Positions 1-64,000 of a stretch of 64,000 nt of DNA are shown here, one piece after another. The position numbers were made by a program, and so were the translations under genes. Below the pieces are notes generated by a model. The model did not search any database and was not told the origin of the DNA. It worked only from the letters and a program-made list of their open reading frames with translations. The DNA is from Prasinococcaceae sp. CCMP 1430. Taxonomy: Eukaryota > Plantae > Prasinodermophyta. The stretch lies in assembly GCA_013416795.1 (NCBI GenBank), contig RQSC01000018.1, positions 193,274 through 257,273 on the forward strand. Direction: 5' to 3'. Each line of letters starts with the position of its first letter. Position 1 is the stretch's first letter.

Positions 1-1300
1 GTCGCCGGGCCCAACGAGCGCGGTCGGATCCGACACGCTCGGTTCTGCTGACAGCCCCACGTCCTCGCTCTTGAGGTACCCGTCCCCGAGGACGCGGCTC
101 ACCGCCAGACCATATAGCCGCCGCTCGCCATCGCGCAAAGAAACGCCCGCCTCGGCGAGCCGCTGCCGCTCACCCTCCGCCAAGAGGGTGTGGTCGGACG
201 TCAGGATCACACAAGCGCAGTTTGCGCTCGCGGCTCCGTCGGCGCTCGCTCGTGCGCCGCCCTCGATGCCGCCGCCAGCACTGCCGTTTGCCGTCGCGGA
301 CAAAGCCTCCCCAGCACCGACGGACCCAAGGACCGCGGCACTGTCTCCCACGTTTGCGATTTGTACGACGGCGCGCTGTTGTTTGCGCCTAGTGTCGCGC
401 CACGTGAGCACGACAGTAGCGGTGCATCCCTCGTGATCGCACTTGTGCTCGTGCAGGACGGCCCTCTCCGCCTCTGCAAACGCTTCTCGCAGCAGCCCTG
501 CCGCATCGCAGTCGCGCAGCACCTGCCGCCTCCGCGCCGGCGCCTGCAGCATGCGCGAGAGCACCTCCGGGAACGCGGCGGCGGCGCGCGTCGCCGCGAG
601 CACGCCGCAGTGCCCGTCGAAGACGCCAAAGAGGCCGAACTCCGGGCAGCCGCGCAGCGGGGACTCGGAGACGACAACGTCCTCCATCGCGCGCTGGTTG
701 CCTCCGGAACCCCCATCGCCCGAACCCCTGCGCCGCGCATCGCCCGGGAGTACGCTGGCGGCCTGCCGCACCGACGCGTGCAGTCGCGGCGCGTGGGCCG
801 CAGCGCCGTCGCCTAATATCCTGACGAGCACCCGCACGCGCGCGCAGAGCGTGAGCACGTCGCCGTGCGCGAGCGCCACCGACGCCCCTGCGCTGCGATT
901 CTCCGGCGCCGACACGCCCGCGCCGTTGAGCAGCGTGCCGTTGAGGCTGCCGCGGTCGCGCACCATCCAGGCCCCTGCGGCCTCATGCCACTGCACCTCG
1001 AGGTGTCGGCTCGAAACGCCATGGTCCTCGATCCCCAGCCAGCCGCACTGCGTGACGTCCTCGGCCTCCGTCCCCGCGCGTCCCACGACGACCAAGCCCG
1101 CACTACCTCTGCCAGCCGACGAACGCGAGCCCGCGCCGCACACCACGCTCGGCGCGCCCGCGTCGCCGCCGGCCTTGTCGTCCGCGCCCAGCACCTCAAG
1201 CCGCAGCTCGCTCCACCCCTTGCGCGCCGGCGCGTTGGCCGGCGCCCCGCCGGCAGACCCCCTGCGCGCGCGAGCTAGCGCCCTCGCCGCCGCCGCCGCG
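1..1300 (-). CDS. FHA + PP2C phosphatase, KAPP-like (3' end runs off the window; start unresolved at the N at 1304)
   Basis: Manual translation of the minus strand gives an open frame. It has an FHA motif (VVGRG..EDHGVSSRH..VRDRGSLNGTLLNG) followed by PP2C motifs (RAMED, LFGVFDGHCG, GCTATV, ANVGDS, LTSDH, GLAVSRVLGD). The ORF track misses it because there is no stop in the window. Confidence 0.85.
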
Positions 1301-2206
1301 GCGNTCCGCCCGGCCGGCCGGCGCCGCCCCGCACCCCCTCTTTCGCGCCGGGGAGAAACGGGCGCGCCCGCGCGCGCTCCGCCCGTTCTGTGAAAAAAAT
1401 AGACCCCCCAAAACATCCCAGAGGAAGGGCCCGCGCCCGCCCGCCACGCCGCGCGCGGCCGAGGCGCCTTTCCGTCCGCGGTTCCGCAGCCATCAGTCAT
1501 TTGCTCGGTCAATCGCATGCGCTCTCCGTCCCTCACTCCACCCATCAACAATCGGTCGGTCGGTCGGTAGGTAGGTCGGCTGACGCGATGCGCTGCTGGA
1601 CGCAGGAGGAGGGCAAAATCAACGCAACCGAACCAACAACGGACGGACATGCAGGCTTTTTTGGTTTCCCCCGCTTTTTTTTTTTTGCTGGTGCGTGCGA
1701 TTGTAGCAACGGGCAAATATGTGACTGCCCGCGTGCACAGGCACGTGTATCGGATATGAATATACTGTACAGTATGTGCGATCAGTACAAAACAGGGTGA
1801 ACCCTATACCTCACCCGAAACTGAAACCTAAACCTCCGGCGGGGCCGCGCGCGGGGTTTCGCCGGGGCCGTCTGTCCGCGCGGCGGCTCGCGGAGACGAT
1901 CAGAGCGAATGTGGTTCTGGATTGCACACGGGCGAGCTCGGATGCGCCTTTCGAATTCGATGCGTTCTGATGGTTCATCACTAGTACTACAGTACTCTTT
2001 CGACCCCTGGAGCTTCGGGCGTTTGACGCGGCAGGTGGCCGTTGGGGCTCGGTCGAATGCGCTTTGACCTGCGCGCGCCGTCGCCCCCCTCGGCGCGCGA
2101 AAACGCGCGCGCGCGGAGGGGGGCGCGGCGGCGCCAGGCTTGCGGACGAGCGGCGCGGCGCCGCGCCGCTCGGTGGCGGGTCGGCTCGCGCGGGGCCGCG
2201 CGCGAC

Positions 2207-5098
2207 ATGGTGGCGCCCTTAGCCGAGGAGAAAGAGAACGTGGCAAACGCCGAGGGTGGCGGGGCGGCGACTGCACAGCAGCACGCGTACGCCAAGGACC
2301 TGCGCGAGAGCATGAAGCGCTTCGCCGGCCGCGGCGACGAGCGCGACGCGAACGGGGGGCACCGCGTACTCAAAGAGGCGCCGGCGGCGCCGCAGAAGCG
2401 CAGTGGGAGGGAGGACAGCATGCGCCGGCGCGCCATGCGCGGCGTTGCGGCCTCGCCCACGCCGCAAAAGGCGCCGCGCACGCCGCGCCGCGGAAGCAGT
2501 GCTAAAGACGCGCGCTTCGATGGCGACACCACGCCAAGGCGGCACACCGAGGGCGGCGCCACGCCGAGCGCCGCGGCCAAGGAGGGCGCCGAGCTGTCCG
2601 AGCGCGCGCGCAAGCTGTGGAAGGAGCTTCAGGATCGCGAGGCGGACACAGGTGGCGCGAATGCGGCAGCGAAGCCCAGCCGGGTGCACCCGAAGGGCGC
2701 GCGCAGCGGCGCGTCCGACGTCGCGCACGACAAGAGCATGGCCACGCCCGGCAAATCGTCACGCATGCGGCCACGAGACGACGACGTGGACATGCAGGAC
2801 GCGCCGGTGGCCCCCAGCCCGCGGCGATCCAAGCAGCGCGCCGACCGCGCGCAGCAGGCCGCGCGCCCAGCGTGGGCGAGCGTGCTCGACGAGGACAAGG
2901 CCATCGCCGCAGCTGCGCCCGACGCGGAGCGCGCGCCGCGTCTGCGTTCGGCGCTCAAGGCGGCGGTTGCCGACCACGGCAAGGCCGTGTCTCGCGCGTC
3001 CGCGCTGGAGGAGGAGTGCCACATCCAGCAGACGCTGCTGCGGTCGGCGCTCAAACGCCAAGCTGACCTGACGGCGCAGCTGCAGCGAGCACGGCGCGAA
3101 CAGTCGGCGGCCGCTGCTGATGCGACGAGCAGCCGCGCGGCCGCTACCGAGGCAGAGAAGGCCTGTCGGTCCGCGCGCCATGCGCTCTCTGAGTGCGCCG
3201 CGCAGAACGCCAAGCTAGTGGCAGCCTATGCGGAGAAGAAGAAGGAGGTGCGTGAGCTCTCGAGTGAGGTGGAGCGCCGCGACGCCAGCAAGGCAAGCGA
3301 GACCCAGAGCACCCAGGACGAGTTGGCCGTTCTGCGTGCCGAGCTTGAGGCCTCGAAAGCTGAGGCCGAAGGGCTGCGCGAGCGCGCTATACGCGCTGAG
3401 GTACGACTGGAAAAAGCAGAGGTGGCAGCCGCCACGGCAGCGACGCAGCGCCCCACGCCCGTGCCTGCAGCGCCTGAGCCCGTGAGGCCCGCGCCGGAAG
3501 CCCCCTCGGCGTCGACCGCCGAGTCGGGGAGCGAGGCGCAGCACACCGCCCCGATGGCCGAGCCAACCGTCTCCGATCACGGCTCGGCGGGCGCGAGCCC
3601 TTCAATCAGCAGTGGCAGCAACAGGAACTCATCGTCGAGCGAAGAGGAGGCGCACTGGGCCGAGGAAAAGGCACGATGGGCAGCCGAGAAAGAGCGCTGG
3701 GCAGCTGAGAAGCAGCGCTGGATGAACGAGCTCGAGAGCACGCGTCAGACCATCCGCGGGGGTGCGCCTGCCCCCGGCACATCAGGCTCGCAGGCCCCTG
3801 GCGCGGGCGCGCCGCCGGCTGAGGGCAAGCATGCGAGGCGTCAGTCGCTCAGTAGCGGTGGCTCAAGCTGCGCGAGCACTGACATAGAAGGTGCTGAGTC
3901 GCAGCCGGCTCGTGGCATGGCCGACGGTGCGCGTGCGCACCAGGCCCACTTGGATCGCGAGGACGCCAGCGCTCCACCACCAGTCGTGCACTCAACGAGC
4001 GCACCGGCTGTCGCGCAGGCGGCCGACCGGTCAGGCTCCGCTGTGCCTAGGGCCAGCGCAAACACCCCATCCGCTGCAGCGCACAGGACGCCGGGGAAGG
4101 CAACGCCGCAGTGTCCGTCGACTGCGCCGTCGCACAAGCCCAAGCAGCAGGTGAAGCCGAGTCCTGGACATCGATCGCGGGAGGCCTTTGTGGCCGAGAA
4201 GGTGCGCGAGGTGGAGCAGGAGCGAAAGCAAGAGGCGGAAAAGCAGGCGCAGGCACAGGCGCAGAGGGCAGCAGCAGCTACCGCCGCTGCCGAGACTGCA
4301 AAGAAAGAAAATGAGTTCAATCAGGCGAGCACCGCCTCGAACACGCAGAAGGCGCAGCAGTATAAGGCGTCGGGCAACGCCTCGTACCAGAAGGGCAAGT
4401 ACAAGGAAGCGTATGACGAGTACACCAAGGGCATCAACATGAAGTGTGGTGACAAGTCCTTCGAGGCCATCCTACACTGCAACCGCGCGGCGGCACTCAT
4501 GGCCCAGAAACAGTATGTGCATGCCGCGGCGGACTGCGATGCCGCGCTGGCACTCGACCCGTGCTACTCGCGTGCATTGCAGCGCCGCGTGGACGTGTGG
4601 ACCGCCATGGGCGACTACCAGCAGGCCGTGCGCGACTTGCAGGCGCTCATCGGGCCGCCGCATCGCCTAGGCGCCGAGGCGACCACCAAGCTCGCCGATG
4701 CTCAGCGCCGCGCGCGAACGTCCAAGGGTGCCGATCCCTACGTGGTGCTCAATGTGGAAACCACCGCCAAGGACAGCGAGGTGAAGAGCGCCTATCGCAA
4801 GCTCGCGCTGCGGTTCCACCCCGACAAGTGTCGCGACGAGGCGCTGCGGCCGCAGGCGGAGGTGCTCTTCAAGTTGGTCAGCGGCGCGTACAACACGCTC
4901 TCGGACCCAGCCTCGCGCCGCAAGCACGACCAGCAGGCCTTCGCCAACATGGCGCGCGAGGCTCGAAACAACTACGCTGCAGCTACAGGGCACGCCAGGT
5001 CCACCTATGGTGGCTACGGCCGCGCGGGCGCGTCGGCGTACAGCCACTTTGGCGGTGCCACCTACGCGCGCGCGCGGTCGTCCTCCTTTGCTGTTTGA
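2207..5098 (+). CDS. TPR + C-terminal J-domain co-chaperone (DNAJC7-like) with long disordered/coiled-coil N-terminus
   Basis: ORF 2042-5098, first ATG at 2207. TPRs (KASGNASYQKGKYKEAYDEYT; LHCNRAAALM; ALQRR) and a J-domain with HPD (SAYRKLALRFHPDK). Confidence 0.85.
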   Translation: MVAPLAEEKENVANAEGGGAATAQQHAYAKDLRESMKRFAGRGDERDANGGHRVLKEAPAAPQKRSGREDSMRRRAMRGVAASPTPQKAPRTPRRGSSAKDARFDGDTTPRRHTEGGATPSAAAKEGAELSERARKLWKELQDREADTGGANAAAKPSRVHPKGARSGASDVAHDKSMATPGKSSRMRPRDDDVDMQDAPVAPSPRRSKQRADRAQQAARPAWASVLDEDKAIAAAAPDAERAPRLRSALKAAVADHGKAVSRASALEEECHIQQTLLRSALKRQADLTAQLQRARREQSAAAADATSSRAAATEAEKACRSARHALSECAAQNAKLVAAYAEKKKEVRELSSEVERRDASKASETQSTQDELAVLRAELEASKAEAEGLRERAIRAEVRLEKAEVAAATAATQRPTPVPAAPEPVRPAPEAPSASTAESGSEAQHTAPMAEPTVSDHGSAGASPSISSGSNRNSSSSEEEAHWAEEKARWAAEKERWAAEKQRWMNELESTRQTIRGGAPAPGTSGSQAPGAGAPPAEGKHARRQSLSSGGSSCASTDIEGAESQPARGMADGARAHQAHLDREDASAPPPVVHSTSAPAVAQAADRSGSAVPRASANTPSAAAHRTPGKATPQCPSTAPSHKPKQQVKPSPGHRSREAFVAEKVREVEQERKQEAEKQAQAQAQRAAAATAAAETAKKENEFNQASTASNTQKAQQYKASGNASYQKGKYKEAYDEYTKGINMKCGDKSFEAILHCNRAAALMAQKQYVHAAADCDAALALDPCYSRALQRRVDVWTAMGDYQQAVRDLQALIGPPHRLGAEATTKLADAQRRARTSKGADPYVVLNVETTAKDSEVKSAYRKLALRFHPDKCRDEALRPQAEVLFKLVSGAYNTLSDPASRRKHDQQAFANMAREARNNYAAATGHARSTYGGYGRAGASAYSHFGGATYARARSSSFAV

Positions 5099-5148
5099 GC
5101 GTGTGCTGCGGGAGCACCGGCGCGGGCTGCGCGGGCATTCATACTTTC

Positions 5149-5247
5149 TTCGTCGCGAGTAATCACCAACAGCTTGAAGCTCTCTTGTCCGCGTCTCGAG
5201 TCCAAGAGCCGAGTCAACTTCTCCGCCAGTACGTGCGCGTGAAGCTC
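5149..5247 (-). repeat. Diverged, indel-free duplicate of 33 codons from the RAD50 C-terminal coding region (5601-5699)
   Basis: Hand alignment gives about 21 mismatches in 99 nt. [33 protein letters not shown] versus [33 protein letters not shown]. Confidence 0.85.
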
Positions 5248-5318
5248 CGCGGGAAAAGTCACGCCCAGAGCAGTGCATCTCGAGCACCCCAACCCAAAGT
5301 CCCCCCAGCCGCATGTCC

Positions 5319-8300
5319 TCATCCCTCAAAGATGTCCTGCCGGTGGATCGTGCTCTTCTGATTCTTGTCTTTCGAAATACGCCCTGGTGTGCGTGCGCGC
5401 GCGCGCGCGCGTGTGCGTGTGCGCGTGCGCGTGCGCGCGCGTGTCAGATCTCGATATGCGGACAAACTGAGACCACACGTCTCAAAGCCACAGCCCGCAC
5501 GAGGGTACTTCGAGCGCGTCAAACAGGCGCATGCGCAAGCGAACGCGCACGCACAATACCGCTCAGCATGCTCTCGAAGGCCGATTGAGCGCGCGAACTT
5601 CTCGTCGTGAGTAATCACCAGCAGTTGGAAGTTCTCCTGTCCGCGTCTCGCGTCCATGAGTCGAGTGAGCGCCTCAGCCAGAGCCTGCGCGTTGGGCTCA
5701 TCGAGGTTGGTGGTCGGCTCGTCAAGCGCCAGGATGCCGCATGTGACGCAAAAGCTCTCCGCAAGCGCCAGTCGGATGATGAGGCTCGCCAGCACGCGCT
5801 GTCCCGCCGAGCAGCGACCGCGCATGTCCAGCTCCGCGCCAGACGAGCTCGTCATGACCTGCCGGGCACGCCGGCGCGAGGACACGAGCGCGCGGACCGG
5901 AATGCCGAGCTGCTGGGTCAGCACACATGCATGCACAAGGGGGGTGCGCTCGTCGAGCTCGGGGCGACGAGACCCACACCGCGCGACAGCGCTGGCGCGC
6001 ACGCACCACGCGGTAGTTGTGCGACCGGCCCCGTGCATTGGTGCCCTCATCCACGTCCGACCTGATCTCCAACTTGTCGATGTCCTGGTTGCGGTACACG
6101 CTTTGCCACAGCTCCTTGATCGTCGAATTGATCTCAGCCATCTTCTGCTGGTGAAAAGAGGTCAGCGCCCTGTCCAGTGCCTTCATGTACTTGTCCAGGT
6201 CGGCACACGCCAGCTCGGCGCTCGTGAGCTGCACCAGCATGTCCCGATACTTGTCATCGACGTCGACGTACTGGCGGTCAGCCAGTTCTGCAGCAGACTC
6301 CTGCCGGCCGGCCTGGATGGCCTCCATGGCGCCGCGCTGCTGCTCTCGAGCCTGGCGGGCGGCGACAGCCTCCTTGTTGGCATTCTTGAGCATCACGCCA
6401 AGCTTGCGCGCGCGCTCTGGCGAGGCTCGCACGCGTGCGGCCGCGGTCTTCTCACGAAGTGCATCGAGCTCTCCGCGAAGTTGGCGCAGTTTCAGGTTGT
6501 CTTCGAGGTTCCGACGCGTCTGCGCCATCTCCGCCAGCGACTGCACTGCGCTGTCTACCTTGGCCTGGGCGTCGGCGCGCCGCCGTGCGGCCTCGGCCTC
6601 CTGCGCATTGAGTTTTTCGAGCCTCTCGCGCTCGCGTTCAACCCCGGTCGTGCGACCCGCGGCCTCGTCTGCAGCGACCGCCTTCGCGAGCGAGGAGATC
6701 TTGTTTTGCGAGCTCTCAGCCTCCGTCAGAAGCTCCACGATGCGCCGCTCCTCGGCTTGCGAATCGGCGGCAGCGGCGTCCCGCGCGTTCGCCGCATCGG
6801 TCCTCTCCCGCGCATAGCGCGCCGCCGCCTCGTCAGCCTGCGCCGCCTCAAGTTTGAGCGTTGCCGCATTGTTTGCCGCCTCTTCGGCACCCCTCGCCGC
6901 GTTCATGCGCTCCGCAGCCTTGTGCTTCTCATCGCTGACCCGCTGCCGCGCGCTCGCGTGCTCCCGCTCAAGCTGCGAGAGCTCGTCCTTCTTCGACGAT
7001 AATTGCTGCATCTTGAAGTCGCGCTTTCGCTGCGCGCCATCGCGTTTCTCCTCAGCGTCATGAATCTCCTCAGCGACAACAGACACGTCCCGTCCGGGGC
7101 GTCCGATGCCCGATCCGAGCTCGCGGCGCAGGGTGGCCAAGTCGGCTGCTGCATGCCTGGCCTCGAGAGCGGCGCGCTCAGCTCCCTCGGCCAAAGGAAG
7201 CACGTCGCGCAGCTTCTCTTCGTCGTCCGTGACCTTGCGCGCCGTCGTCTCGGCGGCATCCGCCGCTTCCTGCGCGGCCGCCTGAGCCTGCTCAGCATCG
7301 TCGAGCGCCTGCCGCGCCTCCGGGATCTGCATTTCGAGCTCTTCGACGCGACGCAAGAGCGGCTCCACCTTTTCGAGGATTTCGACCTGCCCTTTGGCGG
7401 CCGCTGCCAACTTCTCACGTTCCATGACCTTCGCTGGCAGGCTACGCAGATTGCGGTCCAGGTCTGCGGCCGTCTTCTCTCGTTCGGCAACGTCAGCGAA
7501 GGCACGGGCGCAGCATGGGCACCTATTGTCCTCCTTGATCTTCTTTGTGAAGTTCGCAAACACGCTCTTCGTGGCCTTGGCGTACTCGAGCTCTGTTGTC
7601 GCCGCCTGAAAGCGCTGGCGCGCGTCGTGCAATGCCTCGGGGGAGGCCTCACTGATGGAAGCAGCCCCAGTCTGGAGTGTCACCTCCTCACGCGCCGACG
7701 TACACTCCTCCTTTCGAGACGACAGCACGCGCCGCGCATCCTCCACTCGCCCTGCGGCGCTTTCAGCTGCGCGGCGGGCGGTCGAGGCGTCCGCATCAAC
7801 CGTCTTGCGCTGCTCCTTCAATCGCGCGATCTCAGCTCGAACACGCCTCAAGAGAGCATCGGCCGTATCGCCAGCGTCTGCTTCAACGCCTGCGCTGCTC
7901 GCAGCATCGCAAGCCTTCTGCAGACTGCTCGCAGCCGCCGAATCGAGGCGGTCCTTCTGCTGCTCTGTGAGGTGTAGGCGGGCATTTGCCTGCTGCGCCG
8001 TCATCAGATTCTGCTGCTCCTTCTGAAGGGCGGAGATTTCGGCCGACGCATCGCGAATAATCTTCTCGATCTCGGCGATCTGCGTGTCGTAGTCGCCGGA
8101 GCTGAGCTGATTCCGCTTGGCCTCGACCTGCTGGCTGAGATTCTCAGCCTCGTTTTCTAGCCTTTCGACCGCGCGTACTGCGTTCTCTCCCTCGCGCATC
8201 TCGGTGCGAAGCTGTGCCTCCCTGGCAAGTTCGGCCTCCGCCGCCTCCTTTTTCATGCGCGCGGTCTCCGTCGCGCCCGCCAGGGTCTCTGCGGCGGCAT

Positions 8301-9594
8301 CGACCTTCGCGCTCATTGCGGCGGCCTCGTTCGCCGCCTTGGCGCGGTGGTCCCGCAGCCTCTCGCGCTGAGAGCTGACCTCCGCCGCGAGCTGCGCGAC
8401 ACCCGCTTCAACAGAGGCTTTTGGTAGGGGCAACGTGCCGAGCGTCGGCAGCCCGAGCTGGCGGCAGGCGGCTGCGAGCGAGGCGTCCAGCTCGGCCTGG
8501 CGCCCGCGAGCGGCCTCGGCATCTGCCTGAGCCTTTCCAAGTGCCCTTGATTGCTTGGCGTGCTGGCCCTTGAAGCTTTCGAGGTCGATGCTGCACGTGC
8601 TCAAGTCGCGCTTGTTTCTCTCCTGCTCGCTCTCGAGATCTCTCACCCTCTTGACGAACTCGCGCGACGCCTTCTGGAGCTGCTCGGTCGTCATGTCGTC
8701 CGCCACCTCCGCGCATGTCTCGGTGGCGTCCTGGAGAGCGCGCTCCTTGTCATGCACCTTGGACTCGTAGATGCTCACATCGCGCTCGGCCTTCCGAAGC
8801 TCCTCCAGCTCATCCTGATGCGCGCTCAGCTCCCCGTCGGCTTTCTCGATGGTCGCCTCAGCCTTCTCGATCTCGCCGGCGAGCTGCTGGATCTTGGCGT
8901 CCGCTTGCGAGATGGCGGCGCGCAGCTTGTTGGCGTTGTCCCTGTCGCGCGAAATGGTCTGTAGGCGCAGCTTACTCTCCTTGAGCGCATCCGCCTGCTC
9001 CTTGCGCGTCTTTTTGAGCGCATCCAGCGCCGCTGTGAACTTGGTCGCCTCGAAGATGTCATCGAACTTCTTCTTCAGCACTGCAGGCTCAGCCAGTGGC
9101 CAGTTGGAGTCGTCCTGGTGCACGAAGATGACGTTCTCCAGCACGGCCTTCGACACGCCCATCATCTTGGCTACCTCCATGTCCATGTCGGCGTTGCGGA
9201 AGCTCACGCGCTCCGTGTCGCCGCTGACGCCGTTCACCCTTTGCAGCGCGTTGTCGAGCGTCTTGTACTGCAGCTTTTTGCCCTTCTTTGACACCTGCAT
9301 CGAACGTATCGCCGTTGCGCTCTGCCCGTCGACGGTATCGAATCGTAGCTTGATCTGCGCCTTGGTCTCGGTGTCGTTGGAGATCTTGGGATCGTGCACG
9401 AAGGACTCGCCCTTGTTCGTGTTTGGCGGCACCTCGCCCGTCGTCGCCATTTTCAAGGACTCGATAATGGTCGTCTTGCCGCTGCCGTTGGCGCCGACGA
9501 TGAGCGTGAGCGGCTTGAAGAACTCGATGACGTCCTTGTTGTCCGGGTCGAAGGAGCGAATGCCCTTGATGAGCATCTTGTTGATCGTGCACAT
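5319..9594 (-). CDS. RAD50: DNA repair ATPase RAD50; 3 exons (9594-6007, 5858-5555, 5383-5319)
   Basis: Walker [10 protein letters not shown], coiled coils, zinc hook CPCC, signature MRGRCSAGQ, Walker [12 protein letters not shown]-loop VITHD. GT-AG introns 5859-6006 and 5384-5554 restore NYRV|VM and ERYW-RISKD. Confidence 0.96.
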
Positions 9595-10310
9595 GATTGC
9601 CGGCTAGAGAGCGGCGGCTCCTCCTCCGCCGCGCCCTCGGCCCGCACACCTCGCCGGCGCCCCACCTGCCGCCGCCGCGCCTGTGCGAATTGCCGCGCGC
9701 GCTTCCTGTCTGGCCTCTCTGACGCCGCCGCGCAGCCCGCCGTTCCAGGCGGCACGGCATACACCTCCCCCACCTCTTCCCACCCCACCCCGCGCCCGCC
9801 TGCTCCCCGGCTCGCCCGCTCGCCCGCCCGCCAGCCGCGCGATCTGTGGCTGCGCCAATGCACCCGCGCCTGCACCGCCACCGCCTCTGCGCGCGTTCTC
9901 GCGCGCCTCTGCCGCTTTTGTGCCCTCTGCTCTCCGCGCGGCATTCGCATTCGCGTTTGTGTGCCATTCGCGCTTTGCATTCGTTTCGATGGGCGTTCGA
10001 ACGCGACGTGCGGCGGCGCGCCCGACGGCGGGCGGGGCGAGCGGGGGAGGGGGGAGCCAGACCGACAGCGGCGAGCGGCGAGCGGGGTGCGGCGAGGGGA
10101 GCGGAGCGGGCGGGTGGCGTGCGGCGTGCGGAACGCGCCGACGCCAGCGCCGCCTCGCCCGCGGCGCCACGAGACTCCGCGAGGCGAGGCGAGGCGAGCC
10201 CTCCCCCGGACCCCCCTCTGCCTCCACGGGCTTCTTTCCGTCCGTCGCCCGGGGCGACGCCCTCACCTCTGGGCCTCCGGCCGCATCAGCCGCGCTCGTG
10301 CGCCTGTGCG

Positions 10311-11747
10311 ATGCTGGCGCGCGACGATGGCGAGGTTCCACTGTGGGAATTACCAGCGCCGGACGTCGGCGCAGCGCAGGTGGATGCAGGCGCGCAGTCC
10401 TTGGAGCACGTGCAGCGCCGGCGTCGCAAGCGGCGGGCATGCAGCGGACCAGGCTTAGGAGGGGCGCGCGATGGAGTACTGGTAGACGCGCTGACGCGAC
10501 TGGCGGCGTGCTCGTCCGGCCACGATACTGTCGCCGCGCTGCGAGCACTGCAACGCGCTGCGGCCGATCCGTCCACCAGTGACGCAGCGCGGTGCGCGGC
10601 AGCTGTCGCAGTGCGTGCCGTTCTGGAACGCCCGCCACCACTGCATGTCAGCGCTCGCACCGCAGCGCAGAGCATGCTGTGTGGAGGTGGTGGGGGCGGC
10701 AGCAACGACCGAGAGTCGGACTTGTCTCTGCCTTCAGATGTGCTCGAAGCGCTCATGAGCTCGGCGCAGCCGCCCCCATCATGGCTAACGCCGTGTGCAA
10801 CCGCCGAGGGTGGCATGCCCGCGACGCAAGCAGGGAGCGCTGATCGCGAAGAGATGGCTCGGCATAAGGCTGAGGCAGCGATGGTCGACAATGGCGGGCG
10901 TTGCCCTGACTCTGGTGTGATGGATACCGAAGAGGCTGGCTCGGCCACCGACGTAGGCCTGGGCGAGGAATTGTGCAGCTGGGCGGAGATTTCTGACGCA
11001 TTGCCAGGGGAGAGAGTCGCCGCGGCTGCACGCGCGCTCGCCGAGCTTCTTTGCACCCACGCCGAGGCCGTCTTCTCCGAGGCGCTGCAGCTAGCGTGGC
11101 GGTCCTTGCGCGATGACAGCGTGCGAGTGTTGCTCCAGGAAGTCCTTGGTGATCATGGCCCGGACGCGGCCGTTCCTGTGGTACGCTACTCGTTGAGCCA
11201 TGCAGCGCGCGTGGCACTCTTGCGAGCTATGCTGCTCCCGCGCCTGCTGTCGCTGAGTGCACCTGCAGCCCGTGAGCTGCAAGCCGCGGCGCTTGTGGCC
11301 GCCAGCGCTTGCCCCGCAGCCGCTGCAGACGTGCTCGTGATCAGACTGCTCTTCGCGGAGGGGTCGGGGCCCATGCAGGGCGACGTCGCGGCGCGAGTCA
11401 CTGCAGCCTTGCCAGCCGACGTTCGCCCTGAGCTCTTGCAAACGCTTTGCGCGCACTCCGCGGCGTGGTCGGAGCAGACGTGCACCGTGGCCTTGGCATC
11501 GCTCTCGCCGCCGCGTGCAGGAGTTTCCTCATCACACATCAGGGACATCGCCGCGGCGCTGCGAGCGTCTGTCGCAGCCCGGCCGCAACTTGCGCGAACG
11601 CAGAAATTTGGCAAGTTGCTGCACGAAATCGCGACCAAGCTTGATGCAGGCCTTATTTGCGACCACAAGGGCGAGCTGATGGAGCTCGCGTCGGCCGGAA
11701 AGGGCATGCTAGCTAAGGCAGCTCTCAGCAGGCTCAAGAAGCTCTGA
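10311..11747 (+). CDS. FANCE-like protein (Fanconi anaemia E C-terminal helical domain); start uncertain
   Basis: The C-terminus (QKFGKLLHEIATK...LAKAALSRLKKL) and preceding helical repeats resemble the FANCE C-terminal domain. Recognised by eye only. Confidence 0.55.
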   Translation: MLARDDGEVPLWELPAPDVGAAQVDAGAQSLEHVQRRRRKRRACSGPGLGGARDGVLVDALTRLAACSSGHDTVAALRALQRAAADPSTSDAARCAAAVAVRAVLERPPPLHVSARTAAQSMLCGGGGGGSNDRESDLSLPSDVLEALMSSAQPPPSWLTPCATAEGGMPATQAGSADREEMARHKAEAAMVDNGGRCPDSGVMDTEEAGSATDVGLGEELCSWAEISDALPGERVAAAARALAELLCTHAEAVFSEALQLAWRSLRDDSVRVLLQEVLGDHGPDAAVPVVRYSLSHAARVALLRAMLLPRLLSLSAPAARELQAAALVAASACPAAAADVLVIRLLFAEGSGPMQGDVAARVTAALPADVRPELLQTLCAHSAAWSEQTCTVALASLSPPRAGVSSSHIRDIAAALRASVAARPQLARTQKFGKLLHEIATKLDAGLICDHKGELMELASAGKGMLAKAALSRLKKL

Positions 11748-11869
11748 GCGCCATTGTCAGACTAAAGTGGGTTCGCACAGCAGCGCCGGGCCCTGGTCAT
11801 CGACTGCTTATGAAAGAATCGTTAATAGCAAAAATGGTAGTGTATATGTACAACACGCCACGGCCGTGC

Positions 11870-14800
11870 CTAGGCGAGGCTGTCCAGGCTCGCCGTGCTC
11901 GTGCTCGAGACCATGCTCGCCAGGCTCACGGTTGAGTCTGAGTTGCCGAAGCGCGACTTCTTGACGCGCTTGCCCTCGTTGGGGTCGACAATCATCTTGA
12001 CGGTGCCGTCCTCCACGCGCCACACCTCGTTGCAGACGCTGTCGATGAACGCCTGGTTGTGACTAATCACGACGACGCCACCCTTGAAGTCACGGAGCGC
12101 TTTCGTAAGAGCGGCGAGCGTGTCGTTGTCCAAGTAGTTAGTCGGCTCATCCAGGGCGATCAGGTGAGGCTTGCTCCACATGGCCGCCGCGAGAACCAGG
12201 CGCGAACGCTGGCCCGCCGAGAAGCGGCGGATCTTGGAGTCCGCCAGCAGCGGACCGATGCCGAAGTCGTTGAGGTGCTTACGCACCTCGTCCACAGTGA
12301 TGGGGCGGATGGCCAGGCCGGACGCCTCCGCCTTCATCGTTTCGTCGTAGTTCTTGCACAGCTTGAGGACGTACGAGGCCTTGTACTTGAGGGACTGGAG
12401 GGGCTCCCAGAAGGTCTTGTCAGAGTGTCCATTCTTGGTGAGCTCGTAGAAGAGGTCCTTGCCGCGCTCCTGGCGACCCACAACAGCATTGATCTCGGCG
12501 GGCTTTTGCCGCATCTCCTCTTCCTCCTCGGTGAGCTTGAGGAAGTCCATCTTGGCCACCTCGCGGTCCTGGCCCATGAAGAAGCGCTGCTGGATGTACA
12601 CGATGGGCGAAGTGTCCAGGTTGTCCTCAAGGTGATGCATCGAGTGCTGCGCCACGTAGGACATACGCAGGTTGTGGTGCTTCCACACCTCGCCCTTGAG
12701 CGGGTCCATCTCACCAAAGAGCAACTTCATAAGCGTCGTCTTGCCCGCGCCGTTGACGCCAGTGAGCGCCAGGCGCGCCGTCCGCGTGAGCTTCACGCTG
12801 ACGTCATTCAGCAGGAGCTTCTCCGGCGTGTAGCCAAAGGTCATGCCCTCCGCCTTCATCACAGGCTTCGAGCGCGTGCGCAGGCCCTCGAGCACGCCGC
12901 CATCGGGAAAGACGATCGGCAGCGCCGAGGGACGGTTCGCCTCCTCGACGCGCTTGCGCTCCGCCTCCTTGGCGGCGGCGGCCTCTTCTGCCGTGGGCGC
13001 GGCCTCGCTCTTCGCACCGGTGCCAAGCTCAGCCTTGCGCGCCTCGAGGTCCTTCTCGGCCGCGGCGTCAGCCTTCTTGGCGGCGTTCTCCACGGTGGGT
13101 AGGCCGGCGACGATCTCTGGGTTGGCGGCCTGGAAGTCGTTGAAGCCACAGTCGTGGTAGGAGAGCATCTGGTCGTGGATGTGGATAATATTGGTGCACA
13201 CGTCGTCGAGGAAGGTGTACTCGTGGGACACCACCAGCACAGTCACGCCGGGCAACTTCACCTGCAGGTACTCTGTGAGCCACGCCACAGACTTGACGTC
13301 CAGGTGGTTCGTGGGCTCGTCGAGGATGAGAAGGTCGGGCTCGTGCAGCATGGAGCGCGCGATGGCGAGCTTCATGCGCCATCCTCCCGACAGCGCCGAC
13401 ACGGGGCCCTCGCGCATGGCGTCGCTGAAGCCCACATCCGTGAGCGACGACACCAGCGTCTCCTCGGAGGTGCCCTTAGGCACCATACCGCGCATGAAGT
13501 TGATGACCGTGTCGTCCTTCTCGCTCAGGATTTCGTGCGCCACGTAGTAGCACTTGACGTCCGCTGGGAACCCGTTGATGTCGCGTGCCGCCACGCGGGT
13601 GAGCAGCGTGGTCTTGCCCACGCCGTTCTGGCCCACGATGCCGTAGCGGCGGCCGCGCTCGAGTAGCAGGCTGGTGCGGCGCAGCAGCACGCGGCCGGTG
13701 AAGGCCAAAATAATGCCCTCAAGCTGCACGAGGTAGTCGCGTTTGGGGTCCGGGTGCACGTTCGACTGTGGGGAGCCCTGCGCGTCGCGCACGATCTTCT
13801 CCATTGCCTTGGCGAGCTCAGCCACTCTGGCGCTCTCCACGCCGGCGGACTTGGCGATGGGCTTGAGCGCGGCCTGCAGTGCGGACGCCACGGGCGAGAG
13901 GCGAGGCGTGCCCTCATACGCACCGCACAGCTTGGCGGCGTGCGCAGCGAGCTCGGGTGCCAGGCCCCACTCGGCGATGGCCTTGGTCGCCGCCTCCTCG
14001 ATGGCGGCGACGGTCGCTTTGGCCTTGGTCTCGACCGCGTCGGCCTTGGTGTCGCCTAGGCCCTTCGTAAGCACGTCCATGGCCACCTCGGCGGCGGCGC
14101 GCACCTCGGGCTGGTCGTGGTTGAGCGCCTTGTTGATTTCGTACGCCAGGGGCGGCGCGAAGGGTGCGATTGACGCCGGGTCCATCACGAGGTTGAAGAT
14201 GTTGCTCGCGGTCTGGCACGCCTGCTTCATGATCTCGGGCTTGCGGTCGCGGAGCGAGCGCAGCATGACGGGCACCATCAACGCAAGCGAGGGTGAGTCG
14301 ATGGAGTTGACGAACGTGATGTCCATGAGGCGCTCCAGGCACGCGGCCGTCTCCTTGTCGGGGCGCGTGAGCGCGCCGACGAAGAGCTCCATGAGGGTCT
14401 GCGTCTCAGCGTTCTGCACGACGCCGCACACGGTGGGCATGGCCGCGACGGCCGCCGCGTGGACCTTGTCGTGCGTGTCGGCGACGCTGTCCATCATGGC
14501 GGGCATGACTGCCGGCAGGCTCTGCTCCATCTGCGCGGGCGCCGCTTTGGCAATGTCCTTCACCAGCTTGAGGCACCCCTCCTTGGTGCGCCACTGCTTG
14601 TCGTGCATACCTACGAGCAGCATGGGGAAGGCAAGCTTCGCCGCGGGCGCCGAGCACTTGGAGAAGAACGTCTTGCCAGCCTTCAGCGCGGCCTTGCGCG
14701 CGTCCTTGTCGGAGTCGCCCTGAGCTGCCACGAGCAGCGGGAATAGCTCGAGCGCCGCGGGTTCGAAGGCCCAGCCGAGCCCGCGCACGAGCCCCTCGAA

Positions 14801-15157
14801 CGTCGCGGCCGCCGCCTCTCGTGAGCCCGCGTCCTTGCGCTCGCCGAACATGCGGCGCAGCTCGCCCACCGCGCCAGCCGCGGCCAGCGCGTCCGCGCCT
14901 GCCGACTTGGCGGTGCCTCCTACGCTGAACGCCGCCGCGCGGCGCTCCTCGGAACTCCCCACGCTCAGCGTCGCCGCGAGCTGCGCCGCGAGAGCGTCGG
15001 CCGCTGCCGCCGCGTCGAGCTCTTTGGCGGCCGCCGCCGCAGCATCGAGCGCCACGAGCGCTGCATCCCTCTCCTTCTTGCCGCCCTTGGCATCCATGGC
15101 GGCGGACGACCCCTCCTTCTGCTTGCTGTCGAAGCGGGTCCCTGTCTTAATCGCCAT
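11870..15157 (-). CDS. Translation elongation factor 3 (eEF3)-like ABC-F ATPase
   Basis: N-terminal HEAT repeats (WRTKEGCL, IDSPSLALMVPV), ABC1 (GQNGVGKTT, LSGGWRMK, LDEPTNHLD) and ABC2 (GVNGAGKTT, FSAGQRSR, LDEPTNYLD) with a chromodomain-like insertion. ATG at 15157 (MAIKTG). Confidence 0.88.
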   Translation of the reverse strand: MAIKTGTRFDSKQKEGSSAAMDAKGGKKERDAALVALDAAAAAAKELDAAAAADALAAQLAATLSVGSSEERRAAAFSVGGTAKSAGADALAAAGAVGELRRMFGERKDAGSREAAAATFEGLVRGLGWAFEPAALELFPLLVAAQGDSDKDARKAALKAGKTFFSKCSAPAAKLAFPMLLVGMHDKQWRTKEGCLKLVKDIAKAAPAQMEQSLPAVMPAMMDSVADTHDKVHAAAVAAMPTVCGVVQNAETQTLMELFVGALTRPDKETAACLERLMDITFVNSIDSPSLALMVPVMLRSLRDRKPEIMKQACQTASNIFNLVMDPASIAPFAPPLAYEINKALNHDQPEVRAAAEVAMDVLTKGLGDTKADAVETKAKATVAAIEEAATKAIAEWGLAPELAAHAAKLCGAYEGTPRLSPVASALQAALKPIAKSAGVESARVAELAKAMEKIVRDAQGSPQSNVHPDPKRDYLVQLEGIILAFTGRVLLRRTSLLLERGRRYGIVGQNGVGKTTLLTRVAARDINGFPADVKCYYVAHEILSEKDDTVINFMRGMVPKGTSEETLVSSLTDVGFSDAMREGPVSALSGGWRMKLAIARSMLHEPDLLILDEPTNHLDVKSVAWLTEYLQVKLPGVTVLVVSHEYTFLDDVCTNIIHIHDQMLSYHDCGFNDFQAANPEIVAGLPTVENAAKKADAAAEKDLEARKAELGTGAKSEAAPTAEEAAAAKEAERKRVEEANRPSALPIVFPDGGVLEGLRTRSKPVMKAEGMTFGYTPEKLLLNDVSVKLTRTARLALTGVNGAGKTTLMKLLFGEMDPLKGEVWKHHNLRMSYVAQHSMHHLEDNLDTSPIVYIQQRFFMGQDREVAKMDFLKLTEEEEEMRQKPAEINAVVGRQERGKDLFYELTKNGHSDKTFWEPLQSLKYKASYVLKLCKNYDETMKAEASGLAIRPITVDEVRKHLNDFGIGPLLADSKIRRFSAGQRSRLVLAAAMWSKPHLIALDEPTNYLDNDTLAALTKALRDFKGGVVVISHNQAFIDSVCNEVWRVEDGTVKMIVDPNEGKRVKKSRFGNSDSTVSLASMVSSTSTASLDSLA

Positions 15158-15293
15158 CGCCGCCGGAGGCGGAGGGGGGGGGGCGCGAGTGCGCGCGCGT
15201 CGCCCCCAGCACGCGGTGTGGCGCGCCGCGCCGCGCGAGCCCCACCCGCGCGCCCCCCGCGCCGCGGCGGCCGCGCCCGTGGCTCGCGAGGCG

Positions 15294-15310
15294 AGGGTTT
15301 GGGGTTTGGG
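15294..15310 (-). promoter_or_regulatory. Telo-box-like AAACCCT motif upstream of eEF3
   Basis: The plus strand reads AGGGTTTGGGGTTTGGG about 140 nt upstream of the eEF3 ATG. Telo-boxes typically mark plant translation-machinery genes. Confidence 0.4.
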
Positions 15311-16733
15311 TCCAAAGAAGAACCCAAACAAAATCCAGGCACCAGAACGCGAAAACACCAACCATACTACTGTGCCATGATGGTACAGATTGGATTTGAT
15401 TCGGAATTTGGATAGGCTTGCAAACCCTTCGAACTGCGGCGTGCCCTGCGTCGGTTATTACGTATTTCGATTTCCGGAATCGGAATGGCTCCAAACAGGC
15501 TTTGTCTCTCGCGCGCGGAGAGGCGAAATGGTGCCGTCGATCGATGGCGCGCGCGCGTGCCGCGCGCGCGCGTTTTCAGATGGTCGTGTCGATAGGGACA
15601 GTGGGAATCTCGTGCATCCATTCATGCAAGTCACGAATTGGATGACGAGGCGTTTGGCTACCTTCAGAGAAACATACCATCCGGATGGTAGGTCCTTAAG
15701 TGTTTTCACTCTACCCCCTAAGTGTTCCTTAAGTGTTTTGACACATGTATTCAAAGACCCCAGTTGAATTTCTTCACATGTTTTCGCACGCGCGCGCGAG
15801 AGCGCAGCGATGCGGCGGGAGCCCGGCAGCAGCGCTCGGTGTGTAGCCCGTGGGGTGGGGCGGGGCGGGGCCTGCTCGCGCGAGCCGCCGCAGCAGCCGC
15901 CGCACGCGCGCTTTTTCTGCACCGCGCCGAATTCCCGGGGACGCGAGCGCCATCCGGGGCGCAGCGCTTGCGAATCGCCACCAATCGGCGGATTTTCAAC
16001 GGGACGAATCCGGTCCGCGCTTTTCTGCGGCGCGTTCTGCTTGTGCGCGCGCCAATTCGCGGGGCGTGAAAGCGCGCGCCCGCGCGGTGCGTTCCGCTGG
16101 CGGGCGCCGCGGAAGGGCGCGCGCGAATTGGCGGACGCTCCGCAGCGCGCGTTGACTGGCCTCTGGGGGGGCTTCGCAGCGGCGTGAGGTTTGGGTTCGT
16201 GGAAGATGCGCATCTGTTGTGATGGTACTTCCTACGGTAAAGAGGGCACCATCAGATGATACCATCCTGGATGGCAAATTATTTGGGTTCAGGGTTTGCG
16301 TAAAAAGGCTCGGCTCGCGCGCGCGCGCGCCCCCCCGTGGTGACGGGGCGCTCCTCGCGCGCGGGCCTGGGCGCGGACGCCGCGGCCGGCCGCGCGTCGC
16401 GCGCGCCGAGTGAGGCCTCGGCCGGCCGGATGGGGCCTGCTCCTCTCGCTCGCGGCCGGTGCAGGTTTAGGTTTCAGTGGTGTTGTTTGGGGTTTGATCC
16501 TCTGAGGGTTGTGTGTTCTTTTAGGTCGAGGGCGCCCCGGCCTCGGGTGTGCTCGAGCAGGCTGCCGCGGTCGTCGCGCGAGCCACAGCGCGCCCCGAGG
16601 GGCGCGCCCACCCACCGACCCGCCCACGCATCGACCACACCTCGCCTGAGCGGAGGCGGCGGCAGCGACGGCGGCGGAGCGCGGCGCCGCCGCGCTTTCT
16701 TCGCCGTTCCCAGGTGGTCCTCGAGCGAGCGCC

Positions 16734-17579
16734 ATGGAGGGCGTCGTGGAGTGTCCGTCGGGCACCGCGCGGGGCATCGCGTCGCGCTGGGCGTCGAGTG
16801 GGCCGCCCTGTGGCGGGCGATGCATGGCCAGCCATGGCGTGCCGGGGTTCTGTTGGTGCACGCTGTCGACGGAGGCGCGCGCGGCGTTCGCAACAGGGAG
16901 CGCAGGGCTGGTCTCCGGGGGCGCGTCACCGCCTCCGTGGCCCGCCTCCAGCTTGCCGCTCGCTGCGCAGGTGCAGGAACGCAGTGACGCGAACGTGCTG
17001 CCACCGACGCCCGCGGCCGAGCGTCACGACGCCGGGCCTGATGGCCGCGCCGGTGCGAGCGGGCGCCGCCTTTGCGTGCGCCTGTGGTGCGATGAGAGCC
17101 TCGCGCCGAGCAGCGACGGCACCCATACTCCCGGGACCAACACGCGCAGCCAGGGCAGGGTGCCACACGAGCATTCGCGAGGCGCTGCGAGGGTGGCGCT
17201 CGCGCCCTTGGCTGAGCCGGTGCCGCTCTCGCAGACCCTCGGCCCAGAGCAGCAGGGCCAATCTGTCGAGCATTGCGCGCCCGTGGAGGAAGAAAGGCCA
17301 GCGGGGCCGCGCCGTGCGCCCAGGCGGCGCAGACCGAAAGTTCCGCCGTGGCAGCGCTGGCGGTGCTCCGGCTGCTCTCGCGCGCTGCCTGAGGGCCACT
17401 CCGGCTGTCCGTATGCAGCAGCGCGCTCCTTCGACCTGGACCCACGCTACGGCCCGGCGAGTGGCCTGACGCGCCGCGAGCGCCACGCTCGCGCGCTCGG
17501 GCTCGGGCTCAAGCCGCCGGCGCTGTCGGATGAGGCGCTCTCGTACCCACCCACGGGCGCGGCCACGCGGTGGCTGTGA
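16734..17579 (+). CDS. POLD4: DNA polymerase delta subunit 4 (p12)-like; only the last ~55 codons are supported, start and exon structure unresolved
   Basis: C-terminal motif RSFDLDPRYGPASGLTRRERHARALGLGLKPP matches the p12 core FDL...YGP..G.TR.ER..RA..LGL.PP. Confidence 0.7.
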   Translation: MEGVVECPSGTARGIASRWASSGPPCGGRCMASHGVPGFCWCTLSTEARAAFATGSAGLVSGGASPPPWPASSLPLAAQVQERSDANVLPPTPAAERHDAGPDGRAGASGRRLCVRLWCDESLAPSSDGTHTPGTNTRSQGRVPHEHSRGAARVALAPLAEPVPLSQTLGPEQQGQSVEHCAPVEEERPAGPRRAPRRRRPKVPPWQRWRCSGCSRALPEGHSGCPYAAARSFDLDPRYGPASGLTRRERHARALGLGLKPPALSDEALSYPPTGAATRWL

Positions 17580-17741
17580 AGGAGACGCGCGTCAGAGCAC
17601 GCAGACATGTACTGTATCCTTATTGTATTTTTTTTAGCCGGTGTTCTATTTTGCATTCTTGCAGCGATTGCGTACGATGGACGGTGGCTGCACGGGCGGC
17701 GCACGTGAGTTGTTGAGCTTTCCCGCACGTGGGCAGGCTTA

Positions 17742-17762
17742 ACACACACACACACACACACA
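17742..17762. repeat. (CA)n microsatellite between convergent gene ends
   Basis: Run of acacacacac... Confidence 0.85.
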
Positions 17763-17810
17763 CTCCCCTGCTGCGTGTGCCCCGCCGGTGCGAGCAGCCG
17801 GCGAGCGTGC

Positions 17811-20084
17811 CTACACCTTGACGTTGGTGAAAGTCTTCCAAACGGCAGGATCGATGCGCTTAGTCATGGCCTTCACCTGCTGCCCGGGGCCGAGCTCGAA
17901 GAGCTCGTTCTTGCCCTTGCCGATGAGGGTCTTGACCGTGCTCTCCCAGAGCACAGGCTCGACCAGTTGCCGCTTGAGGAAGGCCTTAATGTCCTCGGCC
18001 TTCTCAAAGGGCATGGCGGTGACGTTGGAGTACACGGGAATCCGCGGGTCTTTGATGGTGACCTCGTCGAGCACCTTCGCGAGCGCCTCCGAGGCTGGCT
18101 GCATGAGCGGTGTGTGGAAGGCGCCCGACACGGCCACCTTCTGCGCCTTGAGGGCACCCTTGGCCGTCGCGAGCTTCTGTGCCTCGTCCAGGCACACGTG
18201 ATGGCCGCTCACCACGCGACCCTGCGGGAACAGCAGGTTGGCCACCTGGCACGTCTTGCCAGGCATCTTCTCTCGCACCGCCTTGCACACCGACTCGATC
18301 TCCGCATCGCCCAGGCCGACCACGCTAAGCATGCCGTGAGGGTCGCCGGACTCGGCCGCGGCGGCCATGCCCTCTGCGCGCACCTTCACCACCTTGATCG
18401 CGTCGTCGAATGACATCGCGCCGGCGAACACGAGTGCGGTGTACTCGCCGAGCGACAGGCCTGCCGTGCAGGAGCACTGCTCCACCTTCTGCGGGTCCTC
18501 GTTGCGCAGCTTCTCAACCGCCGCCAGCCCGCCAACGAAAAGCGCTGGCTGCGAGTGCACGGTATTGTCGATCTTCTCCTTGGGGCCATTTAAGCACACG
18601 TCCAGAAGGTCGTAGCCGAGCACCTTGGAGGCCTTCTCGAACATCTCTTTCACAGCGGGGATGTCGGCGACGTCCTTGCACATGCCCACAGCCTGCGAGC
18701 CCTGCCCGGGGAAGAGGAAGGCCACGGGCGTCTGCGGCGCTGCAGCGGCCGCCGCCTCAGCACTCGTGAGGCCCGCCATGGCGGCCGCCTCTGCGGTCGA
18801 CAGCCCCATGGCCTTCGCCTTCTTCAGCGCCTTAGCCTTTGCCTTCTCCTTCTCGCACTTGTCGCGCCACGCGATTTCCGGGTACGGGTGCTGGTAGTCA
18901 TAGTCCCACGCCTTGACCGTTTCAAGGCTGTAGTCGTACAGCGTCCACCAGCAGCCGATGTCCGGGTGCGGACGGCGGACCTTCGGGACATGGGCGTACT
19001 TCTTCTCGAGCGCCAGAATGCGCGTGCGCACGTCCTCATCGTCCATCGCGACGTCAATGGGCAGCTTCTCGCCCGGGTCCAGATACGGGTCGTATTCGAT
19101 CGTCCTCAGCGTGGTGTCAGCACCCTGTGACAAAAGGTACTCGTAGATCTCCGGGTATCCGTCGTGGTGGAACAGGTAGGCTGCGCGGTGAAGCGGGGTC
19201 ATGCCCTTGTTGTCCTGCTGGTTGACCTCCGCACCCATCTCGAGCAGGTGGGCAATCATGTCGAGTTGCTTGTAAGTCGTCGCGAAGTGGATCGGCGCGC
19301 CCGCCCCATTGTCCTGAGTGACGTAGTACGGGTCCGTCTTCATGACCTGCGGGTGGGCGAGGGCGCGCCCGAAGGGAAATGGATGCAGCGCGGTGCACGA
19401 CAGCGCGTGTGCGCGCGAGCGCGCATGCGTGTGTGTGCGTGTGTGTGGACGGGGTGGGGCAACGCGACCATGCGTCCGCGAGCGGCGAGAGTATGGCGTA
19501 CGAGCAAGCAGGCAGGGGAGCGTCAGAGCGCGCCCCTTCGCCCGCGCTGGCGAGGGCGTCGCTGAGGCGCTGCGCGCCGGCGCGCGCACACTCCCATTGC
19601 CAACGCCCGCCGCGCCCCGCATCGCACGCCGCACGCAGGCGGGCAGGCGGGCAGGCGGGCCTCGCACACCTCCCACGACCGTGCCGGCGCGCCAACGGGG
19701 GCGGCCGTTTTTTTTTCTTTCTTTTTTTCGAGTGGGCACCTCTTCGTCCGCCCGCGGCGGCGAGCGGCACCGAGCTCCGCGGCGCGGCGCAGCACGGCGC
19801 CGCGCGGCGGGGGTTGAGAGAGAGGCGGGATGGTGGTGACGCGCGCCTACGCACCACCTCGAGCTGCTCGGGGTTGCCGAGGCGGACGCAACTGTAGAAG
19901 GCAAATGGGGGGTACTTTGGCTGTGGCGGGAAGCTGAGAGGCGGGGGGCGTCAGCACAGCCGTCGCGGGCACGGAAAAACGGACCGTGCCCCTTCGCGCG
20001 CGCGCGCGCGCGTGCCGCCGCCGCTGCCTGCCTCTCGCGCGGGCGTGGGCGCGACGAGCCGCAGCCAGTCAGGTCGCGAGGCAT
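17811..20084 (-). CDS. Ankyrin-repeat + malonyl-CoA:ACP transacylase (FabD/MCAT) fusion; last exon 19346-17811, upstream exons about 19935-19855 and about 20084-20056
   Basis: Ankyrin motifs (APIHFA..QLDMIAHLLEMGAEVNQQDNKGMTPLHRA) are contiguous in one exon with FabD motifs (AFLFPGQGSQ, AGLSLGEY, VSGAFHT). Acceptor cag|GTC at 19346, donor at 19854. The 5' exon boundaries are tentative. Confidence 0.85.
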   Translation of the reverse strand: MPRDLTGCGSSRPRPRERQAAAAARARARAKGHGPFFRARDGCADAPRLSASRHSQSTPHLPSTVASASATPSSSRWCVGARHHHPASLSTPAARRRAAPRRGARCRSPPRADEEVPTRKKERKKNGRPRWRAGTVVGGVRGPPARLPACVRRAMRGAAGVGNGSVRAPARSASATPSPARAKGRALTLPCLLARTPYSRRSRTHGRVAPPRPHTRTHTHARSRAHALSCTALHPFPFGRALAHPQVMKTDPYYVTQDNGAGAPIHFATTYKQLDMIAHLLEMGAEVNQQDNKGMTPLHRAAYLFHHDGYPEIYEYLLSQGADTTLRTIEYDPYLDPGEKLPIDVAMDDEDVRTRILALEKKYAHVPKVRRPHPDIGCWWTLYDYSLETVKAWDYDYQHPYPEIAWRDKCEKEKAKAKALKKAKAMGLSTAEAAAMAGLTSAEAAAAAAPQTPVAFLFPGQGSQAVGMCKDVADIPAVKEMFEKASKVLGYDLLDVCLNGPKEKIDNTVHSQPALFVGGLAAVEKLRNEDPQKVEQCSCTAGLSLGEYTALVFAGAMSFDDAIKVVKVRAEGMAAAAESGDPHGMLSVVGLGDAEIESVCKAVREKMPGKTCQVANLLFPQGRVVSGHHVCLDEAQKLATAKGALKAQKVAVSGAFHTPLMQPASEALAKVLDEVTIKDPRIPVYSNVTAMPFEKAEDIKAFLKRQLVEPVLWESTVKTLIGKGKNELFELGPGQQVKAMTKRIDPAVWKTFTNVKV

Positions 20085-20609
20085 GGCTGCCAGTGCGCGG
20101 TGGCGGACCCTGCCCGCGAGCGAGTGCTGGCGCTCGCGTGCCGCGCTCGCGCTGTGGCGCGCGGCGCGCTCGCCCCGTCCTGCGCCCGCGCAGCCAGTGC
20201 CAATTCGGGGGGAGACGATCAGGCACACACCACACAAGCAAATTCTTACGCCGTCATAGTTTTTCCGAATTGCGTCTCAATCGCGGTTATTGCATTTTGA
20301 AACTGCGTTGTTCGAAGCGAGGAACAACAGAAGAGCTGGACAGTGCACGCCGGCACGACTCGCGCGCGGTGGCCCTCGAGGATGCGAGCAAGCGGCGAGA
20401 AACGGGGGCTTTTACGGTGCGCCCAGCTGCGCCTCGCGCTGCACCTCCCGCGAGCGGGTCTAGTCGCACGATCTTATCGCAGTGTTCGGTGTGCGCAAAG
20501 GCCAGGCATGGCTGGAGGGATGGGCAGAGGAAGTGCCGTGCGCTCGCACCATGCCGTGCTGGCCCGCCTGCAGTTGGGGGATTTGCACGCATCTCGTGGG
20601 CTCCGTGTG

Positions 20610-21909
20610 TCAGCCCCACCAGCTAGGCATGCCCTGCTCTGCCCGTGAAGCCGCTAGACCTGTGTCGTAGGCGCGCGCCGCCTGCGTAGCGGCGGCCTCG
20701 CTAACGCCGTACCCGTACCCTCCGCTGCGCGGCGCGCGTGGCGCGAGTTGCTTGCGGCGCGGGATGGCGCTCTCTTCAACAAGCGACGGCACGTAGCCGC
20801 CATAGATGGCGCTCTTCGCACCGCGCCCGTGGCCACCGCTCGCGCGCTCGCTCTTGACCACCTGCTCGGGCGAACCGCGGGCCGCGGCACCGGCCGGCAT
20901 GGGCACGTCGCCGCCCCCGTAAATGGCGCGCGCGGCGCTGCGCCCGTGGCCACCACTCGCCTGCGCCATTTTCTGTGGTGACGAGTGAGAGCCACCATTG
21001 CTGCTACCGTCGCCGCCGCCGTAGATTGCATCACGCATGCCGCGACCGTCGCCGCCACTGGCGTTGCGCATTTTGGAGCTGTACTCCCTCACCGGCAAGC
21101 CGCCTGAGTGTGTGGCAGGGGCGGGGGGCGCACTGCCATGCGAGCCAACGTTCGGGTTGGCATTCTCAAAGCTGAGGTTTTCGAGGTGAGGCGCGTCCGC
21201 GTACGGCAACGCGCCAGACGTGGCAGAGCCACCGGGGCCGGACGCAGCTGCTGGCGGCGGCCCGTACGACGCGACCCCTGGCGTGGGGTAGCCACCACCG
21301 ACAGGTTTGGCCGCCTGGTTGCTCGCGGGGTCCAGGTGGCCTGTGCGCGCGCGCAGCTCGGCGAGCTCGCGTTCGAGGTCAGCGATGTCCATGTTGCCGT
21401 ATGCGTCGGGCATGGCCGCTCCCCCACCGCCCGGCGCCTGGCGCCTGTGCTGCGGCAGCGATGATCTACGAGCCGCCTGCAATTGCTCGTGTTCTGCGAG
21501 CTGCGCCTGATACTCGGCGTCCTGAGCCGCGTAGTCAGCGTAGCGCCGAGCCGGTGGGCCACCCCCGCCGATGAGCGACTTCACGCTATTCCCTGACTCG
21601 TATCTGTGGGCGCGCCGAAGTGAAGAGGACGTTGTGACGGATGCGCACGCGCCATGAGTCAGGGCTCGAGGACAGTTTGCGTGTGCGCGTGTGTGTGGTT
21701 TTGTGCGTGATTGAAAGGGAGGGGAGCGTACGTGTTTGTAGGGGGGGAGGGGGGGCTGTGAGCCGGCGCAACTTCCAGCAGCGTGTCGTCGCGCCAGCTG
21801 ACGAGTGACCGCACCTCTTGTACAGATCTGACTGTCGAACGCACGGCCGGGAGCCGAGCAGGTTGCCGACATTCTGGCTTGTGGCCCGCGAATCGTGGCT
21901 ATGGCTCAT
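20610..21909 (-). CDS. Uncharacterised Gly/Ala-rich protein with three SGGxGR...AIYGG repeats; 2 exons (21909-21815, 21603-20610)
   Basis: GT-AG intron 21604-21814 joins LYKR|YESGNSVKSLIG in frame. Confidence 0.65.
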
Positions 21910-22637
21910 GACTTCGCACGATCGTCACCGTCGTGCCCCGCCCGCGCCCCGTCGACAACCCGCCTGAACGCCTATGCAGCGTGCAGCGCCCCTGCTCCGG
22001 CCGCGTCGCACGCAAAGCGCAAGCGCCGCCGTTCCCTTCGGGCGCGTGACGCGGGCGTGCACGCCACCCCGGCGCCGCCCGTCCGCCGCTCCCGCACGCA
22101 CCCAACAAGCCCGCTCGCACCCTGCACCACCTAGCTCCACGCTCGACGCGCCCGATCCCCGCAATCCCAGCACCACACCACCGCCACCTGCCCTGCTCGT
22201 GGTGTGGCGCGGCCGCGGCGGCGGCAGCGGGCCCCGCGCTTTGACCGGGGCGCCCCGCGCGCCCGCCCGTTCAAGGGCCGCGCGCGCGCGCGCGCGGCTG
22301 CCGCGGGACGAGGCGGTGTTTAGGTATGACAAAAAGGGTCCACACATTCATCCGAAGCTACGGCCGATGTTCTCCTGCCACTGCGAATGGCGTGCCAAAC
22401 GCGCGCGAGAACACAACACAACACAAAGTGGGCTTCGGGTTTGTGGGTGCTGCCGCGCGCGCGGGCGCGCAGGCGCGCGCGGGCCGGAGGCGCTCGGGGA
22501 ACGGGCGGACGCAAGCGGCGAAAAGCGCGCGCGGCCGCGAAATGAATTCGAAGCGTACGTGTCGCCAGATTCTACGGCATCGATGCCGTACCGACATGGG
22601 CGGTCCCAAATATTCCCCGGGGCAGCGTCACGCGTCA

Positions 22638-22711
22638 GATGGTACAGTACAGCTGTACCAATTGGTACTGTACCATCACGATGGTACACCATCGAATTTG
22701 CTGTGCAGTAC
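22638..22711. promoter_or_regulatory. Nested palindrome cluster with 7 GTAC cores in the divergent promoter upstream of HCCS
   Basis: Arms GATGGTACAGTAC (22638-22650) and GTACTGTACCATC (22665-22677). Internal perfect palindromes GTACAGCTGTAC and GTACCAATTGGTAC, plus TGTACCATC-AC-GATGGTACA. Confidence 0.55.
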
Positions 22712-22893
22712 GGTATATACCCTCTTTCCTGAACCCTTATTAGGTTCGGGGTCTGCGGGCGACCACAGTGCAGGCCGGTGCGCCGCTGCTGCCGCGCGGC
22801 GGCGTCGGCGGCGCAGCAGAGCGCGGGCGCGAGGCGGTGTGGGCGTGGGCGTGTGTGTGTGTGTGGCGGTGCGGGGTGGTGGTGGTGGCAGCG

Positions 22894-24444
22894 ATGGGTG
22901 CGGCGCAGTCTGCGGAGGGAGGCGCGCCCGGGACGGCGCGGGGGGCGCCCGCGGGCGCCGACGCCTGCCCCATGGCTGGCGACGGCGTCGAGCCACGCCT
23001 CCAGCAGCGCCACGCGCTCCTCGTTGGTGTCGGCGGGCCACCGCCGGCGGGCGGGTCGGCGTGCCCGGTCGTCGGACAGGAGGTGCGTGCGCGGCGGAAG
23101 CGCGGCGGCTTCAGCTTGGCGCGCTCCTGCCGCACCAAAGCGCCTGCGCTCGGCGGCGCCCGCCGGCGCTCGTGGCCGCCCCCTGCCGGTCTCCTGACGC
23201 TGCGCGCGCCGCTGGCGCTGGCGGCCGCCGCCGCGCATTGCAGGGCGGCTCGCAGGGCGAGCCCGTGTACAACGTGTACAGCGAACGCATCAACCCGCTC
23301 AACCGAGTGCCGACAGGCACGAACCGGCCTGGGCTGTCGCCGCAGCAGAAGGTGCCACTGTCGACGGGTCGCGTGCAGAGCACCATCCCCAAGGGCGGCA
23401 CGGACGGGCAGTGGACGTACCCGAGCCCGCAGATGTTCTACAATGCCCTCATGCGCAAGGGCAAGGGCGGCGACGTGCAGGAGTCCGACGTCGCCGACGT
23501 GGTCTCCGTGCACAACGCCATGAACGAGCGCACGTGGCGCCAGGTGCTCGACTTCGAGCGGCTGCACGAGGCCGAGTGCGGCACGCCACGCCTCACGCGC
23601 TTCGAGGGGCGTCCTTTCGACCTCAGCCCGCTTGCGCGCCTATACACGCTCATGGGCTACACCGCTCCCTTCGACCGCCACGATTGGTACGTCGACCGAT
23701 GCGGCAAGCAGGTGCGCTACGTCATCGACTTCTACTACGACGAGGCGCAGGGGGTGGAGGGCGAGGGCGCGGACGCGGGCGCCACCGGGGAGACGCCTAC
23801 CGGCGCGGCGATGCGCATGATCACCGTCGATGCACGGCCCGCGCTCGACTCACCCGAGGCGGCGTGGGACCGCCTGCGCAAGTGGATGGCCGGCCCGTCG
23901 AGCGTCGCAAGTGTCCCAACGAGCGTCGAGCAGCCGCGCACGGCGGAGGAGCGGGAGGCGGCCCAGGTCCCCGCGCTAGGGCAGCGTGAGGTGCGTGGCG
24001 CGCGTTGCGCGCACGCCCATCGCGCGCTGTGCTCCCGCGTTTGCGCTGACTCACCTTGCCGCCGTTGTCGCCATGTGTTGGGGCGCGCAGGGCCCCGCTG
24101 CGGCGAAGATGCGCCAGCTGCAATCGGACTGCGCGCCGTGCTTCAAGGCGACACAGACGTGCGAGGACGAAATCGCGTGCTACGCCGCAGGCGCGGCGCT
24201 TGAGCTGTGCATGGCACGCGTGCTGTGTCCGGCGAAGGCCGACAGGCTCGCGATGGCAATGGACAGGAATGAACGTGCGTCGTCGGCCGCGGCTGAGGTC
24301 GATGGCGTCGGCGGCGTGCGTGCCTGGTGGCGACGGCGCGGCGCGGCGGGCGCCGCGCGCGCTGAGGACAGGGCGCGCAGCGCGGTGCAGACGGAGATCG
24401 AGTCCTTCCGCGCAAAGCTGCGTAAAGAGGTCGGCCTGGAGTGA
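22894..24444 (+). CDS. HCCS: Holocytochrome c synthase (cytochrome c heme lyase, system III); 3 exons (22894-23082, 23244-23990, 24091-24444)
   Basis: MGAAQS N-terminus, two CP motifs (ACPM, ACPV), WTYPSPQMFYNALMRKGK, HNAMNERTW, PFDRHDWYVDRCGKQVRYVIDFY, VDARPALD. Both introns are GT-AG and phase 0. Confidence 0.93.
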
Positions 24445-24930
24445 GCGCATTCGCGCGCACCGAACACCAGCTATCTGACTTCCCGCTGTGCGATAGCGCC
24501 CCATACTTTCCGCGCGCCCAGCCCAACGAGCGGCGCGGCGTGCTGCTGGTCTGTTCAAACATGTTTTTGTTTCTTTATGTCGTTCCGGCGCGCGAGGCAC
24601 CGCGCGGGCGGTGGCTGCTAGTGCCACACCTCGCCGCGTCGCCGCCGTACGTCGCCACAAATCTCCGTCGACGCTTTGATAACTAGCGCTTGGGGGCGAC
24701 ACTGGTTGCCCCCATCCTTAACTTCTACTAACTGGTAGAGTGTTGTAAAGCTGCTGGCTCGCGCCGCGGGCTCGTCCTAGTGCCGAGTCTCACGGCGGAG
24801 AAAAGAATGCTTGCCGCGCGCACACACGCAGCGCCTACTGTAGCCGTGCCGATGACCATGACCAAACGAATGCCTAGCTGTGTGGTGAGACCGCGGGAAC
24901 ACTGCGACTGCGCGGCCCGTCTCGCGGTGC

Positions 24931-26743
24931 TCAGATGGCCAGCGTCTGCAGCATCGACGACGACAGCTGCTCCATGTAGAGCGGCGAGTTGCTGTCGGCA
25001 TCGTCCACCGAGCCAACGTCCGCATCGCCGACGGTGCCTAGCAGGTCGGCGGGGAGCGCGAATTGCAGGGATGAGTCATCCAGGCCGCCCGCGTCGGCCG
25101 CGGTGTCACCTCTCGATCCGGAGCGCATGATGCCGCCCCCAAGCATGAGGTTGCGCGAGGTGCCCGTCGAGCGGCGCGAGTTTCCGGGCACGAAGGCCGG
25201 CGCCGACGACTTGAGGTCCGTGCCAACATCCCCACCATCCTGCTGGTGGTGCGTGTACATCGCCGGAGAGCCGTCGCCTGGCGACGCCGGCAGCGACTCG
25301 GGAGACGCGCTCCCGTCCAGCACGCTCACCGGCGTCGCGCTGGCCTCGATGTCTTCCTGAGCGGGTAGCTGCGCTAGCGCCGCGGCATACATGTCCGCCG
25401 CTGCCGACACTGCCGAAGCGTCCACCGAGTCGAGCGGCGCCTGGCGCGGCTGCGCGACGAAGCCCTTCGCCGGCGGCGGGCCGGGCGGCAGGGGGGGGGC
25501 GCCACCGCCACCGGTGTTTCCCCAAAGGCGTGCTACAGCAGGCGGTGGGGTCGCCGTGACGTGCGCCGACTGGCCATCCGATCGCGCCTTGCTCGGAGGC
25601 GGCCCGGGAGGTAGCGGTGGCGCCGCCCCGCCGAGCCGCGATGGGGGCGGGCCCTTCGGCAGCGGCGGGCGCTGATACCCGCCATCCGCGGCGGCCCCGG
25701 CGGGTGGCCGGGTCGGAGGAAGGGGTGGCTGCCAGTACGACGCACCGCCGCCCTCTTGGGCGCGCTCGGCGCCTGGAGGCGGCGGCCCGGGCGGCGGCGG
25801 CGGCTGCGACCTCGCCACCGTCCCACGCCGCGCCGCCAGGTGCGCCGGGGGCGCCCCCGGCGGAAGCGGCGGGGGTATACCGGGGGGGAGGGGCGGCTGG
25901 CCGCCATGCGGGTACCTCCTGTGCGCGCCCGGCGGCGGTTGCGGCGGCAGCGGCGGCTGGCCTACGCGCCCCCTGACGCTCAGTGAGCGCAGCGCAGTCT
26001 CCACATCGCCACCGGCGTTGGCCACCGCCGCGTAGACAACCGTCGCCGCCGTGCCGGCGGCTATGGCCTGATCCACGCGCACCATCTGCGCCGCGATGTC
26101 GACGGGCGCGGGCGCGCGGCCCACCAGGCACGACGCTAGGTTGCTCTGGTCTTGCGCCACAGGATCCTCCATCAGGAACGCGGACGCCCCCTGCAAATCG
26201 TCGCCGTAGAGCTGCACCGCCACGGCGGCCTGCCACTCCGCGAAGCCCATCGCAGTCAGCTGCGCCGCGGCGAGCGAGCGGCGCCACACCACGACCGCGT
26301 CTGCGCACATCGCACGCATGCCCTCGCTGCCGTCGGCCGCACTGCCGACCTGCAGCGAGTGCTGCTGCGCAGAACGACCGCCGCGTCGCCCGCCCCCAGT
26401 ATTACCGCTACCCCCGCCACTACCTCCCCGCTGCTGGTGCTGCGCGTGGCCGTGGCCGTGCCCGTGCTCGGCCTGCTGCTGCTGGCGCCTCTTGGCGCGC
26501 TGCGCACTGCGGCGCTCATTCTTCGACTGGGACTGCGGCGCGCACAGAAACAAAAAGAGCGAAGCATGGCGTGTGGCGGGGCGAGCGCGCGAAGAGGTGG
26601 CGTCAGCACGCGCAGCCGCTCATGCGCGTCCCCGGCGGCAAGAACGGCGCGGCGGAGGACGCGCCCGAGCACGACGCCACGGTCGCAGAGCCGTGGAACG
26701 AGATGGGGTTGATGGGGAGGGCGGCCGCGCCGCGCCGCGCCAT
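24931..26743 (-). CDS. UBA-like domain protein with Pro-rich low-complexity region; first exon tentative (26743 to about 26681), main exon from 26532
   Basis: AAQLTAMGFAEWQAAVAVQLYGDDLQGASAFL is UBA-like, with a second UBA-like stretch (AVANAGGDVETALRSL). Acceptor cag|TCC at 26532. Confidence 0.6.
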
Positions 26744-27599
26744 GTCGCGCTTCCGCCCCGCTGCCTGGCCGCGCGTTTTTTTTTTTTGCCGATCGCTCCG
26801 CGGCAGCGACGTCCGCTGCCGCCGCCCCAGCCGCGCCCCTTCCTTCCTCCGCCGCCCCCTTCCCCTCCTCCCCCCCCGCGCGCGCCGCCCGTGCTCCCGA
26901 ACCCCTCCACGCGGAGGCGCGATTCCGCCGGGCCGGGCCAGGTAGGAGCGAGCGTGCCTCCGCCGCAAGCGCTGCCGCCGCGGCGGCGGCGGCGGCTGCC
27001 GCGGNCCTGCGCGGTGCGTGTACTGTCGTGCGCGACCAAATCGCACGCGCATGCGTTGCAGCGCGCGCGCACGCGCGAGTGTGAGCGCTGCGTCAGCTGG
27101 CGGATCGCGCAGGCGAGGCGCCAGGTGCCCCCCGCAGCACCTCGAACACGCACGCGGCGTACGCGCGGCGCGAAGCCTCGCAAAACGCGCCGGCGAAAGC
27201 GCCTCCCGCGAAACGCCCCGACGCTATCGCCGCGCACGCGAACGCGCGCGCGCCCGCGCGCGCCCGCGCGCGCCGAAAACGTCCCGCTCCGGAAAAAAAA
27301 ATGGCATCGTCCCTGCCTGCGGTGCAGCGCCTCTCTGGTTCCCTCCACGGATGGATGGCATCCGGCTCCCGCGCGCACACATCCGATTGTACTGACGATT
27401 TGATGGCAAACAGCCTTTTCGATCGAGCGTTGCCCGGACGCCGGCGCGCTCCCGTCCGGGTCGCGGCGCATCCGATGCGACATTTGGGGTCAATGCGAAA
27501 GAGGGTTTAATTTCTGGTCTGCGCAGCATGCCTCGCGCGTGGCGTCGTCGCGCCGCGGCGCGCCGGGCGCGGAGGCGCCTCCCGCCTCGGCCTCGCGCG

Positions 27600-28235
27600 A
27601 TGAACGTCCTCACGCAGATTCGCAACCGCCAGCGCGACACGCTCGCCGAGGTCGCACGCGGCGTGCCCGACAGCGCCTCGTGGCACGCCGAGTTCGCCGA
27701 CTCGGCGTACGTGTTCGTGGGCGGCCTGGCGTACGGCCTCACGGAGGGCGACGTGCTCGCCGTGATGTCGCAGTTCGGCGAGGTGGTGGACGTGCAGCTT
27801 GCGCGCGACGAGGAGACTGGCAAGTCCAAGGGCTTCGCGCACGTCGCGTACGACGACCAGCGCTCGACGGTCCTCGCGGTGGACAACCTGAGCGGCGCGA
27901 CGGTCGCCGGACGCGTCGTCAACGTGGACCACGTCAAGGAGTTCAGGAGGAAGGTGCCCAAGCCCGCGGAGGGGGAGGAGGGCGACGAGGGGAAAGGCGA
28001 TCGCGGGGGCGCCGACGCGCGCGCCGGGCCGGCCGCGCTCCCGCCGCCAACGGTCGCGCCACGCGTGCCGCCGCCGCGCGCGCCCGCGGGGCCCCGCGCG
28101 GCTGCAGCCAGAATCAGAGAATTCGTTCGCTCGAGCGCACCAGCCTGGCGGGGCGAAGCTCACGGGCTGGCTGGATGGGACGGGGGTGGGTGCCATGCAT
28201 GTCGTGCCGTGCCGTGCCGTGGGCCCAGTCTGTGA
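27600..28235 (+). CDS. RBMX2: RES-complex RRM protein RBMX2/Snu17(IST3)
   Basis: MNVLTQI..SWHAEFADSAYVFVGGLAYGLTEGDVLAVMSQFGE..RDEETGKSKGFA..YDDQRSTVLAVDNLSG..VDH. Confidence 0.9.
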   Translation: MNVLTQIRNRQRDTLAEVARGVPDSASWHAEFADSAYVFVGGLAYGLTEGDVLAVMSQFGEVVDVQLARDEETGKSKGFAHVAYDDQRSTVLAVDNLSGATVAGRVVNVDHVKEFRRKVPKPAEGEEGDEGKGDRGGADARAGPAALPPPTVAPRVPPPRAPAGPRAAAARIREFVRSSAPAWRGEAHGLAGWDGGGCHACRAVPCRGPSL

Positions 28236-28910
28236 GCCAGTCCGCCACGGCCACAGCCAGGAGGGCACGACACCGCGCTCGATCGATCGATCTATGAATC
28301 GTACAGGGGAGTGAGCGGCGGCCGGGCGCACGTCGGAATGGCGGGGGGCGCGTCCGTCGCGGGGTCGCGTTCCCCGACCGACAGACGAGCCGCGCGCGCG
28401 CGCGCGTGGCGGGAAGGCACGGGGGATGCAAGTGACGTGGCGTGGAAGGGGCGTGGCACGAATTTCGATTTCGTGCGGGGCAGCCTCGCCAAAGTTTTGG
28501 CTGGCGAGGGGGCGTTCCTCCCAAGCAAAAGAACCAACCCCAACCAACCGGCTCGGTCAGTGAGGTGTGTGCTCGCGAGTCCTGGTGCGCGGGGCGCGCG
28601 CGGCCGGCCGGGGTCGAGCTCCGCGCCGGGCGAGCGCGGGCGCGCCACAGACGCGCTCCCGGGCGCTCGACTCCCTCCCCGCTGCGAAAGAGAGCCGCGC
28701 AGGAGGGGGCGCGCACGTGCAACTCCACCCACCCACCCACGCACCCCGCCCGAGGCTGCTGCACGCGCGGGCGAAGAAGTCGCCACACCAGCAGCGAGCT
28801 TACAGAGCGGGGCAAGGCGCAGCTCGCCGGCAGTGGGCCTGTGCGCCCACGCTTGCCTCATTTGCCCGCGGAGTCCGTGAGCGCGCAGCAAGATCGGGAC
28901 GCCGGGCGGC

Positions 28911-29696
28911 ATGCGCAGGTACAGCAGAGGCGACGACAGCGACGTGAGCGAAGAGAGCGAGGCGATCCTCATCGGCTCGCCCGATGGGTGGAGCGCGCCC
29001 GCTTCGCGTCCATCCGGGGCGCCACCGCGCGGATCACCCGGCCTGGGTTCCGTCAAGGGATGGTTCAAGAAGAGGCTTGGTAGGGGCATGCCCACGGTCC
29101 AAGAAACGCCCAAGGCCAGGGATGCATACTCGTATGCTACCCGCGGCGACAGTTCGCTGAACGAGGCGCTCGGAGAAGGTGCGGTCCACCCTGTTGCCAA
29201 TACACGTCGCGTGGCTTGGGGTGAGCCGGACGCGGTCGACAACTCCAAACCGCGCGCATGGGGCACTACGACTGAGGATGTGGAACGCGAGGCGTCGGAC
29301 CGCGCTCGCGCTGCTGCGCTGGCGCTCGCCGACCAGTACGAGGCCGAGGCGGCGCAGCTGAAGAAGGAGGTGCAATGTGACACCGACGCGGCGCTTGCGC
29401 GGAGACTGCAGAGGGCTGAGTTGGGCCAGGGAAATAACTCTCGGGCGAACGCTCTCGCGGGTGCGAGCGGCAGCGCATCCGGCTCGGGAGGGGCGCTTAC
29501 CCGTGGCAGTACCTTCACGGACGGGATGACTGCCTCGCGAGCGCGCGTGGCGCGCAAAGATGCGAAGAAGTTCTGGAGCAGCGCCGCAAAAAAGGCGGCG
29601 CGGTTGGGCGGAGTGTCCACCGACTATGTCAGGTCGCGCGCTGCGCAGGACTTGAAGGGGCGCAAAATCGACTCGGTCGACCGCAAACGGAGATAG
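28911..29696 (+). CDS. Hypothetical protein with a possible ubiquitin-binding helix (DAALARRLQRAE)
   Basis: 261-aa ATG-initiated ORF between RBMX2 and the convergent GCP2. Protein-like composition, no recognised family. Confidence 0.5.
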   Translation: MRRYSRGDDSDVSEESEAILIGSPDGWSAPASRPSGAPPRGSPGLGSVKGWFKKRLGRGMPTVQETPKARDAYSYATRGDSSLNEALGEGAVHPVANTRRVAWGEPDAVDNSKPRAWGTTTEDVEREASDRARAAALALADQYEAEAAQLKKEVQCDTDAALARRLQRAELGQGNNSRANALAGASGSASGSGGALTRGSTFTDGMTASRARVARKDAKKFWSSAAKKAARLGGVSTDYVRSRAAQDLKGRKIDSVDRKRR

Positions 29697-29805
29697 GCGA
29701 CCCCGCGCGGCACCACACGCCCGCTGCTTGATGTATAATAATACGCGTGCATTAATCACTCGCTCGGGCGCGCGGGCGCGCGTGCACGCTGCGTATTTGC
29801 CCCCC

Positions 29806-32521
29806 TCACGCGATGCCTTGCGCCTGTAGCCGCGTGGCGAGGAATGCCAGGTGCGGCTCCAGCTGGCTGACGCCGCGCAGCCGGTCGAGCAGCGCACGCT
29901 GCTCACGGTCGAACGCCGCGTCGAGCGCGCGCAACTGTGCCACGACGGCGGCCCCTCCCGACCCTCCCGCCCCGCCGCCTTCGGTATCCTCCGCCGCGGC
30001 AATGGCGATGGCGGCGAACGCCAGGCTTGCCGCGCGCAGCCTCGCGAGTGCGTCCGCGAGCGCTGGCCGGTACAGCAGCGTCAGCGCCATCGCGCGGTCC
30101 AGGAAGGCGCCGTGCGCCGCCATCGCGCCGTCGGCGTCGGGAGCGGCGGCGAGCGCCGCCTCCATGTCAGCCCACGTGGGCTCTATCACTTCGAACGACA
30201 CGTAGTGCTCGTACATGCGCCAGAAGTGCAACATGCGCTGCAAGCCAGCACAGCACGCCATCATCCGCAGACGGCCGCGCTCTTCCCAGGCGGTGCGCGC
30301 ACGTTGCTGCGCCTGCCACGCGGCGCGCAGCTCGCGCTGCACGTGGTGGCACGCCAGCAGGTGGCGGAAGAGAAGCTGGTACTTGAAGACCGACGCACGG
30401 CTCAGCACGAGGCTCAGCGGGAAGGGAGCTGCGTACTCCAGCGTGAGCATGTCCAGCGCGGGCGTGACATCGCGCGGAACGGGCGCCTGCTCCTCAGGCG
30501 CCTCGCCGCCGACCAGCACCGAGAGCTGCGCCGCCACCGAGTGCGGCGCGAGCGCAACCTGCACCGCGCCGGCGAAGGGGTCGTCCACAGCTGCCGAATT
30601 GTGCTGCGCGACCGTCATCAGGCCCTGCAGCGCGCTCTCTTGCACTTCGGCGGTCGGACGCTGCAGCTCCGACGTTGCGAGGTCAAGGAAGTGCACTAGC
30701 CAGTCGCCGCGGTCCAGCAGGAAGTAGTGCTTCAGCGAGCGCAGGCGCGCGAGGAGCTCGCCGTTCGCCTTCACTGCGGCGAGCAGCCCAACCGCTGCGC
30801 TGCGCTGCGCGCTCATTACCCGCTCCTCCAGCGCGCGATTGCCCGGCGCGTACGAGAGCGGTGCGTCACCCGATTGTCGCTGCGGCGCCGAGTCCACCTT
30901 GTGGCCGGCGTCCTTGGCGGCGTTGATGTGCTTGCCCGCCGCGAGCACCATCGGCGCGACAGGGCGCAGCATGTTGGGCACGCCCTCCTGCCGCAGGCGA
31001 TAGCGGCCCGTCCAGTAGGCGCTGTTCCCGTCCTGCGCCATGCTCGCAGGCGACACCCCATCCACGCTCACCATCATGAACTCGTCGTACGGGTCCTCGA
31101 CGTCTCCGCGGTAGATCCAAGCCTCGAGGGCGGCCAGGCACGGGGTGGCAGCAGCCTGCAGCAGGTGCAAAATGAGCTGCTGGCCCGCGCTATCTCCGGC
31201 CTCACGCTTGGCGGCGATTTCCAGCACGTCCAGCAGCACCGCGCAGCCGCGTGAGTTTGGCGCTTGCTCCGCTGCATACACCACCCCGGCGAGCGTCCGC
31301 ATCGCCGCTGCGCTCGGCTCGCACCACAGCCACATGCTCTGCAATGTCAACGACCCCTGCCGCGCCTGGCTCTCCAGCTGCGCCAGCAGGAGGTCGAAGT
31401 CGCGCAGCACCGCACGCAACGCCGCACCAAGCGCCTGCGCTGTCATCCGCCCACCGATGGGGCTCTGGCCGCCTGTGCCGAGGCACTGCTCGGCGAACGC
31501 CTCCACCGCGACGCGGTCCGCGCACAGTGGCAGCAGGCGCGCCGTCAGCGCCGCCAGGCTTGCGTCCGCCGTCGAGTCCAGCACGAACGCACCCGCCCTC
31601 TCCGCTTTCCTCGCGACGAACACGCCGTCAATGCCGCCAAGCGCGTAGAGCAGATCGTCCAGGATGAATGCCTCCTGCGCCGATCGGTCGTACGAACCAA
31701 GCGGCAGCGCCTGCTTTGGCCCCGACCCAGGGGCGGGCCCCATGTCGAGCGCCCGCGCTGCCCCTCCGCGCGACGCAGCGATGTCTGCCCTCGTGCGCGC
31801 CGCGTCAGGGCGCCGCCGGTCCATCGCCACCGCCGCGGCCGCCGCCACGGGCTCCGCCGCGCTTGGTCTGTCCGCTGCTCCGTTGGCCCGGAGGCGCAGC
31901 CTCTCCTCTGGGTCGCTCTCGTAGAGGCCGTTGCTGCGCGTCTGGAACGAGGACGGCGAGTCGATCGGCGCACTCGCTGAGCTCGCAGCGGCGCGCTGCG
32001 GCGACGCCGCTGCGGAGGGCCGCACGGGGCTACCCCGCGCGCTGAACTGGCCGGGTGCCCGCCTCGACGGCGACGCGGGCGGCGTGGCGTGCCTCCCAAG
32101 CCGGCGGGGGTGGCGTGGCGTGCCTCCCAGGCGGCCGCGGCGGCGGCGCAGCGGGCGCTGCGCCACCCGCGGCTTGCGTGGTGAGCAGGGCTTTGAGCTG
32201 CGGGTCCTGCGCGATGCGGCCGAGCACAACGAGGTATCTATCCAGCCCGCTGTTCCTGCCCGCGCGATCAGCAAGCCGCTCGTACGCGCCGCGGAACGCG
32301 TCGGGGTCGGGCGCCGAGTCCTGCAGCGCGCGCAGCGCCTTTGCGCCCACCGCCGGCGTCACACTGTACCCGCCCACCATTGAGCCGAGCATGGACGTGG
32401 CGGCCTTGGCCACGCCAGTCTCGAGCTCGCCGCAGCCCATCGCGCGGTACAGCGTTCGCACCGCCTCGGACAGCGCTGCGCTGGTCCCCTCGGGCGCCGC
32501 CTGCATCCGCGCGCCCGCCAT
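29806..32521 (-). CDS. GCP2: Gamma-tubulin complex component 2 (Spc97/GCP2); reading frame shifts at a 31-nt tandem duplication (32081-32129)
   Basis: QEAFILDDLLYALGGIDG, LTLQSMWLWCEP, WIYRGDVEDPYDEFM, SLKHYFLLDRGDWLVHFLD, PFPLSLVLSR..YQLLFRHL. The N-terminal part (ATG 32521) lies in a different frame from the GRIP domains. Confidence 0.88.
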
Positions 32522-32605
32522 CGCGCCGCGCCGCGATTCGAAAAAAAAGGCGGGCGCGCGCCCCCGCGCGCGCGCGCGCACGANNNNNNNNNNNNNNNNN
32601 NNNNN

Positions 32606-34060
32606 CGCGTGCCCGCCTGCGGCCGTCCGGCCGCCCCGCCCCCCCGCGCGCCTGCGCCGTCCCGGCCGCCATCAAAAAGCACTTCTCTCGCGAAAAGGGC
32701 GGGTGCGTCGCCGCCGCCTCCCCCTTTTCGCACGCGCGCCCGCGCCGCCAATTGGCGCCGAAAAGAGGCCCAGAGCATATCCACTTCTTCATTCTTTGGT
32801 ATTGAAACCCTCAAAGGATCGAAACCTTAAAAATCAAAACCCTTACCGAGCGCCTCGGTGTGCGCCGAGCGCGCCGTCGAGGTCGAGCTCGCCGAGGTGC
32901 GGCGCGGCGCGGCGCGCGACGGAGCTAGGGTAGGGCCGACGCGGGCGCCTGGCGCGGACGTTGGCAGGGGCGTGGCCGCTGGTGCAGGCGACAGGGAGAG
33001 GCAAAGGGTGGCCAAGTGCACGCGTGCGGCAGCTGACCCTGGCGCGGCGCTCGCTCCGCGCGGCGCGCCGCAGGAGATCGCTGGCGTGGGCTCCGCGGGC
33101 CAGCGCGTGCGTGTGAAGCCCGGCTTCGCGCGCAACTTCCTCGGGCGCGGGACGGGTGCGCCGGGCGCAACGGTGCCGCTCAAGGCGGCACGGCGCACTG
33201 CGCAGCTGCGAGAGACCGCACGCCTCGCCGAGACGGGCGAGGACGCCAGGCTGCGCGAGGTGGAAGCGGCGCAGCGCGCGCTGCAGGAGCAGCAGCGGGC
33301 GGAGGACGCGCGCGGCCGGCGCGTGGACAAGGTCCTGAAGGTGCTGCGCTCGGCCGTCGTGCGCATCGATCGCTTCCTGGAGGACTCCGACCCGGTGGTC
33401 GCGGCCAGGCGCAGGGAGAAGCAGGAAGCCAAGCGTGCTCGCGCGGCGGAGAAGCGCAAGATGTGGCGCGAGGAGAAGGACGCAGCGTACGCCGGCAGGC
33501 TGGCGGTTGCGGAGGCGGGCGAAGCGGGCGGCGCTGAATCGCAGGCGGCGAGTGTCGCGGCCGCCGTGGATGCCGAGGCGGCGGGGTCTTCCGCGACGGC
33601 CGTCGAGGGAGCATTCGAAGCGGGTGTCGATGCAGACGCTGAGCAGGCCGCCGAGGGCGAGGACACCCAAGCGGATGCGATGTCGGACGCGGAGTTCGCC
33701 CGCATGAAGAAGGATGAGGAGGGCGCACCTGCCGACCCGCGCGGACGTGTTTCACGGCCGGTGACCAAGGAGGACATCGTGGAGTACTGCCTCGATAACC
33801 TGGGCATCAACTTGCCGCTGGATTGCCTCGACTTGCCCGAGCCGCTGGAACGTGCGGGCGAGCATGGCGTGCGCATCGCAGTGCCCGGCCGACCGGACTG
33901 CACGCTCACCGTGCGCATCGTCGGACACAGGGCGTACTCACAGGAGCAGGCGGCGACGCGCTCGAGGATGAAGTCCTTCAAGTCTTCCAAGGACAGCCGG
34001 GGAGCCAAGAGCGCAGCAGCGGGTGCCGCGGATGCCGCCGACGCGCAGTTCTACGAGTAG
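32606..34060 (+). CDS. Organellar ribosomal protein bL9-like with a long inserted linker; putative introns 32703-32850 and 32897-33073; start probably in the N-gap
   Basis: Splicing gives VEVELAE|EIAGVGSAGQRVRVKPGFARNFL (bL9 N-domain). The C-domain reads VTKEDIVEYCLDNLGINLPLDCLDLPEPLERAGEHGVRIAV. There is no in-frame ATG in the visible sequence before the N-domain. Confidence 0.72.
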
Positions 34061-34593
34061 GTGGCTGCCGGGGCAGGCACATCGTTTTTTTGGGGGGCGG
34101 GAGCGCGGAGGCGTGCATAATATGAAACAAGACACACGCGCTGCTTCGCGCACGCGCGCGCGCGCTCGCGCGTCGCGTGCGGGCTGCGTGGTCACCCGCA
34201 GCGCGGGTGGACGATTGATTTTTCTGAATCCGATGGACGACGCGGCTCACAAGCCGCGCCGGGTTGGTTGAGCCAACCACTCCAGCTGCTTGACGGCAGC
34301 CAGTCGATAATGTGTGGTCGCGCGGGACATTCCGAGTCCGCGGCGATTTGTAGTATTGATATTGTTGTGTGTTGTACGTGCGTGCGAAGAGGAGGCGTCG
34401 CCGACTGCCGTCGCCGTCTGTATGGTACCAACGCCGCAAGCTCCTCATGAGCCGGGCCTCGCGGTGGTCCAAGTTGCCGGGGGCGTCGCGCGGTTGCCTC
34501 TCTTGCCGCTGGTGGCGGAGTATGGTACAGGGCGGGGTGGCGGTAGTATATCTGACAGTGAGCTCGAGCTCGTCACGGGCGTCTGCCGCGTGA

Positions 34594-36140
34594 CTACCGG
34601 CAGTAGAGAGACTTGTCGATCTGCGCCGGGATGGGCTTGATCTCGGTGGCGAGCTCCTGCTCGACCTTGTACAGGTTGAAGCGATCCTCGAAGGTGATGA
34701 GGTTGATCGCCAGACCCAGGTGACCGAAGCGTCCCGAGCGGCCCACGCGGTGCAGGTACGTCTCGGAGTTCTTGGGGAAGTCGAAATTGATCACCACATT
34801 GACGGACTGGATGTCGATGCCGCGAGTGAAGAGGTCTGACGACACCAGGTTGCGGCAGGCACCGTTGCGGAAGTCGTGGAACACGCGGTTGCGGTGCGAC
34901 TGGATCATCTTGGCGTGGATGTAGAAGCACGAATAGCCGAGCTCGGTGATCTTCTTGGCGAGCAGCTCGACGCGGTTCACCGAGTTGCAGAAGATGATGG
35001 ACTGGTTGATTTGCAGCTTAGAGAAGAGAGTGTTGAGGCAGTGCACCTTCTGGCGCTCCTCCACGAAGGCGTAGAACTGCGACACGCCCTTGAGCGTCAG
35101 CTCCTCCATAAGGTTGATCACGTGCGGCTTCTTGAGGAAGCGGTTCTTGAAGTCACGCACGGTCACCGGGAACGTGGCGCTGTAGCACAGCAGCTGGCGG
35201 GTGGGCGGGCAGAAGTTGATGAGCTGCTCCACGATGGGCTGGAACTCGGGCGAGAGCAGCTTGTCGGCCTCGTCGAGCACGAAGCACTGGCACTGGCTCA
35301 TGTCGGCGATGTTCTTGTTCGCAAGGTCGAGGATGCGGCCCGGCGTGGCCACGATCATATGGACGGTGTTGTAGAGGCGCATGATGTCGTCCTTCAGTGA
35401 GGTGCCACCGGTGGTGACCATGATCTCCACGCCCATGTGCTTGCTGAGCTCCTTGCACACCTGGCTCGTCTGCAGGGCAAGCTCGCGCGTGGGCACGAGC
35501 ACGAGCGCCTGGATGGCGTTCTTGGAGGTGTCGATGCGCTCGAGCACCGGGATAGAAAACGCTGCGGTCTTGCCGGTGCCGTTCTTGGCGCGCGCGAGGA
35601 TGTCCCGGCCGGTGAGTGCGATCGGGATCGACTCCTCCTGGATGGGCGATGGCTTTTCGAAACCCTTCTCGTAGATGCCCATGAGGAGCTCGCGCTTCAG
35701 GTAGTAGTCCTCGAACTCATTGCCCTTGGTGCCTGTCACATCGGCTGTCTTCACGCGCTCGTCGCGGGCGGGCAGTTGGAGTTGACCTTTCCAAGCCCTG
35801 CGATAGTCGGGTGAGGGCGGTCGCGTCGGGTACGTCGACGGACAAGAGAAGTCAGCCAAGGCTCGTCATCAGCGCCGGCAGCGGCGGTGGGGAGGGAGGG
35901 GCAGCGGGGGCGGGCGACCAAGCAAAACAAGAGGGCGACGGGCGCAACGCCCGGTGCGGTGCAAATTAGGGTTGCACTTTGCGCCGCTCTGGGCGCCAGG
36001 CGACGCCGCGCGCCCCGCGCGCGCACGTACTCCTGCTGCTGTGGAGGGGGTGGCTGCTGATACTGGGCCGGTGGCGGCTGCTGATACTGCGCCGGTGGCG
36101 GTTGTTGGTAGTGCGTCGGTGGTGGGTGCTGGTACAGCAT
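34594..36140 (-). CDS. DDX6: DEAD-box helicase DDX6/Dhh1; 2 exons (36140-36031, 35797-34594), Q/P/Y-rich N-terminal repeats
   Basis: [49 protein letters not shown]. Intron 35798-36030 (GTACGT...CGCAG). Exon 1 encodes YQQPPP repeats. Confidence 0.96.
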
Positions 36141-36700
36141 GGCGTCGACGGTGTCGCGCCGCCCGCCCTCCAGTCGCCGCACCGCGCCGGCGATCCGCGC
36201 CAGCGCGCCTCGCTCGCCCGCCCGAGCCGCCGCCGCCCGCAAGCAAGCGCGCGAGCCGCGCGCGCGCGCCCCGCGCGCTTTTTTCCTCGTCCGATCAATC
36301 TGCGCCGCGGCGCCCATTTCGCGCCCGCGAATACCATCCGCTCGCAGGGCCTCGCGCCCATCGACAACTCCGCGCGGCGCCGGACCGATCGCCGCGCGCC
36401 GACTCTCCGGAATTGCGGCGCGCGAACAGCGCCGTCTCCGAAAAGTCCCCGAGGCCGGACCGCACCCCCGCCGAGCGCCGAAATCGCGGAACCGCGACCT
36501 CCCCCTACCGCATCGGTGGCATCGGCGCGGCGCGCGCACGCGCGTGCGGCCCCGCGCCGCGCCGGCGCGAAAAAAATCCTGCGCAAAATAAAAAAAATCA
36601 AAATCAAAATCGGCTCGGTGAGGCACGACTCACGCACGCGCACGAAACGAAGGCGGGGCGGCGGCGGCTGGCCGTATCAAAGCGCATGCGCATGCGCCCG

Positions 36701-36752
36701 CGCATGGAGGCGGGGCGCGCGCGCGCATGGAGGCGGGGCGCGCGCGCGCATG
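36701..36752. repeat. 23-nt tandem repeat (about 2.3 copies) cgcatggaggcggggcgcgcgcg
   Basis: Directly visible, period 23. Confidence 0.85.
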
Positions 36753-37222
36753 CGCTTTGATGGGGGCGCACCCGAGCGAACCCTCGCGGGGGCGCGCGAG
36801 CGCGGTGCGGCGGCGGCGTCTCGACCTCCGTGGAGGGCGCCGTGCGTCGGAGGCACGCCGACGAAAAAGCAACCGCGGCGACAGCGCAGCCGGCGCCCAA
36901 GCAGGCGGCGCCGGCGCCTTCGGAGGCACTGCTGCGGGTACCGGCGCCGCCCCCCCCGTGCGCACGATGTGCCGTGGGTCGGAGCCTCCGAGCTACCACT
37001 GCATGCGGAGGGCGGCCCGGCCGTGATCGCCCGCGGGCCGCCGCTGTGCCATGCACTGGCTGGTGCGCACGGCGCTGGCTGGTGCGCTGGTCTGGTGCCG
37101 TGGCGGCCCTGCGGAGCGCCGCGGCGGCAGGGGCGATGGGGATGGAGAGAATGCCGCGCGCGCCCGCCCGCTCGCCCCCGAGAGCTGCCGCTGACGCCGG
37201 CCCGCGCGCGTTCACCTCACAG

Positions 37223-38298
37223 TCAAGACCTTCCCGAAGGATGACGCGTCCAAGCCGCCCCACCTCACCGCCTTCATGGCGTTCAAGGCGGGCATGACGC
37301 ACATCCTGCGCGACGTCGACAAGCCGGGCTCCAAGCTCCACAAGAAGGAGGCCGTCGAGGCCGTGACCATCCTCGAGGCGCCCCCTATGGTTGTGGTTGG
37401 CTGCGTCGGCTACGTGAAGACCGAGACCGGCCTTCGCGCGCTCAAGACCGTGTGGGCGGAGCACCTCGACGACTCGGCCAAGCGCCGCTTCTACAAGAAC
37501 TGGTGCTCGTCCAAGAAGAAGGCCTTCACCAAGTACGAGAAGAAGTACTCGACCGACAAGGAGTCGATCGAGCGCGACCTCAAGCTCATCAAGGAGAACG
37601 CCGCTGTGGTGCGCGCGATCTGCCACACCCAGGTGCGCAAGGTGCAGGGCATCAAGCAGAAGAAGGCCCAGATCATGGAGATCCAGGTCAACGGCGGCCA
37701 GGCGGCCGACAAGGTGGACTTCTGCGTGAAGAACTTCGAGAAGGCCCTGCCGATCGACTCGGTCTTCAACAAGGACGAGATGATCGACACCATCGCCGTC
37801 AGCAAGGGCCACGGCTTCGAGGGCGTGGTGACCCGCTGGGGCGTCACCCGCCTGCCGCGCAAGACCCATCGCGGCCTGCGCAAGGTTGCGTGCATTGGCA
37901 CGTGGCACCCGGCCCGCGTGTCCTTCCAGGTGGCGCGCTCCGGTCAGCGCGGCTACCACCACCGCACGGAGTACAACAAGAAGGTGTACCACATCGGCAA
38001 GAAGGGCGAGGCGTCGCACGGTGCGGCGACCGAGTTCGACCAGACCGAGAAGCCCATCACCCCCGTGGGCGGCTTCAGCCACTACGGCTGCGTCAACGAG
38101 GACTGGATCATGCTCAAGGGCGGCGTCACGGGCCCGGTCAAGCGTGTGGTCACCCTGCGCCACTCGCTCTTCCCGCCCACGACCCGCAACGCGGCCGAGA
38201 AGATCACGCTCAAGTTCATCGACACGGCGAGCAAGTTCGGCCACGGTCGCTTCCAGACCAGCGAGGAGAAGGCCGCCAAGATGGGCACCACCAAGTAA
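37223..38298 (+). CDS. RPL3: 60S ribosomal protein L3 (uL3), main exon; the N-terminal exon is not found
   Basis: (V)[26 protein letters not shown]...[23 protein letters not shown]...[13 protein letters not shown]. Preceded by a CTGAC branch point and a cacag acceptor. Confidence 0.96.
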
Positions 38299-38640
38299 GT
38301 GGCCCGTCCTCGCCCCGCAGCACTGGAGAAATATTAAGAAATGCCCTCGCGGCGTGTATCAACGGCGCCCGTCTCCGCGCGCAGCAGCGCGCGGCCGCCG
38401 CGCTGCGCCGCCGCCGAGCGCTGCGCGCGGTCGCGCCGGATACAGACACAGCGTGCTCTCTGTTCGTCGGAAGGGTCCTCTCGACACTTACGTGAATTCG
38501 ACCCAGATCACCACGTGGGCGCTGGCACGCGCATCGAGCCATCCCGGGTGCCGCCGATCGAGCAGCGGCCCTTGGAGCGCGCAGAGCAGCGCGCTGCCCT
38601 TGTCCAAAAAATGTGTGTCGGGACTAGGCAGGGTCAGTGC

Positions 38641-39795
38641 TTACGAGTGCTTGGCCTTGAACTCCTCCATGAAGGCGACGAGCGCGTCGACGCCCTCCGC
38701 GGGCATCGCATTGTAGATGGACGCGCGGATGCCGCCGACGGAGCGGTGGCCCTTGAGCTGCGTGAGGCCCGCCTCGGCCGCGCCAGCGAGGAAGTCCTTC
38801 TCGAGCTCGTTGGGCACCACGCGGAAGGGCACGTTCATGAGCGAGCGGCAGGCCTCGTCGACGGGGCAGGAGTAGAAGCCGTCCGAGTTGTTGATGGCGT
38901 CGTACAGCTTCATCGCCTTGGCGATGTTCTTCTTCTCGATCGCCTCGAGGCCGCCCTGCGCGAGCAGGTCCTCGAAGACGAGGCCGCACATGTAGATGGC
39001 CCAGCACGGCGGCGTGTTGTAGCAGCTGTCGTTCTCCGCGGCGGTGGACCAGTCAAGCATCGCGGGCGTGCCCTCCATGGCGTTGCCCACCAGGTCCTCG
39101 CGCACGATCACCATGGTGACGCCCGCCGGGCCGATGTTCTTCTGCGCGCCCGCGTAGATCACGCCGTACTTCTCGACGTCGATCGGCTTGCTGCAGAAGT
39201 TGGAGCTCATGTCCGCCACCAGCACCTTGTCGCCCAAGTCGGGAGTGGACTTGTACTCGACGCCGCCGATGGTCTCGTTGGCGCATATGTGCACGTACGC
39301 GGCGTCGTCGCGCATCTCCCAGCTGCTGACGTCGGGGATGCTCGAGAAGTTGGTGTCCTTGGAGCTCGCCACCGTCTGCGCGTCGACGAAGCGCGCGGCC
39401 TCCTGCACGGCCTTCTTGCCCCACGCGCCCGTGGTGACGTAGTCGGCGCCCTTCTTTTCGGCGCAAAGGTTCATCGGGATCGCCGTGAACTGCGTGCTCG
39501 CGCCGCCCTGCACGAAGAGCACCTTGTAGTTGTCCGGGATGCCGATGAGCTCGCGCATGTCGGCCTCGGTCTTGGCGAGGATGGAGATGAACTCGGGGCC
39601 GCGGTGCGACATCTCCATGACGGACATGCCCGAGCCGTTCCAGTCGACGAGCTCGGCCTGCGCCTTCTCGAGCACGTTCAGCGGCAGCGTCGCCGGCCCC
39701 GCCGAGAAGTTGAACGCGCGGTGCGCGGCGGTCGCCGACGCGCGCGGCGCCGCGCGGAGCGCGGCGGCAGCGGCGCGCGCGGCGGCGGCGGCCAT
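38641..39795 (-). CDS. PSAT: Phosphoserine aminotransferase with an organellar transit peptide
   Basis: [68 protein letters not shown]. Ala/Arg-rich N-terminus from ATG 39795. Confidence 0.96.
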
Positions 39796-39991
39796 CTCTG
39801 CGGCGAAGGGGAGGGGCGGGTTCAGCCTCTCTCTCTCTCTCTCTCTCTTCGGTCGCTCCACTCGTCGCGGGTGCGCGCTGTGGAGCCCTTCGTTCCGACG
39901 CCCCTCATCCCTCCCCTCCCCCCGCCCCCGCCCCACTCTCCCCCGCCCCCGCCCCTCCCCCCCTCCTCCCCCCAACCCCCCCGCGAGCGCG

Positions 39992-40578
39992 NNNNNNNNN
40001 NNNNNNNNNNNNNNNNNNNNNNNNNNNNNNNNNNNNNNNNNNNNNNNNNNNNNNNNNNNNNNNNNNNNNNNNNNNNNNNNNNNNNNNNNNNNNNNNNNNN
40101 NNNNNNNNNNNNNNNNNNNNNNNNNNNNNNNNNNNNNNNNNNNNNNNNNNNNNNNNNNNNNNNNNNNNNNNNNNNNNNNNNNNNNNNNNNNNNNNNNNNN
40201 NNNNNNNNNNNNNNNNNNNNNNNNNNNNNNNNNNNNNNNNNNNNNNNNNNNNNNNNNNNNNNNNNNNNNNNNNNNNNNNNNNNNNNNNNNNNNNNNNNNN
40301 NNNNNNNNNNNNNNNNNNNNNNNNNNNNNNNNNNNNNNNNNNNNNNNNNNNNNNNNNNNNNNNNNNNNNNNNNNNNNNNNNNNNNNNNNNNNNNNNNNNN
40401 NNNNNNNNNNNNNNNNNNNNNNNNNNNNNNNNNNNNNNNNNNNNNNNNNNNNNNNNNNNNNNNNNNNNNNNNNNNNNNNNNNNNNNNNNNNNNNNNNNNN
40501 NNNNNNNNNNNNNNNNNNNNNNNNNNNNNNNNNNNNNNNNNNNNNNNNNNNNNNNNNNNNNNNNNNNNNNNNNNNNNN
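39992..40578. other. Assembly gap (N run)
   Basis: About 587 consecutive n, flanked by a C-rich and (CT)n tract. Confidence 0.99.
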
Positions 40579-41790
40579 CGCGCGGCCGCGGGCGTGCGCC
40601 GGCGGCGGCGGAGGAGGAGGCGCCCCGCCGCCGCGGAAGGTGCCGGCGTGGAAGGCCAAGCAGGCTGCGCGGGAGGCGTTTATGGCGCAGAGCCAGGCGG
40701 CAACTGCTGCGGCGCAGGAGGCGTACCGCAGCAGGACAAACCAGGCGGCTGGGCAGACGAACGGTGCGTGTGCGCAGGAGGGGGCTTCTCTCTCGCTTGA
40801 GCGGGCTCTCGCCCGGCAGCGTGCGAGCTCGCGCAAGGATGAGGGCGCGCCCTCCCCTCTTCCTAGCTAGCGTACGAAAACTCACTCATTGGAGCGCCTC
40901 TTGCGTTCCCCCACCCACCCCTCCCCCCACGCATTCTCACATAGCTGCGGCGGCCCTCCCCGAGGGCTGCCCGGCGCTCGCGGCGTTGCCGTTCGTCGAG
41001 TACCTCACGCCTGAGGGCGCCTTGCAGGACGTGTCGCCGCCGGCAGGTTCGGCCACAGGTGCCTCGCTGTACGCCATCTTCGACGCGAGCGAGGCGCTGC
41101 ACTTCGTGGGTCTGAGTCGTGATATCATGGCGTCGCTGCGCGCACATCTCGCACGCACGCCTGAAGAGACCCACCTTCTCAAGGTGACGCACTTCGGCCG
41201 CGGTGTGCGACGCGATGAGCTCGAGGCGGCGAGCGCCGCGTGGGTGCATGAGGCCGGCGGCGCGGTGGGCATGGACGGTGGGGCCGTGCAGCGTGCGTGG
41301 GAGGGCGCGATTGATGTCGGGCCGCTCATGGATGCCGAGGATCGTGCCGCGGTGGCCGCAACCGCGGAGGGCTCAAAGGAGCGGAGGCTCGCGCTCAAGG
41401 TGGCCTGCCGCAAGGTCGAAGCGCAGCTCAAGGCTGTGCTCAAGGCGCGCAACGTCACAGAGCCCATCCGCTACGACCCCAAGGTCAGATTCGCTCGCTC
41501 ACGCGCGCGTCGCCGGCGTGCTGCGGCTGCCTGCCCAATGACGTGATGCCATCGCGTTCACGCGCACAGCTCGTGCACGCACATCACCGCCGCGCCCCGC
41601 CCTCGCTGCTGGCTGCTCGCCTGTTGGTGTCTGACAGCGCAGCCCAACGATCGCTTCGCGCGCGCGCGCACAGCTTAAGGACAAAGGGCTGGTCGACATA
41701 AAGAGGCCACCACCACCCAGGCCGCCAGGCAGGCCGCCAACGACAAAGCCAGCTCCGGCAGCCAAGAAGGCACCGCCCGTTTCGACGTGA
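40579..41790 (+). CDS. GIY-YIG-like protein of the cyanobacterial/GRXS16 N-domain type; 5' end in the gap; introns 40764-40944 and 41484-41673
   Basis: SLYAIFDASEALHFVGLSRDIMASLRAHL..WEGAIDV..LKVACRKVEAQL..IRYDPK|LKDKGLVDIK. Both introns restore the frame. Confidence 0.78.
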
Positions 41791-41922
41791 TGCGCGGCGA
41801 CATTTGAGTGCCCTGCCCACAGCTGCTAGAGCAGCCGTGTCTCTCCACCTCCCGTTTCGACGTGATGCGCGGCGACATTTGAGTGCCCTGCCCACAGCTG
41901 CTAGAGCAGCCGTGTCTCTCCA
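41776..41922. repeat. Exact 72-nt tandem duplication (period 75) spanning the GIY-YIG stop codon
   Basis: cccgtttcgacgtga...gtgtctctcca at 41776-41847 and again at 41851-41922. Confidence 0.9.
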
Positions 41923-42002
41923 GCCTATCCTCCCCGTAACACTTGACGCCGTGTGGGCGACAAGGGGTGCACAGTTACATGTGAGCACGGTCCGATGCAC
42001 GC

Positions 42003-42899
42003 TCAGCTCCCTCGCGCCTCGGGAGTTGTGGGTCGCGAGCCTCTCCTGTCTGCGCCGCGCTCGGCGCCAGCGCTTTCTCGCGTTCGGTCGGCGCCGCTCC
42101 TCCCCCCCCGCCCTTGCCACTGCTCCTGCGCTCGTCGTTGGTGCTCGTGGGCCTGCTCCTTGGCCAGTTGCCGCGCGCCCTCGATGGCGTCGGCTGGCCG
42201 CGCATGATCGAGGGCAATGCCCACGGCCATATTGGCGACGACCCGCCCAGCGGCGTCGACGGACGGTGGGTTCTCGATGATGACCGTGCGCACGTGGTAG
42301 TCGCCGCGCGTGATAGCGCGTGACGCTTGACGCGCGCTACTCGCTGCAACTGTGCGCGGCGGCGCAGTGTTGGCAGCGCCCGTTGTTTCCGTGATTGCTT
42401 CGCACACTGCACAGCGCACAGACGCCGCGCCGTGCGCGTACATGAGCATCGTGCCGCACGAGCCGCAGTTGAGGTGACCGACGGCGTTTGCCGTTCCCGC
42501 CAGGTTGAGCGTTGAGCAGACGCTGCACTGTACCGTCGATGCCCCGCGCACGTACATAAGCAGCGAGCGGCAGCCTCCACACACGAGCTGCGCCGTGCTC
42601 TGCTCCTGCCGCTGGCCCGCGTTGCCGCCCTCGTTGCCATCGCTGGCGCTCTCTGACGCAGCCGCGCGCCGCGCGTAATGCGTGGACGTGACGACGTTGC
42701 ACACCGAGCACCGCACGTCGCTCGCGCCCGTTGGATAGCGAAGCGTAACCGAACAGCCCGCGCACACGACCTGCTCTTGGTCTTGCCGGGAGCTTGCTGC
42801 TGCGGGTGGCTGCCGCGACTGCGGCTGCGGCGGTGTCTGGGGCAGCGACCTGGGCTGTGCCCCTGCCTGCGGTGTCTGTGGCACCGCAGGCGCACTCAT
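42003..42899 (-). CDS. LSD1: LSD1/LOL-type zinc-finger protein (three zf-LSD1 domains)
   Basis: Three C-x2-C-x3-L-x-Y-x2-GA-x2-V-x-C-x2-C motifs and the C-terminal TVIIENPPSVDAAGRVVANMAVG. Confidence 0.92.
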   Translation of the reverse strand: MSAPAVPQTPQAGAQPRSLPQTPPQPQSRQPPAAASSRQDQEQVVCAGCSVTLRYPTGASDVRCSVCNVVTSTHYARRAAASESASDGNEGGNAGQRQEQSTAQLVCGGCRSLLMYVRGASTVQCSVCSTLNLAGTANAVGHLNCGSCGTMLMYAHGAASVRCAVCEAITETTGAANTAPPRTVAASSARQASRAITRGDYHVRTVIIENPPSVDAAGRVVANMAVGIALDHARPADAIEGARQLAKEQAHEHQRRAQEQWQGRGGRSGADRTRESAGAERGADRRGSRPTTPEARGS

Positions 42900-43282
42900 G
42901 GCGTCGCCCGCGCTCAGGTCGGCAGCTGTTCCGGCAGCTGCCACCCGTCCGCCAGCTGCCCTGCAGTGGGTGTGAGTACGCACGGGCGGTGCTGTGGTGC
43001 GCGCAGGCGACGCTCTGGTGCGCGTAGCCGACGCTCTGGCGCGTGTGGCAGTGCGAGGGCCGCGCCCAGCGTCCACGCTGGCGCACGGCGCGCTCAAATT
43101 TCGATCAGGTTCCGCGCTTTTGTTTGGCCCAACCTCACGTGGAAGGACCTGGAGAATTGCGGCTATTCGTAGCGCTCGAGCACGGACGGACGGCCCGCGC
43201 GCACGCGGGGAACACCTGTTTTTTTTTTGGGGCCTAGTTTGTGCCTCGGCCGCATGTCTTCCTCGGCAATGGAGTCTTTCTC

Positions 43283-44824
43283 TTACAATGTGGCGATGGC
43301 ATCCCCGAGCGCCCATGCGGCCTCAACCTCGACGCCCTTGGGCCCGTACTTGATCTTCTTAACGAAGGTGACGGTGTCGTTGTCGCGCAGGCCGATGGCC
43401 TTGGTGAGCAGCGCGTAGATGTAAGACGCGTCCACGCACATGAACGGGTGGTCGCGGCCCTTGGGGAAAGCAGTTGGCAGGTTGGCGAAGGACGTCTCGC
43501 ACACGGACTTGCCTGAGGCGACCATCGCACCGACCTGGCCCGAGACGGTCTCATCGTTCCCGCTGAAGGCAAAAGCCTTGGTCTCCTCTGCGCGCTCGTA
43601 GAGGTAGGACATGAGATACATGCTCTTGGCGCCTGCGCCGTAGCCGCCACCCCACGCGCCATCGAACGAGCACGCGGTCGTCACCTCGCACGGTGCGCCA
43701 ACACGCATCGCGCTAGCCACGGCGTCGACGCATCCATCGAAAGCTCCAGTGCTCGCGCCGGCGGGCAGCGTCGAGGCGCCCCCGTTATACTTAAATTCGG
43801 TGGCCTCGGCGCCCTTCAGCGCGCACGAGCCCGCGGCGGCCTGCTTGAGCGTCGCCGCACGGCCCGCCATGAGGCCAAAGCCCAGGTAGGAATGCTGATA
43901 CACGTGATAGGTACGCCCGCCGCCCCTGATATCCTTGACGTAGCCCTCGGGCGCGCCCTTCGCGGCGCCCGCCTCGACGGCATAAACCACCTGCACGGAG
44001 CCTCCGCCGAGGTCTGTGACGCCCACGGTTTGGTCGAGCGGCTTGCCCATGTTGCCGAGGAGGTAGTTGACGGCGACCCAGCCGTACGCGCCTTCGTCAG
44101 CGCCATCGAGGATGCTCACGTTGTTCTCGTGGAACTTGAAGCCCGTGACAGCGAGCGTCTTGCGCACGGCGACAAGGATGTCCTCGGCCTGGTGGCCGGG
44201 GAGCATGCGCAGGCCCGCCGTCGCCCGCAGCGTGACGACCGTGTCGGCACGCGCAGCCTCCGGCACGCGCTCGAGGGCTTTGTCGATCAGCGGCCCCAGC
44301 GATGCCGCGGCGGCCTCGGCGTCGCCCGCGTACGAGCTCAGTCCGGGCTTGAGCTGCTCGAAAAGCTCATCCAACAGCACCGGGCCCGATCCTGCCGCCT
44401 CAAAGCGGTACACGTGCACGCGGCTGCCGGTCGATCCCGCGTCGAAGACAACCGAGTACTTGAGGCCCGTCGGCGCCAAGTGCCCTACGGTGGAGCCCGC
44501 CTCATCCCAAGCCGTGGGCGCGCGCGGCCAGAGCGCTACGACCAGCATGAGCACCATCACGGGCACCGACACAACGAGCAGTACCCCGCGGTAGCGGTGG
44601 AGCGTGTCCACTGCCGTCTCGCGGCGGTTCCAGCGCGGCGGCATGGCCGCGCGCTGCTGCTGCTGCTGATGGTGCTGCTCTGGCCGCGGCGGTGCCACGC
44701 CCTGCTGCTCCGGCGCGCCCGCCGCGCCGCCGGTCCCTTCCTCCGCAGCTACATCCTTTGCCTCCCCATCCGCAGCCGCGGCGGGCTTGTCCCCCGCCGC
44801 CTGCTCGCCCGCTGGCGCCGCCAT
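43283..44824 (-). CDS. Apyrase (GDA1/CD39 NTPDase, APY1/2-like) with an N-terminal TM anchor
   Basis: ACR motifs VFDAGSTGSRVHVY, LRATAGLRML, DGADEGAYGW, DLGGGSVQ, WALG. Confidence 0.92.
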   Translation of the reverse strand: MAAPAGEQAAGDKPAAAADGEAKDVAAEEGTGGAAGAPEQQGVAPPRPEQHHQQQQQRAAMPPRWNRRETAVDTLHRYRGVLLVVSVPVMVLMLVVALWPRAPTAWDEAGSTVGHLAPTGLKYSVVFDAGSTGSRVHVYRFEAAGSGPVLLDELFEQLKPGLSSYAGDAEAAAASLGPLIDKALERVPEAARADTVVTLRATAGLRMLPGHQAEDILVAVRKTLAVTGFKFHENNVSILDGADEGAYGWVAVNYLLGNMGKPLDQTVGVTDLGGGSVQVVYAVEAGAAKGAPEGYVKDIRGGGRTYHVYQHSYLGFGLMAGRAATLKQAAAGSCALKGAEATEFKYNGGASTLPAGASTGAFDGCVDAVASAMRVGAPCEVTTACSFDGAWGGGYGAGAKSMYLMSYLYERAEETKAFAFSGNDETVSGQVGAMVASGKSVCETSFANLPTAFPKGRDHPFMCVDASYIYALLTKAIGLRDNDTVTFVKKIKYGPKGVEVEAAWALGDAIATL

Positions 44825-45334
44825 CGCGTGCGCGCCCCGGCGAGGCGCCTGGAAAAAGCGCCCCCGCCCAAAGGCGCCCGAAGGCGCCCGCCGCTCGCTC
44901 GCTCGCTCGCCCACCCGCCCGAGGGCACGATCGCCTCCCCCGGCGGATGGCCTCGCGCCCCGCTTGTCCCCCTCCCCCCTCCGCGGAAAGGACCGCGCCG
45001 CGCCGCGCCGCTTCCCCCCCTCCTTCCGCCGCAGGGCGTGCCCCTGCCTGCGCGCCGCGACGGGCCGAGAGCATTCCCTGAGGTCCCCGGGCGAGCGGGC
45101 GGGCGGGGCGGGGGCGAGGCGCACGCGCAGCGGCGCGCCGTCGCATGCCAGCGCCCAACACCCCTGCGCTTCCACGTGCGCAAATCGGGCAAATCGGGAC
45201 GAATTCGGAACGATACCACGGCGCGGAAACCTGGCCGTGACGACCTCTCGAGAGCGAGGAGAGCGCTGCTGCGGGGCGCCGCCACAGGCCGCGGCCGGCG
45301 CGCCGCGCCGCAGCGGGCGCCGGCGCGGGGCGCG

Positions 45335-47485
45335 ATGGACGGCGGCGGCAAGCAGCAGCACCCGCCGCAGCACGTGCCGCCCGCCAAGCAGGCGGCACAT
45401 GCGCCGGAGGCCGAGAGGCGGCGGCTGTTCGTGGTCTGTGGCAAGGGCGCGCGCGCAGCTGAGCTCGCGGCGCTCTTTCGGCAGTACGGAGCGCTCGCAC
45501 GCGAGCCGCACGTCGTCGTCGACAAGCACAGCGGCGCCCCGCGCGGGTGCGCGTATGTACACTTCCGTGCGCCTGCGGACGCCGCGGCAGCGGCGGAGGC
45601 GCTGGACGGCGCGCAAAAGACCTTCGCCGACGGGATCGCGCGGACCCTGAAGGTCGTAGTTGCAGAGCCCCGCGATGCTGGAGGCGGCGGAGGCGACGAC
45701 GCGGGCGAGGTGCAGCAGCGTCAGCAGAAGCCAACGCAGCAGGAGGCGGCGCAGCAGCCGGCGGCGGCGGCGGCGGCGCCGCAGCAGCATCAGCAGCCAC
45801 AGCCCGAGGCGGCGCAGCACCCGGACAATATCCCGCCTCGCAGCCGAGTCTTCGCGATCGTACCGCGTGACGCAGACGAGGCAGCTCTCTGCGAGGCATT
45901 TCGTAGCGCTGGCGGAGCGCAGTTACAGGGTGTGACGCTCGTACGAGACAAAAACACGGGCGAGTCCAAGGGCGCGGCTTACGCCAAATTTGCCACAGCA
46001 GCGGCTGCCGCCGCGCTCATTGAGCAGACGATGGAGACGAACGGTGGTCAGGTGGGTCAGTTCAAGGTCACCTTGAAGCTCGCCGAGCCTCGCGCAGCCA
46101 AGTCTGTGTCGAGCACGGGGGGCAATGCCAATGGGAATGGGGCGCACGGAGCACAGAGCAGCGGCGGCAATAGCACTGCGCGGGGGCACCGCACGCGCCG
46201 TGGCAAGCGAGCGCACCACCCGTCGATGTCGCGGTCTGTCGAGAGCGGGGCAACGGGCGCGGCCCCTGCATCGCGGCGGCGCACTGAGAGCAGTTCGGAC
46301 ACTGCGACCTCCGCCGCACGCCATGCGCACTCTCAGCATGCTCAACAGGCTCAACAGGCGCAACAGCAAGAAGTGATCTCAGGCATGGATATACACAGGA
46401 GTGTGGTGGCTGCGCTCGGAGACTCGTTCGCGCAGGTCATGGGTGTCCGCGACACGGCAGGATCTCCCAGCACCTCAGATACATCGCGCGCGCACTCGCT
46501 GCCACCCGCCGCGATGGCCGCGATCGCATCGCAGCTACTTCGCAACGCCGGCATGACGAGCGCAGCTGCTGTCGCCGCGGCGGCCGCTGCTGAGGCGGCC
46601 ACCGTAGACTTTCACCAAGCATCTGCCGAGGCTCAACGCCAGCAAGTGCACATGCAAGCCTACGCGAATCTGCAGGCGTATGCGCAGGCGAGGCAGGCGC
46701 AAGAGACGCAAATGCCATTTTTCCCCGCTCAAACGTTTAAGGCGCAGCCTTGCGCGTACGTGAACCCTGGACAACACGTACCTCACAGAGCAACCCCGCC
46801 TGGAGGTGCAACCCTGCCGCAGGCTTGTAGCGCTGCACTCGTGGAGCACAGCCCACGCGGCGATGAAACCCACGAAGCGCCGAGGACGCAGGAGGTGGAC
46901 AGGGACGATGTCGTCGACGCTCAGGTCAGCGGAGACTCCGCCAGCACGGCTGTTGCCGCGGGCGAGCGACAGCAAGGCGTCGAGGCGGTGATGGTCGCAC
47001 GGGGCTCGGGGCGGCCAACGCAGGAGAGTGCCAGTGGTGGGGCTGATACGCAACAGCCTCCAGTGGACGAGCGCAGGTTGTTTGTGACTTGGTCGAATGC
47101 GCTGCCAGTCGCGGGGGGCGAGAGTGCGCTGCGTGCGGCCTTTGAATGCTTCGGCACGCTTGAGTCGTTCCGCGTTGGCCGTAAGGGCGGGGGTGGCAAC
47201 GGTAGCGCTGGCGGCAGCAGCACATTTGCGCACGTCGCCTTCACTTCCCGCGATGCGGCTACTGAAGCAAAGCGCGCTCTGGATGGAACCGAACCCGTCG
47301 CGGGCGTTGGGCTTCTGCGATGTCAGGTGGCTGATCCGGGGCATGGGCGGCGCAAGCGCCAGCGTGTCGATGCCGGGCAATCTCCAGCAGCAGGGGGCGA
47401 CGGTCGCCGTCCCCGGAGCCAGGAACGTCCAGCGGCTATTGTAAGCCATGGCCACGAGCAGCAGGGGCGTGGAAAAAAGTTGTAA
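45335..47485 (+). CDS. Multi-RRM RNA-binding protein (RBM45-like)
   Basis: Three RRMs (RLFVVCG..RGCAYVHF; PPRSRVFAIV..RDKNTGESKGAAYAKF; RRLFVT..FAHVAF). ATG at 45335. Confidence 0.75.
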   Translation: MDGGGKQQHPPQHVPPAKQAAHAPEAERRRLFVVCGKGARAAELAALFRQYGALAREPHVVVDKHSGAPRGCAYVHFRAPADAAAAAEALDGAQKTFADGIARTLKVVVAEPRDAGGGGGDDAGEVQQRQQKPTQQEAAQQPAAAAAAPQQHQQPQPEAAQHPDNIPPRSRVFAIVPRDADEAALCEAFRSAGGAQLQGVTLVRDKNTGESKGAAYAKFATAAAAAALIEQTMETNGGQVGQFKVTLKLAEPRAAKSVSSTGGNANGNGAHGAQSSGGNSTARGHRTRRGKRAHHPSMSRSVESGATGAAPASRRRTESSSDTATSAARHAHSQHAQQAQQAQQQEVISGMDIHRSVVAALGDSFAQVMGVRDTAGSPSTSDTSRAHSLPPAAMAAIASQLLRNAGMTSAAAVAAAAAAEAATVDFHQASAEAQRQQVHMQAYANLQAYAQARQAQETQMPFFPAQTFKAQPCAYVNPGQHVPHRATPPGGATLPQACSAALVEHSPRGDETHEAPRTQEVDRDDVVDAQVSGDSASTAVAAGERQQGVEAVMVARGSGRPTQESASGGADTQQPPVDERRLFVTWSNALPVAGGESALRAAFECFGTLESFRVGRKGGGGNGSAGGSSTFAHVAFTSRDAATEAKRALDGTEPVAGVGLLRCQVADPGHGRRKRQRVDAGQSPAAGGDGRRPRSQERPAAIVSHGHEQQGRGKKL

Positions 47486-47593
47486 AGTATGCTTATCTAG
47501 TACAGTACTATCTATAGACTAGAGTGTGTACATGTTTTGCTAGCAGTCCGTGTCGCCTATCTAACCTTGGCAACTACCTGTGCCTCCTTGCAC

Positions 47594-50500
47594 CTACCCT
47601 GAGCATGATGCGCGCTGTCGGAGCGTCCTCGTGCACCTCTCGCCATAAAATGCGCGGTACGGCTCCGGCAGCTTGGCCAGCGCATCGCCTGCCTGCCTCG
47701 CCAGGCTGGCGGCCGCCTCGGCACGCACCGGGTCGCGATTGCCGTACAGGTCCTTGGCAGCGAGCTCGGAAGGCGCAAGCCCGCGCCAAAACACATTGGC
47801 AGAGACCGAAAAGTCATCGAGGGTGGCCACCGCATGCACCCAGAGCGCCGGAATGTACAAAGTGTCGCCAGGTCTGAGCACGCATTCGAGTGCGCCCATG
47901 TGCTGAGCCGCAGCGAGCATGTCGGCCTCGTCCAGCAGCCGCGTCGAGCTGCTGTCGGGTGCGATGCCGAGCGAAGTGGCTGCCGCTGGTGGGAAGAGCA
48001 GCACTCGCTTGCTGCCACGCAGCTGCACGAGTGCGTTTTCCATCACGTCGAAGTGGGGCCACAGGCTGCACCCAGGCGAGGTCACGCGAAGTATGCTCGA
48101 GTGATACCTCTCCGGGGCGTACAGCTCGCTCGGGAGCGCAACGCCTTGAGCAAGATCCGGGAAATCCTTTTCCAGATTCGCCCTGTCGCTGCGGGAGTCG
48201 CGTCCAACCGAACGTAGGTACAAGCATTGCGTTGAACGTGCAGCGCCGCCATTGGGGGAGGGGATCGCCGCGGCCTTGCGGACAAAGTCGCCGAAGCCCA
48301 TCCTGACGTACTTGAAGTTTTTCCCGACAAAGTCCAGCGCCGCAGTGTCGTTGCACTCGTGCACGGTGACACTCGCGCCGGCACACGCGCTTGCAGCCAT
48401 CCTCTCGGGGCTCCATGCGTCCGGGCCAGCTGGCAGAACCTTAAGCCCGGTGATCACGGCAGGCACCATGCCGTGCCGCAGGTCGGCGCCTATAGTACAC
48501 ACATCTCGTTCGCCTGCCTCCAGAACCCTCACACGCGCAGGCAAGGGCTTTGGACAAATGTGTCGCGCAGCATCGGCAGCGCCCGCAACCCCGGGTGTCC
48601 GCAGCAGCGGCGCCATGCCTGCCTTCGGGTAGCAGGCCACATCGACAACGATGTGATCCACGCGCGGTGCGTACGACTTAACCCGCTCGATGTGCTGCAC
48701 GATGCATCGCAGCGGTGGTCCGCCGCACGAGCGCGCCGTTGCAAGGCTCTCGAGCGACGCCGCGCAGCCTCGCGCCCACGTCTGGGTCTCGTCGGTGCGC
48801 ACGTTGGCGTGTACGTGCAGGATGCCGCCCTCGGGGCGCAGGGCCTCGACAGCTGTGTGCCAGGATTTCTCAGAAGTTGGTATCAGGCCGAGCAGGACAC
48901 GATGCGCGACGCCTTTGGGCGCCATTTTGCGGTTGTCGCCCTCACGTACCTCGCAGCGCGCCTCGACACCGTTCCGGCGCAGGTTGTGACGGAGCGCCTG
49001 CGCGGCGGGCGCATTCCACTCGCACGCCACCAGATGCGCCACACCCGCTCGCCGTAGCAGCGGTATGGTAAAGTATCCGATGCCTGCAAAGAGGTCTACC
49101 ACAGTTTCGCCCCGCGCATGCACGTCGCCCATGCGTCGCTTCTCCGTCCCATTTCCGGACGAGTACATGACCTGCGTCACGTCCAGGCCGTACACCACGC
49201 CGTTGTCGCGCACCTCCGTCCAGCCTCCGGATGCGGCCGCGCCCGAACGTGCGTACAGGATCGCGGCGCGGCTGTGGCGCTTCTCGCTGGCGTCAATCTC
49301 CGCCTGGCGCGCGAGGCGATTGCAGCCCAGTGCGCGCGCGACGACCTCCCAAATCGAGGGGGGTGCGTCCACGCCAGCTGTGGCAGCCGCCTCGATGTAG
49401 GGAGCCCACTCTTCGGCGGTGAATGCGCGCTGACTGAGCATGGCCACGTCGCCCAGCATCTCCCAACGCAGCGCTTTCGCCTCGGCGGCTGCGAGCGCAT
49501 CGGCAGCCCGGGCGTCGAGAGATCGCGTGCCTGCGGTGGTTGCGGCGCGCAGGTAGTCGCACAAGCCCACGCGCAGGGCATCGCGCGGCGTGAGCGATGT
49601 GCGAGTGAGCACAGCGCTCCGGCCGCCGTCGCCCTGGCCGCCCTCAACCCCGAACTCCTCATCGCGCACAACCCGCGCCTCGGAAACTCTGTCGAGAAGG
49701 CCGATCGCGGCAGCGAGTATCTGAAGGACGCGCACGTCGGCGTCGGATTCATCACTGCCATCGGCTGCCACGGCAAGCTCGCCATAGGTACTCGCCCCGG
49801 AGGCGGCCGAGCCAAGCACACCAACAGCGGCTGCGTGTACGATGGGCAAGACGACCTCGGTTTCTGTCACGGGTACGCGCATCGAGCGGTCAAGGAGCTT
49901 GGAGGACTTGAGCGCATCCTTCCACGCCTTGGCGCAGCGCTTGCGCACCGCGAGCGCCGCAGGCGGGGCGAGCGCGCACTGCGCGCTCACGTCGGTGGCG
50001 GGGGCGCCATCAGTGACGTTGAGCGCACCGAGCGCTGCAGGTATGTCGGAGCAGGTGGGAGCGTAGACACATGTGAGGTGGTCGAAGGCCTTCTCGAACC
50101 GCTCGATGCGCGCCCAGTTGTCGTGCATCTTGCCGTTAGATAGCCGCACGAGCGTGCGCAAGTACCGGTCGGACACAAGTAGCTCGCCGTTGAGCGCGAC
50201 AGGCACCTCGAGGCGCACCGAGCAGCGCACGCTGCAAACGTGGCGCTTGTTGGAGGGCGCAATGCCGGACTCCCGCAGGCCAGCGCCGACGGCCGCCGCC
50301 ACGAGCGCAGCGGCGGCTTGTGCAGAGCGGCACTCGACGGCGAGGATGAAGGGCTCGAAGCGCAGCGTCAGCGGCCCCGCGTGCGGCGAGGTATCGCGCG
50401 CGCAAGAGGCGGCTCTCACCACGGCCTCGGCGTCGGCGAGGCCGTGCTCGAGGTAGAGCCACTCGCCGCCGCCACGCTTGCGCTTTGGGTCGAAGTCGGT

Positions 50501-50767
50501 CTCGTCGCCGCCGTCGCCGCCAGGGGCGCGCGGCTCCTGGAAGAGCGCGAGCCTGCCAGAGCAGCTCGAGGTTGTGTAGTAGTCTTGCGAGGAGTTCACG
50601 CGCGCACAGAGCTCTTCCACGGGCGCGTCCACGCACCCCTTGCGACTACGGTCGACGCGCGCCGCTCCGTAGAGCGCCGTCATCGCTGCTGCGCGTCGCT
50701 GCTCAAACGCGGTGCCGCCGCCGCCGCCGCCGCCGCCGCATGCTGCCGCCGGCGTTGCCGCGACCAT
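47594..50767 (-). CDS. Wybutosine biosynthesis triple fusion TYW3 (methyltransferase) - TYW2 (aminocarboxypropyltransferase) - TYW5 (JmjC hydroxylase)
   Basis: TYW3: DRSRKGCVD..YYTTSSCSGR..FEPFILAVEC. TYW2: MYSSGNGTEKRRM..VVDLFAGIGYF..LGLIPTSE..VKSYAP. JmjC: LYLRSVG..LWPHFDVMEN..GSKRVLLFPP..LYIPALWVHAV. One uninterrupted 1057-aa ORF. Confidence 0.92.
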   Translation of the reverse strand: MVAATPAAACGGGGGGGGTAFEQRRAAAMTALYGAARVDRSRKGCVDAPVEELCARVNSSQDYYTTSSCSGRLALFQEPRAPGGDGGDETDFDPKRKRGGGEWLYLEHGLADAEAVVRAASCARDTSPHAGPLTLRFEPFILAVECRSAQAAAALVAAAVGAGLRESGIAPSNKRHVCSVRCSVRLEVPVALNGELLVSDRYLRTLVRLSNGKMHDNWARIERFEKAFDHLTCVYAPTCSDIPAALGALNVTDGAPATDVSAQCALAPPAALAVRKRCAKAWKDALKSSKLLDRSMRVPVTETEVVLPIVHAAAVGVLGSAASGASTYGELAVAADGSDESDADVRVLQILAAAIGLLDRVSEARVVRDEEFGVEGGQGDGGRSAVLTRTSLTPRDALRVGLCDYLRAATTAGTRSLDARAADALAAAEAKALRWEMLGDVAMLSQRAFTAEEWAPYIEAAATAGVDAPPSIWEVVARALGCNRLARQAEIDASEKRHSRAAILYARSGAAASGGWTEVRDNGVVYGLDVTQVMYSSGNGTEKRRMGDVHARGETVVDLFAGIGYFTIPLLRRAGVAHLVACEWNAPAAQALRHNLRRNGVEARCEVREGDNRKMAPKGVAHRVLLGLIPTSEKSWHTAVEALRPEGGILHVHANVRTDETQTWARGCAASLESLATARSCGGPPLRCIVQHIERVKSYAPRVDHIVVDVACYPKAGMAPLLRTPGVAGAADAARHICPKPLPARVRVLEAGERDVCTIGADLRHGMVPAVITGLKVLPAGPDAWSPERMAASACAGASVTVHECNDTAALDFVGKNFKYVRMGFGDFVRKAAAIPSPNGGAARSTQCLYLRSVGRDSRSDRANLEKDFPDLAQGVALPSELYAPERYHSSILRVTSPGCSLWPHFDVMENALVQLRGSKRVLLFPPAAATSLGIAPDSSSTRLLDEADMLAAAQHMGALECVLRPGDTLYIPALWVHAVATLDDFSVSANVFWRGLAPSELAAKDLYGNRDPVRAEAAASLARQAGDALAKLPEPYRAFYGERCTRTLRQRASCSG

Positions 50768-51370
50768 CGCTGCCGCCGCGCGCCGGGGGCAGAACTTCGA
50801 GGGCCCCCGGGGAATGGCTCGCCAACGCGTCGCCCTGCAGAGCGCGCGCGCACACTGGCAGCCGCCGCAGCATTTGGCCGCCCGCCCTGCAGCGACGCGG
50901 AGTTACGGTTACAATCGCATCTCACCTTGTTGTTGATATTCCTCCCACCCTCGACAATGATGCATAGCGTGTCGTGGTGCTTGATATTTGGGGTAGTGGT
51001 AGGGTCTTATCATACTACAAGTGCATGCACAGAGGCTCTGCCTGCATTTCAGCACTTCTGTGACGGGAATTTCAGATGCATTATCTGGTGAATTACGGAG
51101 TGTATTCGATGCAAGTTCCATTCCGCGGTTTGTGTAGTCCCGGCGGCGGCCAAGCGGCGGCCGCGCTGGCGCGCGCGTGCGCGAGCGCTCCCGCATGATG
51201 TGGACCGGAGAGGGGGACGGAGGCGGGGCATGAGCAGGTGGGACGGCTTGAGGCGTGGTGTGGCGTGGCTCGGGCCCGGAGGCTGAGGGCAGGCGTCCCC
51301 TCGCTCGCGAGTCCGGCGCGAGCCGCTCGCCACGGGGCCACAGCGCACGCGCCCAGCGCTGGCGCCGCGC

Positions 51371-53605
51371 GTGAGCGTTTGCGCAGGTGCCAGCGCTTGC
51401 GCGGTGGGGAGGGACCGTGCGCTTTTTCGAATCCTTCTTGTCGGCCTTGGCGGCGGCCGTGGCGGACGTGGTGGTGGGCGCAGTGGGCGCGGAGGCGGGC
51501 GCGGTGGCGGGCGCAGCGGGAAGGCGCCGCGTGGGGGCGGCAGCGGTCGCGCAGACGGCGGCGATGTGACCAAGCCCAAGGGCGGCGAGCGCGGCTGGGC
51601 CAAGGCAGGGGGCATGTCCTTCCTCAAGGGTCCCTCGCGCGGCGAAGGCGTCAAGGCGGCTACCGAACCGAAGAAATTGTCGGCCGCGCAGCACGCTAAG
51701 GCGCGCAACGACGCCAAGAGTGTGACTAAGGCAGTCGTCAAGGACGCGGTGGCACACTGGGAAAAGTTCCGCACGACGACGGCACCGAAGGCTGAGCGCG
51801 AGCGCCACGCTGACGCCGCGCTGGACGCGATGGCCGGTGACCTGGTGGCGCTGTGCATGGGGCCGAAGACGGCGCGCGTCGCACAGTCGGCCCTCAAGTG
51901 CGCGTCCGACGCCAAGCGTGCGGCAGCGTTTGCCGAGCTCACGCCGCACATGGCCGAGCTCGCCAAGGGGCGCCACGCGCACTTCGTGGTGAAGAAGCTG
52001 CTCGACTACTTCGAACGCAACGATACGGCCGCGCTCGAGAGTGCACTGAAGCGCAAGACGGCTATGCTGCTTCGCCAGCAGTGGAGCGCGGGCGTGGTCG
52101 ACCACCTGTACCACCTCGTGTCGGCCAAGCGCAGGAGGTTCATGCTGCTCGAGCTGTACGGCAAGGAGTTCACGCTGTTCGGCGCCGAGGACAACGTCGG
52201 TGCGGCTGCCGCTGATGCCGACGCCGAGCGCGCACCGACGCTGCCGCGCCTGCTCGCCAAGGCGAGCGGCGCAGACGCCCGCCGCGAAATTCTGCGGCGC
52301 ACATACGACGCAATGTGGCCATGCATCGAGAAGGGGCTTGTTGACAGCCCGTTGGTGCACAAGTGGCTGGCTGAGTTCCTGCCCGTGTGCCTGCCCGGCC
52401 AAATGGAGGAGCTCGTCGAGGCGCTGTGCGGACCAGTGCTGCTGCGCATGATGCACACCAAGGATGGGGCCGCGGCCTGCTCGTGGATCGTGTCGCGCGC
52501 AACCCCCAAGCAGCGCAAGGCGCTCGCCAAGGCATGCAAGGGCCATGTGGCGAAGATTGCTTCCAACGAACACGGCGCGATCGTTATGGCCGCCTTTCTC
52601 AGCGTCCTCGATGACACGGCGCTCGCCAACAAGGCGCTGCTCGGTGAGCTTCGGGCGGGAGCGGATGACGTGGTGTGCAGTCGTGCCGCAGGGCGCATGG
52701 TCGCCGCGGCGGCGCTCGCGCCGCCGTCGGCGACCTCCGTCGGCGCAGAGGCGGTGGCGATGTTCGAGGCATGCGGCGTGCTTATCTCCGCAACGCAGGG
52801 CGAGAACGCCGATGCCGACGCCGACGCCGGTGAGCTTGCGGGCGATGGCGACGATGACAGCGATGACGATGGCGACATTGCGGCTGAGATTGCCGAGGCT
52901 GCACGCGCCAAAAAAGCGGCGGCAAAGGCGGGCACCTCGGGCGTGAGCAAGAAGGCTGGCGAGAGGCGGCGACAGGAGCTCCTCGGCGGCTCAGGCCAGC
53001 TGGGCGCCACGGTGTGCGCGGCGGCCGCACGCAACGTCGGCAAGCTCATGCGTGATAGCAAAGGTGCCGGCGAGCTGCTCGTGGCGCTGGTCACTTCCAC
53101 GAGCCTCGCACAGGCATGTCCCGAGGGACTGGCCGAGGTGTGCGAAGCCATCGCGGAGGAGGCCGCCAGGGAGGAGGCAGGTGAGGCTGAGGCGGGTGGA
53201 GAGACGGAACGGGACAAGAGTGACGGGGACGAAGGAGAGGACGAGGACGAGGAAGAGTGGGAGCCTGTGCGCACGCACTTTTCCGGCAGCCGACTGCTGC
53301 GCCGGCTTCTGCAAGCGTCCCCTTTGGAGGGGCTGTCGCCCTCTCTGGCAGCGCGTGTGTGGCAGCGGGCGGTCAGCGGCAAAGTATCGATCTGGGGAAA
53401 GGACCATGGCGCCAAGGTGGTGGCGGCGCTGTGCGCAAGCGTGGACGCCGACGTCGCGAAGGCTGCGGCTCAGGAGGTCAAAGCAGCTGTGAAGGCCGGC
53501 GAGCTCGCCAAGGACGCGGTGCGAGTCGGCGGCAAGCGTGCCGCGGTCGAGGTGGCCGATGCTCCCAAATCGGCCTCAAAAACGAGCAAGCGCCTGCGGA
53601 AATGA
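51371..53605 (+). CDS. Puf6/PUM3/APUM24-like nucleolar PUF protein; start uncertain (first in-frame ATG 51614)
   Basis: ARVAQSALKC..AFAELTPHMAELAKGRHAHFVVKKLLDY, MHTKDGAAAC, RKALAKACKGHVAKIA, VLDDTAL..K. An RGG-rich segment lies upstream. Confidence 0.82.
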   Translation: MSVCAGASACAVGRDRALFRILLVGLGGGRGGRGGGRSGRGGGRGGGRSGKAPRGGGSGRADGGDVTKPKGGERGWAKAGGMSFLKGPSRGEGVKAATEPKKLSAAQHAKARNDAKSVTKAVVKDAVAHWEKFRTTTAPKAERERHADAALDAMAGDLVALCMGPKTARVAQSALKCASDAKRAAAFAELTPHMAELAKGRHAHFVVKKLLDYFERNDTAALESALKRKTAMLLRQQWSAGVVDHLYHLVSAKRRRFMLLELYGKEFTLFGAEDNVGAAAADADAERAPTLPRLLAKASGADARREILRRTYDAMWPCIEKGLVDSPLVHKWLAEFLPVCLPGQMEELVEALCGPVLLRMMHTKDGAAACSWIVSRATPKQRKALAKACKGHVAKIASNEHGAIVMAAFLSVLDDTALANKALLGELRAGADDVVCSRAAGRMVAAAALAPPSATSVGAEAVAMFEACGVLISATQGENADADADAGELAGDGDDDSDDDGDIAAEIAEAARAKKAAAKAGTSGVSKKAGERRRQELLGGSGQLGATVCAAAARNVGKLMRDSKGAGELLVALVTSTSLAQACPEGLAEVCEAIAEEAAREEAGEAEAGGETERDKSDGDEGEDEDEEEWEPVRTHFSGSRLLRRLLQASPLEGLSPSLAARVWQRAVSGKVSIWGKDHGAKVVAALCASVDADVAKAAAQEVKAAVKAGELAKDAVRVGGKRAAVEVADAPKSASKTSKRLRK

Positions 53606-54130
53606 GGCAACGTGAGGAGGTGCGTGAGCTCACGCGTGCCTTTTAGTACACGCGGGTGAGGGGCGCTCGCGCGCATCCACATTGGCTGTGAGGACAAGCA
53701 CGCTTCCACAGCCCGGGCAGCGCTCGTGCCGTCCGTCGGCACTGGCGTCTTCCGGGCGATGAGTGGTCCACCCGATCAAATTCTGGGTGTGCCTTGCTAA
53801 TCTGAGCTGGGCCCACGCCACGCCGGCGGTATGCCTTGTGTGCCATACGAGTATCCAGCGTCAGCTTGGTTGCCTTCGACACCGGTGCTGACAATCTGCT
53901 TCCTGCATGGCTCTGTACCTGCGCCCGCGTGCTCTTTGACTCCTTACGGAAGGCTCTCTCCGGTCAGCGCAGGCATGTGTGGTGCTCGTCCGTTCGTGGC
54001 GTAAGCAGCATGGTTCCTTGTGATGCTGGTTGGGGTCGGCACCCGGGTCTTATTACTTGTTTGTGCGTGTGGGCACCGTGCGGAGCAGTTGCAGAGCATA
54101 CACGCGCTCTTGAGGCCACCGCAGCGAGAG

Positions 54131-55185
54131 TTACGCGCGCTCAGCCTCGGCCTTTGCTCTCGCTGCGCACACGTCGATCCTGTCTAGGAGCCAGTGGTCC
54201 TTGGGCGCGCCCGCTGCCCACTCGCCGAGGCTCGCCTCATCGTCTACATCCACGAGCATCGGCAGCGTCGTCGCGGGCGCCACGGACGCACCCGCGGCGG
54301 CGAGTGCAGCTTCAGTGCGTGCGCGTACCTCGGATGTGCTCCATGGAATGTCCTCGAAGGCCTGCGGCACGCTGCGCCCCCCGAGTGCGAGCAAGTAGTA
54401 CCCACCGTCGGCGGCAGGGCCAATGCAAGCGTCGAAGCCGGGCGGGTGCTCTATGCCGCGCACTGCAGCGACTGCCGCGTTGATGGTGTCAGCGGTCAGG
54501 CCCGGCGCATCGCTGCCGATTGCGACGACGACGGGCACATCCGCCGCCTTTGCGGCGGGCTCGTCGCTCCCGTCCGCCTCCCCGCATGCGAACGCGTCCT
54601 CGAACGCGTGCGACAGCCTGGGTCCGAGGCCGTCCGCTTGGTGCTGCGCGACGACCTCATATTCCCGTGCGAGTGCGCCGCCGCGCAGTGACGCGACAAA
54701 CTTTCTCATCGCCCCTACCTCGCTTGCGTCCGCGACCATCAACGCCTTGCGCGTGAGCGCCGTCACACGCGCGCCCTCAACGAGCGTGTGCTCGAGCATG
54801 CGTGCGTAGAGCGCTGCGGCAGCGCCATCGCCGGCCGTCGCCGCGAGGCGTGTCTTCACCTTGCCCGCGACAGGCAGCCTCGCAAAGACAAGCAGTGACG
54901 TACTTGCCGGCGCTCGCGCCTTCGCAGCCCCCCCATAGCCCGCGTCCGCTTCCTCGGCAGCTTCCTGGGTGGCGCGCAGCAGCGGATGCGCACGGGAGGG
55001 AGGGGCGGTGTTAGAGCGCCTATGCGCCTCGAGGCTGCTCGCCCGTGCGGCCGCGTGCGCGGGCCGGCTGGGCGCGCCGTCACCTCAATGCCGTGCCCTT
55101 GCATTGCCGCCGAGGCCTCATTGATCGACACCGTCGGCAATTGCGTCGCCCTGCGGTACGACTCGCCAGTCCTGTTCGACGCCAT
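54131..55185 (-). CDS. DUF2064 / TIGR04282-type CofC-like transferase; 2 exons (55185-55084, 54964-54131)
   Basis: LVFARLPVAGKVKTRL, Q..GLGPRL..AF, AIGSDAP, GPAADGGYYLL, DIPWST, LVDVDD. Phase-0 GT-AG intron 54965-55083. Confidence 0.85.
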
Positions 55186-55527
55186 CGCGCGCGTGCCAGC
55201 GCGCACCGGCCGCGCGCGGCTGCAGACGCGCGTGAGCGCGCCAGTCGTGGGCCCGCCCACGCACGTGCAAGGTCGCAGGGGTGCGTCGGCAGGCAGCGCT
55301 CCCCAACGAGCGCGCAGAGAAGCTCTCGAGGCTGCGTGCGCACATACACACGCACACGTATGGCGCGAGCGCGGCGCCTTGCCCCGACCTCCGCGGCCGC
55401 AAGGTGTGCTCAGACGCACAGCCGGGAAATCCTCTCGCGGCATTGGCGGCGCCTGCAGCGGACTGCGCGTTGGCGGCAGAGGGTGCTGCGGGGCGACACG
55501 TTCACACGCGTGCGAGACTTTCGATGC

Positions 55528-58500
55528 TTACTCCACGCCAGGGACGTCTACGGCGCCGCGCTCCTTGTCTCCCTCGTCTCCTATCGCCGCCTCGGGCGCG
55601 TCGCTCAGGACTCGCACGAGGGTCTCGAGCATGGCGGTGCCGCCGGCGTCGGCTGCGGTCCGAAAGTCGCACCCCGCGGGCGTCTCCCGTGACCAGTTCA
55701 TGCTGGCGATTGTGATGTCGTCCGGGCAGCCACGATTGGCGCGCCGCACGCTGGCGAGGTAGGCCAAGTGAGCAGCGGCTCCTTTGGCCTTGACGCGCCG
55801 CACCGCTGCGGCAACCTCGGAGTCTTTGGCGACGTCCCAGAGGCCGTCCGACGCGACCACTAGCTGGGCCCAACCCACCGCGGGAGGCAGCCTGCCCAGG
55901 TCGACCTGGCACACGTGTGGCGTGCCCATGACGCAGGCGTGCGCACGCGCATCACCCAGCGAGCGGCTCACGGCGAGGCCCCCGGGGTACACGCGCAGCG
56001 GCCCGACCAGCATGCCCGTGGAGCGCTCCTGTATGCGTCCCACGACAGCCCCGGCGGCCCTGACGCGGCGGACCTCTGACTGCGAGTCTTCCGGGCGATG
56101 GTCCACAGAGAGGCGCACGTGCGCGGGTACGATGCCCTTGAAGAGGCCCGAGACGGCGCTGCCGCACTTCCCCCCGCTGCCTGGCCCAGCGCCCTCGTGC
56201 ACCTCGGGCGTGATCAGTACGCACCTCGAGTCGCCCGCGTTGGCGACTGTGACAACGTCGCCGACAATCACCACCACTGTAGCGGTAGCCCCCGCTTTGA
56301 CGCACGCGGCCTTGATCTCGGCGTCGAGTCGCTCCATGGCAGAGGTCAAAGCCGCGGGAAGAGCTGCCACGAGCGCCCCATCGGTCGTCGGCGACGCGCC
56401 TACTACGGGCGCCAGCGCGTCGAGCAGTGCAACCGGAAGGCGTTGGCGCGCCATCTCGGCTCCCTCGGCGCCACCGTGCCCGTCAAAAACACAGAACAGC
56501 CGCGCGCCCTTGAGCGCGCTCGCCTCGAGCTCTTCGTCGCTGAGGGTGCTGCGCCATTCGAGGTAAGTGCCGCCCACACCGCTTTTGGCCGCGCGCCTCC
56601 CCGAGGGCAGCACCAGCACGCGGTCCTCTCCCTTGGCACACCTGGCGTGCACACGCCAGTCGATCGTCCAGGGGCCATTGACTGGCGTGTCCGTTGAGCG
56701 GCGTGGGTGCGTGAACGAAATCATCTCGTCGCAGCTGCCGGGGGGCGCTGTGAGAGAACCCCCTGTTGCGGCGCTGCTGTGGCCCATGGCGGCCCGCTTG
56801 GCGTCGCATCTCCCCGCTGCCACGGCGCGCCGCAGGCGCAGCCTGGCTCTCGCTCCTCTCGCCGCCAATCTGGCCCAAGCAAGGCGAAGGCGCGCTCCAG
56901 CGAGCTCCCCACTCGTCATACCGGTGGAGACGTACTTGAACACTGGCTTGACGCTGGTCAGCAGGTTCGCGGGATTGTCCTCGATCCCGTCCCCTGTGTC
57001 GCGCGCCGCGCCCCCACGCGCCGAGCCCTCCCTTGCGAGCGAGTGCAGGTTCATCAGGAGCGCAACGATGTCCTCGCGCTCCATGATGCCGACGCGCTCT
57101 GTTGCACTCTCGAGCTCTTCATTCCCGGCTGCGCTGGCGGCGGCTCCTTGGCCTGGCGCGGTGTCCATGCCGCCAGAGCTGGGGGGCGCGCTCGCGAGCC
57201 AATCGACCGCCCAGAAGTAGCCCCCGACCACACCCATCGCCGTCACCAGCACCACTAGTGCTAGCGCCAGCCCCCCGAGGGCGCGCCACCCTACCGCGCT
57301 CGTCGCGTTTGCAGCGCCCGCGCCGTACACGACCCCCAAAAGCCCATTGTCGGTGACGGTGACCCCAAAGATCAAGCCTACGAGCGCACCCACACCGTGC
57401 ACGGCGATGGTGTTGAGTGCATCATCGATGCGCACGTTGGCGAGCGCGAGAGTGGCGGCCACGAAGCCCAGCCCTGCACAGGCTCCAATGAGCGCGGCCA
57501 CATGCAGGTCCACGGTGCCGGCGACTGCAGTGGCCGCCGCAGCGCCTGCGAGTGCCCCGCGCACGGCCGTGTAAGGCGCTAACACGCCGAAGCCTCGTCC
57601 GCGGTGCCACGAGACCACGGACACGGCGGCGCACGCTACAAGCGCGCCCGTGGCGGGCGCCATGACCAGCGCGGCTGTTGCGGCGCCGACAACGTCCGCA
57701 GAGCCCATTGTACCGCCTGCGACGAGAGCCCACGGTACCGCGAGCGCACCGCTCAGCAGCAAGCCCACGAGCAGCACGAGCGCGCTCACCCCACCGAGGC
57801 CGTCATTCGAGCCCTCGAGGCCGCTCGCAGGAGCGTCTTCATCACCGGTGCCCCTGGGCGCCTCTTCCTTCGAGGCGGCCGGCCTTGCAAAGCGCCGCCG
57901 GCCGCGCATGTCGCGGCGCGATCCACGCACCAGTGCCATCGCCAGCACGGCCGACCCCGCGGCGAGGTGGGTGCATGCCGCACCCCCTACGTCGAGCGCG
58001 CCCGTGGCTGCCAGCCCCCCCCCGCCACTTGCGCCGGGGGCGAGCGCGCCCCCGTGGGACCATGCGACGCGCATCGCCACAGGGCTCACCACGCCACCGA
58101 TGAGCGCGCCCAGCGAGGCGCTCGAGAGCATGGTGGGCGCGCGGTCCCCCGCCCCGGCAGACGCGACTGCCGCTGCCAACGCCGCCAACGCGGCCAGGTG
58201 CGCGCGCGCCAGCTCCATTTCGCCGCCCCCGCCTTCGATCGCACCGAGCCCCGTGGCGCCTCCCGCAGCAACCTGAGCTGCTTCACCCGCTACGCGCCAA
58301 CCCCACGCTGCGAAAGCGACCACGGCCGCAACGATGGCCACGACCGCGCGCCCTGCCTGCGCACCCGCGCCGCCCCCCGCCTGCACGCTGCCCGCGGCGC
58401 CCCCTCCGGCGCCGCACCCCCTCTGCCTTTGCTGCCGACGGCGGCCGTTGCGGAGGCGGCTCTGCGAGCCCAGGCGCTGGCTCTGGCGCCGCAGCCGCCG

Positions 58501-58588
58501 CAGCGGCGTGCTCTTCACCGTGACCTCCCGGAGCAGGAGGAAAGCGCGCGCCCGCCGCGCCCCGGGGAACGCAGCACAGACCCCTCAT
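55528..58588 (-). CDS. Ammonium-transporter (Amt) domain fused to a C-terminal PP2C phosphatase; start tentative (ATG 58588 via a short intron, or ATG 58218)
   Basis: Single open frame 58518-55528. The Amt part has RVAWSHGG, LDVGGAACTH, GALAGAAAAT and IDDALNTIAVHGVG. The PP2C part has GEDR, VFDGHGG, GATATV, ANAGDSR, SVDHRP, GLAVSRSLGD, ASDGLWD and DDITI. Confidence 0.88.
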
Positions 58589-58754
58589 CCGGGCGGGGCC
58601 GGGACGGCGCCGCGCCGCTCGGCCAACCGAACCGAATCGAACCAACCAGAAACGAGCAGCCCCTCTCGCAACTCAAGCACAGTCGTATCCTCGCGCCCAT
58701 ATGCGCCGCACGGCACGGTCGGACGGCCGAACCGTACGTGGGTACATTCAGTTA

Positions 58755-58786
58755 AACTGACTGTGTGGGTTCAACTGACTGTGTGG
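58755..58786. promoter_or_regulatory. 14-nt direct repeat AACTGACTGTGTGG (period 18) in the divergent AMT promoter
   Basis: Copies at 58755-58768 and 58773-58786, next to CCGTAC and GGTAC cores (about 58733-58745). Confidence 0.45.
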
Positions 58787-59236
58787 TCGGGCTCTCCCGT
58801 TCCAAAAGGCGCAGCCCACATGATGGGGCCTGTTCCCCGGCGGACCTCTCGCGAGGGGGCACCGGGCCAGGTCAGCGGCAGGTGCGCGCGGTCCCTCCAC
58901 CGCGGGGCGCCCGTGCGGGGCCTCGGGCGCCCGCGCGCATGCTCTGCACGCAGCATTCGGTTGGTCAACGCGCGGGGGCGCTGGGGCTCGGGTTGCGGCC
59001 CGGCAAATAATACGACGCCGCGGTGGCCCCACTCGCGGTGCCGCGCCACTTTGCGCCCCCGCCGCACCGCCACCCTGCGCCGCAGAGGCGCAGAGGCGGC
59101 AGCGGCGGTCGCTGCCGGGGGGAGGGGTCTGCGCGAAAGCTGCAGGGCAGAGCGGCGGCTCGTGCGAGGCGCGTTCACGAGCGCGCGCGCCCACTGCTGG
59201 CGGGGCGGGGTGGTGGGACGCGCGCGGGCAGCGGCG

Positions 59237-61042
59237 ATGGCAGGCGAGCTTGACGTGCTGGCGGCGCGCGTGACCGAGGCGGAGCGCGCCGCCAATGCCC
59301 TCTTCATGGCGACGGGGGTCGCGCTCGTGATGCTGATGCAGGCGGGCTTCGGCGCGCTGGAGGTGGGGGCGGTGCGTACCAAGAACACGCGCTCACTGAT
59401 GCTCAAGAACGTGATTGACTTCAGCGTCGGCACGATCATGTTCTGGCTGGTGGGGTACGGCGTGGCCTTCCCCGGCGCGGGCGCACGCGGCTTTGCGCTG
59501 CGCGGCAACGTTGCCGAGGTCGCGGGGGAGGGTGCGGGCGTCGCGGGCGAGGGCTCCTTCCTGCACTTCGCGCTCCTGCTTGCCTACGCGAGCACGAGCA
59601 CCACCATCGTGTCGGGCGCGCTCGCGGAGCGCACTCGTCTGAGCTCCTACGTGGTCTTCGCGGCACTGGCCTTTCCTTTTATGTCGGGTTTGCCGATGCG
59701 GTGGACGTGGGGCCACGAGGGGTGGCTGAATGCGGCGGCGCGCGACGGGGGCGGGGCGGCGCCGCAGCCGCAGCTACTCGACGTGGGTGTGGTCGACTTC
59801 GCGGGCAGCGGCGTCGTCCACATGGTGGGCGGCGTCGCGGCGGGCGTGGGCTCGTGGATGGTGGGCCCGCGACTCGACGAACGTGGGGTGGCACGCTTCG
59901 CAGAAGGCTGTCGCGAGGGCGACTTCATGCCTCACGCGCCCGCCTTAAGCACACTCGGCGCGCTGATCCTGTGGTTTTGCTGGTACGCCTTCAATGCCGC
60001 GTCCGCGCTTGGCGTGGTGGGCAGCGTGTCCGTGGTGGCTCGCGTGGTCGTGACCACCACCCTGGCGGCGGCGGCCTCAGGCTGCTCAGGCTTTGTCGCC
60101 TTCCTGGTCTTGCCCGCGCAAGTGCAACCCTTCGAGATGATCAATTGCCTGCTTGCCGGTCTCGTGGCGGTCACAGCGGGTTGCCCGGTGCTGAGCAACT
60201 GGGCGGCAGTCGTGGTGGGCGTGCTAGCGGCCGCTGTGTACTTGGGCTCCTCACGCCTCGCGCGCCGCATGGGCGTGGATGACCCCGTGGACGCCGCTGC
60301 GCTCCACGGCTGCTGCGGCGCGCTGGGAGTGCTAATGGCAGGATTGCTTGCGGACGCCGAGCTGCTGGAGTCGACCTACGGCGCTGGTGCGGGGCGTGCT
60401 GGCGCTTACGGCGTGCTCCTCGGCGGCGGGTGGCGACGGATGGGTGCGCAGGTGGTGGGCGTGTGTGTGTATGGCGCGTGGGGGCTGGCGCTCAGCCTCG
60501 TACTATTCGGCGCGCTCAAGCGCTCGCGTATCGTGTGGTGGGCACGCATGAAGAAAGCCGAACAGGACGGCCTCGACCTGTCGCTGTTCACGCGCGAGGA
60601 GCTGGTGGAGCGCTTCGGGAACGGCCTGCGCGTGTGCGCGCACGAGGAAATGAGCGGCATCGACGTGAGCTACCACGACGGGCTGGCGTACCCGCCGTAT
60701 CTCACGCCCTTCATCGACAGCATCAATGTGCTGCGCGAGCTGCAGCTGGCCTCGATGTGGGGCACCCTTCCCATACCACCGAGCGCCCCGGGCGAAGAGA
60801 GCGGCAGAGACGGCAGCGAGGACGCCGACGACTCGTCCGCCAGGGGTCAGGCGGGGTCGACGGGCTTCGACCTGCTTCTTCGCCCCCGCGTGACCGACTC
60901 CAACAGGCAGCCCCTCGCAGCACGCGGCGCAGCGTACAAGCCCGACATGCGCCGCCGCTGGGGGAAGGGGGTGGCGGCCCCGCTCGCCGCGCCCACCGCC
61001 GCGGACGGTGCGCTCGCGCGCAAGACCGACGAGTCGCCGTGA
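59237..61042 (+). CDS. AMT1: Ammonium transporter, AMT1 type
   Basis: MQAGFGALEVGAVR.KN, TIVSGALAER, DFAGSGVVHMVGG, LILWFCWYAFN, LAGLVAVTAGC, DDPVDAAALHG, LRV..EEMSGIDVSYH. Confidence 0.94.
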   Translation: MAGELDVLAARVTEAERAANALFMATGVALVMLMQAGFGALEVGAVRTKNTRSLMLKNVIDFSVGTIMFWLVGYGVAFPGAGARGFALRGNVAEVAGEGAGVAGEGSFLHFALLLAYASTSTTIVSGALAERTRLSSYVVFAALAFPFMSGLPMRWTWGHEGWLNAAARDGGGAAPQPQLLDVGVVDFAGSGVVHMVGGVAAGVGSWMVGPRLDERGVARFAEGCREGDFMPHAPALSTLGALILWFCWYAFNAASALGVVGSVSVVARVVVTTTLAAAASGCSGFVAFLVLPAQVQPFEMINCLLAGLVAVTAGCPVLSNWAAVVVGVLAAAVYLGSSRLARRMGVDDPVDAAALHGCCGALGVLMAGLLADAELLESTYGAGAGRAGAYGVLLGGGWRRMGAQVVGVCVYGAWGLALSLVLFGALKRSRIVWWARMKKAEQDGLDLSLFTREELVERFGNGLRVCAHEEMSGIDVSYHDGLAYPPYLTPFIDSINVLRELQLASMWGTLPIPPSAPGEESGRDGSEDADDSSARGQAGSTGFDLLLRPRVTDSNRQPLAARGAAYKPDMRRRWGKGVAAPLAAPTAADGALARKTDESP

Positions 61043-62063
61043 GCCCGCACTCGCCGCGCCGCCGCGCGGCGCCAGCGGCCGCGGCGCCACCCCCTCCCAG
61101 TGGGACTCCGAGGGGGGGCGTACCCATGATCCCTTCGGGGGGCCGCCGACCGCGCACTGCGAACCCCACCGCGACGTGATCCGGTGACGTCATGTGCCTC
61201 GCCAGTCACTGAAGACCCGGCCGGCGGGGCTGCGGCGCTCCCATCAAAACGCATGGCGGTGGTGCGCGCGCGCGCGAAGTGCGCGACATTGAGTTGCGAG
61301 CGTACCTTTCGACACGATACGCAACTTCGCCAGCTTGCACCGACGGCAACATCTGTCGCGAGGTGCGCTGTGCGCAATCCGCCGAGACGTAGCACCACGG
61401 GAGAGCGTGCAGCTGCCGTCATGGTAATCGACTAATTGTCTGGCGCTCTCGACGTTGCGTGTGTTAGTGCGTGCGTGCCGACGTGGGCGGATCTGGGCCG
61501 CGCGAGCCCAGATTCGCTGAGGATTTTGCTCCTCCTGTCGGCGCCGACAGGACGCACGACTGGCGCCGTCGGTGGGTGGGTGTGGTCGGGGTGGGGGGCT
61601 GCGGCGAGGCCCGGGCGCGCGATGCGGCGCGCGCTCCCAGGGCAGGCGTGCGCAATTTTCCCGGCGGCGTTCGGATCATCCCATCACATTCTAATGCGAG
61701 GTGCCCCCTCGGGCGGACCCGAAAGCGCCCGAGACGTAACGTGAGCAGCATCACTGCGCACATGGGTGGCTCTGGGTTTTAGTGCGACAGCGGTGGGCCG
61801 TCGCGGCCACACGTGCGGACGCTCACCGCTTGGCTGGCGCCGGCTGGGCCGCGAACACGGATGCAATCGGGGCGCAATCGGCCGCGCGGCGGGCTCACTC
61901 CCCCGCGGCCACCCGATGGGGCGCGGAGACGGCCGCGGGCTTGCGGAGTGCGCGGCGGCGGTGGCGGCACGCGCGCCACGGCGCGGGCGGCGGCACGAGC
62001 GTTTGGTTAGGGCAAGCCAGCGGCCGGCCGGCCGCGCCTCGAACGCGCGCGCGCGCGGCGTAC

Positions 62064-62189
62064 GTATCGCAGGAGCACGTCGGCGAGGCACCCGAGCCCC
62101 GAGCCCTGGGCCTTCTCCACCTCCATCTGCGCCATGATCTGCGCCACCACCTTGCGCGCGATCGCCTCGGTGTACCCCTCGAGCGTCAT
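62064..62189 (-). CDS. Bromodomain-associated (Bromo_TP, TAF8/TAF3-like) histone-fold first exon; downstream exons not resolved
   Basis: MTLEGYTEAIARKVVAQIMAQMEVEKAQGSGLGCLADVLLRY followed by a GTACGC donor at 62063. Confidence 0.6.
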
Positions 62190-62808
62190 CGCACGCCGCG
62201 GGGAGCTCCCCCGCGCGCGCGCTCTGCCCCCCCACCCCCACCCGCACCCCGCTGCCGGGCGTGCTCGCGCACGCTTCGTGCGCCGGCGTTTCGCGCTCTC
62301 GGCGAGCGATACCAGCGGGGGACGCAAAGAAGTATCGAAGCACTGCGGCGAGACCAGAGCGGGTGCGCCGCGCGTCGGGAGCGGCGCGCGCCAGTGGCCG
62401 CGGTGGCGGGCGAGGCCCCCCCGCTCCCCCCCCTCCCAAACTCACCCACCTCCGTGCCTCGCAATGCTGCTGCCGGCGACCCCGGCGGCCGGCGCGGCGC
62501 CGGCGCGAGGTGCGCAAAATTGGGCAGCGCGCGCGTGCCCGGCGCGAGCCCCGGAGGCGTGTTCGCTGAACACATCAAATTCCCATGCGCACGACAAAAA
62601 GGCCCGCACCGCGCGACGGTTGCCCGATCCGCCCGTTTCGGTACGTGCGGATGTCAGCCGCACGGACGCGGCGGGGGGGTCCGCGCGCATTCGGCGGGGC
62701 GGCCGAGGCGTGCCACAGTGCACACGTAGCCACAGCCCGCGCATCCCCTCGCCTCACAACTGCCACGGTGTACACACGCAGGGCACACAAGCGACACTCG
62801 CGGTCATC

Positions 62809-63909
62809 ATGGGGCGCACGTCTGTCGCGACAGGCATGATCGGCATGGCGATGCTCTCGACGACCGGCACCAGCACTGCCCGTTCGCTCCTCGCGGTTGC
62901 TCCGAGCACGGCGGCTACCAATGGCAACCAGACGGCAGTAGCGGTCGCCGAGGCGGCGCTGTCGAGCGAGCACGGCAGCTCGCTCATGGGCACCAACGTG
63001 TGCGAGGGCAAGAAGCCACTCCACGCCGACGCCAACGCACAGGACGAGTACTTCAAGAACGTCGACTGCTTCGTCGACACCGTCATCCAGACGCTGGAGC
63101 AGGCCGGAGCCAATGTCACCGAGGGGTACAACGGCGAGCTCGACGTGGGCGACCGCGTGCCTATCACCGAGCCGTACTGGAAGGCGGGCCTGTGTCCGGT
63201 GAATGTGCACTGGCACTACGGCGCCGAGCACCTGTCGGTCGGTGAGTACGACGAGGCCGGCAAGGGACCCAAGCCCATCGTGGACGACTCCACCCCCACC
63301 AACACCACCATTCTTTCAAAGGCAGGCGATGAGGACGTGCGCGAGGGCTTCCAGTGCCACCTTTACAACGAAAGTGAGAGCAGGTTCACCGCCGAGTACG
63401 ACTGGAAGCACTGTGTGGGCATGCGCGTGGGGAAGACGTACGAGGTCCACTGGCCTCACAGCGCGGCGGGCGCCTGCGGCACGCCCAACCAGTACCAGAC
63501 CCCTTTCTACGACGGCGTCTTCTGCACCGACGGCGTCATCTCGCTTGACCCGCTCAACACGTACCAGAAGATCGGCGTGCAGTCGCAGGTGTACACCATC
63601 GTCAACGACGAGACGTACTACTACCCCGACCTGATCCGCGGCATGATCGTAGACGGCGACTACGGCACGGACGTTGCTATGTACACCGGTTCGACGACCG
63701 GCACGACGCGCGACAACGAGGTCTGCTCTCGCTTCACGCCGATCACCTGGCAGGTGGACCGCAAGTGTCACCTCATCTCGGCGTCGTCGTTCGATAAGAT
63801 GTGCGCGGACATGAAGGCACAGCGTGACGACATGAGCAGTGATTTGTACGCCCACGGCTCTCGCGAGCTGGTGGCTGACGAGCTGGCGGCGAACAACCAT
63901 CAGGGTTAG
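62809..63909 (+). CDS. Delta-class carbonic anhydrase (TWCA1-like), hydrophobic leader; probable 5'UTR intron 62641-62781
   Basis: LCPVNVHWHYGAEH, YEVHWPHSAAGAC, IGVQSQV, YTGSTTG, ITWQVDRKC. Confidence 0.9.
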   Translation: MGRTSVATGMIGMAMLSTTGTSTARSLLAVAPSTAATNGNQTAVAVAEAALSSEHGSSLMGTNVCEGKKPLHADANAQDEYFKNVDCFVDTVIQTLEQAGANVTEGYNGELDVGDRVPITEPYWKAGLCPVNVHWHYGAEHLSVGEYDEAGKGPKPIVDDSTPTNTTILSKAGDEDVREGFQCHLYNESESRFTAEYDWKHCVGMRVGKTYEVHWPHSAAGACGTPNQYQTPFYDGVFCTDGVISLDPLNTYQKIGVQSQVYTIVNDETYYYPDLIRGMIVDGDYGTDVAMYTGSTTGTTRDNEVCSRFTPITWQVDRKCHLISASSFDKMCADMKAQRDDMSSDLYAHGSRELVADELAANNHQG

Positions 63910-64000
63910 TCTCTCCGGCAAGAGGACGCACCACCGACGACTGTGCACGTGGAGCCCCCGTGGCGTTCCACTTGTCCTTTTTGATGAGTTCTGTAGAGTA

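Follow-up and report, generated by a model that had tools for sequence, protein, structure and literature searches.

The window, i.e., the whole stretch of 64,000 nucleotides that was analysed, carries a Prasinoderma coloniale gene in which an Amt-like membrane domain and a PP2C phosphatase domain are joined in one reading frame. This fusion is a real protein-coding gene and a member of a paralogue pair, and judging from sequence the two domains are very probably made as one fused protein. Both copies are plausible candidates for a eukaryotic ammonium sensor, and the window copy lies beside a normal ammonium transporter gene. We put the probability of the full sensor-phosphatase reading at roughly 45%; three of its elements, namely that the protein binds a ligand, that binding is coupled to PP2C and what PP2C acts on, are inferred. 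The reading frame is divided as follows:

55528..58518, minus strand: complete frame of the Amt-like/PP2C fusion, 996 codons followed by the stop TAA at 55528-55530
57199..58419, minus strand: Amt-like membrane domain with 11 helices, residues 34-440 of the ORF (Pfam, PDB profile search, AmtB alignment, AF2, Foldseek)
56659..57198, minus strand: linker, ORF residues 441-620, poorly conserved and without a Pfam domain
55699..56658, minus strand: catalytic domain of PP2C/PPM type, residues 621-940 of the ORF, containing the GED, DGHGG, GDSR, SDGLWD and DDIT motifs
55531..55698, minus strand: variable C-terminal tail, residues 941-996, predicted to be disordered (pLDDT <50)

Gene Structure and Coding Evidence

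In the ORF listing of the window, positions 55528..58518 of the minus strand form a single ORF of 996 codons without an internal stop, open upstream to about 58588. The first-pass annotation had described one stop-free frame joining a diverged Amt domain to PP2C, and this description holds; the HMM check that it proposed, with PF00909 and PF00481, found both Pfam domains in the same frame. No stop interrupts the frame within the Amt part, which therefore could not end as a gene of its own unless it were spliced. The gene is present in the public annotation, where the ORF corresponds to residues 2-963 of PRCOL_00000477. The public 1288-aa model (Amt-PP2C-DUF2064) was rejected as a probable over-merge; at its 3' end, which is demonstrably over-merged, it runs into the next gene.

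The host genome has a GC content of 70%, and the ORF listing of the window contains long ORFs in all frames. The view that the fusion frame is more than a product of chance is borne out by a paralogue of the same architecture, by stop counts and by codon composition. The second copy, PRCOL_00004094 (990 aa), lies elsewhere in the genome, shows the same domain order and aligns with the window fusion from end to end (995 columns, 35% identity, E 5e-121). Its MAKER model (990 aa) agrees with plain ORF calls (991 aa), its Amt part matches PF00909 with 91.6 bits, and its linker contains 7 and 9 stops in the other two forward frames versus none in frame; the upstream sequence examined for this copy spans 323 nt only. 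GC3 is about 0.8 in Amt domain, linker and PP2C domain alike.

Four Tara metagenome contigs, 98.6-99.4% identical at the nucleotide level, also maintain this frame and contain no frameshift. Polymorphism shows both domains to be under purifying selection: nine synonymous and two nonsynonymous changes were counted in each, corresponding to a pN/pS of 0.09 for the Amt domain and 0.08 for PP2C. The linker and the C-terminal tail reveal four and seven nonsynonymous changes, respectively, and no synonymous ones.

The Phosphatase Domain and the Linker

The first-pass annotation listed four metal-binding Asp motifs, all of which were located in the ORF and are kept in both paralogues:

56631-56620, minus strand: GEDR, PP2C metal-binding motif
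56487-56470, minus strand: FDGHGG, PP2C metal-binding motif
55851-55834, minus strand: SDGLWD, PP2C metal-binding motif
55722-55708, minus strand: DDITI, PP2C metal-binding motif

In a 30-sequence PP2C alignment, the metal-coordinating acidic motifs of both paralogues fall into invariant or nearly invariant columns. Pfam assigns residues 658-913 to PF00481 (E 3.7e-30, 105.9 bits versus a cut-off of 20.3) and gives no match of the fusion to PF07228; the PP2C fits the eukaryotic PF00481 only. The AF2 model of the PP2C core exceeds a pLDDT of 90 and is matched by Foldseek to ABI1 (E 3e-19, target-normalised TM-score 0.79). The best sequence matches in PDB are ABI1, ABI2, OsPP2C50 and HAB1 (E 3e-18), and by structure, too, ABI1, ABI2 and HAB1 match best, a likeness to clade-A PP2Cs which may reflect only which PP2C structures PDB has; the nearest relatives of the fused domain are stand-alone green-algal PP2Cs. 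By its motifs, the domain looks catalytically competent and is predicted to be a Mg/Mn-dependent phosphatase.

Within the linker, a three-helix segment is predicted at about 56788-57078 (AF2 pLDDT about 80), and Pfam run on the linker alone found neither HAMP nor any other domain. A linker-only BLASTP between the paralogues is not significant (E 0.55), and linker conservation is therefore unusable as evidence.

The Amt-Like Membrane Domain

Three short segments mark the pore region of the Amt-like domain:

57975-57964, minus strand: CTHL, pore histidine motif
57768-57748, minus strand: VGLLLSG segment, at the W212-F215-N216 region
57405-57394, minus strand: AVHG, pore histidine motif

The domain's match to PF00909 (Ammonium_transp) is weak but real (E 2.6e-13, 49.9 bits versus a Pfam cut-off of 23.2); it lies mainly at profile positions 200-365 and is strong for the C-terminal half only. 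An Amt profile search of PDB yielded 6eu6, from the Ks-Amt5/Sd-Amt1 group of receptors, as the best match (E 1e-12). AF2 predicts 11 long helices (pLDDT 83.5, pTM 0.89), and the best 50 Foldseek matches of this model are all Amt/Mep/Rh proteins, as are all matches with E<1e-4; the best among them are Sd-Amt1, Ks-Amt5, Af-Amt1 and AmtB, with target-normalised TM-scores of at most 0.79.

The alignment to E. coli AmtB agrees with the earlier claim that W148, D160 and the two histidines of the pore are kept: both paralogues have the equivalents of W148, D160, H168 and H318 unchanged, the columns of D160, H168 and H318 are invariant in all aligned Amts, too, and D309/D310 are kept. The second claim on the pore, replacement of W212-x-x-F215-N by VGLLLSG, stands for F215 and N216, which are lost in either alignment, but not for W212 under MAFFT. 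There, a 10-residue insertion lets 'VPW', whose W is conserved in the paralogue, align with W212, whereas the ungapped alignment loses this residue. Both gate phenylalanines are gone (F107 to L, F215 to V/A), and the fusions show further changes of F103 to H, N216 to A or a gap and S219 to T or a gap, the losses of F107, F103 and S219 being additions to the earlier reading. From the external binding site and Phe gate set (W148, F107, F215, S219), W148 alone is kept. The conserved TM1 motif is lost, TM1 being a Gly/Ala-rich stretch, and the C-terminal regulatory motif after TM11 (LRV..E..G.D..H.G), present in AmtB and in the neighbouring AMT1, is absent from both fusions, bar a doubtful GMD in one.

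In the Amt-domain tree, the two fusions group together with a support of 100, outside the AmtB clade, on a long stem of 2.5 substitutions per site which is joined to another long branch. A very long Amt branch and a Gly/Ala-rich TM1 would also be expected if the domain were degenerating to the point of serving only as a membrane anchor. Given the loss of both gate phenylalanines, N216, S219 and the TM1 motif, the module has most likely ceased to carry out bulk transport. In AmtB, substitutions of F215 reportedly abolish transport (mutant work associated with PDB 3c1g-3c1j).

Comparison with Known Amt Fusions

Amt modules have been repurposed as receptors in Ks-Amt5 of Kuenenia stuttgartiensis (PMC5764959) and Sd-Amt1 of Shewanella denitrificans (PMC11152129). 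As in Prasinoderma, the signalling enzyme lies C-terminal to Amt, a histidine kinase in the former and a HAMP-diguanylate cyclase in the latter, so that the outputs are kinase and cyclase versus phosphatase in the Prasinoderma fusion. The N1/N2 site of these two proteins is the only structurally established Amt-receptor mechanism. Its signature in sensor Amts, QX6EX15NX2D[F/T]X54-60TX2[S/T] (PMC11152129), was searched for as a regular expression and found in full in the neighbouring AMT1 and in P0032, whereas neither the whole signature nor its first half occurs in the window ORF, P0001 or P0093. Ks-Amt5 and Sd-Amt1 keep all canonical pore motifs and have the N1/N2 site in addition, unlike the Prasinoderma fusions, which have neither the signature nor the Phe gate. 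With the signature wholly absent, any sensing must use another site.

Similar in layout are the Amt-PPM fusions of SAR11/Pelagibacter, in which an N-terminal 11-TM Amt is connected by a helical linker to a phosphatase of the PPM superfamily at the C-terminus, in the cytoplasm. These proteins (Amt-GI5; SAR11_0049 and SAR11_0050, annotated as Amt plus SpoIIE) were proposed as ammonium sensors without experiment (PMC2944026, PMC11796062). The statement in the first-pass annotation that Amt fusions act as established sensors is correct for the histidine-kinase and diguanylate-cyclase types, while for the SpoIIE type the papers found only propose this role. Helical linkers join sensor to output in both Sd-Amt1 (PMC11152129) and SAR11 Amt-GI5 (PMC11796062). 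The SAR11 fusions are bacterial; the canonical specificity residues are retained in their Amt, the annotation of their phosphatase is SpoIIE/IPR001932, and a HAMP-like linker has been described for them. In contrast, the Prasinoderma Amt is strongly degenerate, its PP2C belongs to PF00481 only, and its linker has no recognisable domain. On these descriptions, an independent, convergent origin of the SAR11 and Prasinoderma fusions seems the likelier history.

An exhaustive HMMER search over 1.84 billion representatives found the Amt-PP2C architecture only in two Prasinoderma clusters. Word-indexed searches, with the whole protein and with a fusion plus canonical Amt profile, gave almost nothing among the best 8000 candidates, where Ala/Gly-rich words dominated, and say little; a two-paralogue profile retrieved one weak PP2C fragment only from the JGI metagenomes. 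A eukaryotic Amt-PP2C fusion is neither described in the literature searched nor found in our sequence searches outside Prasinoderma; the first-pass annotation, too, knew of no described one. In these searches the architecture is confined to one genus, and the gene is publicly annotated though undescribed. Fungal Mep2 is a eukaryotic Amt family member with a phospho-regulated C-terminal region and has been proposed as a transceptor; unlike the Prasinoderma fusion, it transports competently through an intact pore and carries no enzyme domain.

The Neighbouring AMT1 Gene and the Proposed Sensor

The fusion shares its upstream region with a divergent ammonium transporter gene:

58519..59236, no strand: shared upstream region of the divergent genes, between fusion and AMT1
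59237..61042, plus strand: canonical AMT1-type ammonium transporter, 601 aa, Pfam E 5e-83, head-to-head with the fusion

The same head-to-head arrangement is found in the Tara contigs L002 and L003. Besides the full N1/N2 signature, the AMT1 neighbour carries the C-terminal LRV..EEMSGIDVSYHDG motif, and it has a Ser at the aligned position of the plant C-terminal phospho-switch, which we take to correspond to T460 of AtAMT1;1. In plants, AMT1;1 and AMT1;2 are both bound by the PP2C ABI1, which reduces phosphorylation at their C-termini (PMC9516733). The plant AMT1/CIPK23/ABI1 system and the Prasinoderma locus are alike in that a PP2C meets AMT1-type transporters, which in plants are switched by C-terminal phosphorylation (PMC9516733), an AMT1-type gene adjoining the fusion. 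However, ABI1 is a separate soluble PP2C under ABA receptors, whereas the Prasinoderma PP2C is covalently joined to an Amt-like domain.

In the sensor-phosphatase reading, a single polypeptide would comprise an 11-helix Amt-fold domain with its N-terminus outside and its C-terminus inside, followed by a partly helical linker of about 180 residues and a cytoplasmic Mg/Mn-dependent PP2C. The Trp that recruits ammonium on the outer side, Asp160 and the twin histidines of the core are still present in this domain, which is under purifying selection. Ammonium in the vestigial pore would cause a conformational change at the cytoplasmic face and in the linker; this may switch the fused PP2C, which would then dephosphorylate nitrogen-uptake targets. 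Among these, the most obvious candidate would be the phospho-switch at the C-terminus of the adjacent AMT1, or the kinase of this switch.

A stricter version, in which the fusion is a self-contained eukaryotic ammonium receptor-phosphatase, independent of the bacterial fusions, whose pore-derived, non-N1/N2 site gates a PP2C that resets the phospho-switch of the co-regulated head-to-head AMT1, we regard as unlikely. If true, sensor and effector would form a pair within a single locus, a natural example of Amt folds that can serve as receptors in eukaryotes. Whether eukaryotic Amt/Mep proteins are receptors ('transceptors') is a long-standing dispute, fed by indirect evidence on Mep2 and plant AMT1s. 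A eukaryotic Amt fold wired to an enzyme output would render this question testable in vitro, by comparing phosphatase activity in the presence and absence of ammonium. Such a protein would also tie in with plant PP2C control of the AMT1 phospho-switch, and would mean that the Amt-plus-phosphatase design arose twice, in SAR11 bacteria and in an early-branching green alga.

The foremost alternative, tentative and somewhat on the unlikely side, is that the fused module is a targeting scaffold. Putative mixed trimers with a canonical AMT1, e.g., the neighbour, would hold the PP2C at C-terminal phospho-sites and keep the transporter active, so that ammonium binding would be unneeded. The head-to-head AMT1 with its Ser at the presumed T460-equivalent position fits this arrangement, as do the fused module's motifs for transport and receptor function, which have largely decayed, and the predicted Amt fold, which may retain a trimer interface. 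Direct binding of ABI1 to AMT1s in Arabidopsis (PMC9516733) points the same way. Yet W148, D160 and the pore histidines, which lie buried or in the pore and take no part in trimer contacts, are invariant in paralogues of 35% identity.

We consider it distinctly improbable that the fusion is a working ammonium/methylammonium transporter or channel, its pore open without the Phe gate, and that the phosphatase autoregulates or signals flux, as in a true transceptor. Such a protein would account for the kept twin histidines, D160 and W148, for the Amt fold, which is intact in the model, and for purifying selection on this domain; against it stand the loss of F215 under either alignment, of N216, S219 and the TM1 motif, and a strong Pfam match limited to the C-terminal half.

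The 5' End of the Reference Copy

The 5' end of the window copy, including the start and the first half of TM1, is unlike all environmental copies:

58424..58542, minus strand: 5' segment unique to the window, 119 nt; the Tara contigs differ

At the same place, the Tara contigs have an unrelated segment of 216 nt. It supplies their ATG and first 39 codons, which encode the N-terminal half of TM1, and the N-terminus of PRCOL_00004094 aligns with this Tara-type N-terminus. The codon at 58420-58422 is AGG in the window and ATG in the Tara contigs, and the first in-frame ATG of the window copy does not occur before residue 101. Searches of the rest of the window by blastn and tblastn did not find the Tara-type N-terminal exon, and the 119-nt segment proved to be neither an inverted nor a shifted Tara-type segment. 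Lacking an early ATG and with half of TM1 replaced, the reference-strain copy may thus be damaged or misassembled.

It is nevertheless very unlikely that the fusion is a chance read-through of two adjacent genes or, in this strain, a pseudogene without start codon and first helix: the 70% GC with its long ORFs, the linker without synonymous polymorphism, the 5' replacement and AGG codon, the over-merged 3' end of the public model and the draft scaffold with N gaps on which the window lies would suit such an artefact, but paralogues 35% identical share the uninterrupted frame and the domain order, four independent environmental assemblies keep the frame, no in-frame stop closes the Amt part, and past the 5' lesion there are no stops or frameshifts and a strong selection signal in both domains. 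The low-GC block at 40-42 kb of the window is an N gap only.

Reading frame and assembly

The fusion gene lies on a draft scaffold, with a GC content of about 70% in the window.

55528-58518, minus strand: Amt-like/PP2C fusion frame of 996 codons (ORF listing)
32584-32605: run of N, scaffold gap
39992-40578: run of N, scaffold gap

The composition profile shows an apparent drop in GC at 40-42 kb; this is the second of these gaps and no real feature.

The first-pass annotation had described a stop-free frame joining an Amt to a PP2C domain and proposed a HMMER/Pfam check. Both domains were matched, and in one and the same frame: PF00909 (Ammonium_transp) with E 2.6e-13 and 49.9 bits against a cut-off of 23.2, and PF00481 (PP2C) with E 3.7e-30. 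All motifs quoted there were found at their positions, and the frame is indeed open 5' of 58518, to about 58588. The sole named member of the cluster matching the frame is EukProt EP00793 Prasinoderma coloniale PRCOL_00000477-RA (P0003), whose residues 2-963 are identical to the window frame at each position. Thus, the window represents the P. coloniale reference assembly.

A single protein with a paralogue and environmental copies

Four lines of evidence say that the fusion frame encodes one protein. HMMER, run exhaustively on 1.84 billion representatives with the Amt-plus-linker part as query, yielded just two strong matches, the fusion's own cluster and P0031 (E 1e-47, 991 aa). The latter contains both domains according to Pfam and clusters with PRCOL_00004094-RA (P0093, 990 aa), the product of a second P. 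coloniale gene. The two paralogues share 35% identity over 995 columns (E 5e-121) and an identical domain order. Since the eukaryotic gene model (990 aa) and plain metagenome ORF calls (991 aa) of the paralogue coincide, it consists of a single uninterrupted exon. Its linker is free of stops in frame, whereas the two remaining forward frames have 7 and 9, and the codon-position GC pattern of the fusion's linker is the same as that of the domains, with a GC3 of about 0.8.

The gene recurs, 98.6-99.4% identical at the nucleotide level, on four Tara metagenome or Logan contigs (L001-L004), and none of the four has a frameshift or stop in the fusion frame. Among these environmental copies, synonymous and nonsynonymous polymorphisms number 9:2 in the Amt domain (pN/pS 0.09) and likewise 9:2 in the PP2C domain (pN/pS 0.08); the counts are small, yet they point clearly in one direction for both domains. 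No sign of constraint is seen in the linker (0:4) or the C-terminal tail (0:7).

On L005, the contig carrying the paralogue, a 728-aa ORF without a domain on record (3373-5559, minus strand) lies tail-to-tail after PRCOL_00004094; 5' of the latter, the contig holds 323 nt.

Ends of the gene

At the 5' end, window positions 58424-58542 (119 nt) are replaced in all environmental copies by an unrelated 216-nt segment, which is found nowhere else in the 64 kb, and codon 58420-58422 reads AGG in the window versus ATG in the environmental copies. The Tara version has 39 extra N-terminal codons (MVEAAE...GCAGA), which can be aligned with the start of the paralogue; in the AF2 model they supply the N-terminal half of TM1, a long helix predicted with confidence. 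The first in-frame ATG of the window frame comes no earlier than residue 101; the public model begins with M at the AGG codon. This difference may stem from a mistake in assembly or polishing, from a start codon that is split, or from genuine damage to the gene in the strain under culture.

At the 3' end, the public model PRCOL_00000477 (1288 aa) skips the TAA of the fusion frame, situated within a GTAAG donor-like site, and extends into a DUF2064 domain.

55078-55218, minus strand: bridging exon of the public model, from the fusion to DUF2064
54134-55530, minus strand: extension into DUF2064 (PF09837)

Environmental polymorphisms fall on codon positions 1-2 in five of five cases in the bridging exon, versus codon position 3 in 10 of 12 in the DUF2064 exon. 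The bridge is therefore probably non-coding and the public model over-merged. Upstream of VKTRL, the frame encoding DUF2064 contains no ATG in phase.

The Amt module, linker and phosphatase

A profile of the two paralogues matched Ks-Amt5, Af-Amt1, Mep2, Sd-Amt1, and AmtB in the PDB (E 1e-12 to 1e-6). The AF2 model of the Amt module, computed from a 40-sequence alignment, has 11 long helices (pLDDT 83.5, pTM 0.89), and all its significant Foldseek matches are Amt, Mep or Rh proteins, led by Sd-Amt1 and Ks-Amt5.

We aligned the fusions with E. coli AmtB (from NC_000913), the neighbouring AMT1 and seven other Amts. Both paralogues retain W148, D160, H168, D309/D310, and H318, which bears out the earlier reading that W148, D160 and both pore histidines are kept. 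That reading also had the W212-x-x-F215-N segment replaced: the loss of F215 and N216 holds in either alignment, while W212 is kept in the gapped alignment, placed after a 10-residue insertion in both paralogues. Substitutions comprise F103 to H, F107 to L, F215 to V or A, N216 to A or a gap, and S219 to T or a gap. The TM1 motif GFA.LEAG.VR.KN has given way to a Gly/Ala-rich region, and the C-terminal LRV..E..G.D motif is lost. In the tree, the two fusions pair with each other (support 100) at the end of a long stem of 2.5 substitutions per site, outside the AmtB-like clade.

The linker matched no Pfam family, and a linker-only comparison between the paralogues gave no significant similarity (E 0.55). 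AF2 places three helices in it (residues 488-508, 523-538, and 543-584 of the fusion, P0001; pLDDT about 80), followed by a disordered stretch and the PP2C core at very high confidence. Amt proteins have their N-terminus outside and their C-terminus inside, so the PP2C would be cytoplasmic.

The best PDB sequence matches of the phosphatase are ABI1, ABI2, OsPP2C50, and HAB1 (E 3e-18 to 1e-12), and the fold search concurs. Its acidic metal ligands and DGHGG motif occupy invariant alignment columns. The closest database relatives are stand-alone green-algal PP2Cs (30-40% identity) from Micromonas pusilla, Bathycoccus, Bryopsis, and Ostreobium; judged by these, the domain is probably of green-lineage origin and no bacterial SpoIIE.

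Relation to known Amt fusions

Fusions of Amt modules with signalling enzymes are already known. Annotations of SAR11 Amt-PPM fusions date back to 2010 (PMC2944026), and these fusions were taken up again in 2025 (PMC11796062), both accounts being without experiments, and eukaryotic Amts with fused modules exist according to PMC11152129, which gives no list. The first-pass annotation knew of no eukaryotic Amt-PP2C; likewise, we found no description in the literature searched, and none outside Prasinoderma by sequence searches, which would miss fusions of a canonical Amt with an unrelated PP2C. What sets the Prasinoderma proteins apart from all characterised Amt fusions is their eukaryotic host, their eukaryotic-type PP2C output, their degenerate pore, and the absence of the N1/N2 receptor signature as published (PMC11152129).

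Gene context and proposed function

59237-61042, plus strand: canonical AMT1-type transporter, 601 aa (PF00909, E 5e-83)

This AMT1 and the fusion stand head-to-head with about 0.7-0.8 kb between them, an order also kept in the Tara contigs; the DUF2064 gene follows downstream of the fusion on the same strand. The N1/N2 signature is complete in the neighbouring AMT1, as in P0032 (another Amt) and plant AMT1s. Its C-terminus reads LRVCAHEEMSGIDVSYHDG, in which we take the Ser to be at the position of the AtAMT1;1 T460 phospho-switch. Between its TM11 and the conserved C-terminal motif, this AMT1 has about 35 inserted residues (RIVWWARMKKAEQDGLDLSLFTREELVERFGNG), which is unusual.

The PP2C is membrane-anchored and, by its motifs, catalytically complete, and its anchor is an Amt fold. 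This anchor lacks transporter hallmarks, and its external Trp, D160 and twin-His are under selection in paralogues of 35% identity. We give the full sensor-phosphatase reading a probability of about 0.45. Ammonium would enter or bind the vestigial pore, which would be why these residues are kept, and the ensuing change at the cytoplasmic face would reach the phosphatase by way of the linker helices. Such logic is established for Ks-Amt5 and Sd-Amt1 (PMC5764959, PMC11152129) and is itself a proposal for SAR11 Amt-GI5 (PMC11796062). The likeliest substrates would be the AMT1 C-terminal phospho-site or a kinase of AMT1, because Arabidopsis ABI1 binds AMT1;1 and AMT1;2 and reduces phosphorylation of both (PMC9516733), and because the fusion and AMT1 have their upstream region in common.

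As the main rival, the Amt-like domain would be a mere tether joining AMT1 trimers; the missing transporter hallmarks suit it, the selected pore residues speak for the sensor, and we rate the tether as rather unlikely. A third reading, a protein that still transports and bears a regulatory phosphatase, would explain the twin-His and is improbable in view of the substituted pore. An artefact or dead gene, to which the AGG codon would be congenial, is the least credible reading given the intact environmental copies.

Elsewhere in the window, 47583-50767 has its counterpart at L002:14796-17969, a 1057-aa ORF with TYW3, TYW2 methyltransferase and Cupin_8/JmjC matches that is intact in the environmental copy.

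Follow-up and report, generated by a model that had tools for sequence, protein, structure and literature searches.

What relation holds between a gene for an Amt-like/PP2C phosphatase fusion and the Amt transporter gene that diverges from it, and might the phosphatase of the one reactivate the other? The two genes lie head-to-head at positions 55528–61042 of the window, by which we mean the whole 64,000-nucleotide stretch of DNA analysed here. The organism name, that of the green picoalga Prasinoderma coloniale, and the PRCOL_ gene tags follow EukProt labels. The fusion, FUS1 (PRCOL_00000477), is encoded on the minus strand by an open reading frame of 996 aa (55528–58518). The transporter, AMT1a (P0136/P0002; 601 aa), occupies 59237–61042 on the plus strand, stop codon included, with an annotated start ATG at 59237. 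Open reading frames and Pfam matches bear out the initial annotation, which had placed an Amt-PP2C fusion and an Amt neighbour here.

The shared spacer and the 5′ end of the fusion

The divergent region shared by the two genes had been put at ~650 bp, which is roughly right, because the spacer measures 718 bp from the top of the FUS1 reading frame to the AMT1a ATG in the window version, or ~0.8 kb from ATG to ATG with the better-supported 5′ end of the fusion. The intergenic sequence common to both genes (58543–59236) is presumed to be a bidirectional control region. It is also a spot where assemblies tend to break, as seen in the Tara contig L001, which has an N gap here.

The 5′ end of FUS1 in the window (58421–58518) is unreliable. 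From 55528 to 58420 the gene is colinear with every other source compared. The 122-nt segment that follows (58421–58542) is peculiar to the window and absent from all other sources; in its place an unrelated 219-nt stretch is present in L001 (6869–7087), in a DNA run from P. coloniale dated 2024 (X3) and in a metatranscriptome contig (X2). This stretch provides the ATG and the first membrane helix of the fusion, giving a 1003-aa protein (P0001), and the window version contains no in-frame ATG upstream of residue 101. Several ocean metagenomes contain both genes in intact form, and the FUS1 reading frame is whole and near-identical across several independent Tara samples, with 12 synonymous and 6 non-synonymous differences between the window and L001. 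Contigs from RNA libraries map to both genes; the libraries are the metatranscriptome (X2) and what is probably a culture transcriptome (X1).

Fusion, transporter and a second gene pair

The PP2C domain of FUS1 lies at 55780–56547 on the minus strand (residues 658–913 of the reading frame; Pfam PF00481, E = 3.7e-30). Motif alignment found its metal-binding and catalytic motifs complete (KGED, DGHGG, GDSR, DHRP, SRSLGD, ASDGLWD, DDIT), and they are likewise intact in FUS2, the fusion of a second gene pair described below. From these motifs the FUS1 phosphatase is predicted to be catalytically intact. Its closest solved structures are clade-A plant PP2Cs, with ABI1 matching at E = 4e-18.

The Amt-like membrane domain is degenerate. 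Helices 2–11 are encoded at 57190–58347 on the minus strand (Pfam E = 2.6e-13; TIGR00836 E = 6.5e-13), and helix 1 falls outside this interval, in the disputed 5′ segment. Residue alignment found the equivalents of Asp160, His168 and His318 retained, and those of Trp148, Phe107, Phe215 and Trp212 gone together with the GAxAER motif; the Phe gate, the Trp148 equivalent and GAxAER are lost or weakened in both P. coloniale fusions. Three further algal lineages with Amt-PP2C fusions were found, and against our own Amt profile the P. coloniale fusions scored 30 and 85 bits, compared with 237–294 for other algal fusions (P0171/P0328, P0184). The membrane domain and the PP2C are joined by a linker of some 200–210 aa with low AF2 pLDDT (56548–57189, minus strand). 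In it lie a vestigial tail motif, GGMDTAPG, and a helix, EDIVALLMNLHSLA, whose homologue in AMT1a is the post-tail helix. FUS2 has no tail motif, and both fusions lack a Ser or Thr at the regulatory column, a residue missing from three of five fusion lineages. Without its external Trp for ammonium binding, the two gate Phe residues and the tail motif, the Amt part of FUS1 is probably a pseudo-transporter, and the loss of tail motif and pore gate would be more in keeping with a regulatory subunit than with a self-regulated transporter. AF2 models the membrane part as 11 helices in an Amt fold (pTM 0.74), a topology that would put the C-terminal PP2C in the cytosol.

AMT1a carries a full Amt domain (59303–60583, plus strand; Pfam PF00909 E = 2.5e-82, TIGR00836 E = 1.7e-90), whose best solved relative is 6eu6 (E = 9e-41). 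The pore residues equivalent to Trp148, Asp160, His168, Phe215, Ser219 and His318 are kept in the residue alignment, Tyr stands at the Phe107 equivalent, and the protein looks transport-competent. That it is a member of the plant AMT1 clade, as ‘canonical AMT1’ in the initial annotation suggests, is doubtful; the tree places it with the fusion-type Amt domains, beyond a 97/95 split from Chlamydomonas AMT1. Many Amt-PII fusions turn up among the homologues.

The cytosolic C-terminal regulatory motif of AMT1a, LRV..EEMSGIDVSYHDGLAY, is conserved (60626–60691, plus strand; translation and residue alignment). Both this tail and a Ser at the T460 position had been proposed, and they are found where expected: Ser478 (codon 60668–60670) stands in the column that the regulatory Thr occupies in plant AMT1, as checked by alignment with Chlamydomonas AMT1 and 119 other homologues, and the pattern G-x-D-x-[S/T]-x-H is common to AMT1a and Chlamydomonas AMT1. 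The residue is unchanged in 12 of 12 full-length population variants, and also in paralogues b and c. The further claim that the regulatory phospho-site is retained holds as far as the column is concerned, but Ser478 discriminates little and is a weak argument, because Ser or Thr occupies this position in 46 of 120 homologues (38%), bacterial Amts among them. The tail runs into a helix, PPYLTPFIDSINVLRELQ (60692–60745, plus strand, by alignment), which marks an Amt subfamily that also takes in the membrane domains of the fusions.

The adjacency of FUS1 and AMT1a is not due to chance, since the same pairing recurs in the genome. A second, paralogous pair consists of FUS2 (PRCOL_00004094, Amt-PP2C, 46% identity) and an Amt gene (PRCOL_00004095, 53% identity). 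Their tags are consecutive, and because the 3′ neighbour of either gene is unrelated, the only option is that they abut 5′ to 5′. The tree joins the two fusions as sisters (100/100) and likewise the transporters of the two pairs (99/99), which indicates that fusion and transporter were copied together in one duplication, long ago, with the arrangement retained in both copies. The genes flanking the second pair have no match in the 64-kb window. Conserved linkage had been named beforehand as a check on the pairing, and this anciently diverged second pair provides it within the P. coloniale genome.

Possible reactivation in trans and its alternatives

In plants, phosphorylation of T460 turns the AMT1 trimer off, and the PP2C ABI1 binds AMT1;1/1;2 and promotes dephosphorylation at the conserved Thr (PMC9516733); the background on which the initial annotation drew, with a trimer closed by this phosphorylation and ABI1 as the reported activating phosphatase, is sound. 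AMT1a resembles the Arabidopsis AMT1;1/1;2 switch (T460/T472; kinase CIPK23; phosphatase ABI1) in its tail motif and in a hydroxyl residue at the same column. The likeness extends to a PP2C as the proposed reactivator, ABI1 being the best solved relative of the FUS1 phosphatase. The residue is Ser in AMT1a rather than Thr, and AMT1a lies outside the clade holding Chlamydomonas AMT1. Furthermore, the P. coloniale PP2C is membrane-anchored via an Amt fold and encoded next door, whereas ABI1 is soluble and ABA-controlled.

We tentatively favour, as somewhat short of probable, a hard-wired two-gene ammonium-uptake module in which the PP2C is brought to Amt trimers and reactivates the transporter by dephosphorylating its tail. 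The Amt-like domain would serve chiefly as a membrane or assembly module, setting the PP2C beside Amt trimers, either within mixed trimers or adjacent to them. The phosphatase would then strip the inhibitory phosphate from the AMT1a tail, at Ser478 or nearby sites, and re-open uptake, and the two genes would be co-regulated through their common spacer. The gene pair is itself a real module, for which trans-dephosphorylation by the fusion PP2C is a plausible mechanism.

Co-assembly had been proposed for an AlphaFold-multimer-type test. A complex prediction of AMT1a 1–505 with fusion residues 25–480 stood apart from its controls, scoring 0.45 against 0.00 for the best of three, but a pass in this score range is ‘more often wrong than right’. 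Between runs, at least 56% of contacts agreed, and partner pLDDT was at least 63. Of 78 solved complexes 51 passed the mark applied, as did 2 of 108 mismatched pairs; 5 of those solved complexes passed with scores of 0.60 or below, which was also the range of 4 of 4 passing mismatches (of 180). The model may also be recall, because Amt trimers are already solved, and the Amt domains of FUS1 and AMT1a share 24% identity, far below known heterotrimerising AMT1 paralogues. The prediction lends weak support to a mixed complex.

The best-surviving alternative, possible though doubtful, makes the fusion an ammonium receptor-phosphatase: a non-transporting Amt-like sensor, in homotrimers of its own, that switches its PP2C on other cytosolic nitrogen-signalling targets, with AMT1a tied to it by common origin and co-expression alone. 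The bacterial proteins Ks-Amt5 (6eu6; Amt-histidine kinase) and Sd-Amt1 (8qj3, 8qj4, 8qpf; Amt-GGDEF) have the same layout as the fusion, with a non-transporting Amt fold in front of a signalling enzyme in the cytosol, but their output domain is a histidine kinase or a diguanylate cyclase and not a PP2C. The top Foldseek matches of the modelled membrane domain were Amt sensors and AmtB (TM 0.74–0.76), the structures of these two sensors leading AmtB and Mep2 by a small margin, with ordinary Amts included in the AF2 alignment. Retention of Asp160 and the twin His without the transport gate would suit a receptor, as would the greater synonymous than non-synonymous change between strains. However, the known sensing site is missing, because neither P. 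coloniale fusion, unlike Ks-Amt5 and Sd-Amt1, preserves the external Trp that binds ammonium or the residues around it, and a receptor leaves unexplained why the pairing with a transporter outlasted an old duplication.

It is less likely still that the pair is uncoupled today, or negatively coupled. The adjacency could be a relic of the local inverted duplication of an Amt gene, with one copy gaining or retaining a PP2C and later decaying as a transporter. The placing of FUS1 and AMT1a in one Amt subfamily with a common post-tail helix suits such an origin, and the very long, compositionally deviant branches of the fusions in the tree also speak for this reading. In trimers, the fusion would act as a dominant-negative brake: a plant AMT1 subunit with a defective tail reportedly silences its neighbours (Ludewig 2003, Loque 2007, Neuhauser 2007), so that a mixed trimer containing a fusion without a functional tail might be inhibited, not reactivated. 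Yet the arrangement outlived the duplication with both partners intact in both copies, every PP2C catalytic motif is conserved in both fusions, and the balance of synonymous changes and the RNA-library contigs on both genes also argue against this reading. A fusion that itself transports ammonium and whose PP2C dephosphorylates its own tail, as put forward for streptophyte AMPC and bacterial AMT-SpoIIE proteins (PMC11665922), may suit the much better Amt domains of other algal fusions but is very unlikely here, because the Amt part has decayed in gate and motifs and is without a regulatory tail of its own, the regulatory Ser/Thr being lacking even in most fusion lineages.

Relation to known ammonium systems

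The Amt-PP2C fusion type is already known from other green-lineage plants. Such fusions (‘AMPC’, AMT-PP2C.D) were published in PNAS in 2024 and proposed as controllers of AMT phosphorylation, in a paper that assigns AMPC to charophytes and bryophytes, with no mention of Prasinoderma (PMC11665922). FUS1 shares with AMPC an N-terminal Amt and a C-terminal PP2C on one polypeptide, and the P. coloniale pair shares the general idea of a phosphatase that controls AMT tail phosphorylation. In contrast to AMPC, the fusion described here belongs to Prasinodermophyta and has a decayed Amt part without its own regulatory tail, and that paper describes no duplicated, conserved head-to-head pair with a transporter encoded separately. 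Bacterial AMT-SpoIIE fusions also combine an Amt domain with a PP2C-superfamily phosphatase, and reportedly stand apart in phylogeny and arose independently (PMC11665922).

Prokaryotic amtB-glnK pairs and Amt-PII fusions resemble the P. coloniale pair in that a transporter is genetically linked or fused to its cytosolic gating protein. There the regulator is PII, a pore plug that responds to 2-oxoglutarate and ATP, and the amtB-glnK genes form an operon, whereas the P. coloniale regulator would be a phosphatase and the genes are a divergent eukaryotic pair. The FUS1–AMT1a pair may amount to an inbuilt switch that turns ammonium uptake on.

The divergent gene pair and its models

Within a region of about 70% G+C, two genes diverge from a common spacer. 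The fusion is a single uninterrupted ORF of 996 aa on the reverse strand (55528-58518), in which a weak but significant Amt match (ORF residues 58-416 for TIGR00836; Pfam PF00909 E 2.6e-13, TIGR00836 E 6.5e-13) is followed on the same strand by a PP2C domain (ORF residues 658-913, 55780-56547; Pfam PF00481 E 3.7e-30). On the forward strand, a long ORF (58334-61042) contains a complete Amt domain (Pfam E 2.5e-82; TIGR00836 E 1.7e-90), and the transporter itself starts at the ATG at 59237, giving a 601-aa protein that is identical in public collections. The initial annotation had described the locus correctly: the genes are divergent, and the tail motif of the transporter lies at 60626-60691 on the forward strand, with Ser478 encoded at 60668-60670. 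EukProt labels obtained from cluster look-up assign both genes to Prasinoderma coloniale, the fusion as PRCOL_00000477 and the transporter as the 601-aa entry. An N-terminal Amt domain (PF00909) and a C-terminal PP2C domain (PF00481) in one polypeptide is the architecture of the AMT-PP2C proteins ('AMPC'), described in 2024 as PP2C.D members of charophytes and bryophytes in a paper in which Prasinoderma does not appear (PMC11665922). The fusion has this architecture, and the class itself is already published.

The pair is a real, carefully conserved two-gene module. An uninterrupted fusion ORF of 1003 aa (99% identical) adjoins the 601-aa transporter on a 24.9-kb Tara scaffold (L001) and on several other ocean contigs. 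Between the window and this scaffold we counted 12 synonymous and 6 non-synonymous codon differences in the fusion, and four of each kind in the transporter; on these small counts the fusion does not look like a decaying gene. Both genes, but not the spacer, are matched by contigs of a marine metatranscriptome (X2) and of a same-species run that is probably a transcriptome (X1), matches that indicate presence and not expression level. These contigs contain no intron-like joints with canonical ends on either gene. A single low-depth metatranscriptome contig skips 224 nt (58139-58364) inside the N-terminal region of the fusion. Its boundaries are non-canonical (CG..CA) and 224 is not divisible by three, so that a chimeric contig or a strain variant is a more probable explanation than an intron.

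The 5' end of the fusion differs between sources. In place of 122 nt of the window (58421-58542), an unrelated stretch of 219 nt is found in the Tara scaffold, in a 2024 DNA run of the same organism (where the evidence is one 18-kb contig) and in a metatranscriptome contig crossing the junction. An in-frame ATG and the first membrane helix are present only with the 219-nt stretch, the window version lacking an ATG from which the full-length protein could start; the start of the published model, MGCGAGGG, also fits the longer version. We therefore chose the 1003-aa form (P0001) from the 219-nt version for the structural work, and in this version the two ATGs lie about 0.8 kb apart. An error in the local assembly or a replacement in one strain is the likely cause of the difference. 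We also asked whether the 122-nt segment is the 219-nt segment inverted or diverged, and rejected this, only chance matches of 7-11 nt being observed. Within the spacer (59005-59015), the 2024 DNA run differs from the window by seven clustered substitutions together with insertions of 1 and 12 nt.

At its other end, the published PRCOL_00000477 model (1288 aa) continues past the fusion stop (55528-55530) into the next gene on the reverse strand, which encodes a DUF2064 protein (ORF 54131-54859; the whole stretch is 54131-55530). The stop, and metagenome gene calls that split the two genes, suggest that this model merges them; none of the RNA contigs crosses the junction. A conserved N-terminus is found upstream of every start codon in the DUF2064 ORF, so this gene probably has a first exon of its own (MASNRTG..., within 54856-55443) and an intron. 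Two other genes were observed in the surroundings. A CA_like gene (PF10563, putative carbonic anhydrase) lies 3' of the transporter (about 62800-63909, forward strand; L001 2189-3289), and a 1057-aa ORF at 47594-50767 (reverse strand), whose Tara gene call has Pfam matches to TYW3, a TYW2-type methyltransferase and a JmjC/cupin (TYW5-like) domain, resembles a multi-enzyme wybutosine fusion.

The fusion's domains and the neighbouring transporter

The AlphaFold (AF2) model of the fusion's membrane part has the 11 long helices of the Amt fold (pTM 0.74, mean pLDDT 68), and Foldseek matched it to Amt structures with TM scores of 0.74-0.76, two solved Amt sensors coming first by a small margin. In the alignment, Asp160 and the twin histidines (His168 and His318, AmtB numbering) are kept both in this fusion and in its paralogue, the second fusion PRCOL_00004094, and the same residues align to Af-Amt1. 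The Trp of the external binding site and the Phe gate are lost in both proteins: Trp148 is replaced by Ala or Leu, Phe107 by Leu, Phe215 by Ser and Trp212 by Leu. The GAxAER motif in the fusion is lost or weakened, and the conserved tail motif (LR..EE..G.D...HGG.AY) is reduced to a vestige, GGMDTAPG, in the first fusion and is no longer recognisable in the second. Against a family profile built from 120 Amts the two score 30 and 85 bits, compared with 216-294 bits for other algal fusions. Judged by its residues, the membrane part of the fusion is a pseudo-transporter.

All PP2C signature motifs (ED, DGHG, GDS, DG.WD and D[DN]) and the metal-binding aspartates are found in both P. coloniale fusions, as in three other fusion lineages, and on these motifs both domains appear intact. 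Amt tails lie on the cytosolic side of the membrane; given 11 helices and the usual Amt topology, the C-terminal PP2C should face the cytosol. Its best solved relatives belong to clade A (ABI1 first, E 4e-18, with ABI2 and HAB1), a resemblance to which we give little weight because the PDB is rich in this clade. The published AMPC proteins were classed as PP2C.D (PMC11665922). A tree of 89 PP2C domains neither forces the five fusions into a single origin nor bars them from one.

The neighbour has the features of a working transporter. In an alignment with 15 relatives it keeps the equivalents of Trp148, Asp160, His168, Phe215, Ser219 and His318, with Tyr at the Phe107 position, and it carries the full tail motif. 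The full Amt domain, intact pore and intact tail bear out part of its earlier description as a canonical AMT1, but membership of the AMT1 clade does not follow, since a 97/95 split separates it from Chlamydomonas AMT1. In this Amt-domain tree, which is unrooted and was built without a land-plant sequence, the fusions, the P. coloniale transporters and two PP2C-less algal proteins (P0005 and P0006) lie on one side, and Chlamydomonas AMT1, other algal Amts and bacterial Amts on the other. The proteins on the first side also have in common a post-tail helix, PPYLxPF...L. Together, the split and the helix indicate that the neighbour is a sibling of the fusion-type Amt domain; finer placement of the fusions is unsafe owing to their long, compositionally odd branches.

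Ser478 (GIDVSYH) occupies the same column as the Ser of Chlamydomonas AMT1 (GLDASKH) and the Ser or Thr of many algal Amts, and it is invariant in all 12 full-length population variants and in paralogues b and c. The proposal that the transporter retains the regulatory phospho-site thus holds as far as position is concerned, Ser478 falling in the T460 column through the Chlamydomonas AMT1 alignment. The observation has little discriminating power, however, and the presence of Ser478 alone says little, as Ser or Thr stands in this column in 46 of the 120 homologues, bacterial Amts included. The background on which the proposal drew agrees with the literature: phosphorylation at T460/T472 shuts off plant AMT1 and the PP2C ABI1 is reported to reactivate it, with direct dephosphorylation said there to remain 'to be tested' (PMC9516733; PMC6760267).

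Duplication of the pair and other fusions

For the fusion, an exhaustive HMMER search recovered a single close relative, P0168 (991 aa, E 3e-116, 46% identity), whose cluster includes PRCOL_00004094. P0003 (53% identity), the protein nearest to the transporter, shares a cluster with PRCOL_00004095. The two locus tags are consecutive, and on metagenome contigs an unrelated gene lies 3' of each of these genes, so that if adjacent they must meet 5' to 5'; from this we infer a head-to-head order for the second pair. The contigs with the second fusion (L004 and L007) and those with the second transporter (L002 and L003) end in the 5' spacer without overlapping and so do not bridge the pair. The genes flanking the second pair have no counterpart within the window. 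The Amt-domain tree groups the two fusions as sisters (100/100) and places the P. coloniale transporters in a clade of their own (99/99), which argues that the two genes were duplicated as a unit and kept their arrangement while diverging to about 50% identity.

A third transporter paralogue, P0004, is 65-70% like the second and was found on ocean contigs (L008-L011); it may come from a sister species, as it has no P. coloniale label in EukProt. It contains a 56-residue in-frame insert in helix 1 (residues about 60-115) that looks like an unspliced intron, and its 3' neighbour is a cyclic-nucleotide-binding ion channel. No similarity was found outside coding sequence when the spacers of the first pair, the second pair and this third transporter were compared. 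Metagenome assemblies repeatedly break in the spacers 5' of these Amt and Amt-PP2C genes: L001 has an N gap there (6732-6831), and L002, L004, L007 and L008-L011 end 160-720 bp before the start. Short palindromes lie upstream of the second fusion (L007 50-88 and 544-584).

Three further Amt-PP2C lineages (P0171/P0328, P0184 and P0192/P0331; loci L005 and L006) were found in MMETSP culture transcriptomes and in the public run SRR13370240. In these the Amt domain is much less eroded; one of them, P0331, has lost both pore histidines. The paralogue and these fusions were recovered only by exhaustive HMMER: a word-index search with the whole fusion matched only itself, and one with the better-preserved P0171 gave bacterial Amt-PII and Amt-kinase fusions only, with no named plant AMPC. 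The ESM Atlas gave no usable match. In the JGI metagenomes, no pattern match to the second fusion encoded a relative, and none of the 80 loci fetched with an alignment of the five fusions had an Amt domain in any frame, all being plain PP2C genes.

Possible coupling of phosphatase and transporter

The starting points for any account of function are the architecture of the pair, a pseudo-transporter bearing an intact PP2C predicted to face the cytosol, beside an intact transporter with a candidate site, and the linkage kept through duplication. The initial annotation proposed that the phosphatase reactivates the neighbour within a mixed trimer. In a broader form, the PP2C would act in trans on the tail of the neighbour, the Amt fold would serve to place it there, and the spacer would co-regulate both genes. 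We favour this trans-dephosphorylation tentatively, at somewhat short of even chances.

Somewhat unlikely, in our estimation, is that the fusion instead works as a receptor phosphatase. It shares with the Amt-based receptors Ks-Amt5 and Sd-Amt1 an Amt fold fused to a cytosolic output enzyme, but differs from them in that the canonical binding-site Trp is lost in the P. coloniale fusions.

For co-assembly of the two membrane domains, complex prediction gave a score of 0.45, against 0.00 for the best of three controls, with runs agreeing in at least 56% of contacts and a partner pLDDT of at least 63. Of 78 solved complexes 51 attained the score mark, as did 2 of 108 mismatched pairs; at 0.60 or below, however, only 5 of the 78 solved complexes attained it, together with all four mismatches that passed out of 180. 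The prediction thus lends weak support to co-assembly, standing clear of its controls while falling in the range of those mismatches, and the score may reflect recall of the family interface, since Amt trimers have been solved; we count it as a minor point and not as evidence that the two proteins bind. Against mixed trimers count the 24% identity between the Amt domains of fusion and neighbour, and the fact that tail-defective subunits silence plant AMT1 trimers. That the two proteins are uncoupled, or coupled negatively, seems quite improbable to us. Self-regulation of AMT activity, as suggested for AMPC proteins in the paper that also noted bacterial AMT-SpoIIE analogues (PMC11665922), we consider very unlikely here, in a fusion whose tail vestige has no hydroxyl residue in the regulatory column.

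Returning to trans-dephosphorylation, its most specific form is a eukaryotic transporter with a regulatory subunit of its own fold: the pseudo-transporter would enter or dock on Amt trimers, its PP2C would erase the inhibitory tail phosphate, and the divergent pair would duplicate as a unit. We rate this full scheme as unlikely; if true, the amtB-glnK pair of prokaryotes would have a counterpart in eukaryotes, and AMT-PP2C proteins would have originated as early as the base of the green lineage.

Three features go beyond the published AMPC proteins: the membrane domain is a pseudo-transporter, the pairing with a bona fide transporter is conserved and duplicated, and the fusion occurs at the base of the green lineage. 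How phosphorylated AMT1 is switched back on is known in outline only, one soluble PP2C, ABI1, having been reported in Arabidopsis in 2022. A phosphatase anchored by an Amt fold and encoded beside a transporter, twice, provides a simple system of two proteins in which the reactivation step could be tested directly, and being almost intron-free it could be expressed in yeast or oocytes. The range of AMT-PP2C proteins is extended from charophytes and bryophytes to Prasinodermophyta, the deepest green-plant branch, and to other marine algae, which affects when and how the relevant PP2C lineage arose. The pair is also relevant to the control of ammonium uptake in the ocean by a picoalga of global distribution.
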